From assembly GCA_040751795.1 (NCBI GenBank), contig JBFMHR010000005.1, positions 212,141 through 276,140 of the forward strand: a DNA stretch of 64,000 nucleotides, given 5' to 3'. Shown here one piece after another: positions 1-64,000 of the stretch. The DNA is from Thermoplasmatota archaeon. Its GTDB lineage: Archaea; Thermoplasmatota; Thermoplasmata; UBA10834. The notes under the pieces were generated by a model. It was given only the letters and a program-made list of their open reading frames with translations. It ran no database searches and was not told where the DNA came from. The position numbers were made by a program, and so were the translations under genes. Numbering within the stretch: the first letter of the stretch is position 1; the number at the start of each line of letters is the position of its first letter.

Positions 1-1003
1 CCGGGTCCTTGCTGGCCGCGTACTCCGCCGCCTTGCGCAGGGCCGCCTTCGACGGCGACCCGAGCGCCTTGAGCGAGGTCGGCAGCCCGACCTGTTCGCA
101 CCAGGCCTTCACCGCGGCGACCTCCTCCCTCCTGCGCCCCTCGTAGACCATCTGGACGATGGTGCAATATGCGACCACCTCGCCGTGCTCGCCGTGCGCC
201 TCCCCGGTCCTCTTGAGTCCGTTGTGCAGCGCGTGGGCCAGGGCGCACCCGGTGTTCTCGAACGCCATGCCGGAGGAGAGCTTCACCGCCTCGATGACGT
301 CGTCCACCTCGCGCGAGTGGACGCCGTTCCTGACGTCCCGGACGGCCTTCAGGCCCTTCTCCATGAGGCTCTTGTAGCACGAGTCGGCGAGGGCTAGCGC
401 GGCCGCCGTCGGGGCCGGCCTGTCCTTCTTCTTGGCGCGTGCCATCGCGAACGCCTCTCCCTCGAACTTGGTCGAGAGGGCGTCCCCCATGCCCCACACC
501 ATCAGCTTCGCCGGAGCCCTGCTCAGGACCTCCGTGTCCTCGATCACCAGCACGGGGTTGCGCGAGAGGGTGAGCCACTCGACGAACCTGTGGTCCTCCG
601 TGTACACCACCGCCTCGGCGCTGGTGTCCGCGTTGGTGGCGCACTGTGTCCCGACCACCACGGACGGGACCTTGAGCTTCCACGCGACGATCTTGGCGGT
701 GTCGACGGCCTTGCCCCCGCCGACGCCGACCACGAAGTGCGGGGAGGCCTTCCTCCCCGCGTCGGTGAGCCGGTTGACGGTCGCCCAGGTGCACTCCTTC
801 ACGCCGGACTCCCACAGGACCACGTCGATGCCGTTCGACTCCAGCGACTTCCTGACCTTGTCGCCTGCGACCGAGAGCGCGGTCGATCCCCCGATCACGA
901 AGGCGCGGTTCCCGTAGGCCAGCGCCTTCTGGCCGAGGTGGTAGATCGCCCCCCTGCCCTGCAGGTAGAGCGACGGGGTGACCATCTTCCTGATTCCGTC
1001 CAT
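1..1003 (-). CDS. gldA: Glycerol dehydrogenase (iron-containing ADH superfamily), 3' end runs off the window
   Basis: Not in the ORF track because it is open-ended. Manual translation from ATG 1003 (GGAGAGG upstream) gives MDGIRKMVTPSLYLQGRGAI...GVGGGKAVDTAKIVA...MGDALSTKFEGEA...FENTGCALAHALHNGL...HGEVVAY, all GldA motifs. Alternative in-frame ATG at 1021. Confidence 0.9.
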   Translation of the reverse strand, partial: MDGIRKMVTPSLYLQGRGAIYHLGQKALAYGNRAFVIGGSTALSVAGDKVRKSLESNGIDVVLWESGVKECTWATVNRLTDAGRKASPHFVVGVGGGKAVDTAKIVAWKLKVPSVVVGTQCATNADTSAEAVVYTEDHRFVEWLTLSRNPVLVIEDTEVLSRAPAKLMVWGMGDALSTKFEGEAFAMARAKKKDRPAPTAAALALADSCYKSLMEKGLKAVRDVRNGVHSREVDDVIEAVKLSSGMAFENTGCALAHALHNGLKRTGEAHGEHGEVVAYCTIVQMVYEGRRREEVAAVKAWCEQVGLPTSLKALGSPSKAALRKAAEYAASKDP

Positions 1004-1093
1004 GCCGTCCTCTCCAGCCATGACTGTCAGAAACGCTCCAGCAGTACAATCACCGCCGAGTATAAGAAAATAAGTCCTTAAGGCGCGGAGGCG

Positions 1094-1849
1094 ATGCCGT
1101 GGCGCGACCGTCTGGAGCGTGCCACGGTGGGAGAAGGCAGGTGCGCCAAGTGCTCTGGCCCCGCCGAGATCAAGCGGAGCACGATGGCCACGTACGACGC
1201 GCAGTGGGGAGGCCACGACGAGGCGGCCGCCTCGGAGCGCAGGAAGAGGCTGGCCCCCGTCGCGGACCCGCTCCTCTCCATGGTCATGCCCCTGGCGGAC
1301 AAGGTCGTCGTCGACCTGGGCATGGGGACCGGGACCCTCGCGTTCAGGGCGATGGAGCTCTCGACGCCCAGGAGGACCGTGGGCGTGGACTTCTCGACCA
1401 CGGGGCTCAGGGTCGCCCGCGCGGTCTCCAGGCACTCACGCTTCAGGGACATGGACGTCGAGATGGTGAAGGGGGACCTCGAGAGGCTGCCCCTCGCGCG
1501 CCGCTCCGCGGACGTGATCGTGAGCCAGGCCACGGTCAACCTCATCCCCGACAAGGCCGCGGTGTTCTCCGAGATCGCGAGGGTGGCGAAGTCGGGGGCG
1601 AAGGTCGCCATATCCGACGCGTTCAGGACGTCCAGGGGGTCGCAGGACGGCTCCTGGGAGCAGTGCATCGGCGGCGCCATAACGGTGACGGAGTTCTCCA
1701 CGATGGCGCTGAACTCAGGCCTGATCATCCTCGGCCAGACGGACCTCACGCAGGTCGTGAGGCAGCTGGTGTCGTCCAAGAGGTGGGAGTGGCCCGAGTT
1801 CCTGGAGCACAACATGGACTACAGGGCGTTCATGATGATGAGGAGCTGA
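1094..1849 (+). CDS. Class I SAM-dependent methyltransferase (UbiE/ArsM-like fold)
   Basis: Motif I VVVDLGMGTG, GVDFS, KGDLERLPL, ADVIVS, EIARVAKSGAKVAISD and WEQCIGGA. Confidence 0.85.
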   Translation: MPWRDRLERATVGEGRCAKCSGPAEIKRSTMATYDAQWGGHDEAAASERRKRLAPVADPLLSMVMPLADKVVVDLGMGTGTLAFRAMELSTPRRTVGVDFSTTGLRVARAVSRHSRFRDMDVEMVKGDLERLPLARRSADVIVSQATVNLIPDKAAVFSEIARVAKSGAKVAISDAFRTSRGSQDGSWEQCIGGAITVTEFSTMALNSGLIILGQTDLTQVVRQLVSSKRWEWPEFLEHNMDYRAFMMMRS

Positions 1850-2000
1850 GCCAGGACGCCGGGAGAAAGATGCGGGGCCGGGAGCTTCGCGGGCCTCGCC
1901 TTCTGAGGAGAGACTGGGTGGATAGGACAAACGGCTGGCCCGTCCCGCTTCACGGCCCCTGTGTTACAGAGGTGTTTCCGGCCTGAATGGGGGATGCCCT

Positions 2001-2117
2001 TCAGACTGCGTTGTGCTGCTGATGGATCACGTTGCCGCACCTCGGGCACCTGTCCGCGTCCTTCGGCAGTGTGAGCCCGCAGAGGCTGCAGCGCTTCTCA
2101 TGTTCCCCTGACCCCAT
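2001..2117 (-). CDS. 38-aa C(P)xCG zinc-finger microprotein
   Basis: Manual translation MGSGEHEKRCSLCGLTLPKDADRCPRCGNVIHQQHNAV*; CxxCG-x9-CPxCG spacing; below the ORF-track size cutoff. Confidence 0.75.
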   Translation of the reverse strand: MGSGEHEKRCSLCGLTLPKDADRCPRCGNVIHQQHNAV

Positions 2118-2132
2118 CCTAACCGACTCGGT

Positions 2133-2152
2133 TGTACTACTGTAATAGTACA
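2133..2152. promoter_or_regulatory. Perfect inverted repeat TGTACTA-N6-TAGTACA, candidate operator
   Basis: AT-rich palindrome in a GC-rich background, 15 nt upstream of the microprotein start and between divergent genes. Confidence 0.5.
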
Positions 2153-2257
2153 GAGGTACTTCAAATTGCCGTCCGTCAAGCCGGCCATTTGCCGAAATGA
2201 AACGGATGCCTCCCCCGCGGCCCTCCCCGATAACACGCTTATAAGCCGCAAACCGAT

Positions 2258-2488
2258 TTGGGCCCGGGGATTCAAACGGCGAAGGATGAGAGGGTCACGA
2301 TGAAGGTGGACAGGGCCCTGTGGCAGAGCGTCCAGGGCCTCATCGACGAGCACCCGGAGTGGGGTATAATGTCCGTCCCGGAGTTCGTGAGGCGGGCGAT
2401 AGACTCCGAGGTCAGGGCCCGCAGGGAGGCGGAGTCCAGCCGCGTGATCAAGCTCCAGATCTCCCCCCAGCGCAGGAAGCCGTCCTGA
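2258..2488 (+). CDS. Small ribbon-helix-helix (CopG-like) DNA-binding protein
   Basis: Strand-helix-helix pattern RVTMKVDRALWQSVQGLIDEHPEWGIMSVPEFVRRAI; CTTATAAG TATA-like box at about 2238-2245; start uncertain. Confidence 0.65.
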   Translation: MGPGIQTAKDERVTMKVDRALWQSVQGLIDEHPEWGIMSVPEFVRRAIDSEVRARREAESSRVIKLQISPQRRKPS

Positions 2489-2516
2489 TCCCCCAGTGGT
2501 TGTCGCGCGCCCCGCA

Positions 2517-3953
2517 TCAGCCCTTCTTCGATGTGGCCAGCGAAACCCCGACGAGGGCCGCCGTCGCGACGATCATCACCGGGACCACGGGCAGGAAGCC
2601 CCACGAGTACGAGGCCGGCACCGCCCCGAAGTAGAAGCCCGCGTAGAGCAGCTCCCCCGCCGCGATGGACGCCATGCACCCCCACTTGTTCGCCCTCCTC
2701 CAGTACAGCGCCGCCACGGTCGTCGGGAAGAGCACCGCCAGCCCCGTGAAGGTCGTCTTGGTGAGCGTCTCGAAGAGCGTCTCGACGGAGCTGAGGGCGA
2801 TGGCGAGGCTCAGCAGGGCGAGCCCGACCACCAGGGCCTTGCCCACTATGAACTCGTGCCTCTGGCTCGCGTCGGCCCTCACCCACTTCTTGTAGACGTC
2901 CCTCGTGAGCATCGAACTCAGCACCAGGAGCTGCGAGTCGGCCGTCGACATGAGCGCGGCGAAGGCACCGGCGAGCATGATCCCCAGGACCCACGATGGC
3001 GCGAACTCGTCGACCATCATGGGCAGTATCTGGTCCGGCTCGGAACCGGTGAGGCCGGGGAACTGCAGGTTGCCCCACGCGCCTATCAGCACGGGGCACA
3101 GGAACACTACGGCGGTTATCGGCGCGTACATCATCATGGATACCTTGATGGCCTTCTCGTCCCTCGCGCTGTAGAACCTGACGAAGAGCTGCGGGAACAT
3201 CGGGTCGCAGAAGATCCAGAGGAGCATGAAGCTGAGCCAGACCTGGGGCGTGAAGTAGTCCCTCCCTCCGGGCCTGGACACCAGGTCCGGGAACTCCTCC
3301 GCGAGCCGCGTGTTCGCATCGGTGAACCCGCCGAGGCCGGCGGAGACTATCCCGACGGCCGCGATGAGGGTCACGAACATCATGGCCCCCTGGAGGACGT
3401 CGGTGTACGCGTCCGCCCTCATCCCGCCGATGGTCACGTACGCGACGACGACGATGGTCACCAGCACCGCCCCGAGCTCGTAGGAGACCTCCCCGTCCGT
3501 CAGCGTCTCGAACGCTATCCCGCCCCCGATCGCCTGCGTGGCGATGTACGGGAGGGTGAAGACGACCATGACACCGAGGAAGACCATCCTGAGGGAGTCG
3601 GAGCTGAACCTGTCGCCTATGAGCTCTGCCGGGGTGATGTACCCCTTCTCCCTCCCCAGCCTCCATATCCTCCTGCCGAGGAAGAAGAAGGAGAGGGCCA
3701 TGATCCCCGTCCCGAAGCCCATGATGCCGTAGTACGCCAGGCCGAACTTGTACGCCGCCCCGGCGAACCCGAAGAACGTGAAGGCGCTGAAGTTGGTCGC
3801 AGCCAGCGTGAAGAACAGGACGACCGGGCCGATGCTCCTCGACGCCACGAAGTAGTCGTCCGAGGTCTTGGCCGACCTCCTGTAGGCGTAGAAGGCGATG
3901 AGGATCATGATGGCGAGGTAGGCCGCGAAGAACGAGATCGCCACGACGTCCAT
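2517..3953 (-). CDS. Sodium:solute symporter (SSS, PutP/PanF-like)
   Basis: DDYFVASRSIGP, ATNFSAFTFFGFAGAAY, GGMRADAYTDVLQG, AALMSTADSQLL; about 13 TM helices; start trimmed to MDVVAI at 3953. Confidence 0.93.
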   Translation of the reverse strand: MDVVAISFFAAYLAIMILIAFYAYRRSAKTSDDYFVASRSIGPVVLFFTLAATNFSAFTFFGFAGAAYKFGLAYYGIMGFGTGIMALSFFFLGRRIWRLGREKGYITPAELIGDRFSSDSLRMVFLGVMVVFTLPYIATQAIGGGIAFETLTDGEVSYELGAVLVTIVVVAYVTIGGMRADAYTDVLQGAMMFVTLIAAVGIVSAGLGGFTDANTRLAEEFPDLVSRPGGRDYFTPQVWLSFMLLWIFCDPMFPQLFVRFYSARDEKAIKVSMMMYAPITAVVFLCPVLIGAWGNLQFPGLTGSEPDQILPMMVDEFAPSWVLGIMLAGAFAALMSTADSQLLVLSSMLTRDVYKKWVRADASQRHEFIVGKALVVGLALLSLAIALSSVETLFETLTKTTFTGLAVLFPTTVAALYWRRANKWGCMASIAAGELLYAGFYFGAVPASYSWGFLPVVPVMIVATAALVGVSLATSKKG

Positions 3954-4171
3954 CACGCACCACCCCCGTCGTCGGTCCAGTAGTACCTGGCGAAGAGGAA
4001 GTAGAGGGCGAACAGGCCGGCCTCGAGGACCGCGATGTACGTGACGATGTAGGGCAGCCCGAGGACGGTCGGCCAGGACCAGTCCCATGCCCATATGTCG
4101 ATCGATAGCACGAACAGCAGCGAGAACGCCGCCGCCCAGAACCACTTGCTGCGCAGCACTTGAGCCATCAT
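3953..4171 (-). CDS. Small two-TM membrane protein (DUF3311/DUF997-like partner of SSS symporters)
   Basis: 72 aa MMAQVLRSKWFW...PTVLGLPY...YYWTDD; its TGA overlaps the symporter ATG. Confidence 0.8.
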   Translation of the reverse strand: MMAQVLRSKWFWAAAFSLLFVLSIDIWAWDWSWPTVLGLPYIVTYIAVLEAGLFALYFLFARYYWTDDGGGA

Positions 4172-4502
4172 CCCTGCCTCCCGTCGTCGAGCGTTTCCTG
4201 GATTGGGAGGCTGGAAACGGAGAAACAATGCCTCGGCGGGGTGAATGGGCGCGGCCGATATGAACCTTTGCGGGCGCGGCGCGGGCCCGCACGCGCGGAC
4301 GGGAACATCTGCGCCGAGGTCCGGGGAGGGCCATTTCGGTATGTCACATTTTATCTCCAACACACATGGTACCATCGGACGGCCATGCACTTTATCGCGT
4401 GAATCGTGGACGACGCCGGACGTCTGCGCCTCCCGGGTCCGACCAGCCGGCGTGCAAGGATGCAAATACGATGCGGCGGATAGTGTTGTACGGGAGGAGA
4501 GG

Positions 4503-5654
4503 ATGGCGAGGGCGGAGGATGTCAAGGTCAGGTCCGTGATGAGCACCTCGCCGGTGACCGTGGAGGCGGACGACACGGTCTCCGACGCGATCGCCAGGAT
4601 CAGGAGGCACAGGGTCAAGGAGCTCCCGGTCCTCTCGAAGGGCGTCCCGGTCGGGCTGGTCAGCTATTCATCCTTCATAGAGCGCAGGAGCGTCCCGCTG
4701 AACGCGAAGGTCTCGTCCATCATGCTCCCGGTGTCCAGGCTGAGGGAGGAGGACAGCGTCCTCGACGCCGCGGAGCTGCTGGTGTCTTCTGGCATAAGGG
4801 GCGCGCCCGTGATGAGGGGGAACAGGCTCGTCGGGTTCGTTTCCCGCTCCGACATAATACGCATCATGCCCAGCATGCCGGAGATGAGGGCCGTCAAGGC
4901 CGGCGACCTCATGACAGCCGAGCCGCTGTCCGTCACCCCCGACGAGTTCGTCGGGAGGGCCCAGGTCCTCATGGAGGGGCTGGACGAGAAGGCGCTGCCG
5001 GTCGTGGGAGACGGGGACAGGCTAGTGGGGGTCATAGGCATGACGGAGGTGATGGACGCGGTATGGTCGCCGAAGGGCGACATGCCGCAGAGGAGCCCCA
5101 GGCCCCCGAGGAAGGTCTTCGACTCGAGGACCAGGGCGCAGATCAGGGTCGGCAGCGTGATGACCAGGGGGGCGGTGAGGGTCTCGCCGGCCGACTCGCT
5201 CGGGAGGGTCGTGGACCTCATGCTCGACAGGGGCCTCTCCACGCTCTTCGTCACGGAGGAGGAGAGGCTCGTCGGGGTCGTCGACCAGGCGGACCTAATG
5301 GAGCAGCTCCTCAGCCTGAGGCCGAGGGACCAGGTGTTCGTCCAGGTCTCGGGCCTCACGGCCCACGACCCGGACGTGCTGGACGGGCTCTACTCGATGA
5401 TAGGCAAGGGGATGAAGAGGCTCGCCAAGATGGAGCGCCCCAGGGTCTTCTACCTGCACGTGGCGACCTACGACCACGAGGGGCTCGCGAGCAAGTTCAG
5501 CCTCAGGGCCAGGCTCAACACCGACGGGGGGATGTACTACGTCCGCGGCGCCGGCTGGAACCTCTTCAGGACCGCCTCAGGCCTCCTGGAGACGCTCGAG
5601 GCGAAGGTGAGGAGGCAGAAGGAGAAGGAGCAGGACAGGAGGCGGAGGCGGTGA
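4503..5654 (+). CDS. Four CBS domains plus a C-terminal HPF/RaiA-like domain; putative archaeal ribosome hibernation factor
   Basis: Four CBS repeats (VMSTSPVTV..LPV..VGLVS; APV..LVGFVSRSDI; LMTAEPLSV; VMTRGAVRV..LVGVVDQADL), then a beta-alpha-beta-beta-beta-alpha segment ending GWNLFRTASGLLETLEAKVRRQKEK; GGAGAGG RBS. Confidence 0.8.
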   Translation: MARAEDVKVRSVMSTSPVTVEADDTVSDAIARIRRHRVKELPVLSKGVPVGLVSYSSFIERRSVPLNAKVSSIMLPVSRLREEDSVLDAAELLVSSGIRGAPVMRGNRLVGFVSRSDIIRIMPSMPEMRAVKAGDLMTAEPLSVTPDEFVGRAQVLMEGLDEKALPVVGDGDRLVGVIGMTEVMDAVWSPKGDMPQRSPRPPRKVFDSRTRAQIRVGSVMTRGAVRVSPADSLGRVVDLMLDRGLSTLFVTEEERLVGVVDQADLMEQLLSLRPRDQVFVQVSGLTAHDPDVLDGLYSMIGKGMKRLAKMERPRVFYLHVATYDHEGLASKFSLRARLNTDGGMYYVRGAGWNLFRTASGLLETLEAKVRRQKEKEQDRRRRR

Positions 5655-5749
5655 CGGCCCCGAACCCTCCGGTGAAAAAGATATCAACCCCGTGGCCCGT
5701 TCCAGAGCCGCTCAAGGACGCGGAGAGGCTCGACAGGAGGATTGGAGAC

Positions 5750-6142
5750 ATGCCGATATCTGAACACGTCGGGAAGGCAGACTGGAAGACCGAGAAGCAC
5801 GTGCCTGTCATCGAGTGCCCGGACAAGGTCGCGGCCGACCAGGTCTTCGACATAACCGTGACGGTCGGGAAGGAGATCGCGCACCCGAACACGACCGCCC
5901 ACCACATCAGGTGGATATCGCTCTACTTCCACCCCGAGGGGGAGAAGTTCAGCTACCAGGTCGCCAGGGTGGAGTTCTCGGCCCACGGCGAGGGCGCCCA
6001 GGGCGCGGACACGAGCACCGTCTACACCCACCACAGGGCGACGGTGTCGATGAAGACCAAGAAGGCCGGGACCCTGCACGCGGTGTCGCTGTGCAACATA
6101 CACGGCCTCTGGGAGAGCGAGAGGAAGCTCGCGGTCGGGTGA
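5750..6142 (+). CDS. Superoxide reductase (neelaredoxin-type, class II SORL)
   Basis: EKHVP, HPNTTAHHIRWI and CNIHGLWE iron-ligand motifs; start at MPISEH. Confidence 0.93.
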   Translation: MPISEHVGKADWKTEKHVPVIECPDKVAADQVFDITVTVGKEIAHPNTTAHHIRWISLYFHPEGEKFSYQVARVEFSAHGEGAQGADTSTVYTHHRATVSMKTKKAGTLHAVSLCNIHGLWESERKLAVG

Positions 6143-6621
6143 CTTCCCAGGTGCGGTGCGTAGGCTCGGCCAGAATCGATGGCCGGCCTCTGGTCGTGAT
6201 GCGAACAGGGCGTCCCATGCGCTACATCCGCGAGATAGTTGCTTAAGGATGGGGTGCCTAGGTCTGTGCGAGACGGCGGAGCGGGCGATGACCCCTCTAG
6301 GAGGACTCCGAGACCGCTCCCGATGTCTCCATTTTTCCGTCTTTCATCAGAGCCTGTGCAGACTATGTGCCACGAGCAGCCTGAATGCCGACTCGCGCCT
6401 CCCCGTGGTCATGTGATCCCTGAGAGTGCCCGCAACGAGATCCGCCATCTGAAGGCCTGGAGTCCGCCAGCTGTCGCATTGCTCCGCTTGGCAGGTGCCG
6501 GACCCTGCGAATAGCCTCTCCAGGTCCCTGCCGAAGTGCGCTCCCGCTCCGGGTCTCCAGTCGGCCCCATGTCCCCCGATAATCCATCACTTAATGTACA
6601 GGCCTCGTCGATTACGATGTC

Positions 6622-7806
6622 ATGGGGCTCTCGCCTCTGCCGGAGGAGGTGGAGCACGACCTCAGGGCGTGCCTGCAGTGCGGCTACTGCAACTTCGTGT
6701 GCCCGATCCAGCTCAACCCCGACCGGGGCTTCGAGTCCTACCGCGTCAGGGGCAAGATGTACCACCTGAAGAAGTACGTCCGCCCCGGCTTCATGCAGAG
6801 GCTGCTGGGCAACGCGCCAGAGATCTCCCCAGAGTTCGTCGAGCGGGTCTACAACTGCACCGCCTGCGGCTACTGCCAGGTCGCGTGCCACGTCGAGATC
6901 AGGTTCAACGACAGGTGGGAGCAGGTCAAGGAGTGGTTCGTGAGGAACGGGGTCGGACCCCTTGACAGGCACAGGGCGCTGAGGACCAGGGTCATCGCGA
7001 AGCACAACCCATACGACGAGCCCCACGAGGCCAGGGACGCGTGGGTCCAGAAGGACGCGAAGCGGTCCAAGGACCCGGAGGTCCTGTACTTCACCGGCTG
7101 CACCGCGAGCTACAGGCAGCAGAGGATCGCCCAGGACGCGCTCAGGGTCCTCGAGGCCGCGGGGGTGGAGTACGACGTCCTCGGGAGGGACGAGTGGTGC
7201 TGCGGCTCCCCGCTCATCAGGACCGGCCAGACCGACATCGTCACCGACGAGAAGGACGGGCTCGTCAAGCACAACCTCAGGGAGTTCGAGAGGCGCGGCG
7301 CGAGGAAGGTGGTCACCGCCTGCGCCGGATGCTTCATGACCCTGAGCCACAACTACCCGATGTACGCGGGCAAGCTGGACTTCGAGCTCCTGCACATGAC
7401 GCAGTTCATGGACAAGCTAATCAAGGACGGGAGGCTGGAGCTGAGGAGGCCGCTCCCCAAGAAGGCGGCGTACCACGACCCCTGCCACATAGGTCGGCAC
7501 TTCGGGATCTTCGAGGAGCCCAGGAGGATACTGAACGCCTTCCCCGGGTCGCACTACATCGAGCTCCCGCACAACAGGCTCGACTCGCAGTGCTGCGGCG
7601 CAGGAGGGGGATACAAGATCCAGTTCAACGACCGCGCGGAGCACATCGCCTCGCTCAGGGTCGAGGAGGCCAGGGGCGCCGGCGCGGAGATGCTGGTGTC
7701 GGCCTGCCCGTTCTGCGTCACCAACCTGACCGGCGGGGCGAAGAGGGCGGGGATCGACATGCCCGTGGCCGAGCTGGTGTCCCTTGTGGCGGAGAGCGCC
7801 AGGTGA
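6622..7806 (+). CDS. Fe-S oxidoreductase of the HdrD/GlpC/GlcF family (2x[4Fe-4S] plus two CCG domains)
   Basis: CLQCGYCNFVCP, CTACGYCQVAC, FTGC, WCCG, TACAGC, YHDPCH, QCCGAGGG, SACPFC. Confidence 0.92.
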   Translation: MGLSPLPEEVEHDLRACLQCGYCNFVCPIQLNPDRGFESYRVRGKMYHLKKYVRPGFMQRLLGNAPEISPEFVERVYNCTACGYCQVACHVEIRFNDRWEQVKEWFVRNGVGPLDRHRALRTRVIAKHNPYDEPHEARDAWVQKDAKRSKDPEVLYFTGCTASYRQQRIAQDALRVLEAAGVEYDVLGRDEWCCGSPLIRTGQTDIVTDEKDGLVKHNLREFERRGARKVVTACAGCFMTLSHNYPMYAGKLDFELLHMTQFMDKLIKDGRLELRRPLPKKAAYHDPCHIGRHFGIFEEPRRILNAFPGSHYIELPHNRLDSQCCGAGGGYKIQFNDRAEHIASLRVEEARGAGAEMLVSACPFCVTNLTGGAKRAGIDMPVAELVSLVAESAR

Positions 7807-7855
7807 GCCCTGGAAGCCTTTTAATCATGGGTAGGCAATCATCGCACCGTTCCAG

Positions 7856-8899
7856 ATGCGCGCCCTGCCGCTGTTCAGGTTCAACAGGCGTGCGCGGTCC
7901 ACGAGCTGGGGGATCGCCCTCTGCACCATGTTCATAGTGGCCAGCTTCTCCATCGCCGCGGGCCTGAGGACATCGATGGACGCCCTCTCGGACAACTTCT
8001 CCACGGAGTACTCGGTCGTGTCGTACCCCGGGGCCTCGGGGATGGACCCGTTCGATGCATCGACGCTCGGGGCGGCCGAAGCGAGGAGCGCGCTCTGCGT
8101 CGTGGCCGTCGTGTGGGCCGGCGAGGTGGACCAGGTCGTCTTCAGCGTCTCCGACCCCGGCTCCGTCCTCCCGGAGGCTCTCGCGACGTCGGGGACGGAG
8201 GTGAAGGCCGGCTCCGAGGCGGCCATCGAAGGGACCGCGACCCTGGTCGGGGCGACGAGCCAGGTGGTCACGGTCGTGTCGGGCTTCTCGTCGACCATGT
8301 TCTCCCCGTCGTGGGTGCTGGGCAGCGAGGAGCTCCTGATGGCCCTGACGGGCTTCCCGGCGGGCTCCTGCAACCTCGCCGTCTCGAAGGACCTGTCACA
8401 GGAGGAGATGGCGTCGCTCGAGTCCGCGGGGTTCGTGGTCCAGCCGACCGTCTCGATCATCGAGTTCCTCGACTCCGGCGTGGACGATCTGCAGTCCGAC
8501 GCGTACTGGGTCCTGGTGCCGTCGGCCTTCGTCATCGCCGTGCTGGTGTACAGCTTCATAGGCTCGGAGGTCGTCGACAAGAGGCACGACATAGGCATCA
8601 TCAAGACCCTCGGGGCGGGGCGCGGCCGTGTCCTGGCCTACCTCCTGGGCGAGTCCCTCCTGATATGCGCGTACGGCGCCGTCCTCGGCGTGGCGCTCGG
8701 GATCGTGATGTCCTACGCCGTATCGACCGCAGCCTCCCACGTCTTCACCTCCGTGTTCTCGGTGGAGGTCGACGAGACGCTCCTCCTCGTGTCGTACCTG
8801 GTGGCCGTCGCGGCCGGTATGGCCGGCTCGCTGCTGCCAGCCGCCAGGATGACCATGACCTCGCCCTCGGAGGACCTCAGGGAGGGGTCGCCATTCTGA
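7856..8899 (+). CDS. FtsX-like (type VII ABC) permease
   Basis: N-terminal TM, extracellular domain, KRHDIGIIKTLGAGRGRVLAYLLGESL, LPAARMTMTSPSEDLRE; TTTTAAT box about 30 nt upstream suggests a leaderless transcript. Confidence 0.85.
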   Translation: MRALPLFRFNRRARSTSWGIALCTMFIVASFSIAAGLRTSMDALSDNFSTEYSVVSYPGASGMDPFDASTLGAAEARSALCVVAVVWAGEVDQVVFSVSDPGSVLPEALATSGTEVKAGSEAAIEGTATLVGATSQVVTVVSGFSSTMFSPSWVLGSEELLMALTGFPAGSCNLAVSKDLSQEEMASLESAGFVVQPTVSIIEFLDSGVDDLQSDAYWVLVPSAFVIAVLVYSFIGSEVVDKRHDIGIIKTLGAGRGRVLAYLLGESLLICAYGAVLGVALGIVMSYAVSTAASHVFTSVFSVEVDETLLLVSYLVAVAAGMAGSLLPAARMTMTSPSEDLREGSPF

Positions 8900-10929
8900 T
8901 GATCCGCCGCAGGGCGATGGTCGTGATCGCCCTGTCCGTGACCATCTTCACGGCGACGACCTCGGTGCTGGCCGGCCTGTACAACGCCCCCGCCGCCTTC
9001 GCGGCAGGCGAGGGGTATGTCATCGCGTCGGTCGAGGCGCCGACCATCTTCTCGAGCAAGGTGGACATGGAGATGGCCTTCGCCCTCGAGCAGATGGAGC
9101 AGGTCACGGGCGTCAGCCCGGAGGTGTTCGCCTTCTCCTCCTGGGGCGGGGAGTCGTTCGTGGTCAGGGGCGTGGACTTCGACAGGCTCGCGTCCGTCGG
9201 GCCGGTGCTGGACACCGAGATGGCCGGGGACGCCGGGTCCGTCGGGCACGGCCTCCTCGGCGAGAGGCTCGCGGGGAGGCTCGGCCTGTCCCTCCCCTGC
9301 ACCGTCCCACTGGCCGGGAGCTACTCGACGAGGATAGAGGTCGTCCCGGTCGTCGGCACGTTCTCATCGGGCTCGTCCCTGGACGACGAGATGCTCGTGG
9401 ACGTGGACATCGCGCGCCGCCTCTCGGGCATGCATCCCGGCGAGGCCTCGGTGATCCGCGTGGCGACCTCGGAGCCCGAGTGGCTCGATTCGCTCCTCAC
9501 CCCCTCGTCCGCGAGGTTCACCCTGTTCAACATGTCCATCTCCAAGTCGAGGGTGGGCCCGGACGAGGAGTGCACCATAGGCGTCACGGCGCTGAACTGG
9601 GGCGGCTCGAACAGCTCTGCGACGGTGACTTTCGCGGACGACGGGGCCGATTTTGACCAGATCCACATAGACCTCGACGCCTCCAGCATGGCGGACGTCC
9701 AGGCCGTCTTCGCGAGCGCCTCGGTCGGGGGGCACAACATCACCATCAGCATCGGGGGCGATTCCCCTGTGACCATGTGGACGGAGGTGGAGGTCGTCGG
9801 TCCGTACCTCGTATCGTCCTTCGGATCCTCGCTTCTCATGGGCTCTCCCCTGGTCGTGCGCGTGGCGACCTACCAGGGCGCCCCGGCCCCCGGGGTCCAG
9901 GTCACGCTGGCCGATTCGGTCCCATCGTCGAACACCACGGACGCGACCGGCGCGTGCACCATCCTGGCGGACGAGGCCGGGACGTTCCAGGTCACCTTCG
10001 ACACGGACGGGACGGCGTTCGCGGGCATGGACTTCCAGGGCCCCGACGAAGTCGAGGTCCTCGATCCCGCGTCCTTCTCGCCGGAGTTCCTGCCGGAGGT
10101 CACATCGCTGTCGATCTCGCCGAGCTCGGTCAAGGAGGGGGAGTCCGCTGTCGCGATGGTCACGGTCGAGAACGCCGGCCTGGTCGCCGGGACGGCGACG
10201 GTCCTGCTGGCCGTGGACTCGGTCCCCTACGCCACGGTCGAGGTCCCCCTCGGCTCCGCTGGCCGTGCGGCCAAGTCCATCCCCCTAGGATCCCTTTCGC
10301 CCGGTTCCTACGTGGTCCAGGCGGGGGACCTGACGGCGGTCCTGGAGGTGAAGCCCTGGTACTCCGAGGACCCCGACTTCATCGAGCTCGTCGTGAGGTA
10401 CGGCGACTCCATCTCGGTGTCGTCGTCCGGGTCCGTCCTCGTCTACCAGGCTGCGAAGATCTCCGAGGGGAACGTCTCGCTGGCCCTCACCTCGCTGGGC
10501 GTGGTGGCGGCGCTCCTGGCGACGCTGGCCATAGTGTCCGCCTTCTCCAAGGAGCTCCACGACGGCAGGAAGAAGCTCGGCATAATGAGGGCGCTCGGCG
10601 CGTCCAGGGAGAAGGTCCGCGCGATGGCCTTCAGGCAGGCGCTCGTCGCCTCGCTCGCGGGCTCCGCGGCCGGCGTCGGCGCGGGGATGCTGGTCTCGAT
10701 GTGGCTCGTGAGCTCCGGGGCCTTCTCGGTCGTTGGGCACGTCCTCGAGTTCGGCGTGGACCTGGGCCTGGTGGTCCTCACGCTGGCGGGGGTCGTGGCG
10801 ATAAGCCTCGTGAGCGCGGTCGCGTCGGCCGAGTTCGCGGTCCGCGAGAGCGCCATGTCGTCGATAAGGGACCTCCCCGAGGAGGAGGCCCCGGAGCAGG
10901 ACCCGGACCTTCCGCCCGAAGGGCCCTGA
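8899..10929 (+). CDS. FtsX-like permease with a large extracellular region containing CARDB/Ig-like domains
   Basis: Starts MIRRRAM overlapping the upstream TGA; VTVENAGLVAGTATVLLAVD CARDB-like segment; RKKLGIMRALGASREKV FtsX motif. Confidence 0.85.
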   Translation: MIRRRAMVVIALSVTIFTATTSVLAGLYNAPAAFAAGEGYVIASVEAPTIFSSKVDMEMAFALEQMEQVTGVSPEVFAFSSWGGESFVVRGVDFDRLASVGPVLDTEMAGDAGSVGHGLLGERLAGRLGLSLPCTVPLAGSYSTRIEVVPVVGTFSSGSSLDDEMLVDVDIARRLSGMHPGEASVIRVATSEPEWLDSLLTPSSARFTLFNMSISKSRVGPDEECTIGVTALNWGGSNSSATVTFADDGADFDQIHIDLDASSMADVQAVFASASVGGHNITISIGGDSPVTMWTEVEVVGPYLVSSFGSSLLMGSPLVVRVATYQGAPAPGVQVTLADSVPSSNTTDATGACTILADEAGTFQVTFDTDGTAFAGMDFQGPDEVEVLDPASFSPEFLPEVTSLSISPSSVKEGESAVAMVTVENAGLVAGTATVLLAVDSVPYATVEVPLGSAGRAAKSIPLGSLSPGSYVVQAGDLTAVLEVKPWYSEDPDFIELVVRYGDSISVSSSGSVLVYQAAKISEGNVSLALTSLGVVAALLATLAIVSAFSKELHDGRKKLGIMRALGASREKVRAMAFRQALVASLAGSAAGVGAGMLVSMWLVSSGAFSVVGHVLEFGVDLGLVVLTLAGVVAISLVSAVASAEFAVRESAMSSIRDLPEEEAPEQDPDLPPEGP

Positions 10930-10932
10930 GCC

Positions 10933-11802
10933 TCACTCGACGACGCTGAGCCAGACATGGAGGTTGCCGTAGAGGTACTGCGCCTGCCCCTCCTCGCGGA
11001 TGTAGAGGTCGAAGTCGAACCTCCAGACCCCGGGCTGGTCCAGCGCGAAGGTGACGTTGACGAACCGTGTGTCGCCCTCGTCCATGGAGAAGTTGTACCA
11101 CCTGGTGCCCCAGTGCGTGTCGTTCCAGCAGTATGCGGCCATTGAGAAGTCCCTGGGCCCGTCCTCGCCGTTGTGCATCTCGACCGTCAGGGTGATGTTG
11201 GACCCGAGGGCGCGGGTGCTGTTGATCTTCGCGCTCCCGTCCTCGGTCATGGCGAAGTAGGTCCTGGACGGGTACTCCGCCGTGATGATGAGCGCCAGGC
11301 ACACGCCCGAGACCACGAGCGCGGTGCCGACCATCGCGGCGACGACCTTGTCGAACTTGAAGGGCTCGATCTCCTCGTCCCTGGCCGCGGCCTTCCCCTT
11401 CTCCACCGGCTCCGGCTTCGCCGTCCGCGCCTTGAGCGTCTCCACGGCGACCGCCGCGAGGGAGAACACTATGAGCGACGCCCTCGTCGTGTTGGAGTCC
11501 AGGCCGATGGGGGTGAGCACGAGGAACAGGCCCAGGAATATGATGACCAGGATGCTTATGCCGAGGCTAAGGACGAACCTCGCCTCGAGGCCGGTGCCCT
11601 TCCAGAAGAAGAGCCTGACGACCGCGAATCCGGGCACGAAGAACATGTAGGGGAGCCCGAGGGCGAACGCCGCGGCGGTACCTGGCAGCGCCACGAGCAC
11701 CGCTGTCGCGACCACGGAGAAGAGGGCTATCGCGAGCCTCTGGCCGTCGTCGGTCTCGAGGAACCCGATGGTCCTTCCGAGCGCGTCCGATCCGTCTCCC
11801 AA
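10933..11802 (-). CDS. DUF1616-family archaeal membrane protein
   Basis: LGLPYMFFVPGFAVVRLFF...LEARFVLSLGISI...LTPIGL; C-terminal Ig-like domain ending LHVWLSV. Confidence 0.8.
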   Translation of the reverse strand: MGDGSDALGRTIGFLETDDGQRLAIALFSVVATAVLVALPGTAAAFALGLPYMFFVPGFAVVRLFFWKGTGLEARFVLSLGISILVIIFLGLFLVLTPIGLDSNTTRASLIVFSLAAVAVETLKARTAKPEPVEKGKAAARDEEIEPFKFDKVVAAMVGTALVVSGVCLALIITAEYPSRTYFAMTEDGSAKINSTRALGSNITLTVEMHNGEDGPRDFSMAAYCWNDTHWGTRWYNFSMDEGDTRFVNVTFALDQPGVWRFDFDLYIREEGQAQYLYGNLHVWLSVVE

Positions 11803-11992
11803 GTGTGCTCAGACCTCGGCCTGCTGAAACGTGTAGGCCCATATATCTGTTTGCGGTGGTGCGCCAGTATGCGCGCTGCCCCGCGCCCCGCCGGCGCGCC
11901 CGGCCAGGCCAGTCGCATGTTGTGGGAACCTATATAAACGGCTATTCCAATAGTTGCCGACACTTGTATTACCCCCGGAGAGGTGGCTCAGT

Positions 11993-12802
11993 TTGGCTAA
12001 CGAGGTCGAGAAGGTCGCTTGCCCTGTCTGTGGCAAGATCGTCGGAGTGAACGTCTCATCGTGCCCGTACTGCGGCGCCGAGTTCGAAGCGGACGAGGAG
12101 GTGGAGGTGACGGGCAAGGCCGGATCGCCCGCCAACGCCGTCACCAGCGAGGAGGCCGAGGAGGTGGCCTGCCCGGTGTGCGGCACGCTCGTCGGGCTCG
12201 ACGTCATCGTCTGCCCCAAGTGCGGCGCCGAGTTCGAGGCGGAGGAGATCGAGGAGGTCATAGAGGTCGAGGAGAAGGCCACCTTCGAGGAGGAGCCCGA
12301 GCCCGCCCCGGCGAAGCCGAAGCGCGCGGAGTCTTCCAAGCCGAAGCCGAAGGCCAAGCCGGCCAGGGAGGAGCCCTCGGAGGGGTCGCCCGCCAGCATC
12401 CTGGACCTCAGGGTGCTCGGCCTCGCGCTCATCATGCTCGGAGTCGTCGGGACGCAGATCGCGCTCTTCGCGGACTGGTACTGGGAGTGGGTCCCGGCCA
12501 TCGAGGACAACATGGTCCTCTTCGTCGTCATCCCCGTCGTGATCCTCGTCGTTGGGCTGGCCGTGTTCATGGTGATGAAGAAGGCCGCGTCGGGAGGCAG
12601 GGACGTCTCGGGGATGGCCCCGGGGGCAGCCCTGGCCCTGTTCATGTTCGGCATCATCGCGCTGATCATAGTCGTCCTCTGGGACCCGGTCAACGCGGCG
12701 CTGAAGGACTCGCCCGCGACGGTCGCGGGCGGCTTCGCGGTCGCGCTCGTGCTCGGGATCGTGTTCATGGTCCTGGGGGCGAGGCGCGCGGCGTCCGCCT
12801 GA
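11993..12802 (+). CDS. Double zinc-ribbon protein with acidic linker and four C-terminal TM helices
   Basis: CPVCG..CPYCGAEFE and CPVCG..CPKCGAEFE; TTG start after GGAGAGGTGG; TATATAAA at about 11931. Confidence 0.8.
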   Translation: MANEVEKVACPVCGKIVGVNVSSCPYCGAEFEADEEVEVTGKAGSPANAVTSEEAEEVACPVCGTLVGLDVIVCPKCGAEFEAEEIEEVIEVEEKATFEEEPEPAPAKPKRAESSKPKPKAKPAREEPSEGSPASILDLRVLGLALIMLGVVGTQIALFADWYWEWVPAIEDNMVLFVVIPVVILVVGLAVFMVMKKAASGGRDVSGMAPGAALALFMFGIIALIIVVLWDPVNAALKDSPATVAGGFAVALVLGIVFMVLGARRAASA

Positions 12803-13234
12803 TGCCGCGGGCCCGGACAAACCCTCAAAACCCTTCAGGCGCGTCTTCCCGACAGGCAGCCGATACGAAATTCGTACTCCGACGTCCGAGTCCGCAATGT
12901 TTGATATACGATGGCGCCGTTGGAGGTTGGACACGGACGCGTGGCAGGCCTCGATTGGTGTGGTGGGGTTGGTGCCAAGGCGGTGTCGGGTGGGCGTGAT
13001 GGGCGCCCCTCGGTGCATTTTTCAGCGGCTCGGGGGGCGGCGGCCGCTTCCGGGGGCACGCGAGCTCGGTCCGGGGCCTGCCAGTGCTCATGTATTCCGG
13101 TGACCAAATAATTATGTACCATTATGTCCATATGTGTGGTGCCGAGCGGAAGGGATGGACCAGCCGGCGCCCGAGGGCGTCCCCGCACGTGTCTCTCCCC
13201 GAAGCGAGAGCTGGATGAATGGAGTGTGTGACCA

Positions 13235-13768
13235 ATGGAGAAGAAGATACTCACGATAATGGTGGCGCTGATAGTTGTCGCCGCCATCGTGGTCGCGTTC
13301 GTCATGATCGCGGCCGGAGGCATGAAGACGGCCGGGGGCTTCACGAGCCTCTTCAACGAGCTCGAGAACCCTAACCCCAGCGTGACCTATGGCGAGTACC
13401 TGGAGTTCCCCGACGACTGGGAGGCGCTAGACATCGTCACCGTCAGCGACACCATAGTCGACATGGACCCGAGGGGCGAGGAGCTCATCGGGGGCGTGAC
13501 CGTCTACACGGTCAGGCTGTACTTCGTCTACATCGACGACAAGTGGTCGGACCCCGACGAGGGCTCGCTGTTCTACGTGCCCACCACGGAGCACAGCAGC
13601 GGCTACTTCACGGTGAACCACGGGCTGTTCTGGCTGGACGTGTCGTCCCCCGAGAACATCGCGGCGCAGTACGACATAGGCGACGTCATAGAGCTCAAGA
13701 CGGCCCTGGATGCCAACGAGGACAACAGCAACACCCTGTCCTTCAGCAGTTGGCTCCTCGCGGACTAG
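13235..13768 (+). CDS. Hypothetical membrane-anchored acidic surface protein
   Basis: MEKK followed by a hydrophobic anchor and an acidic beta-rich ectodomain; typical codon usage. Confidence 0.8.
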   Translation: MEKKILTIMVALIVVAAIVVAFVMIAAGGMKTAGGFTSLFNELENPNPSVTYGEYLEFPDDWEALDIVTVSDTIVDMDPRGEELIGGVTVYTVRLYFVYIDDKWSDPDEGSLFYVPTTEHSSGYFTVNHGLFWLDVSSPENIAAQYDIGDVIELKTALDANEDNSNTLSFSSWLLAD

Positions 13769-13894
13769 GCGGCCGGACGTGCCCCGCCCCCCCCTTCAAA
13801 CCTCTTCCCCCTGTTCTCACCGCACCGACGGCCGCGAGGCCGGCCGTATTTCAAGCTACTGACCCCCCTCCCCGGAGGCCGAGGCCAGCAGGCG

Positions 13895-13909
13895 AAAGGG
13901 TATTATAAG
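13895..13909 (+). promoter_or_regulatory. BRE-TATA promoter of the 14074-18691 unit
   Basis: AAAGGGTATTATAAG. Confidence 0.6.
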
Positions 13910-14073
13910 CAGCTAAGCACTCTTCACCTCCGAGAGCAACCGCTAAGATGCCATGGGCTTAGCGTCGCTATATCGGGCTGACTGAACGAGAGTGCTTTTG
14001 GGGGAGTGAGGGAGTAGCGGCCCGCATGTAGGCACGCCTATCCCCCTCGTGCATCCGGTAAGGAGCAGGAGCG

Positions 14074-16722
14074 ATGGGCTCAAGCCGCCGCCAGGGCAAG
14101 GCGCAACCCCCCGCGCCCCCAGGTTCAAGGGGACTCACCAATGGCAATGCTCTTGCCGGCCCGCCGCGCGTGAGGGTCAAGGCCGTCCCGAACGGCCGCG
14201 TGAACGGCCTCACGAACGGGCGGAAGGACGGGATCACGAACGGCACCAGGCCCGCCGTCGCCAATGGCGCGCAGCGCCCGCGCAGCAGCGGGAGGACCAA
14301 CGGGCTCGTCAACGGCCTCGCCCGGGGCCTCACCAACGGCCGCACGAACGGCCTGACGAACGGGGTCCCCCAGGGGCAGAGCGCCCCGGGCCGCTCCCCC
14401 AGGCGCAGCGGCCGCATCAACGGCCTGGTCAACGGCCTCACCAACGGACTGACGAACGGCCTCACGAACGGGTTGACCAACGGCCTCACCAACGGGATGA
14501 CCAACGGCCGCGTCAACGGCAAGGGGGCCGTGAACGGCTTCAGGTTGTCCACGAGGTCCAGGCGGGTAGCCGACCGCCCCACGGGGGTCCGGAGGAAGAT
14601 GCTCCTCTTCGCCGCCGTGGTCGCCATCATCCTCTTCATACCCTACGCGCTGGTCCACACCTTCCCCCCCGACGAGGTCGAGGTCGACGGGTATTTCATG
14701 GACTGGACGGAGGCGACGGTCTACGAGGACACCCCGGACTCGGAGAACCCCGACGTGTCGCTCACGGCGTACGCCATGAAGGCGAGCCCGCGCGCGTCCT
14801 ACTTCTACATGGCCACCGAGGGCTCCATGATGAACGGCGCAGACGGGGGCGCCGACGGCTTCTACATATTCGTCGACCGCGACGGGGACACCGGCACTGG
14901 CTACCTGGTGAGGGGCCTCGGCGCGGACCACATGATCGCCGTCATCGGCTGGAACGGCTCAGCCGAGCTGGCGGCAAGCTACGTCTTCACCCAGACCGCG
15001 GAGCAGGACGACTACGGAGGGTTCAGGCAGTCATCGGACCCCATGGTTGCGTTCCGGGACGGAGAGATGGAGATCGGCACGGGCCTCATAACCGGCCCGG
15101 CCACCGAGGTCGCCATCGTCGCCCGCCACACGGACGTACCCGATGACTGGTCAGAGGTGAACTTTGCGTGCTCCGGCCCCGCGGTCCGGGTTTCTCAACA
15201 CTATGAGGCCCCCGAGGTGACGGCCGGGCTCACGGACGAGCTCATGCTGAGCATCGACTTCTCGGCCAAGGGCTCCGCCGTTGACCTCGAGGGCCTCAAC
15301 CTAAACCTCTTGGGGACCGCCACGGCCACGGACGTGAAGGCCGTGCGCGGTTCAGAGCTCCTCGGGACCAGCCACGACGGGATGGTGAACTTCTTCCGCC
15401 CCGTCCGGCTGGTCCCGGGCGCGCTCGTCAGGGTCTCCGTGCTCGCGTCCTTCGAAGAGGGCACGGAGGGGCGGTCGTTCGGGCTGAGCCTCGACGAGGA
15501 CGGCGGCCCGGTGTTCGCTGAGAACACCACCTTCTCCCTGACCTCCTACCAGGAGGGGGCCAGGATGACGTACGTCTCCGGCCGGCCAGCCGCCATAGCG
15601 ATCGACGGCGCGTTCGCGGACTGGGACTACACGGTCCCGGTCGAGGACGGGCTGGGCGACGTCGTCCTCGCCGGCACCGGCGTGGTCGACAACGCCGACG
15701 TGGACATCACGGAGGTGGCGTCATGGGCCGCCGAGTCCAGCGCCTATTTCTACATGTCCGTCGACGGGCGGATGCTCGGCGGAACGAACCTCCCCGGTTC
15801 GCTGGCCAGGTGGGCGGACGCCCCGGAGCCGGGCGGATCGATGCCCAACGCGACCGAGGAGGAGCACATGTTCGGCGCGGACTTCGCATACGTGTTCGTC
15901 GACCTGGACGACGACGAGGCCACAGGGTTCTGGATCGGGGGCGCGGAATCCGCGGTCATGGTCGCGGGCAAGGACGGCCGCCTGCTCCTCGCCAACGCCT
16001 ACCGCTACACCGACGGCTCGTGGTCCTTGGCCGGGCCGGTCGAGGCCGCCACCGACCGGGCCAGGATCGAGGTCCGCTCCTCGTTCGAGGACCTCGGGAT
16101 GGGTTCGGACAGGGCGTACAACGTGACGTTCGTGGCCCAGGACTGGCGCGGCTCGGAGGACGGCGTCGTCGCATCCCTCCCGGCGGGCGTGCTGTCGGGG
16201 TCGAGGACGTTCGGGGGGATCATCCTGAACGAGCTATACTCGACCAACCCCACGAAAGCGCTCGACTGGTTCGAGCTGTACAACACCTCCACCGTGTCGA
16301 TCGACATATCCGGCTGGACGCTGTACGTCGACGGCGTCTTGAAGTTCACCATCCCGGACGGCACCATCCTGGACTCCGGGGATTTCTATCTCTCACCGTT
16401 CCTCAGCTTCCTGAGGGGGACCTCCTACGTCATCTACGACGACTCCGACCCCCCGGTCCTGATAGACTCGGTGACCGTGCCCACATGGACCGTCAAGTCG
16501 TACGGCCGCATCGGGACGCCGGACGACGGCTACGGCACATGGGCGTGGATGACGCCCACTCCGGGGGAGATCAACATCGGCCAGACGCCGATCCCGGAGT
16601 TCGGGGACATACTAGTCCCGCTAGCGATAGTACCATTAGTCCTCTTCGCCATTAGGCGTACCCGAGGCGTACGCGGGAAGGAGCGAGGGGATTCAGAAGG
16701 GAAGTCCGATGGAAGTACCTGA
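14074..16722 (+). CDS. Surface protein: N-terminal xxNG repeats, TM, two CBM9/DOMON-like domains, lamin-tail domain, PEF-CTERM anchor
   Basis: LTNG repeats; RRK followed by a TM; duplicated VDGYFMDW..YFY..FVDRDGDTGTG and IDGAFADW..YFY..FVDLDDDEATG; IILNELY..DWFELYN..IDISGWTL..TPGEIN; IPEFGDILVPLAIVPLVLFAIRR. Confidence 0.85.
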   Translation: MGSSRRQGKAQPPAPPGSRGLTNGNALAGPPRVRVKAVPNGRVNGLTNGRKDGITNGTRPAVANGAQRPRSSGRTNGLVNGLARGLTNGRTNGLTNGVPQGQSAPGRSPRRSGRINGLVNGLTNGLTNGLTNGLTNGLTNGMTNGRVNGKGAVNGFRLSTRSRRVADRPTGVRRKMLLFAAVVAIILFIPYALVHTFPPDEVEVDGYFMDWTEATVYEDTPDSENPDVSLTAYAMKASPRASYFYMATEGSMMNGADGGADGFYIFVDRDGDTGTGYLVRGLGADHMIAVIGWNGSAELAASYVFTQTAEQDDYGGFRQSSDPMVAFRDGEMEIGTGLITGPATEVAIVARHTDVPDDWSEVNFACSGPAVRVSQHYEAPEVTAGLTDELMLSIDFSAKGSAVDLEGLNLNLLGTATATDVKAVRGSELLGTSHDGMVNFFRPVRLVPGALVRVSVLASFEEGTEGRSFGLSLDEDGGPVFAENTTFSLTSYQEGARMTYVSGRPAAIAIDGAFADWDYTVPVEDGLGDVVLAGTGVVDNADVDITEVASWAAESSAYFYMSVDGRMLGGTNLPGSLARWADAPEPGGSMPNATEEEHMFGADFAYVFVDLDDDEATGFWIGGAESAVMVAGKDGRLLLANAYRYTDGSWSLAGPVEAATDRARIEVRSSFEDLGMGSDRAYNVTFVAQDWRGSEDGVVASLPAGVLSGSRTFGGIILNELYSTNPTKALDWFELYNTSTVSIDISGWTLYVDGVLKFTIPDGTILDSGDFYLSPFLSFLRGTSYVIYDDSDPPVLIDSVTVPTWTVKSYGRIGTPDDGYGTWAWMTPTPGEINIGQTPIPEFGDILVPLAIVPLVLFAIRRTRGVRGKERGDSEGKSDGST
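14131..14538 (+). repeat. Coding tetrapeptide repeat (L/R/M/I)-(T/V)-N-G, about 21 NG units, with a tandem 12-bp array at about 14413-14520
   Basis: ctcaccaacgga ctgacgaacggc ctcacgaacggg ttgaccaacggc ctcaccaacggg atgaccaacggc; synonymous positions differ between units. Confidence 0.9.
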
Positions 16723-18691
16723 TGCACCCAAAGGCGACTCTGAGAGGATGACGGAGAGCCTGTCGCTCACCGAGCTGCTCCGGCCCATCGGCTCGCTGGG
16801 GGAGGCCTCGAGGCCGTTCGTGCCCGTGCTGGGCGGGCCGAGGCTGTACCTGCTCCTCCTGTACGCGGCCGTGGTCATCGGCGCCTCGGTCGAGTTCTTC
16901 ATGAGCCAGGAGCTCTGGTACGGGAGCTGGGAGGTCTACAACACATACGTCTTCGTGGTCTCCGGCTTCTTCGTCGCCATGGGAATAGCCATGCTGTTCC
17001 TGACCGCCGGGAAGGCCCCGGACGACGGGTTCAAGCTCCCGCTCTCGAAGGAGACCATGTGGGTCACGGGCCTCTTCACCCTCGTCACGACCGGCGTGGG
17101 CCTGGTCGCGCTCGGCGCCGACATAGGCGCATGGGCCGTGCTGCTCAGCGTCCTCATGGTCTCGGGCTTCGTCCTGATGGTGATGGGCATGAGGTCCATC
17201 TCAAACAGGGACAGCTTCTGGCTGGCCGTGTTCGGCTTCGGGGTGATACTGATGGTGCTGATGCCCGTCCACGAGGCGTTCGACCTCGCCAGGAGCGAGG
17301 AGGGGGAGTACCCGTTCACCGGCCTGAACCTCTTCCTGATGGCCGCGGGCATGTCCACCTCGCTCCTCTCGCTGCAGTTCATGAAGACGAGGGACGGCTT
17401 CCTGGGGGCGTGGCTGATAGGCGCCATGGCCCTGTTCCTGCTGGCGTTCCACGAGCAGACCGGGATCGTGTCGACGGGCACATACGAGCCCTACGACCGG
17501 AGCCTGGCCCTGATAGGGGTCGTCTTCTCGTTCCTGCCCCTGTTCATGTACCTCTGGAAGGAGAGGGAGTACTACTCGATGTGGTCGAAGCTGCGGAGGG
17601 CCGTGCACCTGATGCGCACCGGCGACTTCCCCGGCGCCCTGGTCCAGGCCGACGCCGCGGTACAGGAGAGCTCCGAGGCCGGCGTCTCGCACAAGTTCGC
17701 CGTCCCCTGGACCGTCAAGGGGGACGTCCTCTACCACATGAAGGAGTTCTCGAAGGCGAAGACCGCCTACGACCTCGCCCTCGAGATAGACCCCGACGAC
17801 AGCACGACCTGGTGCCACCTGGCGAACATGTACGCCTTCGAGGGCAAGAGGGCCCTGGCCCTCGGCGCCTACGACAGGGCCATCCAGGCCGACCAGAGGA
17901 ACTCGACCGCGTGGAACAACAAGGGCGCGGTCTTCAGCACACTGGACTGGCCCGAGGAGGCCCTCGCGTGCTTCAGCAGGGCCGTCGCCCTCGACCCGAG
18001 GAACTTCGACGCCTACATGAACCTGGCCAGGACCTACGTCAAGCTCGGCAGGAGCGACGACGCGGTGATGAACTACCAGAAGGCCATAGAGATCAGGCCC
18101 AGGAGCAGGCTCGCGAGGGACGGCCTCCAGAGGGAGTTCTACAAGGGCATGTGCCTGGACCAGATCCGCGGCTGGGAGGAGATGGGCCTCGATACCGCCC
18201 CGCTCAGGGCGCTCCTCGAGGAGGACCCCGCCAACTTCGAGCAGCGGTCCAAGCAGTTCCTCTCGGACATCATGGAGCAGAAGGCCCAGCTGGTCATCGG
18301 GGGCGGCGCGGACAAGTTCGACGTGAACGCCGCGATCAAGGCCGTGCTCACCGTGACCGCGGACAAGGGCGCCACCCTGGAGCGGATGATGAAGGAGACC
18401 AACCTCACGAGCGACCAGCTCGTCCTGCCGATCGCCCTCCTGATGAAGACGGAGAAGCTGCACTTCAAGAGGTCCGGGGCGCACGAGGTCTACGTGTCGA
18501 AGGGCAAGGCCCCCGACGCGCCGCCCCAGCCCCCGCCCGAGGAGGAGCCGCCCAAGAGGGTGTTCCCCCTCAGGAAGGAGAGGCCGCAGGAAGAGGAGGA
18601 CGAGGAGCAGGTCGAGCCGACCGCCTCGGTCCTCGTGTTCGGCGGCAGGAAGAAGCCCAAGAAGAAGCGGCAGACGGGGCCCGGGTCCTAG
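16709..18691 (+). CDS. Polytopic membrane protein (about 8 TM) with TPR repeats and a probable C-terminal winged-helix
   Basis: TPRs WTVKGDVLY..AYDLALEIDP, AWNNKGAVF..FSRAVALDP, AYMNLARTY..YQKAIEIRP; GATLERMMKETNLTSDQLVLPIALLMKTEKLHF HTH-like segment; alternative start 16748. Confidence 0.85.
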   Translation: MEVPDAPKGDSERMTESLSLTELLRPIGSLGEASRPFVPVLGGPRLYLLLLYAAVVIGASVEFFMSQELWYGSWEVYNTYVFVVSGFFVAMGIAMLFLTAGKAPDDGFKLPLSKETMWVTGLFTLVTTGVGLVALGADIGAWAVLLSVLMVSGFVLMVMGMRSISNRDSFWLAVFGFGVILMVLMPVHEAFDLARSEEGEYPFTGLNLFLMAAGMSTSLLSLQFMKTRDGFLGAWLIGAMALFLLAFHEQTGIVSTGTYEPYDRSLALIGVVFSFLPLFMYLWKEREYYSMWSKLRRAVHLMRTGDFPGALVQADAAVQESSEAGVSHKFAVPWTVKGDVLYHMKEFSKAKTAYDLALEIDPDDSTTWCHLANMYAFEGKRALALGAYDRAIQADQRNSTAWNNKGAVFSTLDWPEEALACFSRAVALDPRNFDAYMNLARTYVKLGRSDDAVMNYQKAIEIRPRSRLARDGLQREFYKGMCLDQIRGWEEMGLDTAPLRALLEEDPANFEQRSKQFLSDIMEQKAQLVIGGGADKFDVNAAIKAVLTVTADKGATLERMMKETNLTSDQLVLPIALLMKTEKLHFKRSGAHEVYVSKGKAPDAPPQPPPEEEPPKRVFPLRKERPQEEEDEEQVEPTASVLVFGGRKKPKKKRQTGPGS

Positions 18692-19575
18692 ATCTGGACC
18701 TTCCCCTTCTTCAGCAGCGTCTGCAGCGCCTCGTCCGCGGCCCTGTCCTTCTTGTCCCTGTCGTCCAGGGCCTTCCGGGTGGCGAGGTTGACGTCCCTTA
18801 TGGCGTTCCTCTCCTCCCGGACCTCGGCGCGCTTCTGGTCCTTGATCTCTATGACCTTCCCGCGGAGCTCCATCGCCTTCTGGTGGACGGCGTCGGCCTC
18901 CTCCCTCAGCTTGATGAACTCCTCGTGCTTCTTGTTGGCCGCCCCGGAGAGGGCCGCGATCTCCTTCGCGTGGGTCTGGGCCTCCTCGTGGAACCTGTGC
19001 TGCTCCTCCGAGAGGCGCACGACCTCCGAGTGCTCCTTGTCCGCGAACTTGAAGAGGGCGTCTATGCTCGCGTCGACGTCCTTGACCTCCTTCTGGATCT
19101 TCTCCTGCTCCGCGAGGATCTTCTTCAGCCTCTCGACGTCGGCGGCGCGGGCCTTGATCTTCTCGAGGAGGTCCCTCTCCTCCGCGAGCTTGAGCGGGAC
19201 GGTCTGCTGCCTCAGCTCCAGGGCCTTGATGTCCGCCTCGGCGACCCTGACCTCGGTCCTGAGGTCGCCCATGGGCTTCCCCCTGAGCTTCCTCTTGAAC
19301 TCGATGAGCTCCTTGGCCTTGGCCTGGAGCTCGTCCCTCTTCTTCTTGTGGGCCCGCATCTCCGCGACCGCTGCGTCCCTCTTGTCCCGGGCCGCGTTCA
19401 TCGGCCCCTGCAGCTCCTTCCTCTTGTCGTGTAGCGAGTCCCTCTCGGACCTGGCGATCGCCGCGAGCTCGTTTATCTCGTCGCGCTTGTTCAGGAACGC
19501 CCTGAACTTCAGCTCCGCGCTGTCGAGCTCGCTGATCTTCTTCTTCTTCGATGGAGACTCTCTCTTGGTCTTCAT
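18688..19575 (-). CDS. Conserved archaeal long coiled-coil protein (COG1340-like)
   Basis: Continuous heptads with RDEIN/RDSLH/RDEL and ADKEH/ANKKH/ADAVH repeats; ends LLKKGKVQI. Confidence 0.8.
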   Translation of the reverse strand: MKTKRESPSKKKKISELDSAELKFRAFLNKRDEINELAAIARSERDSLHDKRKELQGPMNAARDKRDAAVAEMRAHKKKRDELQAKAKELIEFKRKLRGKPMGDLRTEVRVAEADIKALELRQQTVPLKLAEERDLLEKIKARAADVERLKKILAEQEKIQKEVKDVDASIDALFKFADKEHSEVVRLSEEQHRFHEEAQTHAKEIAALSGAANKKHEEFIKLREEADAVHQKAMELRGKVIEIKDQKRAEVREERNAIRDVNLATRKALDDRDKKDRAADEALQTLLKKGKVQI

Positions 19576-20028
19576 TCGGACCCGCCAGGCCAGATAATAC
19601 GGCAGGGGATAATGGCACCGGGTTATAAGGGTTGCTCAGGTCCTCGGGATGGTTCAGGCCCGCCGGAGCGCGCGCAAGCCGTCAGCTCCTCGATGCTGAA
19701 GGCAGGCATCCCATGGAATGGCCGCAGACAGGCTACGCGCGAAAGCAAGTGCTATATACTCCGGGTATCTAGCCTCATCCATCAACTCCCCAGTATGACT
19801 CCCTCTTGGAATCGGAGGAATGCTGGGTTCCATTTCATCGAGACTGGATCGTGGTCTTCAGGGCGGGGGGACTGGTGCAGTGGAGACGATTGCATTCATG
19901 GACGGTGATGATCTCCATCATAGCACCCCCGTCCATGGTCTTCGCCCAGGGCCAGTCGACCGCGCGACGCTAACCCGATTGCCCACCCTCACAGGGCCGC
20001 GACAATCCGCTGCGGTGAGACATCCAAG

Positions 20029-21099
20029 TCACGGCTCATGCATGAGCGCGATGCCCGTGCCAGGTCCGGAGGGCGCCTTCAGCTTCCCATCTATGAACTC
20101 GAGCCCCGACGACGGGTCGTCGATGATGTTGAAGTGTGAGTCTAGGTCGGCGTACCTCACGTTGTCCGAGCTGAGGACGAAGTGCAGCCCAGCGGCGATG
20201 GAGAGCTGTATCTCCCCCATGCAGCCGACCATGGTCCCGATCCCGGCTTCTGCCGCGAGCCTGTTGATGACGATGGCGTCGTGGATGCCAGCGCTCTTCA
20301 TGAGCTTGATGTTGATGAGGTCGACGGCTCGCTCCTTGATGACCCTCTTCGCGTCCGCAACGTCCTTGACGCACTCGTCGGCCATTATCGGGACGGGGCT
20401 CCTCTCCTTGACCTTCTTCAGTCCGGCGTAGTCCTCGGCCTTCACGGGCTGCTCCACGAGGACGACGTCCAGCGTCTTCATAGCCTCGCACAGCTCCAGC
20501 GCCTGCTCGACGGTGTAGCCCTGGTTCCCGTCGACCCTGAGCTGGACCATCGGCCCGACCGCGTCACGGACCGCCGCGACCCTCCTGATGTCATCCTCCA
20601 GGTCCAGGCCGACCTTCACCTTCAGCGCCCTGAACCCCTCCTTGTAGTGCTTAAGGGCGCGCTGGACCGTGACCTCCTTCGACTCGATCCCGATGGTCAT
20701 GTCGGTGAGGACGCTGTCCCCCCTGGAGCCGCCGAGGTACCTGTGCAACGGCTTCTTCTCCCTCTTGCTGAGGAGGTCGTACACGGCCATGTCCACCGCG
20801 GCCTTGGCCGAGGTGTTCCCCGGCGCGATGGCGTCGAGCCTCCTGTGCAGGCCGGAGAGGTCCGTCTCGTCCGTGCCGACCAGTTTCTTGGCCGCCTTGG
20901 CCAGATAGGCCTCGACGGACCCGACCGTCTCGTGAGTGACGTCGGTCGGGGAGGCGGCGCCGACGCCGTACCCGTCCCCCGAGACGACCTTGACCATGAT
21001 GTTCTCCGCGGTGTCGGATGTGCCCGTCGCGATCCTGAAGGTGCACCTGCGCTGGTTGATGAAGGTCCTGGTCTGAATGGAGTCTATCGTGGCCCGCAC
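20029..21099 (-). CDS. Dipeptide (L-Ala-D/L-Glu) epimerase, enolase superfamily
   Basis: LKVKVG, RVDGNQGY, VEQP, IMADE, INIKLMKSAG, MVGCMGE, ADLD. Confidence 0.9.
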   Translation of the reverse strand: MRATIDSIQTRTFINQRRCTFRIATGTSDTAENIMVKVVSGDGYGVGAASPTDVTHETVGSVEAYLAKAAKKLVGTDETDLSGLHRRLDAIAPGNTSAKAAVDMAVYDLLSKREKKPLHRYLGGSRGDSVLTDMTIGIESKEVTVQRALKHYKEGFRALKVKVGLDLEDDIRRVAAVRDAVGPMVQLRVDGNQGYTVEQALELCEAMKTLDVVLVEQPVKAEDYAGLKKVKERSPVPIMADECVKDVADAKRVIKERAVDLINIKLMKSAGIHDAIVINRLAAEAGIGTMVGCMGEIQLSIAAGLHFVLSSDNVRYADLDSHFNIIDDPSSGLEFIDGKLKAPSGPGTGIALMHEP

Positions 21100-21968
21100 C
21101 CCCTCTCGAAGAGCTTCACCGCGTTGATGTCCTTAGGGAGGCCGATGCTCTGCGCGACCGGCGCGCACTTGGTCCTGAGCAGGTAGGCGATGGGCGCGAG
21201 GTCCGTCTCGGAGAGGGACTCGAAGTTGGCCATGCCCTTGGCGATGACCAGGTCCTTCGCCCTGAGCATGTCGCCGAAGCCGCCGTCCATGGAGTCCAGG
21301 TCTATGCCGACCGCGAAGCCGGGAGCCTCGACGACCTCGTCGACCAGCTCCTCCAGCCCGAGCCCACCGATGTCCCTCATGGTCACGTCGGTGAGGATGG
21401 GCTCCTCCTTGAGCACGAGCGTGACCCTCGCCCCGAGCCCCTTCAGCTGCCTCAGTGCGAGCCTGTCGAACACGACCTCCCCGCAGTTGTCCAGGAGGTA
21501 CGCGACCTCGGCGCCCTTCCCGAGCAGCCTCCTGATCGCGGGGGTGTCGTCGTGCCCCAGCCCCTCGGCGAGCAGGCCCCTGAACTCGGTCCTGAGCTTG
21601 CCAGGGTGGTCGAAGCCGGTCCCGATGCCGAAGTCCAGCACGTTCCCGACGACGGCGCAGAGGAAGGACGTCCTCAGCTTGTCCCTGGACTTCGACACGA
21701 GCCTCTCGGCGGCCGGGTAGAGCTCCAGGGCGACCTCGTTGCTCTTCGCCTTCAGCCCCTTGTAGGGGTCGTCGTCTCCCAATATCCTGTAGACTCCCTT
21801 GTGGACATCCGTGGCCACCGTGGCCGAGCAGACGCCCTCCCCGAAGAGCCTGCCGAGCTCGGCGGAGGCGTACTTCACCGTCTCCACCGACTTGGAGGGG
21901 TCGACCTCCATGGTCTCGAAGAGGACCCTGCGTATCAGGCAGGGCACGCACTCGGGGCTCATCCTCAT
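21084..21968 (-). CDS. DUF89/ARMT1-like damage-control phosphatase
   Basis: ECVPC, DPYKGLK, GNVLDFG, DNCGEVVFD, KGMANFESL, TKCAPVA. Confidence 0.92.
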   Translation of the reverse strand: MRMSPECVPCLIRRVLFETMEVDPSKSVETVKYASAELGRLFGEGVCSATVATDVHKGVYRILGDDDPYKGLKAKSNEVALELYPAAERLVSKSRDKLRTSFLCAVVGNVLDFGIGTGFDHPGKLRTEFRGLLAEGLGHDDTPAIRRLLGKGAEVAYLLDNCGEVVFDRLALRQLKGLGARVTLVLKEEPILTDVTMRDIGGLGLEELVDEVVEAPGFAVGIDLDSMDGGFGDMLRAKDLVIAKGMANFESLSETDLAPIAYLLRTKCAPVAQSIGLPKDINAVKLFERGCGPR

Positions 21969-22101
21969 GGCGGCGCGGGAATCTCGCTACACGGATTTAA
22001 CAGGTCTGGAACTACCCTAGCGCCTCCCGCTGATACCCAGCACCTCAGTTTGATATGGGACGTCAACGTTCACAGCCTGGCGAGTCCGGACAGGGTGCCC
22101 C

Positions 22102-23061
22102 ATGAAGGTCTCGGTGCGCAGGATGACGGTCGAGGACATCCCCGACGTGAAGAGGGTCGACCTCCTCTCCTTCCAGGAGCTGGTGGAGGCGAGGCACCCC
22201 GATGTCAGGAGGATCACCCCCAGGACCGACGACAACCTCCTGTCCTACATGCGCTCGGACCCCGAGGGCGCGTTCGTCGCGCTGGGGGACCACGCGGGCA
22301 TCATAGGCTCCTCGTTCTCGCACATATGGGGCAAGACCGGCTGGGTCGGCCCCGTCTCCGTCCTCCCCGCCTACCAGGGGAAGGGCGTCGGGAAGGAGCT
22401 GGTGAAGCGCTCGCTCGAGTACCTCGACCAGGCGGGCTGCTCGGACATAGGGCTCGAGACGATGCCCGAGAACCAGGTCAACATCGGGATGTACATGCGC
22501 ATTGGGCTCAAGCCCGCCGGCCTCGTGCTGATGATGGGCAAGGGGCTGACGGAGGGCGGCATCGACGACGTCCCGGACGACGACGCCATGATCGAGAGGC
22601 TCTCCGAGAGCAGGGCGAAGGAGTCCCTCCTCGGCCAGATGCGGAAGCTCTCCGACTCGGTCCAGCCGGGCCTGGACTACACCCGCGAGGCGGTCCTCAC
22701 CCAGGACCACGCCTCGGGCGAGACCCTCCTCGCCCTGGACGGCAATAGGCTCCTGGGCTTCTCCATTGTCCACACTCACCCCAGACGCGAGAGGATGCAG
22801 AACGCCGTGGTGAAGGCGCTGGTGGTCTCCCCGGGCGCGGGGACGGACCCGCTGATACCGCTCATAGCGGCCTCGGAGCTGCTCGCCCTGGACGACAGGT
22901 CCGCGGAGCTCTCGGTGCCGGTCCCCGCCATGTGCACGAGGGCGGTGGACGCCCTCCTGTCCAGGGGGTACTCGGTCGCTCAGACCTACGAGAGGATGAT
23001 GTGGCTCGGCACTTCGGGCATGTCCGAGAGGGTGTACAACCTCTGCTCGTGGTCGGGCTGA
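22102..23061 (+). CDS. GNAT N-acetyltransferase (tandem GNAT fold)
   Basis: GPVSVLPAYQGKGVGKELV motif A; NIGMYMRIG. Confidence 0.85.
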   Translation: MKVSVRRMTVEDIPDVKRVDLLSFQELVEARHPDVRRITPRTDDNLLSYMRSDPEGAFVALGDHAGIIGSSFSHIWGKTGWVGPVSVLPAYQGKGVGKELVKRSLEYLDQAGCSDIGLETMPENQVNIGMYMRIGLKPAGLVLMMGKGLTEGGIDDVPDDDAMIERLSESRAKESLLGQMRKLSDSVQPGLDYTREAVLTQDHASGETLLALDGNRLLGFSIVHTHPRRERMQNAVVKALVVSPGAGTDPLIPLIAASELLALDDRSAELSVPVPAMCTRAVDALLSRGYSVAQTYERMMWLGTSGMSERVYNLCSWSG

Positions 23062-23062
23062 G

Positions 23063-24163
23063 TCACTTCAGTATCCCGAGCTGGCCCAGCTTCTCAGGGA
23101 GGTAGGTGTCCGTCACGTAGTCGAGGCCGTACTTCGCCAGCGCCTGCTGCTCCGCCTTCTTGCCGATCTCGAGCATCAGGTCGATCTCGTGCTTCCAGAA
23201 CTCGTCCTTGAACCTCGGGTCGGTCTTCTCCGCGTTGAGCGCCTGGATGTCCTTGTCGTTGAGCTTGTCCGTGGGGAGTTCGTAGTTCAGGATGTCCGAG
23301 GCGGTGATGCCCACGAACTCGGCCGTGGGCGTGGCCAGGTACTCCGATATGTGGGCGGTCTTGATGGCGCCGTAGGCGATGGACGCGTGGATCCTGAAGC
23401 TCCAGGGGTCGCCGTCCGTGAAGGTGACGACGGGCAGCTTCATCTCCTCGTTCAGCCGCTTGATGAACCTGCGCGTGCTCCTCGCCGGCTGCCCCTTGAG
23501 GTGCACTATGACCGCGTGGGCCTCCTCGTCGAACTTGTTCTCCACCAGCCTGTCGAACATACCGCCCGTCTCGATGGCTATGATGAAGTCCGCGTCGCAG
23601 TCCACGAACTCTATCTTCTCCTTCTCGACGTTGTACGGGACGCCGTACCCCGAGTCGCCGACGTCGTCCCTGCAGTTGATCTTCTTCTTCTTGCCCTTCC
23701 TGTCCGTCTCCTGGATCGTGATGTTGCCCATGACCCTCGCGCCGTCCTCCTCGGGCCTGAGCTTGAAGTCCTCCCTCATGCAGCCGGTGATGATCTCGAG
23801 GTCCTCCGCGAGCATGTTGGACTCGTCCTGCGCGGAGAACTTCGCCTTGGGCCACCCCTCGGATATGTAGTACATCTCCCTGAGGGTCGAGCTCTTGCTG
23901 TCCTTTATCATGTCCTCGATGAACTCGAGCATGTACATGGTGCGGAGGAGCATCTGGGCGCCCGTGAGCTTCTTTGCCGACCTCGCCCCCATCGCCTTCC
24001 CGTACTTCCACACGGCGGCCTTGTGGTCGAACCTGATGTTGCTCTTGGTCCTGAGGGGGATCATCATCTTGGGGATCTTCCCGCCGTCCAGCTGGTCGTA
24101 GACCTCCTGGGCTATCCCGGTGAGCTGCTCGACGGCCCTCTGGTGCCTCTCGCTATTCTTCAT
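23063..24163 (-). CDS. top6A: DNA topoisomerase VI subunit A
   Basis: STLREMYY with the catalytic Tyr; [27 protein letters not shown] motifs; KAEQQAL. Confidence 0.97.
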
Positions 24164-26141
24164 CCTTGATCACCTCCGCCCCCTCGTCGTAGTCGACCTC
24201 GCCCTCCTCGGCCGCGGCCCCCTCCTCGACGGGCAGCTCGCCCGTGATCTTGAGGTGCTCCAGGTCCCAGTCGCCGGGCAGCACGTCCACGCCGATCACC
24301 GACGCTGCGTCTATGCCGCTGACGTAGACCTCGTTCTCGTCGTACTCCTCCTGGGTGAGCCCGTGGATGTCGAACTTCAGCTCGAACACATCCGTCGAGG
24401 CGATGCGCTTGACGTCCCAGGTGACCTTGTTCCCCTCCCGGATCTCGAGCGGCTCAAGCGTGAGCGTCTTCGGGTCGACCTTGTCGAACGGCACAACCAT
24501 GTGCAGGTGGAATCCCTGGGACTTCGGCGTGTAGTTGAAGATCCGCACCAGCACGTGGTGCCTCTTCTTCTCGAAGGCGACCTCGTCGTCTATCCACACC
24601 ACGTTCATGATCTTGGTGATGGTCCCGGCGAGCTCGGGGACCGGCTTCCCCACGATCTTGGCGCTCTTCTCGGCTATCATGGGTATGATGTCCTGGACGA
24701 TCTCGAACTTGACCTTGGCCTTGCTCTTCTTCTCGGCCTTGTTGAGGTGGGTCTTGAGGCGCCTTGCGCACGCCTTGAGGGCGAGCTCGATCTCCTCCTT
24801 GATCTCGGGGATGTTCGCGACGGCCTCCTTCGACTCCGAGGTGAATGGTATCTTGGTCGACGCGAGGTGGACCATGATGATGGCCGGGCCGAAAGGTATG
24901 CCGCTGCCACCCCTCTGCTCGAGCCCGTACCTCCTCCAGTCGACGTTCTCTATCGCCTGGGTCGTGGCGCAGGCGCCCTGCTGGTACATCAGCGGGACCC
25001 GGTTGGCGAACCTGAGTATCTGGACCGGCTCCTCCTTGCTCAGCTCCCCGCCGTAGACTATCCCGACCTCGACTATGAACGGGTTGCCCGCGTAGACCTT
25101 GGGCTCCCTGGTGACCGGGGGGGCGTAGAACTCGGCCTTGACCTCCCCCAGCACGTTCTTCAGCCCCTTCCGGATTAGCGTCTCGCCTATCGGGGAGAGG
25201 CAGTCCGTCTCGGGGGCCATGATCTTGACCTTCTTGATGGCGTCGAGGACGGCGCCGGCCTGCTCGAGCGTGAGCTTTCCGGGGCTCTGCTCCGGAGGCA
25301 CCCCGGCAAGCTCGCAGATCTCCTTGGCGACCCTGTTGGATATCCTCGAGAACTCGGAGCTCAGGAAGCTGGTCATCCTGAGCGACTCGGTGTATTTCGC
25401 CATGCTCAGGAGCTCGCCGAGCTCCACGCCCTCGGGGTGGGGCATGACCGGCTTCGTGGGCGGCGGCACCTGGTCCGAGGCGCGCTCGAAGACTATGGGG
25501 GCGCCCTCCGGAGGCACGAACGTGATCCTTGCGTGCGGGTTGACGATGGCGGTGCCCTTGAGGTACTCGAACACGGACTGCTTCCCGCCGATGTACTTGC
25601 CCTTGAGGTGCACCTGTATGCTGGTCCCGTGCTCCCGGTCCCAGATGACCCTGTCCTCCCTCAGCCTGTCGGGCCTGTTCTTCTTGGTGTCCAGGATGAG
25701 GTCGCACTCGTAGGCGGTGTCCTCGTCCGATATCTTCGACCGGACGGTCGCTGCCTTGCCCGTGGTGAGCTGGCTGTACATGACGACGGCGGAGACGCCT
25801 ATGCCCTGCTGCCCCCTCCGCTGCGCCCTCGTGTGGAACCTGGAGCCGTACAGGAGCCTCGCGAAGACGTTGGGGACCTGGGCCTTGACTATCCCGGGGC
25901 CGTTGTCCTCCACCGTCAGCTTGTACTCGGTGTTGTCGATCTTCTCTATCTTGACCATGAGGTCCGGGAGTATGCTCGCGTCCTCGCACGCGTCGAGGCT
26001 GTTGTCCACAGCCTCCTTGACAGAGGTGATGAGCGCGCGCGTGAGCGAGTCGAACCCGAGTATCTGCTTGTTCTTCTCGAAGAACTCGGAGACGGAGATC
26101 TCCTTCTGGTTCTTCGCAAGCTCATGGGCTATCGATGCCAA
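24153..26141 (-). CDS. top6B: DNA topoisomerase VI subunit B with C-terminal extension
   Basis: [51 protein letters not shown]; TTG start at 26141 after GGAGGCGG. Confidence 0.97.
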
Positions 26142-26243
26142 TCGTTCCCGCCTCCACAAGGAAGCCAATGCCGGGCGGCGCGCCCGAGTGCATCCCAGAT
26201 GCTCCCAATAGCGTCCTGGAATAAAAAAGTGTTGCGAGGCTGG

Positions 26244-26900
26244 TCAGGGCCCTGCGCCCTCGTAGGCCATGTACAGCTCCCCGGAGGAGACGCGCGAGCG
26301 GAAGCCGTGGAGGAGCACGAGGAGCGCGACGACGAAGGCAGCGCTCAGGATGATCGCTACGTAGAAGGGGAGCACGACGTGAGTGCCGGACATCAGGCTC
26401 ATCAGCCCCCATGCCAGGGGGCTCAGGGGGGCGATCGCGGCCCCGGCGGCCACGGCTACCTTCCAGTCCACGCGGACGATGAGGAGCAGCGCCGCAACGA
26501 TCGTGGCGAAGATCAGCAGGGCGGCGAATGAGTACATCTCAATTGAGAACTCCCTCAGCGTGTAGTGGTCCTCGGCCCTCTCGTACAGGAAGGCGAAGTC
26601 TATGAACCCGCCCGCGACGGCGACCGCGGCCCCTGCCAGGACGATCAAGCCCACGAACGTGCCCGGGTCGAGCGGGGCGTCCCCGATCCTGCCATCCCTG
26701 AGGCGCATCGCCACATAGACCGCGAGGGCCATCAGGAACAGGTCCCAGCCGAAGTTCATGGCGATGAGCGTCACGATGCCGGTGAACGGGTCCTCCAGCC
26801 TCGGCTCGATGCTGATGTTCGCGGACACGGCGGACGGGACCAACATGAGGGCCGAGAGCGCCATGAGGAAGAGCGCGGACCCCTTTCTCGCGAGCTCCAT
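26244..26900 (-). CDS. Hypothetical membrane protein (signal peptide plus about 5 TM)
   Basis: Hydrophobic segments; GGGTGGTGGGGAG RBS-like element. Confidence 0.75.
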   Translation of the reverse strand: MELARKGSALFLMALSALMLVPSAVSANISIEPRLEDPFTGIVTLIAMNFGWDLFLMALAVYVAMRLRDGRIGDAPLDPGTFVGLIVLAGAAVAVAGGFIDFAFLYERAEDHYTLREFSIEMYSFAALLIFATIVAALLLIVRVDWKVAVAAGAAIAPLSPLAWGLMSLMSGTHVVLPFYVAIILSAAFVVALLVLLHGFRSRVSSGELYMAYEGAGP

Positions 26901-26981
26901 CTCCCCACCACCCTCAGAGGCTACAGGTCTCCGAACGGGCTCGGGGGTATTTCAATCGTGGGGTGACATGTCTGGGCGGGG

Positions 26982-27971
26982 TCACTCGAACTTCTCGCCG
27001 CACTTGGGGCACTGGGCCGCGTCGGCCGGGACGTCCGCGCCGCACTCGGAGCAGACGAAGGTGTCCTCGGCGTCCACCCCCATCGCCTTCGAGAGGCTCG
27101 GGACCTTCGCCTCGTCCTTGGGGGTCTGCGCCTCGGCCTCCTTGCGCTTCTCCTCCCACTTCTCCAGCTGCTTCTCCCTCATCCTGCGGGCCCTCCGGGT
27201 CCACCAGATCATCCCGACGAGGATGGCGTAGATCACGAAGAACTGCATGTACGCCTGGATTGCGGAGTAGTACAGGAGCGGCTGCATGACCTCCCAGGTG
27301 CTCGTGTAGACCGGGCCGATGGCCCAGACCTCGAGCCCCTCCTCGTACTCGGCCGCGAGGTACCAGGTGTCGTTGACCTTGGCTGAGAACACGAACTGGT
27401 TGATCGGGTCGGAGATGGTCGTGGCGAGGTAGTACTGGGCGACGGTGTCGTTGCGTGGCCCGGGCAGCATGGTCCTGTTATCGAGAGGGCCCAGCCCCAG
27501 GATGAGGACCGTCACGTTGGATATGGTCGCGTTGGCGTGGGCGTTCACGTTGAGCGTGTAGTTGAACGCGGTCATCGAGTCGCCCCGGAGCGGGGTCACC
27601 GACCCGTCGCTGAGGGTCATGGCCGCGTCGTCGCTGTAGAGGCTCACGGGCTCCACGTCGGTGTACAGCCCGAGGAAGAAGAACGCCTCGACGATGAGCA
27701 TGACCGCACAGGCTATCGCGCCCGCCAGGAGCAGTATCCTGGCCCTCTTGACCCTGAAGCCCCAGAAGACCCCGAGCAGGAAGAACGGCGGCAGGATGGT
27801 CACGAGGCAGGTGTCGAGCATGTAGACGAGCAGGAGGTAGAAGGCCGCGCCGACGATGGCGGCGCCGAGCGGTATCGTCAGCTCGGGCCGCTTGACTAGC
27901 TTCTCGAAGAGGTCCTTCCCCATCTTGATGAGGTTGTGGGGGAACACCAAGGGCTGCTGGTCCTGCTCCAT
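26982..27971 (-). CDS. Membrane protein with extracellular Ig-like domain and C-terminal zinc ribbon
   Basis: N-terminal TMs, GSVTPLRGDSMTAFNYT ectodomain, TM, CSECGADVPADAAQCPKCGEKFE. Confidence 0.8.
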   Translation of the reverse strand: MEQDQQPLVFPHNLIKMGKDLFEKLVKRPELTIPLGAAIVGAAFYLLLVYMLDTCLVTILPPFFLLGVFWGFRVKRARILLLAGAIACAVMLIVEAFFFLGLYTDVEPVSLYSDDAAMTLSDGSVTPLRGDSMTAFNYTLNVNAHANATISNVTVLILGLGPLDNRTMLPGPRNDTVAQYYLATTISDPINQFVFSAKVNDTWYLAAEYEEGLEVWAIGPVYTSTWEVMQPLLYYSAIQAYMQFFVIYAILVGMIWWTRRARRMREKQLEKWEEKRKEAEAQTPKDEAKVPSLSKAMGVDAEDTFVCSECGADVPADAAQCPKCGEKFE

Positions 27972-28105
27972 CTCGTGAGGCAATCCGCTCTTGCCATAAA
28001 AAGATTGGTTCGGTGCCCCGCCGGGGGGGCCGGGAAGGTGCCTCAAATACAGTTATATAGGGACACATGCGATTGACGCCCTTCCCTGGAGAGGAGGCCC
28101 CAGCG

Positions 28106-29071
28106 TTGAAGACCGCGGTCATAGCCATCGGAGGCAATGCCATCCTCCGCGCCGGCGAGGAGGCGACCCTCGAGAACCAGCTCAGGAACGCCACCGCGAC
28201 AGCGAAGGCCCTGACCGACATCATACAGACGGGCAGGGACATAGTCATCACCCACGGGAACGGCCCCCAGGTGGGCGACCTCTACCTCAGGAACGAGATC
28301 GCCAAGGACAAGGTCCAGCCCATGACCCTGGACGTCTGCGTCGCCCAGAGCCAGGGGCAGATCGGCTACATGCTGCAGAACGCCCTGAACTCGGAGTTCG
28401 CGGCGCGGCACATGAACAAGGTCGCGGTCTCGCTCATCACGCAGGTCATAGTGTCGGAGGACGACCCGGCCTTCAAGGAGCCGACCAAGCCCATAGGCCG
28501 CTACTACAGCGAGGAGGAGGCCCGGAAGCTGGAGCAGGAGAAGGGCTGGAAGATGGTCCTCGACAAGAAGAGGGGCGGGTACAGGAAGGTCGTCCCGTCC
28601 CCCAAGCCCATAGGCATAGTCGAGAGCAAGCCCGTAAGGCGGCTCATATTCGGCGGCAGGGACCAGGCCGAGGTCGTCATAGCCTGCGGCGGCGGGGGCA
28701 TCCCGGTCGTGTTCAAGGACGACAGGTACGTGGGCGTCGAGGCCGTCGTGGACAAGGACCTCGCGGCCGCGATGCTGGGCAACAACATCAAGGAGTCCCT
28801 CTTCGTCATTGCCACCGACGTCGAGCACGTGTTCGCGGACTTCGGGAAGCCCACCCAGAGGCCGCTCAAGAAGGTCACCGAGTCGCAGATCCGGGGCTTC
28901 TTCAACGCGGGACAGTTCCCCCCCGGCAGCATGGGCCCGAAGGTCGAGGCCGCCATAAGGTTCCTCAAGGGCGGGGGCGAGGAGGTCATCATAACCTCCA
29001 TAGACAAGCTCCCCGAGGCCATAGGCGGCTCCGCTGGAACACATATCTACCGGGACGATGTTAGTCCCTGA
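28106..29071 (+). CDS. arcC: Carbamate kinase
   Basis: IAIGGNAI, THGNGPQVG, SQGQIGY, DPAFKEPTKPIG, VVPSPKP, GVEAVVDKD, GSMGPKVEA; TTG start after GAGGAGG. Confidence 0.95.
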   Translation: MKTAVIAIGGNAILRAGEEATLENQLRNATATAKALTDIIQTGRDIVITHGNGPQVGDLYLRNEIAKDKVQPMTLDVCVAQSQGQIGYMLQNALNSEFAARHMNKVAVSLITQVIVSEDDPAFKEPTKPIGRYYSEEEARKLEQEKGWKMVLDKKRGGYRKVVPSPKPIGIVESKPVRRLIFGGRDQAEVVIACGGGGIPVVFKDDRYVGVEAVVDKDLAAAMLGNNIKESLFVIATDVEHVFADFGKPTQRPLKKVTESQIRGFFNAGQFPPGSMGPKVEAAIRFLKGGGEEVIITSIDKLPEAIGGSAGTHIYRDDVSP

Positions 29072-29075
29072 GCAG

Positions 29076-30176
29076 ATGGCGACCATAGAGGAGCAGATCA
29101 AGGCGATCGAGGACGAGATCGCCAAGACCCAGTACAACAAGAAGACCCAGCACCACATCGGCAAGCTGAAGGCCAAGATGGCCCGGCTCAAGGACGAGAT
29201 GGAGGTCAGGCGGTCCAAGGGGCCTAAGACCGCCGGGTACGCCGTGAGGAAGTCCGGCCACGGCACGGTCGCGCTCGTCGGCTTCCCCAGCGTGGGCAAG
29301 TCGACCCTCCTCAACAAGATCACCAACGCGCAGAGCGAGGTCGCCGCCTACCAGTTCACCACCCTCACCTGCGTCCCCGGGCTCATGGAGTACCGCGGGG
29401 CGAAGATACAGGTGCTCGACCTGCCAGGGCTGATCAAGGACGCGTCGAAGGGCAAGGGGCGCGGGAGGGAGGTGCTCTCCGTGGTGCGTTCGGCGGACCT
29501 CATCCTCCTCATGATCGACGTCTTCGAGACCAACGTCCAGGTCCTCGTCGACGAGCTCTGGACGGCGAACATGAGGCTGAACCAGCGCCCGCCCGACATC
29601 GTCATATCCAAGAAGAACCGGGGCGGCGTGCTCGTGAACTTCACCACCCCGCAGTCCACCGTCGACGAGGAGCTGGTAGTCGACATGATGAACGAGTACG
29701 GCTACATCAACGCGGACATCGTCATCAGGGAGGACATAGTCGAGGACCAGCTCATAGACTACATCTCGGGCAACAGGCACTACGTCCCGGCGGTCGTGGC
29801 CGTGAACAAGACCGACCTGGTCAACAAGGAGTACATCGCGCATCTGAGGAGGAAGCTGAAGGGGTGGAAGCTCGTGCCGATCTCCGCGGAGAGGGGCATA
29901 GGCGTCGAGGAGCTGAAGGAGGAGATATACGTCGCCCTCCGGTTCATCCGCATCTACCTGAAGCCCCAGGGGAAGGAGGCCGACATGGCCGAGCCGCTGG
30001 TCATCAAGGACGGCTCGGACATAGGCGTCATATGCGACACGATACACAGGGACTTCAGGAGGAACTTCAGGTACGCGCAGGTCTGGGGGAAGAGCGCGAG
30101 GTTCCCCGGACAGATCGTGGGCCTGGAGCACAAGGTCTCGGACCAGGACGTCGTGACGATAATAGTGAAGCGGTGA
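29076..30176 (+). CDS. drg: DRG/OBG-family GTPase with TGS domain
   Basis: GFPSVGKST, YQFTT, DLPG, NKTD, IHRDF..YAQVWGKSARFPGQ. Confidence 0.95.
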   Translation: MATIEEQIKAIEDEIAKTQYNKKTQHHIGKLKAKMARLKDEMEVRRSKGPKTAGYAVRKSGHGTVALVGFPSVGKSTLLNKITNAQSEVAAYQFTTLTCVPGLMEYRGAKIQVLDLPGLIKDASKGKGRGREVLSVVRSADLILLMIDVFETNVQVLVDELWTANMRLNQRPPDIVISKKNRGGVLVNFTTPQSTVDEELVVDMMNEYGYINADIVIREDIVEDQLIDYISGNRHYVPAVVAVNKTDLVNKEYIAHLRRKLKGWKLVPISAERGIGVEELKEEIYVALRFIRIYLKPQGKEADMAEPLVIKDGSDIGVICDTIHRDFRRNFRYAQVWGKSARFPGQIVGLEHKVSDQDVVTIIVKR

Positions 30177-30244
30177 GCGGGTCTCTCAGAAATCGTGCAA
30201 GTTGTTTGAAGGAAAGGGTTTGTGGCGAGCGATGAAGAGGGACA

Positions 30245-30466
30245 TTACTCCTTCTTCATCAGCTTCATGAAGCCGCCGCCCTCGTGGATCTCGAGGTTCT
30301 TGTCCCTCAGTATGGACTCGAACTCGGGCCAGTCGATCACGTCGACACGGGGGCTGCCTCCCCTCGTGAACTCGATCTCGGTCGTTCCTCTGACCTTCCC
30401 TGGCCTCAAGCTCTTCTCGGCGGCGATCTCCTTTGCCCTGTCGAGAGATATTGGCTTCATCGGCAT
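30245..30466 (-). CDS. Small hypothetical protein (73 aa)
   Basis: MPMKPISLDRAKEIA...IDWPEFESILRDKNLEIHEGGGFMKLMKKE; GGAGGG RBS and TTTATAT box upstream. Confidence 0.75.
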   Translation of the reverse strand: MPMKPISLDRAKEIAAEKSLRPGKVRGTTEIEFTRGGSPRVDVIDWPEFESILRDKNLEIHEGGGFMKLMKKE

Positions 30467-30600
30467 GGTGCATCCCTCCGTCTTGTATGTCGGACCCTTC
30501 CGACCGTCCTTCGAATAGCCGTCTGACATATAAATGACTTTCGCTGGCTAGTACAATCTTCGATGCTGGCTCTATGTCGGACGCTCGCTGGCGCGCGCGG

Positions 30601-31926
30601 TCAGAAGAGGACGAGGAGCATCAGGGTGGACACGAAGAGGGTGGCCATGGCTACCGGGAAGCCCACGAACGTGAACTTCCAGAAGTCCACCTCCACGCCC
30701 ATCCCCTCCGCCTTCTCCGCGACTATCACGTTCGCCGCCGCCCCGAGGATCGTGGCGTTGCCCGCGAGCGTCGAGCTCGAGGCGAGGGCTATCCAGAGGT
30801 CCGTCTCGGACACGGGGATGAGCTCGCTGAGCAGCATCACCGCCGGCACGTTGCTCACTAGGTTCGATAGGAGCGCCGAGAGTGCCGCGAGCCACTCCAC
30901 CTTCGGGACGCCCCCGTCCTCGAACCCGGGGAAGAAGTCCTTGATCTGCGTGAGCAGCCCCGAGTCCCGGACGCCCTGCAGGACGATGAACAGCCCCACG
31001 AAGAAGAGGATGATGGACCAGTCCACCCCGCCGAGCATGTCCTTCGCCTTGACCCTGGACACCATCGGCACGACGAAGAGGGCGGCCACGCCGCCGATGA
31101 AGGCAACCATGGCGATGGGCGCGTCGATGACGTGGCTCGCGACGAACGCGACGAAGGTCCCGGCCGTGATTAGCAGGAGGGCGTAGAGCCCGAACCTGTG
31201 CTCCCTCATCTTCCTGAGGCCCGACTCGGCGAGCACGTCCCCCTTCACGATCTCCTCCTGGAACATCGCCCAGCCGTCGCTCAGGATCTTCCTCCTGAAC
31301 TCCTGGGCGCTGCCCCTGTTGATCTCCTTCCTGTAGATGATGTACAGTATCGCGATCGCGACGAGCATGCACACGGCCGCCACGGGCACGAGCCTCGCAG
31401 AGAAGTCGACGAACGATATCCCGGCCTTGGTGGCGATGTACGCGTTCTGGGGGTTGCCCACGGCCGTCGCCACGCTCCCTATGTTGGCGGCCATCGCCTC
31501 GGCGACCAGGAACGGGACCGGGTTGGACTTGAGGAGCCTGCAGGTCCTGATTATGATGGGGGTGAAGAGCAGGACGACGGTGTCGTTGAGCACCAGCGCC
31601 GAGAGGACGCCCGTCACGACCATCGTGAGCACGAGGAACGTGAACTGGTCCTTCGAGTACCTGATCATCCTGAGCGATATCCACTCGAAGAAGCCGCAGA
31701 GCTCCAGCCCCGCGACGAGGATCATCATCCCGACGAGCAGCAGCACTATGTCGAGGTTGATCGCGGATATCGCGTCGGATGGCGCCACGACCCCGAGGAC
31801 GACCATGAGGGCGGCGCCGATGAGGGCGGCCGCGGGCCTGTCAACGCGGACCCTGGGGAACCTGCGTATGGAGATCAGCGCGTAGGTCGCGAGGAACACC
31901 GCGAGGGCTACCCAGAGCACATCCAT
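30601..31926 (-). CDS. ArsB/NhaD (SLC13/CitMHS-like) anion transporter
   Basis: DRPAAALIGA, LSALVLNDT, ANIGSVATAVGNPQN, LSNLVSNVPA, STLAGNATILGAAAN. Confidence 0.92.
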   Translation of the reverse strand: MDVLWVALAVFLATYALISIRRFPRVRVDRPAAALIGAALMVVLGVVAPSDAISAINLDIVLLLVGMMILVAGLELCGFFEWISLRMIRYSKDQFTFLVLTMVVTGVLSALVLNDTVVLLFTPIIIRTCRLLKSNPVPFLVAEAMAANIGSVATAVGNPQNAYIATKAGISFVDFSARLVPVAAVCMLVAIAILYIIYRKEINRGSAQEFRRKILSDGWAMFQEEIVKGDVLAESGLRKMREHRFGLYALLLITAGTFVAFVASHVIDAPIAMVAFIGGVAALFVVPMVSRVKAKDMLGGVDWSIILFFVGLFIVLQGVRDSGLLTQIKDFFPGFEDGGVPKVEWLAALSALLSNLVSNVPAVMLLSELIPVSETDLWIALASSSTLAGNATILGAAANVIVAEKAEGMGVEVDFWKFTFVGFPVAMATLFVSTLMLLVLF

Positions 31927-31984
31927 CCGTGAGTGCAACCACGATGGTGGATATCAATCCTGCCATGCCCTCCAGGCCGTCCCC

Positions 31985-31996
31985 AAAAGGATTAAA
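31985..31996 (+). promoter_or_regulatory. BRE-TATA promoter of leaderless hisS
   Basis: AAAAGGATTAAA about 26 nt before ATG 32022. Confidence 0.6.
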
Positions 31997-32021
31997 CGCA
32001 GGGAATGGCTATCGCGCAGCC

Positions 32022-33278
32022 ATGATTCAGCGCCCCCGCGGGACAAGGGACTTCGGCCCCCAGGAGATGGCCGGGCGCAGGGCGGTCGAGCAGGCCATGC
32101 GCGATGTCTGCCTCCGGGCGGGGTTCGGCGAGGTGGTCACCCCGACCTTCGAGCACTCGGAGCTCTTCACCCTCAGGTCCGGGCAGGCCGTCATAGACGA
32201 GATGTACGTCTTCAGGGACAAGGGCGACAGGGAGATGGCCCTGAGGCCGGAGATCACCGCGTCGGTCATCAGGTTCTACGTCAACGAGCTCTCCAACACC
32301 CCCAAGCCGCTGAAGCTGTACTACGTGGGCAACTGCTTCAGGTACGAGAACCCCCAGAGCGGCAGGTTCAGGGAGTTCTTCCAGCTCGGTGCGGAGCTCA
32401 TCGGCTCCAAGAACGCCGAGACGGACGCCGAGGCCATCGCGCTAGCCGTCAACTGCGTACGCGCCTCGGGCCTCAAGGACTTCAAGGTCCGCGTCGGGCA
32501 CATCGGGATACTCAAGTCCCTCGTGCAGGAGGAGGTCCAGGACAAGAAGGCGGCCGCCGACATCCTGAGGATGCTGGACAAGGAGGACTTCGACGCCATG
32601 GGCGACATGTTCGACGCGAGGGCCCTCCCGAGGAGCCTCTTCGAGAGGATCACGGCCATCGCGGAGATGAAGGGCCCCGTGGGCGTCCTTGACTCGCTCG
32701 GCGACTCCGGGGCAGCGAGGCACCTCAGGGAGGTCTTCGGCACCCTCCACCTCTTCGGCGTCGAGGGCTGCGAGGTTGACCTCGGGATAGTGCGCGGGCT
32801 CGACTACTACACCGGCATGGTGTTCGAGATCGACGCCCCCGCCCTCGGTGCGGAGAAGCAGATCATGGGCGGCGGCTCCTACACGCTCTCGGAGCTCTTC
32901 GGCGGCGAGCCCGTCTTCAGCACGGGCTTCGCGATCGGAATCGACAGGGTGATGCTGGCCCTCGCGGCCGAGGGCGGAGGGAAGGCCCCGGTCCAGCTCG
33001 ACGCGTACGTGATCCCGACCAAGGACGAGATGAGGGACGACGCCTTCAGGATAGTCGCGGGGCTTAGGTCCGCGGGACTGAGGGCGGACGTCGACCTGAT
33101 GCGCCGGAACATGAGCAAGAACCTGAAGTACGCATCATCGGCCGGCGCCAGGTTCGCGGTCATCGTGGGCAGCAAGGAGATGGCCGACGGCTCCGTCACG
33201 CTCAGGGACATGGGGACCGGCGGGCAGAGGGTGGTCCCGGTGAAGGACCTGGCCGACGCCATATCGGGGAAGGGCTGA
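32022..33278 (+). CDS. hisS: Histidine--tRNA ligase
   Basis: PRGTRDF, LRPEITAS, FRYENPQSGRFREFFQ, VRGLDYYTG, GGGSY, anticodon-binding domain. Confidence 0.98.
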   Translation: MIQRPRGTRDFGPQEMAGRRAVEQAMRDVCLRAGFGEVVTPTFEHSELFTLRSGQAVIDEMYVFRDKGDREMALRPEITASVIRFYVNELSNTPKPLKLYYVGNCFRYENPQSGRFREFFQLGAELIGSKNAETDAEAIALAVNCVRASGLKDFKVRVGHIGILKSLVQEEVQDKKAAADILRMLDKEDFDAMGDMFDARALPRSLFERITAIAEMKGPVGVLDSLGDSGAARHLREVFGTLHLFGVEGCEVDLGIVRGLDYYTGMVFEIDAPALGAEKQIMGGGSYTLSELFGGEPVFSTGFAIGIDRVMLALAAEGGGKAPVQLDAYVIPTKDEMRDDAFRIVAGLRSAGLRADVDLMRRNMSKNLKYASSAGARFAVIVGSKEMADGSVTLRDMGTGGQRVVPVKDLADAISGKG

Positions 33279-33289
33279 GGCCCGGGACG

Positions 33290-34084
33290 GTGGTCGTGAC
33301 GGAGGTACGCGACCTTGACCCCGAGCGACAACCGGCGTTCTTCAAGTGCCTCGAGGAGTGGTCCCCCGACATGGCGGACGTGGGCGACCGGAGGGAGGTC
33401 TGGTTCGAGAGGATGTCGAAGATGGGCCTCCGGGCCAAGATCGCCTTCGACGACAAGGGGGTCCCGGGCGGCATGATCCAGTACCTGCCCATCGAGCACT
33501 CGCAGGCGGAGGGGGAGGGGCTCCACTTCGTCCTCTGCATCTGGGTGCACGGGCACAAGCAGGGGAGGGGCGACTTCCAGGGGAGGGGCATGGGCTCGGC
33601 GCTGCTCAGGGCCGCGGAGGACGACGCGCGCTCCATCGGCTCCAAGGGCATGGTCGCCTGGGGCCTGTCGATGCCCTTCTGGATGAAGGCATCGTGGTTC
33701 AGGAAGCACGGCTACAAGAAGGTCGACAAGGACGGGATGAGCGTCCTCATGTGGAAGCCGTTCTCCGACGACGCCCGCCCGCCCAGATGGGTCCGGGTCA
33801 GGAAGCGCCCTTCGAGGCATGAGGGTGTCGTCACCGTCACGTCGTTCAACAGCGGGTGGTGCTCCGCCGGCAACATGGTGCACGAGCGGGCGAAGAGGGC
33901 CTCGTCCATGTTGGGCGAAAGGGTCCGCTTCGAGTTCGTCGACACCATGGACAGGGCGACGATGCTGGAGTGGGGCATCAGCGACGCCCTCTTCATCGAC
34001 GGGAAGCAGGTGCGCACGGGCCCGCCGCCCTCGTTCGACAAGATCAGGGGCGCCATAGAGCGCCGCGTCAGGAAGCTGGAATAA
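33290..34084 (+). CDS. GNAT acetyltransferase with C-terminal thioredoxin-like domain (YoaP-like)
   Basis: GMIQYLPIE, LCIWV, FQGRGMGSALL, WFRKHGY; SGWC..WGISDALFIDGK. Confidence 0.8.
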   Translation: MVVTEVRDLDPERQPAFFKCLEEWSPDMADVGDRREVWFERMSKMGLRAKIAFDDKGVPGGMIQYLPIEHSQAEGEGLHFVLCIWVHGHKQGRGDFQGRGMGSALLRAAEDDARSIGSKGMVAWGLSMPFWMKASWFRKHGYKKVDKDGMSVLMWKPFSDDARPPRWVRVRKRPSRHEGVVTVTSFNSGWCSAGNMVHERAKRASSMLGERVRFEFVDTMDRATMLEWGISDALFIDGKQVRTGPPPSFDKIRGAIERRVRKLE

Positions 34085-34095
34085 AAGAGAAGGTG

Positions 34096-34118
34096 CCATC
34101 CGGGTCAGCCCCGGATGG
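34096..34118 (-). terminator. Hairpin between convergent genes, probable gdhA terminator
   Basis: CCATCCGGG-N5-CCCGGATGG perfect 9-bp stem followed on the minus strand by TTCTCTTTT. Confidence 0.6.
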
Positions 34119-34138
34119 TCTGAGTTTGAGAGTGGTTT

Positions 34139-35392
34139 CTACGGGTAGAAGCCCCGGAGCTTCGTGGCGTCGGCGACCCTCTTCACTGCGACGAGGTACG
34201 CCGCGTCCCTCATGTTGCACTTGTGCTTCTCCTTCATGTCCCACACTTCGTGGAACGCCTTGGTGATCTTCTGGTCGAGGCGATCGTTGACCTCTTCCTC
34301 GGTCCAGTAGTAGTTGTAGTTGTTCTGGACCCACTCGAAGTAGCTCACCGTGACACCGCCCGCGTTGGCGAGGATGTCGGGCAGGACGAGCACGCCGTTC
34401 TTGTACAGGATCGCGTCGGCCTCGAAGGTGGTCGGGCCGTTCGCGCCCTCACCGGAGATCGTGGCCTTGATCTTGCCAGCGTTGTCCTTCGTTATGACGT
34501 TCTCCAAGGCGCAGGGCAGCAGCACGTCGACCTTGAGCTCCAGTATGGCCTCGTTCGTGATCGGCTTCGTCCCGGGGAATCCCTTGACGCTGCCGGTCTT
34601 CTTCTTGTGGGCCATGACCTCGTCGTACTTGAGGCCCTTCTCGTTGATGATCCCGCCCTGGGAGTCGCTCACCGCGATGACCTTGGAGCCGAAGTCGCGC
34701 TCGATCAGCATATGGGCGAACGCACCGACGTTGCCGTACCCCTGGATGGCCACGGTCGCGCCCTTCAGGTTCATCCCGATCTTCTTCGCCGCCTCGCGGA
34801 CGCAGAAGACGAGGCCCCTCGAGGTCGCCTCGGGCCTGCCCAGCGAGCCGCCGATCTCCCTCGGCTTGCCCGTGATGACGCCCGGCACCGCGTAGCCCTT
34901 CATCATGCTGTAGGTGTCCATGATCCAGGCCATCTCGCGGCCGCCCGTGTTGACGTCGGGCGCGGGGATGTCCTTCTCAGGGCCTATGATGATGGATATC
35001 TCGGAGGCGTACCTCCTCGTCATCCTCTCGACCTCGCCCGCGGACATGGTCTTCGGGTTGGCGATGATGCCTCCCTTCGCACCTCCGTACGGGATGTCGA
35101 CAGTCGCAGTCTTCCAGGTCATCCACGAAGCCAGCGCCCTGACCTCGTCGATGTCCACCTGCGGGTGGTACCTGATGCCGCCCTTGTAGGGGCCGCGGGC
35201 CTCGTTGTGCTGGACCCTGTACCCGGTGAACACCTTGACCTTCCCGTCGTCCATCTTGACCGGGAAGTTCACGGACAGCTCCCTCTTCGGGGACTTCAGA
35301 ACCTCGACCAGGCCCGGCTCGAGCCCGAGGGTCTTGCCGGCCTTGTCGACCATCTTCCTCATTTCCTCAAACGGATTCGCCTTGCCTGCCAT
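34139..35392 (-). CDS. gdhA: Glutamate dehydrogenase
   Basis: GYRVQH, GPYKGGIRY, MTWK, GGAKGG, DIPAPD, QGYGNVG, EGANGPTT, ANAGGVTVSYFEWVQN. Confidence 0.97.
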   Translation of the reverse strand: MAGKANPFEEMRKMVDKAGKTLGLEPGLVEVLKSPKRELSVNFPVKMDDGKVKVFTGYRVQHNEARGPYKGGIRYHPQVDIDEVRALASWMTWKTATVDIPYGGAKGGIIANPKTMSAGEVERMTRRYASEISIIIGPEKDIPAPDVNTGGREMAWIMDTYSMMKGYAVPGVITGKPREIGGSLGRPEATSRGLVFCVREAAKKIGMNLKGATVAIQGYGNVGAFAHMLIERDFGSKVIAVSDSQGGIINEKGLKYDEVMAHKKKTGSVKGFPGTKPITNEAILELKVDVLLPCALENVITKDNAGKIKATISGEGANGPTTFEADAILYKNGVLVLPDILANAGGVTVSYFEWVQNNYNYYWTEEEVNDRLDQKITKAFHEVWDMKEKHKCNMRDAAYLVAVKRVADATKLRGFYP

Positions 35393-35610
35393 TCTAACAC
35401 CATTGGCCTCTCAGCCCGCTATCGAAGGCTGCTTGCGGCCTGAGCACTAGAAGCGCATGTTTGCGCCCGATTTAAATCTATCCCCTGTACTCCCGTTGCC
35501 CTCTGGACAGGTTGCTACTATTGCCGGGTCCTTCCGCCCGTTCCTTCGAAAAAGACGCCCTCGCTTCGGAAGGAACATATACCGTGGAGGGGGGTCTTTC
35601 GAAAACCGCT

Positions 35611-35630
35611 GAGGCGGGGTTTCCCGCCTC
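35611..35630 (-). terminator. Hairpin downstream of the OsmC-PDO-hypothetical operon
   Basis: GAGGCGGG-N4-CCCGCCTC perfect 8-bp stem; TTTT follows on the minus strand. Confidence 0.5.
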
Positions 35631-35668
35631 GACACGCCCGTACGATATTCGCGAGCCCGGGGCGGCTA

Positions 35669-36136
35669 TCACCGGCGCAGGTCGAATCCGATCAGCACCG
35701 TCGCCAGCTTGGGGTCGTCGTCGAGGCCCGCGCTGCGCCTGATGTGCAGGTCGCCCATGGTCGACGGGCTCGATGAGACCACCCTGGCTGTGAAGGGCAG
35801 GGCCTCGACCTCCGCGAACGGCACGGGCGGCAGGACGAACCTCGCGTTCCTCCCGGACCTTCCGTCGTGGAACATCACGAAGTCCTTCCCGAGGTAGAGG
35901 GTCTTGACCCCCGGCCTCTCCTCGACCTTGTCCCCGGGGAGCAGCTCCCGCCCTATGACGGCGCCGTCCTCGTCTATGAGCATGACCGTGGCGTGCGGCG
36001 GCGGCCTGAAGGAGGCGTCCTTCACTATGCACGCGACCCTGTCGCGCGTGAGGCACTCGAGGACCCCCTCGTTCCTCACGACCAGCGGGCCGAAGGCGCG
36101 CACCTCCGACTCCATCTCCCTGAGCTCGGAGCGCAT
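35669..36136 (-). CDS. Hypothetical protein; true start probably further upstream (see findings)
   Basis: Globular composition (FRPPPHATV..IGRELLP..FVLPPVPF..SSSPST); the frame is open with coding-like sequence up to the PDO stop. Confidence 0.75.
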   Translation of the reverse strand: MRSELREMESEVRAFGPLVVRNEGVLECLTRDRVACIVKDASFRPPPHATVMLIDEDGAVIGRELLPGDKVEERPGVKTLYLGKDFVMFHDGRSGRNARFVLPPVPFAEVEALPFTARVVSSSPSTMGDLHIRRSAGLDDDPKLATVLIGFDLRR

Positions 36137-36241
36137 CGTGTCGCTGATGTAGAACGACCTCCTGACCCCCTTCAGCGACTCCAGCAGACCAAGTACCTCG
36201 TCCAGACTGAACCCCCCCGCTAGCGCCCCGGAACCCCGGGC

Positions 36242-36910
36242 TCACCTCGGCTGGACCGGGCCTATCCGGTGCGTCGCGTGCAGCACGTGCGCCACGAGGA
36301 TGTCCTCGGGGACCGCGCCGCCGACCTCGAAGGTGTCGTTGATGACCGTCTTGGGCACGCCGGACAGGTGGTGCTTCTGCGCCAGGTGGACGAACTCGTT
36401 CGCCTCCACCATGTCCGCCCAGACCATGTCCGACTCGACCGCGAGCTTGTGCGCCAGCCTCACGGACGAGGGGCAGTAGGGGCACGTCGGGGTGACGAAC
36501 ACCTGCAGGTGCACCGGCTGGTCCAGCTCCCTGAGAGCGTCCTTGCTCCTCTGGGAGAGGCCGCTCTCGCCCCTCGAGACGTCGAGTATGGCCCCCACGA
36601 GGGAGTGGAACTCGTACCCCGAGGGCATCCCGTAGAACCTGATGCCGTAGTCCTTCCTGCCGACGATGGCGGTGGCGGGTATCTTGTCGACCCGCAGCTC
36701 CGTCGCCTTCATCTGGTCCCGGACGAAGTCGTAGACCTCGACCTTGATCTTCGGGGAGACCTCGCCGAGCTCCCTGGCCACCTGGACAGTCTCGCTGCAG
36801 AACACGCACGGCACGTCCTGCGTGAACACTATGACCCTGACATCGTCCACCATCTTCTGGGAGAACTCCTTCCTCAGCGCCTCCCTCTCCTTGTCATTCA
36901 ACAGCGGCAT
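36242..36910 (-). CDS. Protein disulfide oxidoreductase (PDO, double thioredoxin fold)
   Basis: CVFC and FVTPTCPYC active sites; RFYGMPSGYEF; GVPKTVIN. Confidence 0.93.
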   Translation of the reverse strand: MPLLNDKEREALRKEFSQKMVDDVRVIVFTQDVPCVFCSETVQVARELGEVSPKIKVEVYDFVRDQMKATELRVDKIPATAIVGRKDYGIRFYGMPSGYEFHSLVGAILDVSRGESGLSQRSKDALRELDQPVHLQVFVTPTCPYCPSSVRLAHKLAVESDMVWADMVEANEFVHLAQKHHLSGVPKTVINDTFEVGGAVPEDILVAHVLHATHRIGPVQPR

Positions 36911-36932
36911 TTCCACCACACCTCTATTCGCG

Positions 36933-37358
36933 CTACTCCCTTATGACAACATCTATCTTGATGCCCTGCCGGACCGAGGCCGTGACTATGCAGAAGTCCT
37001 CGAACATGGTCAGGCACCGCTTCAACTTTTCTCGGTCAGATTCACTCACCTTCGGCTTCATGGTGACCTTTATGCCTTCAATCCGCCACCTGCCCCTCTC
37101 GTTCCTCGTGAGGGACGTCTCCACGTCCGCCTCGAGGTCCTCCGCCTCGACCCGGGACTTGCTCAGGCAGAACAGGAGGCTCGCGCTGAGGCAGTGCCCC
37201 ACGGCGGAGGAGAGCATCATGCTCGCGTTGGGGGCGGACGAGCCCCCCAGGGGCGCGGGCTCGTCCATGCTTACGGTCCCCTTGTCCCACTCGTCGAAGG
37301 AGATCTCGAACCTGTAGCCGTCCCTGCGCCTGATGTGGGCGTGTATCTTCTCGTTCAT
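36933..37358 (-). CDS. OsmC/Ohr family protein
   Basis: DEPAPLGG..PNA..AVGHCLSASL..FEDFCIVTASV. Confidence 0.9.
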   Translation of the reverse strand: MNEKIHAHIRRRDGYRFEISFDEWDKGTVSMDEPAPLGGSSAPNASMMLSSAVGHCLSASLLFCLSKSRVEAEDLEADVETSLTRNERGRWRIEGIKVTMKPKVSESDREKLKRCLTMFEDFCIVTASVRQGIKIDVVIRE

Positions 37359-37504
37359 TCCCTGCCCCCGGCCTTAATCGACCGCCGCGCCTAAGTCTTT
37401 TCCCCGTCCCGGCGCCCCAGCATAACCCAAGTCCAGTTCGCTGGAGAACCTAGAAATACGCCGGAGCATGATTGCTCGCCACCCATCGGACGAGGCGTGG
37501 TGCA

Positions 37505-38935
37505 TTGAACGGCAAGGTCAGGAGAGAGCGCGACTCCCTCGGGGAGAGGGAGGTCCCCAAGGACGCCTACTACGGCATACAGACCCTGAGGGCCGTCGAG
37601 AACTTCCCGGTCAGCGGCATCATGGCCAGGCCGGAGTTCATCAACGCGTACGCGATGGTGAAGAAGGCCGCCGCCCTGGCGAACATGGAGATCGGGTGGC
37701 TCGAGCCCTACGTCGCGGAGGCGATAGTCGCCGCGTGCGACGAGATAATGGCGGGGGAACTGCACGACCAGTTCGTCGTCGACGACTTCCAGGCGGGCGC
37801 CGGCACGTCGTTCAACATGAACGCGAACGAGGTCATCGCCAACCGCGCCCTCGAGCTGGTGGGCAGGCAGAAGGGCGACTACTCGGCCATCCACCCCAAC
37901 GACCACGTGAACATGTCCCAGTCCACCAACGACACCTACCCGACGGCGATGAGGCTCTGCATACTCATCATCGCCCAGGACCTCCTCGACAACCTGGAGG
38001 TCCTCAGGCGGGCCTTCATGCGCAAGGGCATGGAGTTCCAGAGGATACTGAAGTCGGGGAGGACCCACCTCATGGACGCGCTCCCCGTCACCCTGGGCCA
38101 GGAGTTCATGGCCTACTCCGTCGCGGTGAAGAAGGCGAGGGACCAGCTCAAGGGCACGCTGAAGCTCCTCGAGGAGATGCCCATGGGCGCGACCGCCGTG
38201 GGCACCGGCGCCAACACCCACCCGGACTACCAGAGGCTCGTCGTGAAGCACCTCAGGGCCATCACCAGCCTGAACCTCATAGAGTCGGAGGACCCGAGGG
38301 AGGCCCTCCAGAGCAGGCTCTGCGTCGCCAGCGTCTCGAGCTCGCTGAGGGACCTGGCCCTGGAGCTCATAAGGATCTCCAACGACCTCAGGCTCATGAA
38401 CTCGGGCCCGACCACGGGCCTCGCGGAGATCAGGCTGCCCGAGACCCAGCCCGGCTCCAGCATCATGCCGGGGAAGGTCAACCCGGTGATGGTCGAGTGC
38501 ATGAACATGATCTCGTTCCAGATCGTCGGCAACGACATCGCCGTCGCCATGGCCGTCCAGGCGGGCCAGTTCGAGCTCAACGTCATGAACCCGGTCATGG
38601 TCCACAACCTCCTCGAGTCGATGGTCCTGCTCAACAACTACCTGCCAGTCTTCGTGGACAAGTGCGTCAAGGGCATCGAGGCCAACGAGGACAAGTGCAG
38701 GTCCTACCTCGAGAAGAACCCCTCCCTCGCCACCTTCCTCCAGCCGCACATAGGCTACGAGAAGGCGGCGGAGATCGCCAAGGAGGCGATGAAGAGGAGG
38801 ATGTCCATCAGGGACCTGGTCCTGGAGAAGGGCGTCATGACCAGGGAGCAGGTCGACAGCATATTCGACTGGGAGTACCTCAGCGGCTCCCAGAAGGTGG
38901 ACAAGCGGTACAAGGGGAACGGGCCTTCCAGATAA
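37505..38935 (+). CDS. aspA: Aspartate ammonia-lyase / class II fumarase family lyase
   Basis: DSLG, YYGIQTLRAVENF, QAGAGTSFNMN, SQSTNDTYPT, GRTHLMDA, GSSIMPGKVNP; the GAGTS motif favours AspA over FumC. Confidence 0.85.
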   Translation: MNGKVRRERDSLGEREVPKDAYYGIQTLRAVENFPVSGIMARPEFINAYAMVKKAAALANMEIGWLEPYVAEAIVAACDEIMAGELHDQFVVDDFQAGAGTSFNMNANEVIANRALELVGRQKGDYSAIHPNDHVNMSQSTNDTYPTAMRLCILIIAQDLLDNLEVLRRAFMRKGMEFQRILKSGRTHLMDALPVTLGQEFMAYSVAVKKARDQLKGTLKLLEEMPMGATAVGTGANTHPDYQRLVVKHLRAITSLNLIESEDPREALQSRLCVASVSSSLRDLALELIRISNDLRLMNSGPTTGLAEIRLPETQPGSSIMPGKVNPVMVECMNMISFQIVGNDIAVAMAVQAGQFELNVMNPVMVHNLLESMVLLNNYLPVFVDKCVKGIEANEDKCRSYLEKNPSLATFLQPHIGYEKAAEIAKEAMKRRMSIRDLVLEKGVMTREQVDSIFDWEYLSGSQKVDKRYKGNGPSR

Positions 38936-39008
38936 CCTATAAATACGCACTGCCCTTTTTCAAGCGCAGTGCTCCACGTGCGGCGCATGGCGGTGGAGGT
39001 GTGACATT

Positions 39009-39800
39009 ATGGACTGGGGTTTGAGGAACAGGATGTCGAGGATCATAAGGCCGGAGGACGGGCGCTCGGTCATGCTCGCGGTGGACCACGGGTACTTCCT
39101 GGGCCCGACGAGCAGGCTCGAGGTCCCGCGGAAGACGATCATGCCGCTGGCCCCGTTCGCCGACTCGGTCATGCTCACGCGCGGGGTGCTCCGCTCCTCC
39201 GTCGACCCGACCATCTGCAACTCGGTGGTGCTCAGGGTCTCGGGAGGCGCCAGCATCGTCGGCGAGGACCTCTCCAACGAGGGCATAACCACCAGCGTCG
39301 AGGACGCGCTCAGGCTCAACGCGTCCGGCATAGCCCTCTCCATATTCGTGGGCAGCAAGCACGAGCGCCAGACCCTCCTCGCCCTCTCCGAGCTCGTGGA
39401 CGAGGGGCAGAAGCACGGGATGCCCGTGCTCGCGGTGACGGCCGTCGGAAAGGAGATCGGCCAGAAGGACGCGAGGTACCTCGCGCTCGCCTCCAGGATA
39501 GCCGCCGAGATAGGCGCGCACATCGTCAAGACCTACTACTGCGAGGACTTCGGGAAGGTCGTCGAGAGCTGCCCCGTCCCCATCGTCGTGGCGGGCGGCA
39601 AGAAGATCCCGGAGAAGGACGCCCTCGAGCTCACCTACAACTCGATGAAGGCCGGCGCGGCCGGCGTGGACATGGGGAGGAACATCTGGCAGTCGGACCA
39701 CCCCGTGGCCATGATCAAGTCGGTCAGGCAGATCGTCCACGAGGACGCGACCGCGAAGGAAGCCTACGAGACCTTCAAGAAGCTCTCGAAGGGGAAGTGA
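39009..39800 (+). CDS. lsrF: LsrF-type class I aldolase/thiolase
   Basis: MDWGLRNRMSRI, LAVDHGYFLGPT, AVTAVGK, GAHIVKTYY, VAGGKK, GVDMGRNIWQ. Confidence 0.9.
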   Translation: MDWGLRNRMSRIIRPEDGRSVMLAVDHGYFLGPTSRLEVPRKTIMPLAPFADSVMLTRGVLRSSVDPTICNSVVLRVSGGASIVGEDLSNEGITTSVEDALRLNASGIALSIFVGSKHERQTLLALSELVDEGQKHGMPVLAVTAVGKEIGQKDARYLALASRIAAEIGAHIVKTYYCEDFGKVVESCPVPIVVAGGKKIPEKDALELTYNSMKAGAAGVDMGRNIWQSDHPVAMIKSVRQIVHEDATAKEAYETFKKLSKGK

Positions 39801-39822
39801 GCCAGCGGAAGGACCGGGCGGC

Positions 39823-40854
39823 ATGAAGATGCGCGTCGCGATGTACTACAGCAACAGGGACGTGAGGCTCCAGGAGCTCCCGAGGCCGGAGCCGGGGCCC
39901 GGCGAGATGCTCGTCAAGGTCATCGCCAGCGGCATCTGCGGAAGCGACGTCATGGAGTGGTACCGGATCAAGAAGGCGCCGCTCGTGCTGGGCCACGAGA
40001 TCGCTGGCGACATAGCCGAGGTCGGCGCCGGCGTGACCAGGTACAGGGTCGGCGACCGCGTGTTCGTCTCGCACCACGTGCCCTGCGGTACCTGCAAGTA
40101 CTGCAGGAGCGGGCACCACTCCGCGTGCGACACGCTCAGGAAGACCAACTTCCATCCAGGCGGGTTCGCCGAGTTCGTCCGCATCCCCAGGATCAACGTC
40201 GAGAAGGGCGTCTCCGTGCTCCCTCCGGAGCTCACCTACGACGACGGCGTCTTCATAGAGCCGCTCGCGTGCGTCGTCCGCGGCCTCAGGATGGCCAGGT
40301 TCGAGCCCGGCACGACGGTGCTGGTCCTCGGGAGCGGCATAGCGGGCCTGCTGAACATCAAGCTCGCCAAGGCCCTCGGTGCGGGGAGGGTGGTCGCCAC
40401 GGACGTGTCGCGGTACAGGCTGGACGCCGCGAGGAGGTTCGGGGCCGACGCCGTCATAGACGCGTCGCAGGACGTGCCAGCGAAGGTCCGCGAGGCGAAC
40501 GGCGGCCTGCCGGCCGACCTGGTCGTCGTGTCGACGGGGGCGACGCCCGCGATCCGCCAGTCCTTCTCGTGCGTGGACCGCGGCGGCACCATACTCATGT
40601 TCGCGCCGCCGATGCCGGGGGTCGAGGTCCCGGTGCCCTTCGGCGACATCTGGAAGGACGAGGTCACGATAACCACCACCTACGCCGGCAGCCCCCAGGA
40701 CATCGCCGAGGCGATCGAGCTGCTCAGGAGCGGGAGGGTGAAGGTCGCGGACATGGTCACCCACAGGCTGCCGCTGGCCGAGACGGGCAAGGGCTTCGAG
40801 CTGGTGGCGAAGGCCGGCGAGTCCATCAAGGTGATAGTGGAGCCCCAGAAGTGA
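39823..40854 (+). CDS. Zinc-dependent alcohol dehydrogenase (sorbitol/threonine DH-like)
   Basis: GICGSD, GHE, CGTCKYC..C, EPLAC, GSGIAG. Confidence 0.93.
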   Translation: MKMRVAMYYSNRDVRLQELPRPEPGPGEMLVKVIASGICGSDVMEWYRIKKAPLVLGHEIAGDIAEVGAGVTRYRVGDRVFVSHHVPCGTCKYCRSGHHSACDTLRKTNFHPGGFAEFVRIPRINVEKGVSVLPPELTYDDGVFIEPLACVVRGLRMARFEPGTTVLVLGSGIAGLLNIKLAKALGAGRVVATDVSRYRLDAARRFGADAVIDASQDVPAKVREANGGLPADLVVVSTGATPAIRQSFSCVDRGGTILMFAPPMPGVEVPVPFGDIWKDEVTITTTYAGSPQDIAEAIELLRSGRVKVADMVTHRLPLAETGKGFELVAKAGESIKVIVEPQK

Positions 40855-40966
40855 CCGTGGTCGACCGCACTGCTCTTGAGGCAGCACGGGGATACAGGCC
40901 ATGGTGAATCCGATGGGTCGTTCATCCGAGAGCCCGTCCTCAGACGGGCATGAAGATGCGAGCACC

Positions 40967-41839
40967 ATGGACCGGGAGCCCCTGCTACCATGGTACTTCG
41001 TGGGCGCAGTCGCCATCATATGCGGGGTGGCCTTGGCGGCGATGGCCGTCCTCGGCCCCCTGGTCCTCGGGGATATAGAGTACAGGACCTCGGCATCGGG
41101 CGAATGGCAGATACAGGGAGGGGACCTCGTCAACCTCCTCCTGGTCGTCCCGATCCTGTTGCTGGGCGGGGTGACGCACCTCATGAGGCGGCCCGGCTCC
41201 AAGTATCTCCTGATCCTGCCGCCCGTGACCCTCATGTACACCGGCCTGAGCCTCGGCCTGGGTCAGGAGTGGGGCAACCCAGCATACGACGGTAACGCAG
41301 AGCAGTATGCTTGGCTCTTCCTGATACTCATAGTGGGGGGACTGGTGCTCCTGCTCGCGAGCCTGTCGATGTTCACGCCTGCGGACGCCCCGCAGTTCAA
41401 GCGGAGGACGCTGAGGATATACGTCGCCGTGATGGCGTTGTTCCTCCTGATCTTCGCGGCAATGTGGCTCTCCGAACTCGTCGAGGTCATGTCCACGGGG
41501 GACACGTCCACGGGCTCCTACGAGGCGACCCCGACGCTGTGGTGGGTGGTCAGGTACCTCGACCTCGGGGTCACGATCCCGCTCGGCTTCATCGGGCTGT
41601 TCCTCCTCCTCACCAGGCCAAGGGAGTCCTACCCCCTGGTGCTGCTGTTCTTCGGCTTCTTCGTGACCCTGGGCACGGCCGTGCTCTCCATGGGCATCAT
41701 GATGACCCTGAACGACGACCCCGATGCGCAGCCCGGGGGGTTGCCCGTGTTCGGCTTCCTGGCGGCCTTGTCGTGGGTCGGTCTGCTCTACCTGGTCAAG
41801 GACAAGCTCCCGTGGCCGGGGCGCGCCCGGAGGGGATGA
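40967..41839 (+). CDS. Hypothetical polytopic membrane protein (7-8 TM)
   Basis: Hydrophobic helices; QIQGGDLVNL, YLDLG; start uncertain (40901-40967). Confidence 0.75.
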   Translation: MDREPLLPWYFVGAVAIICGVALAAMAVLGPLVLGDIEYRTSASGEWQIQGGDLVNLLLVVPILLLGGVTHLMRRPGSKYLLILPPVTLMYTGLSLGLGQEWGNPAYDGNAEQYAWLFLILIVGGLVLLLASLSMFTPADAPQFKRRTLRIYVAVMALFLLIFAAMWLSELVEVMSTGDTSTGSYEATPTLWWVVRYLDLGVTIPLGFIGLFLLLTRPRESYPLVLLFFGFFVTLGTAVLSMGIMMTLNDDPDAQPGGLPVFGFLAALSWVGLLYLVKDKLPWPGRARRG

Positions 41840-41849
41840 CGGCTCCTGG

Positions 41850-42461
41850 TCAGAGCACCAGCCCCGCGGCGAGGACCACGAGCACGCCGAGTGTGTTCAG
41901 GGCGAAGGCCACGACCATGAACGTCCTCTCCCTCACGGCGGTGATGCTCGCCAGGAGGGTGACGCCGACCTCGTCCGGGAGCGGCGAGGCGATGATCAGG
42001 CCTGCGATGCCGACGGAGAGGTAGTACGCGAGCCTGGGTGGCATCCTCCTCACGACCAGGCCGTTGAAGAGCGCGAAGGCCTTCGAGCCCCTGAACTTGT
42101 CTATCTCGTCCTGGAAGGTCACCCGTATGAACTTGAAGAGGAGGTAGTCCGACAGGAGCGCGCCCACGCCCCCGACGGCCGCTGCAACGAAGATGTTCAC
42201 GTCGTTCGCGATGGTCGCGAGGAGGGCCACTCCGAACGGCGACCCGAAGCCGAAGGCGAACATCATCCCCCCGAAGAGCGCCGAGACGTAGCCGAGGTCG
42301 CCGAGGCCGTGGAAGTAGGACTGGACGCCCTGGTCCTGGAACAGCGCATAGGCGGCAAAGGCGACCACGGCCAGCATCATGACCTTGGGGTACTTGACAA
42401 GGACGAAGAGGTACCACAGCCCGTCGATCAGCCTCTTGCCCAAGCGCCCCCTGTGGTTCAT
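41850..42461 (-). CDS. Hypothetical membrane protein (DedA/VTT-like pattern)
   Basis: GGVGALLSDYLLFKFIR, IASPLPDEVG; start uncertain. Confidence 0.65.
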   Translation of the reverse strand: MNHRGRLGKRLIDGLWYLFVLVKYPKVMMLAVVAFAAYALFQDQGVQSYFHGLGDLGYVSALFGGMMFAFGFGSPFGVALLATIANDVNIFVAAAVGGVGALLSDYLLFKFIRVTFQDEIDKFRGSKAFALFNGLVVRRMPPRLAYYLSVGIAGLIIASPLPDEVGVTLLASITAVRERTFMVVAFALNTLGVLVVLAAGLVL

Positions 42462-42705
42462 CCCGACCGTTATCCGCGGGAGCATAAATCATCCTTGCGC
42501 CCGCCCGGCCCCGCGCGGGCTGGCCACGGCTCCGTTCCCCGCAAGCCTTTTCTACCGACCGCCCGATTCGGCAATCGCGCCGACATCGGCGCGAGGACTG
42601 CCCAAGGCTATGGCATTATCTGTGTGGGTCAATTCTCTTTGATACTGCCGAGAATGGTGCTGGGCTTGTCAAGTGGTCCTTCTGGCGACTGCGAGGTGGA
42701 GCGAG

Positions 42706-44055
42706 ATGCCAACGGTAGCAGGCTACGAGAAGGAGTATGTGTCTAGGACCAGGAGATCGAGGGCGCACTTCGAGAAGGCGAAGGAGCTGCTCCCGGCGGG
42801 CGTGGAGAGCAACGTGCGGTTCTTCGAGCCCTACCCGTTCTATGTGAAGAGGGCCAAGGGGCCGTACATCTACGACCTGGACGGGAACAGGATAGTCGAC
42901 TTCGCACTGGGCTACGGCCCGATGATACTGGGCCACGACCACCCGGAGGTAATCAAGGCCGTGAGGGCGCAGGTGGGGAAGGGGACCATGTACGGCGCCT
43001 CCTCCGAGCTGGCAACGGAGTACGTCCGCACGGTCCAGAAGGCGATGCCGTCGATCGAGATGTTCAGGTTCGCCAACTCGGGGACCGAGGCCACCATGCA
43101 CCCCATGAGGGTCGCGAGGGCCTACACTGGGAGGGAGAAGATCGCGAAGGCCGAGGGGTCGTACCACGGGGGCCACGACTACGCGCTCCAGGGCGTCGAC
43201 ATCCCCGGGGACATGCTGAGGGACCCGAGGAGGCAGCCCTCGGTGCCGTTCGGGAAGGGGATCCCCCGGAGCATCTCCGACCTCGTGGTGATGTACCAGT
43301 TCAACGACTGGGGGGCGACCGAGGAGGTGCTCACGAAGAACGCCGACGAGCTCGCCGCGGTGATCATCGAGCCCATCCAGGCGGGCGGCGGCTGCTTCGC
43401 CCCGCGCGACGGCTATCTGAAGAAGTTGAGGAGGCTCACGAAGGCCCTGGGCATAGTGCTGATATTCGACGAGGTCCTCACGGGCTTCAGGGTGGCCAGG
43501 GGCGGCGCGCAGGAGAGGTACGGCGTGAAGCCGGACATCACGTGCATCGCGAAGATCGCCGGCGGAGGGTACCAGCTCGGCGGCTTCGGAGGCAGCAGGA
43601 GGATCATGGAGGAGATTGTCCCGAGCGAGGACGGGAACGTGTACCACGGCGGGACGTACAACGCCCACCCGGTCTCCGTCGCCGCGGGCCTGAGGACGCT
43701 CCAGATACTGGGGAAGCCGGGCATCTACGGGGAGATCGACCGGATAGGCGGCTCGCTGTTCCACGGCCTCAGGGACGTGGCCGAGGACAGGGGCGTCGAC
43801 GTGTGGGTGGAGTCGGTCGGCTCCATGGGCCAGATGTACTTCACCGACAAGGAGGTCTCGAAGTGGAGGGACGCGATCGACATCGACCGCGAGAGGTGGA
43901 ACCACTGGTTCATGCACTCCCTCGGCAGGGGCGTCTTCTTCGGCGTCCCGCACCCGGACGAGCACTTCTTCACCTCCCTGGTGCACTCGGACAGGGACAT
44001 CCAGCACGCCCTGGACGTGTCGGACGAGGCCTTCAGGGACATGGCCAAGGGCTGA
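42706..44055 (+). CDS. Class III PLP aminotransferase (glutamate-1-semialdehyde aminomutase-like)
   Basis: LPAGVESNVR, GPMILGH, NSGTEA, YHG, LIFDEVLTGFR, AKIAGGG, GTYNAHP; substrate not determinable. Confidence 0.9.
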   Translation: MPTVAGYEKEYVSRTRRSRAHFEKAKELLPAGVESNVRFFEPYPFYVKRAKGPYIYDLDGNRIVDFALGYGPMILGHDHPEVIKAVRAQVGKGTMYGASSELATEYVRTVQKAMPSIEMFRFANSGTEATMHPMRVARAYTGREKIAKAEGSYHGGHDYALQGVDIPGDMLRDPRRQPSVPFGKGIPRSISDLVVMYQFNDWGATEEVLTKNADELAAVIIEPIQAGGGCFAPRDGYLKKLRRLTKALGIVLIFDEVLTGFRVARGGAQERYGVKPDITCIAKIAGGGYQLGGFGGSRRIMEEIVPSEDGNVYHGGTYNAHPVSVAAGLRTLQILGKPGIYGEIDRIGGSLFHGLRDVAEDRGVDVWVESVGSMGQMYFTDKEVSKWRDAIDIDRERWNHWFMHSLGRGVFFGVPHPDEHFFTSLVHSDRDIQHALDVSDEAFRDMAKG

Positions 44056-44141
44056 CCCACCTCAGGCGCGGAAACCCCTTCACCGATTTCCTGTTCTGCA
44101 GAAATGAAATCTACGATGACCGCGTTCTGTCCACAGTCACC

Positions 44142-44633
44142 ATGAACGATGCGGCCACCGCGCCGGTTGCGGACGCGCCCATGGACGGCAGGCGCCTCCT
44201 CACCAAGGAGGAGCGCGACAGGATGTTCGCGACGATCCACTCGATGGTCTTCTGGGTGGGCGTGCTCATCCCGGAGTGGGAGCTGGTGGGGGACCACGAG
44301 ATCGAGCTGAGGGAGACGGTGTTCAGGCTGACGACCAAGGACCGCCTGACCTCCGAGGACCTCCAGAGGATCGACGCCCTCGTCTCCCTCCTCAGCGCCA
44401 GGGAGAAGGGGCTGGAGAGGAAGCTCGCCCACGACCCGATGACGGTCGACGCCGCCAAGGCCCTCCTCGAGGAGATACGCGGCCTTCTGAAGGCGATCGA
44501 CGACCTCCGCTCCGCGGAGACCGACGAGCACGCCTCAGTCGGCAAGGACGAGGTGCTGTCCAGGATGGACGACGCCAGGCGGTGGAAGGAGTTCGTCGAG
44601 TCGATCAAGCCGCCGGGCAGGACCAGGTTCTAG
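44142..44633 (+). CDS. DUF5788-like archaeal helical protein
   Basis: ERDRMF..WVGVLIPE..IELRETVF..GLLKAIDDL..DDARRWKEFV. Confidence 0.75.
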   Translation: MNDAATAPVADAPMDGRRLLTKEERDRMFATIHSMVFWVGVLIPEWELVGDHEIELRETVFRLTTKDRLTSEDLQRIDALVSLLSAREKGLERKLAHDPMTVDAAKALLEEIRGLLKAIDDLRSAETDEHASVGKDEVLSRMDDARRWKEFVESIKPPGRTRF

Positions 44634-46066
44634 CGCCTGTGCCTCGCGACTATCCCGTCCATCCTCCCCGCGACATCCTTGTCGATGGGCTCCGCGCGGT
44701 GGGTCGCGAGCACCTTCTTGGCACGCTCCCTCGCCTTCCTCACCATCTCGCGCTGGTCGTTCAGCAGCCTGTAGGAGCCGAACAACGCCGCCCTCTCCTT
44801 GTCCGGCAGGAAGAGCTCCTTGCGCATGTTCCTGACCGTGTGCGGCACAGAGAGGAAGCTGCCACCCGGCCCCACGGATGATATCAGGTCGGCCGCGAAG
44901 TGCTCCTCGTCGAACGACACCTCCGAACGCACCTCCCTGACCGACTCCCAGATGTCGCTGTCGATGACGATCTGCTCGAGGGACGCCCCCTTCGCCTGGT
45001 CCAGGCCGCCGAGCCCGGAGGAGAAGTCCGTGAGCGACAGGTTGGTCATCGCCGAGAAGACGAGCTCCGACGGGTCCACTGATATCCCCGGGCCGTCCCC
45101 GTGGAGCCCCACCCCGAAGCTCCCCACCATCGTCGGCGCGCCGTAGTGCTTGGCCATCTGCCCGACGGCCGCGGCTATCAGCGCCTCCTCCCTGGCACCG
45201 TAGTGTATCTCCCCCGTCTTCATGTTGATGGCGCTCGACTCGGAGCTGTAGACCACGGGAGAGCCGGGCTTCGCGAGCTGCGATATCGCGAAGCTCGCTA
45301 TGTTCTCGGCGTTCACGATGGAGATCGTCGACGCCAGGGTCACCGGGGCGGTCAGCCCGCACAGGGCCATGGACATCGACACGACTGGTATGCCAGCCCT
45401 CGCGAACTCGATGACCGCCTCGACCGACCCCTTCTCGAACTCCAGGGGGCAGATTGGGCACTGGATGACGGAGAATATCGGGCTCTTGGCGAGCGCTCCC
45501 TCGCCCCCGGCGACAAGGGCGGCGGCCTCGACCATGTCCCTCGCCTCCTCCCCGGACATGGCCTCGCCCTGGATGTGCTTCGTGGTCCCCTTCATCGAGA
45601 TCACCAGCTCGTTCAGGCCGTGCGCATGCTCTGGCCCGTCGTGGGCCGTCACTATCGGCCACACGTAGTCGAGCCCGTCGACCGCGTCGCAGAGGGTCAT
45701 GAAGTCCATGAGGTCCTTACCCTGCGTCGGCCTCTTCTGGCCGGTCCCCAGGTCCGTCATGTAGACGGCCGTGCCGTTGGTGGCCATGAAGGGGGGGCCG
45801 CGCCTCGGGGCCCTCATGGCCCGCTTCGGGTCCCTCGCGCCGAGGACTATCTCCTTCGGCATCCTGCGGACGGTCTCGTTCACGAGGTCCTCAGGGATCC
45901 TGGCGCGCATGGACCCCATGTCCACCTCGGCGCCGCCCGATTCGAGCAGCCGCAGAGCCGCCTCGCTCCCGACCTTGATGCCAGGGGTCTCCAGTATCCT
46001 GAGTGTGTTCTCGTGCACCAGCCCTATCTCTTCCGTTGTGAGAATGCTTATGTGGCCCGAGGCCAT
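44630..46066 (-). CDS. Trimethylamine methyltransferase (MttB) superfamily protein, non-pyrrolysine
   Basis: VHENTLRILETPGI, LGARDP, TTKH, CPLEF, GLTAPVTLAS, SLEQIVIDSDI, VGPGGSFL..HT; no in-frame TAG. Confidence 0.9.
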   Translation of the reverse strand: MASGHISILTTEEIGLVHENTLRILETPGIKVGSEAALRLLESGGAEVDMGSMRARIPEDLVNETVRRMPKEIVLGARDPKRAMRAPRRGPPFMATNGTAVYMTDLGTGQKRPTQGKDLMDFMTLCDAVDGLDYVWPIVTAHDGPEHAHGLNELVISMKGTTKHIQGEAMSGEEARDMVEAAALVAGGEGALAKSPIFSVIQCPICPLEFEKGSVEAVIEFARAGIPVVSMSMALCGLTAPVTLASTISIVNAENIASFAISQLAKPGSPVVYSSESSAINMKTGEIHYGAREEALIAAAVGQMAKHYGAPTMVGSFGVGLHGDGPGISVDPSELVFSAMTNLSLTDFSSGLGGLDQAKGASLEQIVIDSDIWESVREVRSEVSFDEEHFAADLISSVGPGGSFLSVPHTVRNMRKELFLPDKERAALFGSYRLLNDQREMVRKARERAKKVLATHRAEPIDKDVAGRMDGIVARHRR

Positions 46067-46176
46067 TCTCCCGCTCCGGCGGTTAAACGACAGGGTGGCT
46101 TATTATACCATCCTGGAAGGCCGTCTAGGGCCGGTCGACCGGGACCCGTCCCGGTGCTGGGCCCAGAGGTGTGGGC

Positions 46177-47415
46177 ATGGCGCTTGAGTACCTGAAGGGA
46201 GCACCGAGAGCGTTCAAGGTGCTCATCGCCAGCGCGCTCATCGAGAACATGGCGTTCGGGCTGATAATCCCGCTCCTCACGATCTACATGGTCATGGACA
46301 TAGAGATATCCGAGTCCCTTACGGGCGTGGTGCTCGCGGGCTACACGCTCTCCGGCATACCGGGAACCATAGTCGGCGGCATGCTCGTGGACAAGATAGG
46401 CAGGAGGACCGTACTCCTCGCCAGCCTCGGCTTCATGTCCCTGACGGTCTTCATGTACTTCTTCGCCTTCGACTTCGTGACGTTCCTGCTGGTCGCGATG
46501 GCCGACTCGTTCGTCGGCTCGCTGTACATGCCGGCCGCCAACGCGATGATCGCCGACGTCATACCTTCGAGGGACAGGCCCAAGGCGTACAGCACGCTGA
46601 GGATAGCTTGGAACGTCGGGATGGTCTTCGGCCCCGCGGCGGGCGCCGTCCTCGTGGCCGCATACTCGATCAAGGTGCTGTTCCTGTTCGGCGCGCTGAT
46701 ACTCCTGGGCGCCTTCCTCATGAACCTCGTCTTCATCCCGGAGACGAGGCCCAAGGAGACCGGTGAGGCGGTCACCTTCAGGAAGTGCGTCGCGGTGGCC
46801 AGGGACCGTCCGTTCCTGCTGATAAGCGCCATGAGCGGCGTCCTCTTCCTCTGCATGACCCAGTTCATGACCGCGCTCCCCATCTACATGACGGCCGACC
46901 TTGGCGAGCCCGAGTCCTCGATCGGCCCGCTCTGGGCCCTCAGCTCCGGCCTGATCGTGGTGCTGCAGCTCTGGGTCACGTCCCAGACGGTGAAGTTCAG
47001 GCGCTCCGTCGTGCTCATGTCCGGCCAGGTCGTGCTCGGCGTGGGCGTGGGGCTGATCTACCTCGCGACCGACTTCCTCTCGCTCGCGGCTTGCGTCGTG
47101 ATCATCACGTTCGGCGAGCTGGTCTACATGTCGATACTCGGGGCGATAATCGCGGACATGGCCCCGGAGGAGAAGAGGGGGATCTACATGGGCTTCTCGG
47201 GCTTCATGCAGACCTTCGGCTGGGGCGTGGGCATGTTCCTCGGCCTCTGGATGCTCGACATCCTGCCGGACCGCGCGACGCTGTGGCTGATATTCGGGGG
47301 GATAGCCGTCGCTTCGAGCACGGCCTACCTCTTGTTCGGGCGCATGATCGGGCCGGCCAAGAACCACCCCGACAGGCACAGCGCCCCGAAGGCGGAGCCG
47401 GGGCTCACGCATTGA
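46177..47415 (+). CDS. MFS transporter
   Basis: GGMLVDKIGRR motif A, NVGMVFGPAAG, 12 TM, IADMAPEEKRGIYMG. Confidence 0.93.
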   Translation: MALEYLKGAPRAFKVLIASALIENMAFGLIIPLLTIYMVMDIEISESLTGVVLAGYTLSGIPGTIVGGMLVDKIGRRTVLLASLGFMSLTVFMYFFAFDFVTFLLVAMADSFVGSLYMPAANAMIADVIPSRDRPKAYSTLRIAWNVGMVFGPAAGAVLVAAYSIKVLFLFGALILLGAFLMNLVFIPETRPKETGEAVTFRKCVAVARDRPFLLISAMSGVLFLCMTQFMTALPIYMTADLGEPESSIGPLWALSSGLIVVLQLWVTSQTVKFRRSVVLMSGQVVLGVGVGLIYLATDFLSLAACVVIITFGELVYMSILGAIIADMAPEEKRGIYMGFSGFMQTFGWGVGMFLGLWMLDILPDRATLWLIFGGIAVASSTAYLLFGRMIGPAKNHPDRHSAPKAEPGLTH

Positions 47416-47475
47416 GCCATGGTGTGGAAAACTGAAAGGGTAAAGGGTTTCGCTCGCTCACAGGGTGACGCGCGC

Positions 47476-48021
47476 CTAGAAGCGCCTGCGGCCCTTGTTC
47501 ATGTAGCTGGGCCTGTCGTCGTCCCTGTCGCGCCCGCCGAAGTCGCCGCGGGGTCTGCCGCCACGGTCGCCGCCGCGTGGCCTTCCGCCACGGTCGCCAC
47601 CGCCGCCGCCACCGTACCGCCTGCGCTCCTGCTCGTACTCCTTCTCGCTCATGTTCGGCTCGGCCGCGGTCGAGTCGAGGGTCTTCTCGGCCTTCGACAG
47701 CTGGCCGTACTTGCCGACGTTCAGGCGCATGTGCCCTCTGACGAGGGACACGTACCCGTTCTTCACGGCGAGTGTGTCCTCCTTGGCTATGGTCCCGATC
47801 TGGTCGTCCCACAGGGACATGACGATCGAGCCCGTCTCATCGGCGAGGGTGGCCTCCGCGACCCTCCTCGTGTTGCCGAACCGGCCGGGTATGTCCTTCG
47901 GCTCGCTGACATCCATGCACTTGGCCAGGACATCCACCCTCTTGGACTGCGGGGTGAGGTCCTTTATCTTCGTCTCTACGCTCTGGCCCTCTTCCGGGGC
48001 GCTTCCAACGCTCTCTTCCAT
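47476..48021 (-). CDS. ssb: Single-stranded DNA-binding protein (single OB fold, RGG-rich tail)
   Basis: KIKDL..RVAEATLADETGSIVMSLW..NGYVSLVRGHMRLNVGKYG..NMSEKEYE, then a GGDRGGRPRGG tail. Confidence 0.9.
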   Translation of the reverse strand: MEESVGSAPEEGQSVETKIKDLTPQSKRVDVLAKCMDVSEPKDIPGRFGNTRRVAEATLADETGSIVMSLWDDQIGTIAKEDTLAVKNGYVSLVRGHMRLNVGKYGQLSKAEKTLDSTAAEPNMSEKEYEQERRRYGGGGGGDRGGRPRGGDRGGRPRGDFGGRDRDDDRPSYMNKGRRRF

Positions 48022-48262
48022 GTCTATTCTTCCTTTTTGGTGTGCAGAATTGCATTCCGTCGCGGCTACGCGGAAAATCAAACTATCGGCGTCAAAACAT
48101 CGCGCTGTTCGGCTTTTCCCGTGTCGTTCGGCACACAACTCGTGCTGGGTACCCATTTATTCCGGTCATTATTAATAACCTTCGCCGTTACGGCCACCGG
48201 CAGGGTGCCGGAACGTCTGGGTTTATCCACTCCTTTGCCGCGAACGTGGCGGTTCCCCATGG

Positions 48263-48276
48263 GAAAGGGATAAATA
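48263..48276 (+). promoter_or_regulatory. BRE-TATA promoter of the glutamate-synthase-like operon
   Basis: GAAAGGGATAAATA. Confidence 0.55.
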
Positions 48277-48502
48277 CGCACCATGCGTACGCCGTTTGCG
48301 TTTGAGCGGAAAGACGCCATTGGGGGCCGTTGAAGTACATCCGCGAACCACACGCGACACCCGTGCTGTGGTCCTACAGGGCGCCTCCGCTCTTGATTCG
48401 GAAGGGACCAGAAGGGACTTCTGTTCCTGAGGGGGGATGCACGTGGGAAGCGATGACCTAGGGCGGGCCATTTCCTCCGACCCCCATCGCTCTCCGCGGA
48501 CC

Positions 48503-50428
48503 ATGTTCAAGGCCAAGGAGGAGCCCCCGCAGGGCGCGGTCCACCAGCGGCTTCTAGGGTCGTCCCTGTCCGGCGCGAGGGTCGCCTCGTCCCCGGGCGA
48601 GGTGATGCTGTTCTCGAGGGACCAGTCCGAGATCCCGCGCTTCCTCAGGCAGATACTGTTCGACTCGACCCCGGACGCCGTCGTCCACGCGGAGTCGGAG
48701 GAGGCCGTCCTCGCGACGCTCAGGTTCGCTTCGTCGGCGGGCACGGCCGTCGTCCCTCGCGGGGCCGGCTCGTCGCCCTTCGGCGGCTCGATGCCCGTGA
48801 AGGGCGGGATCGTGCTCGACCTCTCCAGGATGGACAGGGTCGTGGCCATAGACGCGGCGGCCATGACCGCGACGGTCCAGGCCGGCGTCCGCTGGGCGGA
48901 CCTCGACCACGAGCTGGGGAAGAGGGGCCTCTCTCTCATGACGTGCCCGTCCAGCAAGTTCTCGACCGTCGGCGGCTGGGCCGCGACGGGCGGCGTGGGG
49001 ATGAACAGCTTCTCGAGGGGCCGCCTGATGTCGAACGTGCTGGCCGTGGAGGTCGCCACTCCGGGGAAGGGCGTCGTGAGGCTCACCCAGGCCGACATGG
49101 AGTTCCCGCTGGTCTTCGGGAGCGAGGGCCAGCTGGGCGTCATCACCTCCCTGACTCTTCAGGTGAAGCGCCTCGCCGAGCGCCCGAGGCCCCGCCTCCT
49201 CATGTTCGCGGACCACGCGAGCGCGTTCTCCTTCGCCGAGGAGGCCGCGAGGTCGGTCAAGCCAGCCCACATATTCTACGAGAGCGCCCTCAGGGTCTCA
49301 TACACCAACAGGATGCTGGACGCGGAGCGCATCGCCACGGGCGACGCCCTCGTGGTCCACATCGAGGACGACGCCGGGCAGAAGGCGTTCGACTCGCTCG
49401 TCGCGTCCTGGCACCTCACCGAGCAGCCCGAGTACGTGGCCAGGTACGTCTGGAACGAGCGGTTCTTCCCCATGAAGATCCGCAGGTTCGGGCCGGGGAT
49501 GCTGGGCCTCGAGGTGGTCGCCGCGAAGAGGTCGCTCGACGCCCTCATCTCGTCCGTATCCTCGATGTCCAAGAGGCTGGACCTCGCACCCATGTTCGAG
49601 GTCCACATGCTCCCGGGGGACGAGGCGCTCGTGCTCTGCTTCTTCATGACGGACCAGGGGAACACCCTGCTCTACACCCTCGACGCGATGAAGTCCCTCC
49701 TGCTCACCAGGCTGGCGGTCGAGGAGGGCGCCAAGCCCTACTCCGTCGGCGTCTGGAACCACGCGTTCTCCGACGTCGCGGAGAAGGGGCGGAAGGAGGA
49801 GATGCGCCGTCTCAAGGCGGCGTACGACCCCATGGGCGTCATGAACCCTGGCAAGTACTTCTCCCTCTCGGGCAGGTTCGGGGGGCTGAGCGGCATGGTC
49901 ATGGAGCCGAGGCTCATGGGCCCGCTCCTCGGCGCGGTGCTGAGGATGTCGCCACTCGTCCTCCCGGTCCTCCACATGGCCACCAGGTTCGCGAAGGAGA
50001 ACCTCGCGCCCAGGAGCCGCCCGGCCGACCTGAGGACCGCCGACGAGTGCGCCATGTGCGGCGCATGCGTCGGCGTGTGCCCGGCCTACCTGGCGGTCGG
50101 CGACGAGCGCGTCACCGCGAGGGGGAAGCTGCTCACGGCGAGGGCGATGGCCTCGGGCGCCAGGATCTCCAGGGAGCACGCGCACCGCGCGTTCCTCTGC
50201 ATGAGGTGCAAGGCCTGCGAGCAGGTGTGCCAGTCCAAGCTGGAGCTCATACCGTTCTACGAGGAGCTGGAGCGCAGGCTGGAGCGCCAGTTCGGGCGGG
50301 ACGCGAAGGAGGTCGAGGCCTTCGTGAGGTTCTGCGAGGCCTCGCCGGAGTACGACGAGCTCGTGAGGCGCGGCCTCGTCATAGGCGCGCCCAAGCACAG
50401 GGGAGGGGGTGGCCCGGGTGAGGTATGA
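48503..50428 (+). CDS. FAD-linked oxidoreductase (GlcD/D-2-hydroxyacid dehydrogenase-like) fused to a C-terminal 2x[4Fe-4S] domain
   Basis: PDAVV, PRGAG..FGG, STVGGW, GSEGQLGVIT, LKAAYDPMGVMNPGK, CAMCGACVGVCP, CMRCKACEQVC. Confidence 0.9.
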   Translation: MFKAKEEPPQGAVHQRLLGSSLSGARVASSPGEVMLFSRDQSEIPRFLRQILFDSTPDAVVHAESEEAVLATLRFASSAGTAVVPRGAGSSPFGGSMPVKGGIVLDLSRMDRVVAIDAAAMTATVQAGVRWADLDHELGKRGLSLMTCPSSKFSTVGGWAATGGVGMNSFSRGRLMSNVLAVEVATPGKGVVRLTQADMEFPLVFGSEGQLGVITSLTLQVKRLAERPRPRLLMFADHASAFSFAEEAARSVKPAHIFYESALRVSYTNRMLDAERIATGDALVVHIEDDAGQKAFDSLVASWHLTEQPEYVARYVWNERFFPMKIRRFGPGMLGLEVVAAKRSLDALISSVSSMSKRLDLAPMFEVHMLPGDEALVLCFFMTDQGNTLLYTLDAMKSLLLTRLAVEEGAKPYSVGVWNHAFSDVAEKGRKEEMRRLKAAYDPMGVMNPGKYFSLSGRFGGLSGMVMEPRLMGPLLGAVLRMSPLVLPVLHMATRFAKENLAPRSRPADLRTADECAMCGACVGVCPAYLAVGDERVTARGKLLTARAMASGARISREHAHRAFLCMRCKACEQVCQSKLELIPFYEELERRLERQFGRDAKEVEAFVRFCEASPEYDELVRRGLVIGAPKHRGGGGPGEV

Positions 50429-51809
50429 GAGGTACCACATACCGATCGAGACGGTCGCCTCCACTGCGCCCCCGGTGCCCAAGTTCGTCATCACCAGGGC
50501 CGACAACTGCGTCAACTGCGGCAAGTGCGAGAAGGCCTGCATATTCGGCGTCCACAAGAGGAAGGAGTCCGACCCGAGGGAGATGGCCGACCCCCTCAGC
50601 CACCTCTGCAAGAACTGCTTCAGGTGCGTCTCGGACTGCCCGCAGAGGGCCCTCACGATGTCCCCCGGCCAGGAGTACAGGGCGCTCGGGCGCGGCATCT
50701 GGACGCCGCTCAGGATCACCACCATCTGGGGCGAGGCCGAGACCGGGAAGATACCCGTGCTCGGCGCGGGCTACAGGGGCATGTTCGCTGGCCCGGACTA
50801 CGACGGCATGTGGACGGACATGTCGGAGATAGTGAGGCCCACGAGGGACGGCATCCACGGGCGCGAGACCATATCCACGAGCGTGGACATCGGGCGCAAG
50901 CCGCTCTGGCTCGAGTTCGACCGGGACGGCAGGCTCGCCACCCCGCTGCCGCCAGTTATGGAGCTGTCCATCCCCATGATGTTCGATGCGACCAGGCTCG
51001 GCGCGGCCGGGCCAGGGGTGCTCGCGGGCCTCGCCATGGCCGCGAAGGAGCTGGACACGCTCCTCCTGGTGCCTCAGGAGATGGTGACCGAGGGGCTCCT
51101 CGACGCGGCGGCGGGGAACCTGGTGCCCGTGCTCCCGGAGGGCGCGGACCCTGGGACAGTGGGCGTGGACCCGAGGGCGCGCATGGTCGAGTTCAGGGTC
51201 AGCGGCTCCTGGAAGGCGGCGTGCAGGACGTTGACGAGGCGATTCCCGGACAAGGTGCTGGCCATCAGGCTCCAGGCGTTCAGGGGCGTCGAGGAGACGG
51301 TCCTCGAGATGGCGGAGGCCGGGGTGCCGGTGGTGCACCTGGAGTACGACGAGGATGGCAGGGAGCAGGGGATGGGCGAGACAAGGCACGCCAAGGACTC
51401 CCTCAGGGCCGTCCACACGGCGATGACGGCGAAGGGGATCAGGGACGCAGTCACCGTTGTCGCGTCAGGGGGCATAGCCGCGGCGGAGCACGTCCCCAAG
51501 ACCGTCGTGTGCGGCGCGGACGCCGTGGCGCTGGAGACGGCCCTCATGGTCGCCCTGAGCTGCAGGCGCTGCGCGGAGTGCGACGTCCAGTCGTGCCCTG
51601 CGATGATCGGCAAGGCCGCCCCCGAGTGGGTGGAGGGGCGCGTCCGCAACATGGTCGGCGCCTGGAGGGACCAGATGCTCGAGATGCTCGGCGCGATGGG
51701 CATCAGGGAGGTCCGGAGGCTGAGGGGCGAGGTCGGCCGCGCGATATTCTACGACGACATCCAGAGGGAGTTCCTAGCGGGGCTTTCGGGGGGTGGAGGC
51801 CATGGCTGA
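50418..51809 (+). CDS. Glutamate synthase FMN-domain paralog with N-terminal ferredoxin (degenerate)
   Basis: CVNCGKCEKAC, CKNCFRCVSDCP, RDAVTVVASGGI, CRRCAEC..CP; lacks QGAKPG and TGEGG. Confidence 0.85.
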   Translation: MRYERYHIPIETVASTAPPVPKFVITRADNCVNCGKCEKACIFGVHKRKESDPREMADPLSHLCKNCFRCVSDCPQRALTMSPGQEYRALGRGIWTPLRITTIWGEAETGKIPVLGAGYRGMFAGPDYDGMWTDMSEIVRPTRDGIHGRETISTSVDIGRKPLWLEFDRDGRLATPLPPVMELSIPMMFDATRLGAAGPGVLAGLAMAAKELDTLLLVPQEMVTEGLLDAAAGNLVPVLPEGADPGTVGVDPRARMVEFRVSGSWKAACRTLTRRFPDKVLAIRLQAFRGVEETVLEMAEAGVPVVHLEYDEDGREQGMGETRHAKDSLRAVHTAMTAKGIRDAVTVVASGGIAAAEHVPKTVVCGADAVALETALMVALSCRRCAECDVQSCPAMIGKAAPEWVEGRVRNMVGAWRDQMLEMLGAMGIREVRRLRGEVGRAIFYDDIQREFLAGLSGGGGHG

Positions 51810-53313
51810 GACCCCCGACCGGTACGCTGACTCCTTCCCGGAGGTCGCGCTGGCCCCCGTCGAGAGGCTCCAGTTCATGAACCGATACACGGTCCGCAGG
51901 GCCGAGACATGCATCTCCTGCGGCCTCTGCGAGTCCCTGTGCCCGTACGGGGTGCACAAGCGTATAGAGGGGCACGTCAAGATCCTCCCGCCGGACGACA
52001 GGAGGTGCATCGGCCCGTCGTGCTCGGTCAACTACTTCTTCTGCGTCGCGAACTGCCCGACGAAGTCCCTGTCGGTGGTCGAGAGCGACAACTACTCGTG
52101 CCTGGGCGACGCCCGATGGCCCGTCGAGATGATCATGGCCACGTGGCGGCAGGCGGAGACGGGGAGGCCCATCCCGCTCGACCACCCGGGCAACGTCGGC
52201 AGATCCGGGGGCGGCTTCGACAGGCTGTACTTCAGGCTCCCGGAGGCCAAGCGCAGGTTCGACCCCGAGGGGATAGGCACCTCCATCCAGCTCAACAGGC
52301 GCAGCTCGGGGGAGCGCATCGAGATACCCATTCCCGTGTACGGCGGGGGCATGTCCTTCGGCTCGATAAGCGTCCACACGATGGTCGCGAGGGCCAAGGC
52401 GGCGAAGATGTGGAACACCTTCATCTGCACTGGGGAGGGCGGGTACCCGGACGCGCTGATACCGTTCCAGGACCATGTCATAACCCAGATCGCCACGGGC
52501 CTCTTCGGCGTCAGGGAGCAGACCATCCAGCGCTCCCGCATACTCGAGTTCAAGTACGCCCAGGGGGCGAAGCCGGGCCTGGGCGGCCACCTCCTCGGCG
52601 ACAAGAACACCCCGGACGTGGCGCGCATGAGGGAGGCCGTCCCGTACACGAGCCTCTTCTCGCCGTTCCCCTTCCACAGCGTCTACTCGGTCGAGGACCA
52701 CAAGAAGCACCTCGACTGGGCGGCCGCGATCAATCCCAGGGCACTGATCTCGGTCAAGGTGTCCACGCCCAACGACGTCGAGATGGTCAGCGTGGGGAGC
52801 TACTACGCCGGGGCGCACATAGTGCACCTGGACGGCGGCTACGGCGGCACGGGCGCCGCCCCGGAGATCGCCAAGAAGAACATCGCCATGCCCATCGAGT
52901 ACGCCATCCCCAAGGTCCACAGGTTCCTCATCAACGAGGGCATCAGGGACGAGGTCACGCTGATCGCCAGCGGAGGGTTGAGGACGGCGATGGACGTCGC
53001 CAAGGCGATCGCGCTGGGTGCTGACGGCGCCGTCATAGGCACTTCGGACCTCGTCGCCGTGGGCTGCGTGAGGTGCGCCAACTGCGAGAGCGGAAGGGGC
53101 TGCCCGCGCGGGATAGCCACGACCGACCCGGAGCTCCAGGCGATAACCGACTCGGACTGGGGGGCCCAGAGGATCTACAACATGTACTCCGCTTGGAGGC
53201 ACCAGTGGCGCGAGCTCCTGCACAGGCTCGGGATGAGGGAGATCTCGGAGCTGAGGGGCAGGACCGACCTCCTGGCGCACGGGGACAACCCCGCGAGGGA
53301 GGTGGGCAAGTGA
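51802..53313 (+). CDS. Glutamate synthase FMN-binding subunit (GltB2-like) with N-terminal ferredoxin
   Basis: GGMSFGS, CTGEGG, EFKYAQGAKPGLGGHL, SPFPFHSVYSVED, DGGYGGTGAAP, SGGLR, GCVRCANC..CPRGIATTDP. Confidence 0.93.
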   Translation: MAETPDRYADSFPEVALAPVERLQFMNRYTVRRAETCISCGLCESLCPYGVHKRIEGHVKILPPDDRRCIGPSCSVNYFFCVANCPTKSLSVVESDNYSCLGDARWPVEMIMATWRQAETGRPIPLDHPGNVGRSGGGFDRLYFRLPEAKRRFDPEGIGTSIQLNRRSSGERIEIPIPVYGGGMSFGSISVHTMVARAKAAKMWNTFICTGEGGYPDALIPFQDHVITQIATGLFGVREQTIQRSRILEFKYAQGAKPGLGGHLLGDKNTPDVARMREAVPYTSLFSPFPFHSVYSVEDHKKHLDWAAAINPRALISVKVSTPNDVEMVSVGSYYAGAHIVHLDGGYGGTGAAPEIAKKNIAMPIEYAIPKVHRFLINEGIRDEVTLIASGGLRTAMDVAKAIALGADGAVIGTSDLVAVGCVRCANCESGRGCPRGIATTDPELQAITDSDWGAQRIYNMYSAWRHQWRELLHRLGMREISELRGRTDLLAHGDNPAREVGK

Positions 53314-55940
53314 GCGGGCAGGCCAGGGCCATCATGGAGTCCAGGTCGTGGATGGCCGGGTGCGCCGCGTCCGGCTCGCGGATGATGGAGGCCGAGGGCG
53401 GCTGCGGCGTCGTCGGCCTGGCCAGCTCGGTACCCATCGCCGGGAAGCACATACTCGGCCCCCTGGTGCAGATGCACAACAGGGGCAACGGGAAGGGCGG
53501 CGGCATCGCGGCGGTCGGACTGGACGCATCCCAGCTCGGCGTCTCCGAGGAGGTCCTGAAGGAGGACTACCTGGTCCAGGTCGCGTACCTGAAGCGCGAC
53601 GTCCGCACATCGCTAGAGTCGGAGTTCATCTCGCCGTTCTACCGGGTCGACAAGAGGTACAAGGTCGAGACCAGCAAGGACCCGGCGGTCGTCAAGTCCC
53701 TGGAGGTGAAGCCCCCGGAGGTCTGGCGGTACTTCTGCAGGGTCAAGGACGAGGTGCTGGACGAGTTCATCAGGTCCTCGGGGCTCGACAGGCTCCCGAG
53801 GCGGAGGGCCGAGGACGAGTTCGTCTACCAGAACAGCTTCAGGACCAACCACAAGTACTACGCCTCCTCGGGGATGTCGGCGTTCGTCATGTCCCACGGG
53901 CGCAACATGCTCGTACTCAAGATCGTGGGGTACGCGGAGGACGTCATCACCTACTACGGCATGGAGGACTTCAAGGCCCACATCTGGATCGGGCACCAGC
54001 GCTACCCCACCAAGGGGCGCGTATGGCACCCCGGCGGGGCCCACCCGTTCATAGGCCTCGACGAGGCCCTCGTGCACAACGGCGACTTCGCCAACTACCA
54101 CACCGTCTCGGAGTACCTCGCCCAGAGGAACATAGTCCCGCTGTTCCTCACCGACACGGAGGTCTCCGTCCTCCTGTTCGACGTGCTGAACAGGACCTAC
54201 GGCTACCCGCTCGAGCACATCATCGAGGCGCTGGCCCCGACGACGGAGAGGGACTTCACCCTCCTGCCGGAGGAGAAGCAGAGGGTGTACAAGGCGCTCC
54301 AGAGGACTCACATCCACGGCTCGCCTGACGGCCCGTGGCTCTTCATCATCGGGAGGAACTCGTACTACGACGGGAGGCTCCAGCTCATGGGCATCACCGA
54401 CACGTCGATGCTGAGGCCGCAGGTCTTCGCCCTCGTCGACGGCGACGTCCAGATCGGCCTCGTCGCCTCGGAGAAGCAGGCCATCGACTGCGCCCTCAAG
54501 AGCATCTCGGAGGAGATGCCCTCCGTGCCGAGGTACGCCGACAGGTACTGGAACGCCAGGGGCGGCAGCCACACCGACGGGGGCGCGTTCGTCTTCTCGC
54601 TCCACCCGCAGCCCGAGTCCCCGGGCTCGCTCAGGCTCATATGCAGCAACAAGTTCGGCTCGATGGTCACGGCGCAGCACTCCTCCTGGAGCCGGTCGGA
54701 GGACTACGAGATGACCAAGCGGATCGCGCGGTCCCCCAAGGGCACCGACCTCGGCGACGCCTTCGCCTCGCGCAAGGAGGCCATATCCGAGTTCAGGCTC
54801 TTCGAGCGGAGGCTGCCGGAGCTGAAGGCGGCGGAGCTGAGGTCCCTGTTCGCCCAGGTCATCAAGTCGGCGTCGGAGAGCGACCTGGCGACGGACGAGT
54901 ACCTGGAGATACTCACACTCATGATGGACCGGAGGTACGCCACCGGCCCGTTCAGGCGGAGCAGGATCGTCGAGAAGGCGAACGAGGCCGTGGAGGCCAT
55001 ACTGAGGGGCCTGCCGCGCATCGAGTCCAGGGGGACGCACAACTACGTCCTCGTGGACAAGGGGAACAAGGACAGGCTCCGCCCGCCGGCGTCCCCCTAC
55101 GGCAAGCTCGTGATCGACTGCGGAGGCTTCCCGATGGAGGGCGAGGGCGGCGTCTCGTTCGTGATCAAGGCGGCGAGGGAGCTGGGGTGGAACAGGGTGA
55201 TCGCGTTCGGCGCCCACGGCCAGAGGTTCTTCGGCTGCGGGCTGGGGCCGAGGTCCAAGGGCTTCAGGCTGGACGTGTACGGCAACCCGGGGGACTACCT
55301 CGCGTCCGGCCTCGACGGGGCGGAGGTCGTCGTGCACGCCAACGGCCAGGACCAGCTCGGGCAGATACTGAGCTCGGGGAAGCTGGTCGTCCACGGCGAC
55401 GTGGGCCAGACCTTCCTCTACGGCGCCAAGGGCGGGGAGGCCTTCGTGCTCGGGAACGCGGCCGGCCGCCCGCTCATAAACGCGGTGGGCAAGCCGCGCG
55501 TGGTCATAAACGGCACCTGCCTGGACTACCTGGCGGAGTCATTCATGGCCGGCAACCCGCTGTACGGCGGCGGCTTCGTCGTCCTCAACGGCGTGGCGTT
55601 CGACGGCGAGGGGAACCTCGCGGAGCTGCCGGAGCCTTACCCCGGAGGCAACCTGTTCTCGCTCGCCTCCGGCGGCGCCATCTACGTCCGCGACCCGAGG
55701 AAGCTGGTGGGCGAGGAGCAGCTCAACGGAGGGCGGATCACGAGGCTCATGCCCCAGGACTGGGAGCTCATACTGCCCTACCTGAGGGAGAACGAGCGCC
55801 TGTTCAACATCCCCGTCGAGGACTTCCTGCTCAAGGTGGACGGCGTGAGGAAGCACCCCGAGGACGTCTACCGGAAGATCGAGGCCATGCCGCGCATCAC
55901 GCTTGCGGGCAAGACGCAGGTGCAGGACCTGGGCGAGTGA
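53310..55940 (+). CDS. Glutamate synthase type-2 amidotransferase domain fused to a GXGXG domain (GltB1-GltB3)
   Basis: EGGCGVVG, GHQRYPT, GAHPF, VHNGDFAN, TDTEV, DGPW, LRP; C-terminal GQRFFGCG, GNPGDYLASGLDG, DYLAESFMAG. Confidence 0.92.
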   Translation: MSGQARAIMESRSWMAGCAASGSRMMEAEGGCGVVGLASSVPIAGKHILGPLVQMHNRGNGKGGGIAAVGLDASQLGVSEEVLKEDYLVQVAYLKRDVRTSLESEFISPFYRVDKRYKVETSKDPAVVKSLEVKPPEVWRYFCRVKDEVLDEFIRSSGLDRLPRRRAEDEFVYQNSFRTNHKYYASSGMSAFVMSHGRNMLVLKIVGYAEDVITYYGMEDFKAHIWIGHQRYPTKGRVWHPGGAHPFIGLDEALVHNGDFANYHTVSEYLAQRNIVPLFLTDTEVSVLLFDVLNRTYGYPLEHIIEALAPTTERDFTLLPEEKQRVYKALQRTHIHGSPDGPWLFIIGRNSYYDGRLQLMGITDTSMLRPQVFALVDGDVQIGLVASEKQAIDCALKSISEEMPSVPRYADRYWNARGGSHTDGGAFVFSLHPQPESPGSLRLICSNKFGSMVTAQHSSWSRSEDYEMTKRIARSPKGTDLGDAFASRKEAISEFRLFERRLPELKAAELRSLFAQVIKSASESDLATDEYLEILTLMMDRRYATGPFRRSRIVEKANEAVEAILRGLPRIESRGTHNYVLVDKGNKDRLRPPASPYGKLVIDCGGFPMEGEGGVSFVIKAARELGWNRVIAFGAHGQRFFGCGLGPRSKGFRLDVYGNPGDYLASGLDGAEVVVHANGQDQLGQILSSGKLVVHGDVGQTFLYGAKGGEAFVLGNAAGRPLINAVGKPRVVINGTCLDYLAESFMAGNPLYGGGFVVLNGVAFDGEGNLAELPEPYPGGNLFSLASGGAIYVRDPRKLVGEEQLNGGRITRLMPQDWELILPYLRENERLFNIPVEDFLLKVDGVRKHPEDVYRKIEAMPRITLAGKTQVQDLGE

Positions 55941-56008
55941 CCTCCGCGCGCCCCGCCCGGAGCGGCGTTCGAGGCAATCTTGATATACACCGACCCGGCA
56001 TGCCCTGT

Positions 56009-56040
56009 GTACGAAAAGTATGAAAAGTGTGATTAGTATG
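56009..56040 (+). promoter_or_regulatory. 9-bp periodic direct repeats over the AbrB gene start, candidate autoregulatory operator
   Basis: GTACGAAAA GTATGAAAA GTGTGATTA GTATG, downstream of TTGATATA. Confidence 0.45.
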
Positions 56041-56295
56041 CGTCCACACGACATGGAGGTCTACGGGACCGTGAAGGTCGGGGAACGGGGACAGGTGGTG
56101 ATCCCATCAGCTGCGAGGGAGGCCATCGGGATCAAGCCCGGCGACAGCCTCCTCGTGATAAGCACCCCGCACAGGGACGGCGTGGCCATGATCAATGCCG
56201 AGGTGGTCAAGATGATGGTCAAGAAGATGAACCTCGGCCTGTCGCAGGTCGAGTCAGGCGACGGGAAGCCGCGGCCCAAGGGGCGGAAGCGCTGA
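56038..56295 (+). CDS. AbrB/MazE/SpoVT-family regulator
   Basis: YGTVKVGERGQVVIPSAAREAIGIKPGDSLLV; start 56020 or 56038. Confidence 0.92.
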   Translation: MRPHDMEVYGTVKVGERGQVVIPSAAREAIGIKPGDSLLVISTPHRDGVAMINAEVVKMMVKKMNLGLSQVESGDGKPRPKGRKR

Positions 56296-56340
56296 GGCCG
56301 CGCCAGTACTCGAGACCGAATGCATCGCAGGGATGATCAC

Positions 56341-57318
56341 ATGTCAGGGAAGATAATCGAGGTCCAGGGCCTCTCGCACTCCTTCGGGGACTTCAAGGCC
56401 GTCGACGACATCAGCTTCTCGGTGGAGGAGGGGGAGATATTCTCGTTCCTCGGGCCCAACGGGGCAGGGAAGAGCACGACGATCAACGTCCTCACCACCC
56501 AGCTCGATTGCCAGAAGGGTTCCGCCAGCGTCTGCGGGTTCGACGTCCGCGCCAGGCCGCACGACGTGAGGAAGTCGATAGGCATAGTGTTCCAGGACGA
56601 GGTCCTCGACCGCGACCTGACCGTCCGCGAGACGCTGGAGTTCCACGGCCGGATATACTCGATGCCGCGCGACCAGCGGGTCGCCAGGGAGAAGGAGCTC
56701 ATAGAGCTGGTGGAGCTCGGGGACAAGTGGGACGAGAGGACGAAGCACCTGAGCGGCGGGATGAAGAGGCGGCTCGAGATCGCGCGGGGGCTCATGACCC
56801 GGCCGAGGGTGCTGTTCCTGGACGAGCCGACGATAGGGCTGGACCCGCAGACCCGCCTGCGCATCTGGGACTACATCAAGGGCATCAACGAGGAGGGCAC
56901 GACGATCTTCCTCACCACCCACTACATGGACGAGGCCGACAAGCTCAGCGACCGCGTCGAGATCATCGACCACGGGAGGATAATCGCGAAGGGCACGGCC
57001 GAGTCGCTGAAGAACACCCTCGGCAAGGACATGATGTACCTGGAGACAGGGGACGACGAGAGGGCGGCCTCGGCCGCCAAGACGGTCCCCGAGGTCTCCG
57101 AGGTCAAGCGCGTATCCAGCGGCCTCGAGCTGATACTGAGCGCCGACGGCGCGAAGGTGATGCCCAAGGTGCTCCGTTCCGTGGAGGGCGAGGGCATAGC
57201 CATCCTGAGCGTGAAGATGAAGAAGCCATCGCTGGACGACGTCTTCGTCCACTACACGGGCCGCGAGATCAGGGACGGCCTGGTCGAGGGCAACAGCCTG
57301 AAGATGAGGAGGCACTGA
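56341..57318 (+). CDS. ABC-2 (DrrA-like) exporter ATP-binding subunit
   Basis: GPNGAGKST, LSGGMKRR, FLDEPT, TTHYM, PSLDDVF. Confidence 0.95.
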   Translation: MSGKIIEVQGLSHSFGDFKAVDDISFSVEEGEIFSFLGPNGAGKSTTINVLTTQLDCQKGSASVCGFDVRARPHDVRKSIGIVFQDEVLDRDLTVRETLEFHGRIYSMPRDQRVAREKELIELVELGDKWDERTKHLSGGMKRRLEIARGLMTRPRVLFLDEPTIGLDPQTRLRIWDYIKGINEEGTTIFLTTHYMDEADKLSDRVEIIDHGRIIAKGTAESLKNTLGKDMMYLETGDDERAASAAKTVPEVSEVKRVSSGLELILSADGAKVMPKVLRSVEGEGIAILSVKMKKPSLDDVFVHYTGREIRDGLVEGNSLKMRRH

Positions 57319-57320
57319 CC

Positions 57321-58157
57321 ATGGGCAGGGAGTTCCTCACCGTGTACTGGAGGGAGATGATCAGGTTCGTGAGGTTCAAGGGGCAGCTGTTCGCGGCCCT
57401 AGTCCAGCCGGCGCTGTGGCTACTCCTGTTCGGCATAGCGATGAGCAGCAACTTCACGAACGACGCCGTGGTCTTCCCGACCATACCCGGCGTGATCAAC
57501 GTCGACTACCTCACGTTCATGGCCGCGGGGGTCATGGCGATGACCGCACTGTTCACATGCCTCTTCGGGGGCATGGGCCTCCTCTTCGACAAGAACTGGG
57601 GCATCATGAAGGAGATGCTGGCCAGCCCGATGCCGTCGTACCACATCCAGCTCGGCGTCGGCCTCGGGGGAGTGACCAAGTCGCTGATACAGGTCGGCCT
57701 CATCATGGGCTTCGGCCTCCTGCTCGGCGTGGAGTTCTTCCCAGGGTTCTCCGTGGCCGAGGCCGCCGCCGCGGTGTTGGGGATATTCGCCTTCGTGGTC
57801 GTCTTCTCCGCGGGGTTCATATTCCTCTCGGCCGGCCTCGCGATGAGGGTCGAGAGCATGGAGAGCGTCCAGGCGATGATGACCCTGCTCACCATGCCGC
57901 TGATGTTCTCGAGCAACGCCCTCTACTCCACCGCCTCGTTCCCGGCGTGGCTCCAGGCGATATCGTCCGTCAACCCGCTGACCTACTTCGTGAACGGGAT
58001 CAGGTACTTCGCCCTCGGAGGGGACTTCACGGCGCTCGGAACCCACTACGAGTACGCGAGCGGGGACATCCTCGCCTCCTTCGCCTACCTGCTGGTGTTC
58101 GCTGGGCTGACCTTCGTCTTCGCGTGGCGCTCGTTCAAGAAGGCGAAGGTGACCTGA
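57321..58157 (+). CDS. ABC-2 exporter permease
   Basis: WREMIRF, QPALWL, YLTFMAAGV, FSSNALY..PAWLQ..NPLTYFVNGIR. Confidence 0.93.
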   Translation: MGREFLTVYWREMIRFVRFKGQLFAALVQPALWLLLFGIAMSSNFTNDAVVFPTIPGVINVDYLTFMAAGVMAMTALFTCLFGGMGLLFDKNWGIMKEMLASPMPSYHIQLGVGLGGVTKSLIQVGLIMGFGLLLGVEFFPGFSVAEAAAAVLGIFAFVVVFSAGFIFLSAGLAMRVESMESVQAMMTLLTMPLMFSSNALYSTASFPAWLQAISSVNPLTYFVNGIRYFALGGDFTALGTHYEYASGDILASFAYLLVFAGLTFVFAWRSFKKAKVT

Positions 58158-58193
58158 GGGGCCCCGGAGGGCCCTCCCCGGGCCCCCCGTTTC
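58157..58193 (+). terminator. GC-rich hairpin after the ABC operon
   Basis: GGGGCCCCGGAGGGCCCTCCCCGGGCCCCCCGTTT. Confidence 0.4.
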
Positions 58194-58346
58194 CGTACGC
58201 GCACCGCCCGAAAGAGCACCATTTATCATCGTATTGCCAGCAGCCTTAAATACGGTCTCAGGGATGCCTCGCCCCGAGGCATTCGGACGGAGCCGAGAAC
58301 GCCCCTCAACCGCTTCGCCGGGACGGGGGCGGGATAGGGTGCTAAG

Positions 58347-59177
58347 ATGTATGACGTAGTGAAGGCGGAGAAGCTCACCCCTGACGTGACGAGGATTGTT
58401 TTGAAGGCGCCGCACATAGCGAAGAAGGCCAAGGCGGGGCAGTTCGTCATGCTCACGGTGGACGAGCACGGCGAGAGGATCCCCCTGACGATGGCGGACT
58501 TCTCGGCGAAGGACGGGACTGTGACCATAGCCGCCCTCGAGATCGGCAAGACGACCAAGAAGCTCGGGACCCTCAAGACGGGGGACAGGCTGTTCAGCCT
58601 GGTCGGGCCGCTCGGGCTGCCAACGGAGCTGCACAAGGTCGGGACGATCTGCTGCATAGGCGGCGGCATCGGGCTGGCGCTCATGTACCCGGTGGTCAGG
58701 GCGCTGAGGGAGGCCGGGAACAAGACCATATCCATCATAGGCGCGAAGAACGAGAAGCTCCTGATCTACGAGGAGGAGATCAAGGCCGTCAGCGACGAGT
58801 TCTACGTGTGCACGGACGACGGCTCGAAGGGGCACCACGGCTTCGTGAGCGACATCCTGAAGAAGCTCATCGAGGAGAAGAGGGACGTCAAGATGGTCTA
58901 CGCGGTCGGCCCCATCATCATGATGAAGGTCATATCGAACATAACGAAGCCACACGGGATACACACGGTCGTGAGCCTCAACCCGATAATGGTGGACGGC
59001 ACCGGCATGTGCGGCTCGTGCAGGGTCATCGTCGGCGGCGAGACCAAGTTCGGCTGCGTCGACGGGCCCGAGTTCGACGGCCACAAGGTGGACTTCGACA
59101 ACCTGATCGCCAGGAACCGGAGGTACATGGCCGAGGAGCAGGTCTCCCTGAAACGCTTCCAGGAGGAGGGGAGGTAG
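58347..59177 (+). CDS. nfnA: NfnA/SudB: FAD/NAD-binding [2Fe-2S] subunit of the bifurcating transhydrogenase
   Basis: GQFV..GERIPLT, GPLG, GGGIG, TDDGSKG, SLNPIMVDGTGMCGSCRV..CVDGPEFDG. Confidence 0.93.
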   Translation: MYDVVKAEKLTPDVTRIVLKAPHIAKKAKAGQFVMLTVDEHGERIPLTMADFSAKDGTVTIAALEIGKTTKKLGTLKTGDRLFSLVGPLGLPTELHKVGTICCIGGGIGLALMYPVVRALREAGNKTISIIGAKNEKLLIYEEEIKAVSDEFYVCTDDGSKGHHGFVSDILKKLIEEKRDVKMVYAVGPIIMMKVISNITKPHGIHTVVSLNPIMVDGTGMCGSCRVIVGGETKFGCVDGPEFDGHKVDFDNLIARNRRYMAEEQVSLKRFQEEGR

Positions 59178-60650
59178 ATGGCCGAGGAGCAGAAGAAGGC
59201 ACCGAGGAAGATCGTGCCCAAGAAGTACCCCATGCCCGAGCAGGACCCCAAGGTCAGGGTCACCAACTTCGACGAGGTCCCCATGGGCCAGGACGGCCAG
59301 ACGGCCATCCTCGAGGCGCAGAGGTGCCTCCAGTGCAAGCCCAGCCCCAACAGGAAGCTCTGCATGGACGGCTGCCCGGTCGAGATCAACATCCCCGGGT
59401 TCATCAAGCACGTCCAGGAGGGCGACTTCGCGGGGGCCATCAAGGTCATCAGGGAGAAGCAGAACCTCCCTGCCGTGTGCGGCAGGGTCTGCCCCTACGA
59501 GAACCAGTGCGAGGGCAACTGCGTCGTCGGCAAGAAGAACGAGCCGGTCGGCATAGGCAGGCTCGAGAGGTTCCTGGCCGACTGGGAGCGCAGGGAGCAG
59601 AAGCACGGCAAGATCGATGTGCCGCCCCCGACGGGGAAGAAGGTCGCGGTCGTCGGCGCGGGCCCCGCCGGCCTCACGGTCGCGGGCGACCTGGCGAAGC
59701 TGGGCCACAAGGTCACCGTGTTCGAGGCCCTGCAGTACTGCGGCGGCGTCCTCTCGTACGGCATCCCCGAGTTCAGGCTGCCCAAGGAGATCGTGAACGC
59801 CGAGGTGGACTACATCCGCAGGTCCGGCGTCGACATCAGGAACGACATGGTCGTGGGCAAGGTCGACACGGTCGACGACCTCCTGGAGGAGTACGACGCG
59901 GTCTTCGTCGGGACGGGCGCCGGCCTGCCCAACTGGACCGGGCTCGAGGGCGAGAACCTCAACGGCATCATGTCCGCCAACGAGTTCCTCACCAGGACCA
60001 ACCTGATGAAGGCGTTCAGGTTCCCCGAGTACGACACGCCCATACGCGTGGGCGACACGGTCGTCACGCTCGGCGGAGGGAACGTCGCGATGGACTGCGC
60101 CAGGACCTCCCTGAGGCTGGGCGCCAAGAAGTCGGTCATCCTCTACAGGCGTTCGGACGCGGAGCTCCCCGCGAGGCGCGAGGAGGTCCACCACGCGAAG
60201 GAGGAGGGCGTCCACTTCGAGCTGCTGGCGGCCCCGGTGAAGTTCATAGGGGACGACTGCGGGAACGTGAAGCAGGTCGAGGCCATCCGGATGCAGCTGG
60301 GCGAGCCGGACGCGTCGGGCAGGAGGAGGCCCATCAAGATCCCGGGCTCGGAGTTCAGGATCGACTGCCAGAACGTCCTCATCGCCATAGGGCAGAGCCC
60401 CAACCCGCTGGTCCCCATGACCACGCCGAACCTGAAGACGACCAAGGAGGGCACCATCGCCGTGGACGAGCACGGGAGGACCTCCAAGAAGGGCGTCTTC
60501 GCGGGAGGCGACATCGCGTCGGGGGCGGCGACAGTCATCCTCGCGATGGGCGACGGGAAGCGCGCGGCGAAGGCCATGCACAGGTTCATGACGGAGGACC
60601 CGTCGTGGCCCGCGCCCGAGGTCTTCGAGAAGATCGCGTGCGAGAAGTGA
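59178..60650 (+). CDS. nfnB: NfnB/SudA (GltD-like) flavoprotein
   Basis: EAQRCLQC..CMDGCP, CGRVCPYENQCE, GAGPAG, YGIPEFRLPK, GGGNVAMD, FAGGD. Confidence 0.93.
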   Translation: MAEEQKKAPRKIVPKKYPMPEQDPKVRVTNFDEVPMGQDGQTAILEAQRCLQCKPSPNRKLCMDGCPVEINIPGFIKHVQEGDFAGAIKVIREKQNLPAVCGRVCPYENQCEGNCVVGKKNEPVGIGRLERFLADWERREQKHGKIDVPPPTGKKVAVVGAGPAGLTVAGDLAKLGHKVTVFEALQYCGGVLSYGIPEFRLPKEIVNAEVDYIRRSGVDIRNDMVVGKVDTVDDLLEEYDAVFVGTGAGLPNWTGLEGENLNGIMSANEFLTRTNLMKAFRFPEYDTPIRVGDTVVTLGGGNVAMDCARTSLRLGAKKSVILYRRSDAELPARREEVHHAKEEGVHFELLAAPVKFIGDDCGNVKQVEAIRMQLGEPDASGRRRPIKIPGSEFRIDCQNVLIAIGQSPNPLVPMTTPNLKTTKEGTIAVDEHGRTSKKGVFAGGDIASGAATVILAMGDGKRAAKAMHRFMTEDPSWPAPEVFEKIACEK

Positions 60651-60770
60651 GGCCCCTGCGGACGGCCGGAAACCCCTTCGACAACCCCTTACCCTTGTTT
60701 GTACTATAAAAGCGCGCAGAGAATGTGCTATCGCTCAACGTTGCCGTCTAAAAGTCATGGCGTCCGGGGC

Positions 60771-62588
60771 TCACCTGTGCTTCAGCGGGAGGGTGAAGTG
60801 GAAGGTGCTCCCCTCGCTCTCCCTGCTCTCGAACCACATCTCGCCGCCGTGCTTCCTCACTATCTCCCGGCTCACGTACAGGCCTATGCCCACGCGCCCG
60901 TCCTCGCGCACGAGCCCCTCCTCCGCGAGGAAGAACCGGTCGAAGACCTTCTTCTTGTCCTCGTCGGTGATGCCGCGGCCGTTGTCCTTGACCCAGATGT
61001 GGACCCTGCCGCCCAGTATGTCGGCCCCGATGACGATCCTGCCGCCGTCGTCGGTGTACCTTATGGCGTTGTGGACCATGTTGAACATGACGTCGTGCAT
61101 GCGCAGCCGGTCCGCCTCCACCACGGGCAGCTCGCTGCCGAACATGACGGACAGCTGGTGCCTCCTCCGGGCCACGTCGCCCTCGAGCTCCTTGACGACC
61201 TCCCTGGTCAGCATGGCGAGGTTGACGGGCTCGACGTCCAGCGTCAGGGTGCCGTCCTGAAGGCGCGACATCTCCAGCATCTTGCCCACGAGGGCGTTGA
61301 TCCTGTTCACGGAGTCGACCATCGACTGCATCTTGTCCTTGAGCTTGGGGCTCGTGTCCCCGTACATGCCCTCGGAGGCCATCTCGAGGTAGCCCAGGAT
61401 GGTGGTGAGGGGGGTCCTGAGCTCGTGTGATATGGTGTTCACGAGGCTGTCCTTGGCCCTGTCCAGCTCCTTCATGTCCTCGAAGGCCTTCTGGACGGAC
61501 TCGAAGTTCTTCCTGAGCTCCTCCCTGAGCCTCGCGTTCTCGAGCGCGATGGCCGCGTGGGCCGCGAACGGCTCCGCGATCTCCCACTCGGAATGGGTGA
61601 ACTGCCTGCTCTTGTCCCTGTAGAGGTCCAGCACGCCCTCGACCTCCCCGGCCTTGCTCTTGAGGGGCACGCACATCATGGTCTGGCGGACCTCCTCCTC
61701 GTCTATTCCCGGGATGTCCTCCACGCGCTGGTCGTCCATGGAGTCCCTGACGATCTCGACCTTCCCGCTCCTCGCGACCTCCCCGGCGAGGCCGGTGATG
61801 GGGCCGATGTCCGCCAGCACCTCGGCGCTGTAGGGCCCGGTCGCGTAGACCGGTATGAGCAGGTTCCTCTCCCAGTCAACGAGGTAAACGCTGATCTCGT
61901 CGAACGGGACGAGCCTGTTCAGCCCCTCCGCGATCATCTTCAGAGTGTCGGCGAGGTCCACGGGCTCCTGGAGCCTCGCGGTGGTCTGGGCGAGGGTCCT
62001 GTAGAACGTGACGCTGCGGTTGAGCTCCTGGACCATCTCCGCGTTCGCCACTGCGATGGACGCGAGGGCGGCGAATATCTCCAGGTTCATGATGGTGGGC
62101 CCGGACGGTATCCTCCCGTCCCTCGGGCCGTCGGGCTGCAGGAACCCGACTATCTTCCCCGCCTGGTCCTCGAGGACCACGTACAGGATGTCGAGCTCGT
62201 GCCAGGCGTCGGGGGCCTTCCTGGGCTCGGACGCCCTCTCCGGGTGGAGGAGGCCGTAGTACGAGCCCGGGTCGTCCCCCGGCATCGCCCTGTAGAGGCG
62301 CGTGAACCTGCCCAGGGCCTCGCACCTGCTCAGGTCCTCGGCGACCGAGGCTTGCGTCTTTGTGAGCCTGTCAACCTTCGCGCGGACGTCGTCCGAGTAC
62401 CCGTTGGAGTCCCTCAGCACGAAGAGGTCCTTCTCCCTGTCCAGGAGGAACGCGTCGCACCCCTCGAAGCCGAAGTCCTCGGTCACTATCTTGATGATCT
62501 TGCCTATGAGCTCCTTGATGTCCCTGGTGCTCATCATCGAGGTCGTGAACTCGAGGGCCCGGTCCAAGCGTCCGTCTTGCAATGTCAA
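60771..62588 (-). CDS. Cytoplasmic double-GAF sensor histidine kinase
   Basis: Two GAF domains; H box ISHELRTPL, NMVHNAIRY, DNGRGI, FDRF, GIGL. Confidence 0.93.
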   Translation of the reverse strand: MTLQDGRLDRALEFTTSMMSTRDIKELIGKIIKIVTEDFGFEGCDAFLLDREKDLFVLRDSNGYSDDVRAKVDRLTKTQASVAEDLSRCEALGRFTRLYRAMPGDDPGSYYGLLHPERASEPRKAPDAWHELDILYVVLEDQAGKIVGFLQPDGPRDGRIPSGPTIMNLEIFAALASIAVANAEMVQELNRSVTFYRTLAQTTARLQEPVDLADTLKMIAEGLNRLVPFDEISVYLVDWERNLLIPVYATGPYSAEVLADIGPITGLAGEVARSGKVEIVRDSMDDQRVEDIPGIDEEEVRQTMMCVPLKSKAGEVEGVLDLYRDKSRQFTHSEWEIAEPFAAHAAIALENARLREELRKNFESVQKAFEDMKELDRAKDSLVNTISHELRTPLTTILGYLEMASEGMYGDTSPKLKDKMQSMVDSVNRINALVGKMLEMSRLQDGTLTLDVEPVNLAMLTREVVKELEGDVARRRHQLSVMFGSELPVVEADRLRMHDVMFNMVHNAIRYTDDGGRIVIGADILGGRVHIWVKDNGRGITDEDKKKVFDRFFLAEEGLVREDGRVGIGLYVSREIVRKHGGEMWFESRESEGSTFHFTLPLKHR

Positions 62589-62745
62589 GTGCCATCTGCA
62601 GGTGTGTATATCTCACTTTTGACACGGGGTATCGGCCCTGATAACGACGCACTGACGGCCGTCCCGCGGGCGCCCCAGACCGATATGCGCGATTGTGCAA
62701 TAATCGTGCAAAACCATATCTAGGTGGAACTGCATCGTACCACCG

Positions 62746-62937
62746 ATGACCGCCCCGATAGCATTCGACATGCACGCGTGCGACCGGAACCCCTACTGCC
62801 CCGTCACGAGGGTGTGCCCGACGGGGGCCATGCACATCGACAGGAGGACCTACTCCCCGGCATTCGACGCCTCCAAGTGCACGGGCTGCGGCACGTGCCT
62901 CACGAGCTGCCCGCACGGCGCGGTCCGCGCCGACTGA
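62746..62937 (+). CDS. Small ferredoxin
   Basis: CDRNPYCPVTRVCPTGA and CTGCGTCLTSCPHGA. Confidence 0.85.
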   Translation: MTAPIAFDMHACDRNPYCPVTRVCPTGAMHIDRRTYSPAFDASKCTGCGTCLTSCPHGAVRAD

Positions 62938-63339
62938 CTATTTCCAGAAGAACCCGCAGTGGCAGCGCCCGTTCCTCTCGACGTCCCCGCCCCTTGTGGG
63001 CTTGCAGGGGCACTGGTACTCGGGCGTGTGGAGCATCCTGCACGGGCAGTAGAAGTCGCCGAAGCGCCTCTGCTTGCCCACGAGCCCCTCTATGACGTCC
63101 TCCTTGACGTCCGAGAAACGGTACCCCCTCAGCTTCGCGAAGTTCTCCGACCTGTCGCGGATCTCCGCCTCCGTCATGGGGGCGACCCTGTCGCCGACCC
63201 ACGAGCTCCCCTCGGCCCTGAGGGTGAGCCTCTCCCCGCATATGGGGCAGACGACCTCGTCCCCCTCCCTCCAGCCCTCGACGAATCTGAACCTCGCCAG
63301 GCACACGGGGCAGTAGACCCTCCCCTGCTCCGCGGTCAT
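62938..63339 (-). CDS. Ferredoxin:thioredoxin reductase catalytic subunit with an N-terminal zinc-ribbon/rubredoxin-like domain
   Basis: CPVC..CPICG, then YCPCR..QCPC..RCHCGFF; its ATG overlaps the Grx stop. Confidence 0.88.
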   Translation of the reverse strand: MTAEQGRVYCPVCLARFRFVEGWREGDEVVCPICGERLTLRAEGSSWVGDRVAPMTEAEIRDRSENFAKLRGYRFSDVKEDVIEGLVGKQRRFGDFYCPCRMLHTPEYQCPCKPTRGGDVERNGRCHCGFFWK

Positions 63340-63587
63340 AGGCCGAGCGCCTTCCTGAGCCGCTCCTCGTCGTGGCCCACGATGACCTCGGAGCCGATGA
63401 GCACGACCGGGAACGACCTCCTCCCCGTGATCTTCTCGATCTCGACCAGCACGACCTCCGCCTCGTCGTCGTCCAGCGTGTCGACGTCCGTGTGCTCGTA
63501 CGGGACCTTGTGCTCGTCCAGGAACCTCTTGGTCCTCTTGCAGTAGGGGCACGTGCTCAGGGCGTATACCTTGACCTTCCTCTCCAT
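63336..63587 (-). CDS. Glutaredoxin
   Basis: YALSTCPYCKRTK..SFPVV..IVG; GAGGGTGG RBS. Confidence 0.92.
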   Translation of the reverse strand: MERKVKVYALSTCPYCKRTKRFLDEHKVPYEHTDVDTLDDDEAEVVLVEIEKITGRRSFPVVLIGSEVIVGHDEERLRKALGL

Positions 63588-64000
63588 CGGGCCACCCTCC
63601 TCGGGCGCTCGCTCACGGATTGCATTCGCCCGGATAATACACTTGTCCAGAACAGGTTCTGTATAAAATCGGATGATACATGTAGGGCGAAGTGCAAAGA
63701 CCCCGCGTCCCAATCGGTCTCCTCATGCCCGAAGAGGCATTCGCGCGGTCCGGTACGGCCGGCCCCGAAGGCGGCGTGCCGCGCCCGACATGTGGGAGGA
63801 ATCCTCATTCCCGAATGGGCGCGCAATCTGCTCCAGCCACCCCGGACAGTGTCTTAGAGACACTGCTGGGACCTGCTGGCCCGCCGCTACCAGCCGCCCG
63901 CGACAGGGCGGCAGGGGGCTTACGGTTCAGCCCCGGCGCGTCCCGGCATGACGTGATGATGGCCCTCTGCGACCCCGTGAGGGGCGCACGGCCGGAGCCG

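Follow-up and report, generated by a model that had tools for sequence, protein, structure and literature searches.

PEF-CTERM/archaeosortase C sorting, one of Haft's exosortase/archaeosortase systems, is the closest described system for one end of the gene pair analysed here, and we know of no sorting system that includes a partner with transmembrane (TM) helices, tetratricopeptide repeats (TPRs) and a winged helix. Systems of the ToxR/ToxS and CadC type couple an outside-facing protein to a membrane-anchored cytoplasmic winged-helix domain; in proteins of the ToxR type, an OmpR-type wHTH at the N-terminus is joined through one TM helix to a periplasmic domain. The TPR domains of Hop/Sti1, MamA and PilF/PilW sit in soluble proteins or lipoproteins, and TPR proteins serve as assembly factors for pili and secretion systems. 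CBM9/DOMON modules are represented by the CBM9 of T. maritima xylanase 10A and by the ethylbenzene dehydrogenase gamma subunit. To our knowledge, coupling between the cell surface and the cytoplasm in archaea is poorly known. The Thermoplasmata lineage of this locus is known from metagenomes only.

The locus holds a strictly linked, sometimes fused pair: a glycan-binding-type surface protein (gene 1) and a membrane TPR/winged-helix protein (gene 2). A gene pair with this layout is undescribed. As in PEF-CTERM sorting, gene 1 ends in a P-E-F motif followed by a hydrophobic helix and a basic cluster. A single archaeosortase is encoded in the genome, closest to ArtC though below the cut-off of that model, and paralogues of gene 1 reach the PEF-CTERM cut-off or come close to it. 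Unlike the known substrates, the copy in the window has no model match and a longer cytoplasmic tail, and gene 1 retains an N-terminal anchor and a long cytoplasmic tail in place of a cleaved signal peptide. The likeness to the ToxR type is one of idea only, as the predicted winged helix comes after eight TM helices and the TPRs and could not be related by sequence to any DNA-binding wHTH family; none of the results points to DNA binding. Unlike Hop/Sti1, MamA and PilF/PilW, gene 2 has its TPRs fused to an 8-TM domain with only 37 relatives among 1.84 billion representatives. Gene 1 resembles CBM9/DOMON modules by fold, with no Pfam CBM9 or DOMON match in 18 orthologues (E <= 0.05).

The gene pair and its upstream region

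The window, meaning the whole stretch of DNA that was analysed, is 64,000 nt long (JBFMHR010000005.1, positions 212,141-276,140, forward strand; GCA_040751795.1, Thermoplasmatota archaeon, UBA10834), and positions below are counted within it. The original prediction had called two ORFs overlapping by 14 nt, and both were found, with the overlap at 16709-16722 by ORF coordinates:

14074..16722, + strand: gene 1 CDS, surface protein (ORF, 882 aa)
16709..18691, + strand: gene 2 CDS, membrane TPR/winged-helix protein (ORF, 660 aa)

Gene 1 orthologues were found in 38/41 genomes of relatives (E <= 1e-5; the count includes paralogues), and full-length gene 2 orthologues are present in two families, f1 and f2. 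Some database gene calls of gene 1 orthologues begin within or after the NG tract. Upstream of the pair lie two conserved features:

13891..13908, + strand: BRE/TATA-like element GGCGAAAGGGTATTATAA, ~166 nt ahead of the start codon (ATG) of gene 1 (read from the sequence)
13935..14073, + strand: conserved leader of ~140 nt, from the TATA-like box to the ATG (conserved blocks in alignment A7)

A BRE-TATA had been proposed ahead of the pair, and the element located there is near-invariant in 6/6 aligned same-genus upstream regions, with a single G/A change in one locus. It is a candidate promoter. The leader contains an AAGGAG Shine-Dalgarno-like site 11 nt ahead of the gene 1 ATG, and RNAalifold on six close relatives predicted 32 pairs in it, 8 of them with compensatory changes. 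An Rfam search of the window, leader included, returned no family.

Linkage, fusion and topology

In 26/29 loci the two genes are immediate neighbours on one strand, with gene 1 first, and the other three are truncated by a contig end. The original prediction had proposed a synteny search across relatives; its outcome is that the pair is kept in all 26 testable Thermoplasmata loci (26/26), which span two families with differing flanks. In the second family, f2 (loci L027 and L028), gene 1 and gene 2 alone of the neighbourhood are common to the window. The genes overlap by 10-14 nt within the genus. One lineage carries the pair as a single fused ORF of 1559/1562 aa, found in 2 cluster members on 3 contigs, in the order: NG tail, ectodomain, lamin-tail domain (LTD), IPEF-TM-basic end, linker, gene 2.

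One could suppose that the genes are merely neighbours in a surface-protein operon, make no physical contact, and that the TPR/winged-helix protein has unrelated partners. Genes for membrane and surface proteins are indeed plentiful around the pair (an FtsX-like permease, DUF1616, a zinc-ribbon membrane protein), and TPR proteins are numerous in these genomes, with 15-30 matches in each. Against this, the adjacency is without exception in the testable loci and kept where the flanks differ, the stop and start codons overlap, and the fused ORF is assembled in two cluster members, on three contigs. We consider the supposition improbable. Gene 1 and gene 2 probably operate as one unit.

Both the NG tail of gene 1 and the TPR/winged-helix region of gene 2 had been placed in the cytoplasm, and the topology predicted here from charge bias, zinc ribbons and the fusion agrees. 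In gene 2, the K+R count is 11.6 on the N-terminal-side loops versus 1.2 on the opposite side. CPxCG zinc ribbons stand ahead of the NG tract in 4/4 gene 1 paralogues of this genome versus 0/18 gene 1 orthologues, and in one genus zinc ribbons are inserted into the C-terminal tail of gene 2. The fused ORF puts the N-terminus of gene 2 on the cytoplasmic side. A further argument, from helix parity in distant TM-TPR proteins with N-terminal zinc-ribbon arrays, was weak and was dropped: crude hydropathy gave 4, 4, 5 and 4 TM segments, versus 6 by eye in two of them.

Domains of gene 1

Gene 1 begins with a repeat tail and a membrane anchor:

14074..14589, + strand: basic tail with 21 xxNG motifs, predicted disordered and cytoplasmic (aa 1-172; NG counts, charge, codon-position test, pLDDT)
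14581..14661, + strand: N-terminal TM helix, predicted signal-anchor with the N-terminus inside (aa 170-196; AlphaFold2 helix, hydropathy)

This is the layout that had been read from the sequence, a basic tail with about 21 xxNG motifs and then a TM helix. Residues 1-155 hold 21 NG dipeptides versus 2 in the other 698 residues, the net charge of the tail is +25, and the helix at 170-196 is preceded by RRK and followed by an acidic stretch. NG dipeptides in 18 sequences are most often spaced by 4 (177 times), then by 8 (21 times) and 6 (17 times), and the consensus of the repeat unit is [L/R]-T-N-G; the repeat number ranges from 8 to 29 among gene 1 orthologues. Compared with the orthologue L013, the tail has 30/26/60 changes at codon positions 1/2/3, the ectodomain 82/64/137, and synonymous to non-synonymous changes stand at 41:41 and 90:121, respectively. 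The tail is translated, its third-codon-position excess matching that of the ectodomain. The AlphaFold2 model gives it a pLDDT of about 25 and no secondary structure.

The anchor is followed by the ectodomain and a second, C-terminal anchor:

14686..15153, + strand: ectodomain D1, homologous to D2 (aa ~205-360)
15169..15582, + strand: middle beta-sandwich domain, sialidase-type sandwich (aa 366-503)
15583..16191, + strand: ectodomain D2, CBM9/DOMON-type fold (aa 504-706)
16204..16563, + strand: lamin-tail domain (aa ~711-830)
16591..16677, + strand: PEF-CTERM-like end, made up of IPEF, a TM helix (aa 848-865) and RRTR (conserved motif, model helix)

D1 and D2 share 31% identity (BLASTP, E 1e-12), and the fold of both is that of a CBM9/DOMON-like module. 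The LTD (PF00932) scores 35.7 bits against a Pfam gathering cut-off of 34.3, has an Ig-like fold and is matched in 18/18 orthologues. Homology, fold and score are thus in line with the two duplicated CBM9/DOMON-like domains and the lamin-tail domain of the original prediction. A Foldseek search with full-length gene 1 returned solely generic multi-sandwich adhesins and integrins, at a TM-score <0.25.

The expected PEF-CTERM anchor was found in part. Gene 1 carries all three elements of the signal, namely the PEF motif, the hydrophobic helix and the basic cluster. They are conserved in its aligned orthologues, and alignment A2 (18 sequences) shows no change at I840, P841, E842 or F843, but the last 70 aa of the window copy and of L013 were unmatched by TIGR03024 (PEF-CTERM) at E <= 10. 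The same model gave 21 bits for the orthologue L027 and 24.3-25.6 bits for the paralogue at C45:30529 (cut-off 23). Beyond its basic cluster gene 1 runs on for about 15 aa, an unusually long tail. A single Exosortase_EpsH protein is encoded in the genome, an archaeosortase whose closest model is ArtC (80.1 bits, cut-off 100) and which scores 52.5 bits against the generic exo/archaeosortase signature (cut-off 23). Archaeosortase C recognises PEF-CTERM, according to PMC5244752. This one ArtC-like enzyme probably takes gene 1 as a substrate.

Domains of gene 2

Gene 2 is made up of a membrane domain and a series of C-terminal parts:

16838..17563, + strand: 8-TM domain (aa 44-285; AlphaFold2 helices, invariant columns, charge bias)
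17627..18181, + strand: cytoplasmic TPR domain, five repeats and a capping helix (aa 307-491)
18323..18502, + strand: domain with winged-helix topology (aa 539-598; DSSP order in the model)
18614..18688, + strand: EPTASVLVFG motif, then the polybasic end, at the C-terminus (alignment)

About eight TM helices and several TPRs had been foreseen, and the AlphaFold2 model gives 8 TM helices and five TPRs, the latter as 10 helices at 307-462 with a capping helix. The TPR domain matches Pfam TPR and has an alpha-solenoid fold; among orthologues the net charge of this domain falls between +4 and -5, mostly at -1 to -2. In the 8-TM domain, P186, A190, F247-H248-E249, G252 and Y262-D263 are invariant and H188-E189 near-invariant, and these residues form PVHEAF, FHEQxG and YD motifs located in predicted outer loops. 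The domain had no Pfam match and no usable match among named Atlas clusters, and a word-based homologue search returned nothing but 'tetratricopeptide repeat protein' orthologues. TPRs follow the TM domain in 21/21 scanned relatives, among which the extra cytoplasmic domains vary, with zinc ribbons in 4 and DUF835 (iKaiC) in 2. A table in PMC5847659 lists DUF835 as a response-regulator output domain.

The C-terminal wHTH of the original prediction stands as a topology in the model and not as a sequence family. The model shows a winged-helix order by DSSP, H-b-H-H-b-b (H539-549, bridge 555-556, H557-564, H568-580, E584-589, E592-598), at a pLDDT of about 80-87, but the domain had no Pfam match at E <= 10, 0 matches in a PDB profile search, and an hhalign probability of 0.3% against TrmB wHTH domains from the same genome. 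Its Atlas scores of 0.79-0.81 are <0.9 and serve as leads only, and the equivalent region of a paralogue gave a weak TrmB match that is below cut-off (E 1.7e-4). A fold search with the gene 2 model returned TPR matches alone, so that the TM and winged-helix parts were barely probed. The putative recognition helix, helix 3, is a conserved hydrophobic LVLPxALL without conserved basic residues, which hints against DNA binding, and the net charge of the domain ranges from -1 to +6. Since neither the TM domain nor the winged-helix domain matches any described family, the roles given to them below are guesses. The EPTASVLVFG end is conserved in 15/16 aligned orthologues and absent from L027, and within the genome the motif occurs in the gene 2 protein alone.

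Gene 2 might instead be a dedicated biogenesis or sorting factor, whose membrane domain holds or processes the divergent PEF-CTERM helix while the TPR domain acts as an assembly chaperone. The fused ORF, in which the PEF-CTERM helix is followed directly by the first helix of gene 2, would suit such a role, as would the conserved residues in the predicted outer loops and the atypical sorting signal of gene 1. The TM domain, however, could not be tied to a peptidase family: exosortase/archaeosortase and CPBP-type intramembrane peptidases were considered and rejected, given the lack of a Pfam match, an hhalign probability of 0.1% to four CPBP/Rce1-like proteins (one from its own genome, three from relatives), and the absence of cysteine from residues 1-300, which leaves no archaeosortase-type catalytic Cys. 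The predicted topology also puts the membrane between the cytoplasmic TPR domain and the ectodomain, and the genome has a separate archaeosortase. A sorting role is therefore rated as unlikely.

A candidate split membrane unit

The reading that we prefer, and to which we give about an even chance, is that the pair forms two halves of one lineage-specific membrane unit, a split receptor or anchor of an uncultured Thermoplasmata order. It builds on the domain make-up, the strict linkage, the fusion and the topology predictions, which are the part that the analysis establishes. Gene 1 would be a surface protein with a carbohydrate-binding-type beta-sandwich ectodomain, anchored at both ends: at the N-terminus by a signal-anchor helix, with the disordered, strongly basic [L/R]TNG tail inside the cell, and at the C-terminus by a PEF-CTERM-like anchor that makes it a putative archaeosortase substrate. 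Gene 2 would be an 8-TM protein with both termini in the cytoplasm, where it displays a peptide-binding-type TPR domain, a winged-helix domain and the C-terminal strand motif. Because stop and start overlap, the two proteins are presumably made together, and they may associate in the membrane, with contact through membrane helices, juxtamembrane tails, or the TPR domain and the NG tail. Gene 2 may thereby provide, in trans, the cytoplasmic adaptor for which the paralogues have N-terminal zinc ribbons in cis. An ectodomain that binds glycans or a surface would then be coupled to cytoplasmic protein-protein interactions, and the output might be positioning, assembly or signalling.

If the complex forms, the locus would be a tractable entry point to an archaeal transmembrane adaptor whose parts are unlike those of bacterial two-component or ToxR-type systems.

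xxNG runs across the class

The locus reveals an (xxNG)n module ahead of the membrane anchor in many large surface proteins of the class. Runs of xxNG occur in 88/301 genomes of the class (Thermoplasmata), versus 36/301 for the gene 2 TM domain, nearly all of the latter in this order; the repeats can thus exist independently of this TPR protein. Many proteins carry xxNG runs just ahead of a TM helix with no gene 2 partner, and in 9/9 NG-bearing ORFs from three other genomes the run lies 30-110 aa ahead of a TM helix in a large protein. As read from these genomes, xxNG is a class-wide module placed ahead of a TM helix. None of the four gene 1 paralogues of this genome is accompanied by a comparable partner gene, so a partner is not a general need of the gene 1 family. 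A literature search found no paper on the (xxNG)n module.

These counts bear on the original proposal that the [L/R]TNG repeats are a multivalent ligand of the TPR domain, so that an extracellular cue reaches a DNA-binding, membrane-tethered winged helix. Such a logic would be ToxR-like, spread over two proteins. The shared cytoplasmic placement of the two regions speaks for it, as do the disorder of the tail, which is usual for TPR ligands, the winged-helix topology of the model and the signalling-type output domains of TM-TPR relatives. We nevertheless hold it to be unlikely, given that the runs outnumber the gene 2 TM domain and precede TM helices where no partner is found, that the repeat number varies so widely, that the winged helix lacks both a family match and conserved basic residues in its putative recognition helix, and that the TPR domain is only mildly acidic versus a tail of +7 to +27.

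A wider and improbable version of the split unit would make xxNG repeats of the [L/R]TNG type a cytoplasmic module of Thermoplasmata, so far undescribed, that sits just ahead of a TM helix and links large extracellular domains to cytoplasmic effectors. These effectors would be zinc ribbons when in cis and a TM-TPR-winged-helix protein when in trans, and the pair would be the split form, in which the TPR domain would read the repeat array. Archaea would then have a novel architecture that carries information or force through the membrane.

One candidate partner for a gene 1 paralogue, a TPR protein of ~710 aa encoded ~7 kb away, was rejected: in this genome it is soluble, consists of TPRs throughout and is encoded five genes off, beside SepF. 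Between it and the paralogue lie genes for RtcB, an HD protein and KaiC.

Locus, promoter and leader

The window (C45:212141-276140) comes from a 2.05 Mb genome, 93% complete, whose relatives are uncultured Thermoplasmata MAGs. The original prediction described a pair of genes here, and the layout it observed was confirmed: a 14-nt overlap, a BRE/TATA-like box, a tail with 21 NG dipeptides and a lamin-tail domain (LTD) in gene 1, and eight transmembrane (TM) helices and TPRs in gene 2. An AAGGAG site lies 11 nt 5' of the gene 1 ATG.

Features of the locus and its neighbours (window positions)
11954-12802, +, 282-aa protein, two zinc ribbons (Zn_ribbon_3, DUF7575) then TM segments
13235-13768, +, 177-aa protein with an N-terminal TM helix
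13891-13908, BRE/TATA-like box GGCGAAAGGGTATTATAA, ~166 nt upstream of the gene 1 ATG
14074-16722, +, gene 1, 882 aa
16709-18691, +, gene 2, 660 aa
18688-19575, -, 295-aa coiled-coil protein, DUF7121 match (E 3.2e-11)

The box is near-invariant in 6/6 same-genus loci. The ~140-nt leader that follows it is conserved in the six same-genus genomes, with blocks including GAGAGTGCTTTTGGGGGAG and TAGCGGCCCGCATGT, and RNAalifold predicted 32 pairs in the 13891-14073 region, 8 of them with compensatory changes. A search of the window found no Rfam family match for the leader. Possible identities are a structured regulatory leader and a small RNA transcribed from a promoter of its own.

Three neighbours recur in relatives. 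The zinc-ribbon protein, two genes upstream of gene 1, is kept in 13 loci, and small zinc-ribbon genes also adjoin two gene 1 paralogues (L069:1525-2226 and L072:2646-3344). The 177-aa protein directly upstream of gene 1 has no Pfam or NCBIfam match; it is kept beside gene 1 in 15 family f1 loci, and it was found in neither of the two family f2 loci. The DUF7121 protein is convergent with gene 2, their stop regions abutting, and is kept there in 12 f1 loci.

The gene 1 protein

The gene 1 tail carries 21 NG dipeptides in its first 155 residues, versus 2 in the other 698, and has a net charge of +25. Tails were compared between the window and 17 orthologues; L026, with its N-terminal part out of frame, was excluded. 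Across these 18 sequences they are 90-191 aa long, with 8-29 NG and a net charge of +7 to +27; an NG spacing of 4 is commonest (177 occurrences) and the consensus unit is [L/R]-T-N-G. Some database gene calls begin within or downstream of the NG tract. The tail is nevertheless translated, since its excess of third-position changes matches that of the ectodomain: against the orthologue at L013, changes at the three codon positions number 30/26/60 (tail) and 82/64/137 (ectodomain), and against close orthologues the synonymous share in the tail is at least that in the ectodomain.

In the AlphaFold2 model (18-sequence alignment, mean pLDDT 66.4), residues 1-171 have no secondary structure (pLDDT ~25), and are followed by a TM helix (170-196), four beta-rich domains and a C-terminal helix (848-865). 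Domains were placed by VIA-align against 48,161 PDB representatives. The two CBM9/DOMON-fold domains are homologous to each other by sequence (E 1e-12), and the LTD, the sole Pfam domain seen, is present in 18/18 orthologues. An IPEF-helix-RRTR end is kept across the aligned orthologues. The window copy falls below the PEF-CTERM model's cut-off of 23 bits, as does an f2 orthologue at 21 bits, and one paralogue reaches 24.3-25.6 bits. A passage of PMC5244752 has PEF-CTERM recognised by archaeosortase C; the genome's single archaeosortase matches ArtC best, at 80 bits against a cut-off of 100.

The gene 2 protein

The gene 2 model (16 sequences, mean pLDDT 76.6, pTM 0.62) has eight TM helices (residues 44-303), ten TPR helices (307-462), a capping helix, two more helices, an H-b-H-H-b-b unit at 539-598 (pLDDT 80-87) and a disordered end. 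The C-terminus bears a polybasic run and a conserved EPTASVLVFG motif, found in no other protein of the genome; in one genus this motif is preceded by an insertion of two zinc ribbons.

The TM domain has no Pfam family match, and its profile matched just 37 of 1.84 billion representative proteins. It lacks cysteine. Residues P186, A190, F247-H248-E249, G252 and Y262-D263 are invariant and H188-E189 near-invariant, and the PVHEAF, FHEQxG and YD motifs fall in predicted outer loops. TPRs follow the TM domain in all 21 of the 37 matches that were scanned with Pfam; zinc ribbons occur in 4 of these and DUF835 in 2. A table of PMC5847659 lists DUF835 as an output domain (iKaiC) that archaeal response regulators carry.

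In proteins of 630-1120 aa from other Thermoplasmata families (L074, L076, L077, L078), as many as ten or so zinc ribbons stand at the N-terminus, and the proteins also contain acidic linkers, a membrane domain with a relationship to gene 2 helices 4-8, and C-terminal TPRs; they lack a winged helix. In two database relatives the C-terminal end is DUF835 (iKaiC) instead. The window's genome also encodes a soluble ~291-aa paralogue of the gene 2 C-terminal region (C23:144156-145121; 29% identity over 119 aa), with the W-x-x-LGLD helix of gene 2 and then two winged-helix-like units, which suggests that this C-terminal module also occurs as a free protein.

Linkage, fusion and topology

The proposed pairing held in relatives. 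A gene 2 profile search gave 29 Thermoplasmata loci; in 26 of them gene 1 immediately precedes gene 2 on the same strand, and in the other three gene 2 begins at a contig end. The wider neighbourhood is syntenic with the window in f1, and in f2 (L027, L028) gene 1 and gene 2 are the only genes in common with it. In the database protein P0176 (1559 aa) one ORF holds the NG tail, ectodomain, LTD, IPEF-helix-basic end, a ~45-aa linker and the whole of gene 2. The cluster it represents contains one further protein, of 1562 aa; the members are encoded on three contigs, of which one is 1.86 Mb long.

The topology of this fusion is coherent only with the gene 2 N-terminus in the cytoplasm and, with eight helices to follow, the TPR and winged-helix region is therefore also inside the cell. 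Loops on the N-terminal side average 11.6 K+R, versus 1.2 on the opposite side (16 orthologues). With the tail's charge, these results support the earlier placement of the NG tail and the TPR/winged-helix region on the same, cytoplasmic side.

The NG repeat across the class

Five proteins in the genome have an NG-rich tract ahead of a TM helix. In the four paralogues of gene 1, CPxCG zinc ribbons come first, followed by xNGxGx hexapeptide repeats and an Arg cluster; a TM helix then leads into a large ectodomain, and the protein closes with an IPEF-helix-basic end. CxxC motifs are present in 4/4 paralogue tails versus 0/18 gene 1 orthologue tails, and none of the paralogues has a TM-TPR neighbour. 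The architecture recurs across the class: N-terminal CPxCG zinc-ribbon arrays, xxNG/xNGxGx repeats and an Arg cluster precede a TM helix and a very large ectodomain, often with a PEF-CTERM end.

Loci with the class-wide architecture
C45:30472-34485, window's genome
C45:170521-173601, window's genome
C1:110289-113771, window's genome
C1:458469-461861, window's genome
L079-L087, further loci

Five NG at period 4, searched as a DNA pattern, occur in 88/301 genomes of the class (reversed-pattern control, 0), and the gene 2 TM domain in 36/301 (32/39 in f1, 2/3 in f2, and one further family). All nine such NG ORFs examined in three other genomes place the run 30-110 aa ahead of a TM helix, and eight of the nine have zinc-ribbon motifs upstream. 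Because of this difference in spread and the run-before-TM pattern, the NG repeat is a general cytoplasmic module just ahead of a membrane anchor rather than a ligand exclusive to gene 2.

Proposed mechanism

Alongside the demonstrated domain make-up, strict linkage and fusion, and a predicted topology with tail and TPR/winged-helix region both inside, we infer that the two proteins constitute a single membrane unit. Gene 2 would provide in trans the cytoplasmic adaptor that the paralogues carry in cis as zinc ribbons, and the unit would link an ectodomain of glycan-binding type to protein-protein interactions in the cytoplasm. The partners may touch through the TPRs and the tail, or through membrane helices, since the fusion sets the last helix of gene 1 beside the first of gene 2.

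That gene 2 is instead a biogenesis factor is a live rival, although searches revealed no signature of a peptidase or sortase in it. The original prediction, in which the TPRs read the NG repeats and the winged helix gives a DNA-binding output, is unproven, and both steps are weakened by the class-wide spread of the repeat. Its HTH-like C-terminus stands as a predicted winged-helix topology, but the domain is unrelated to DNA-binding families in the comparisons made and its putative recognition helix is hydrophobic, so DNA binding is possible but unsupported.

Novelty and minor observations

Several parts are of known kinds: the PEF-CTERM-type anchor, the CBM9/DOMON and LTD folds, the TPRs and the winged helix. 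The gene 2 eight-TM domain, the (xxNG)n module before a membrane anchor and the pairing of the two genes appear undescribed. A full-text literature search, with most subscription journals outside its coverage, gave nothing relevant for the repeat strings or for surface proteins of Thermoplasmata that combine zinc ribbons with cytoplasmic tails. Homologues are named 'hypothetical' or 'tetratricopeptide repeat protein' in databases, bar the gene 1 homologue P0159, with the JGI label 'archaellum component FlaF (FlaF/FlaG flagellin family)'.

Asn-Gly is the dipeptide most prone to deamidation, and on this chemistry the NG tails could age fast.
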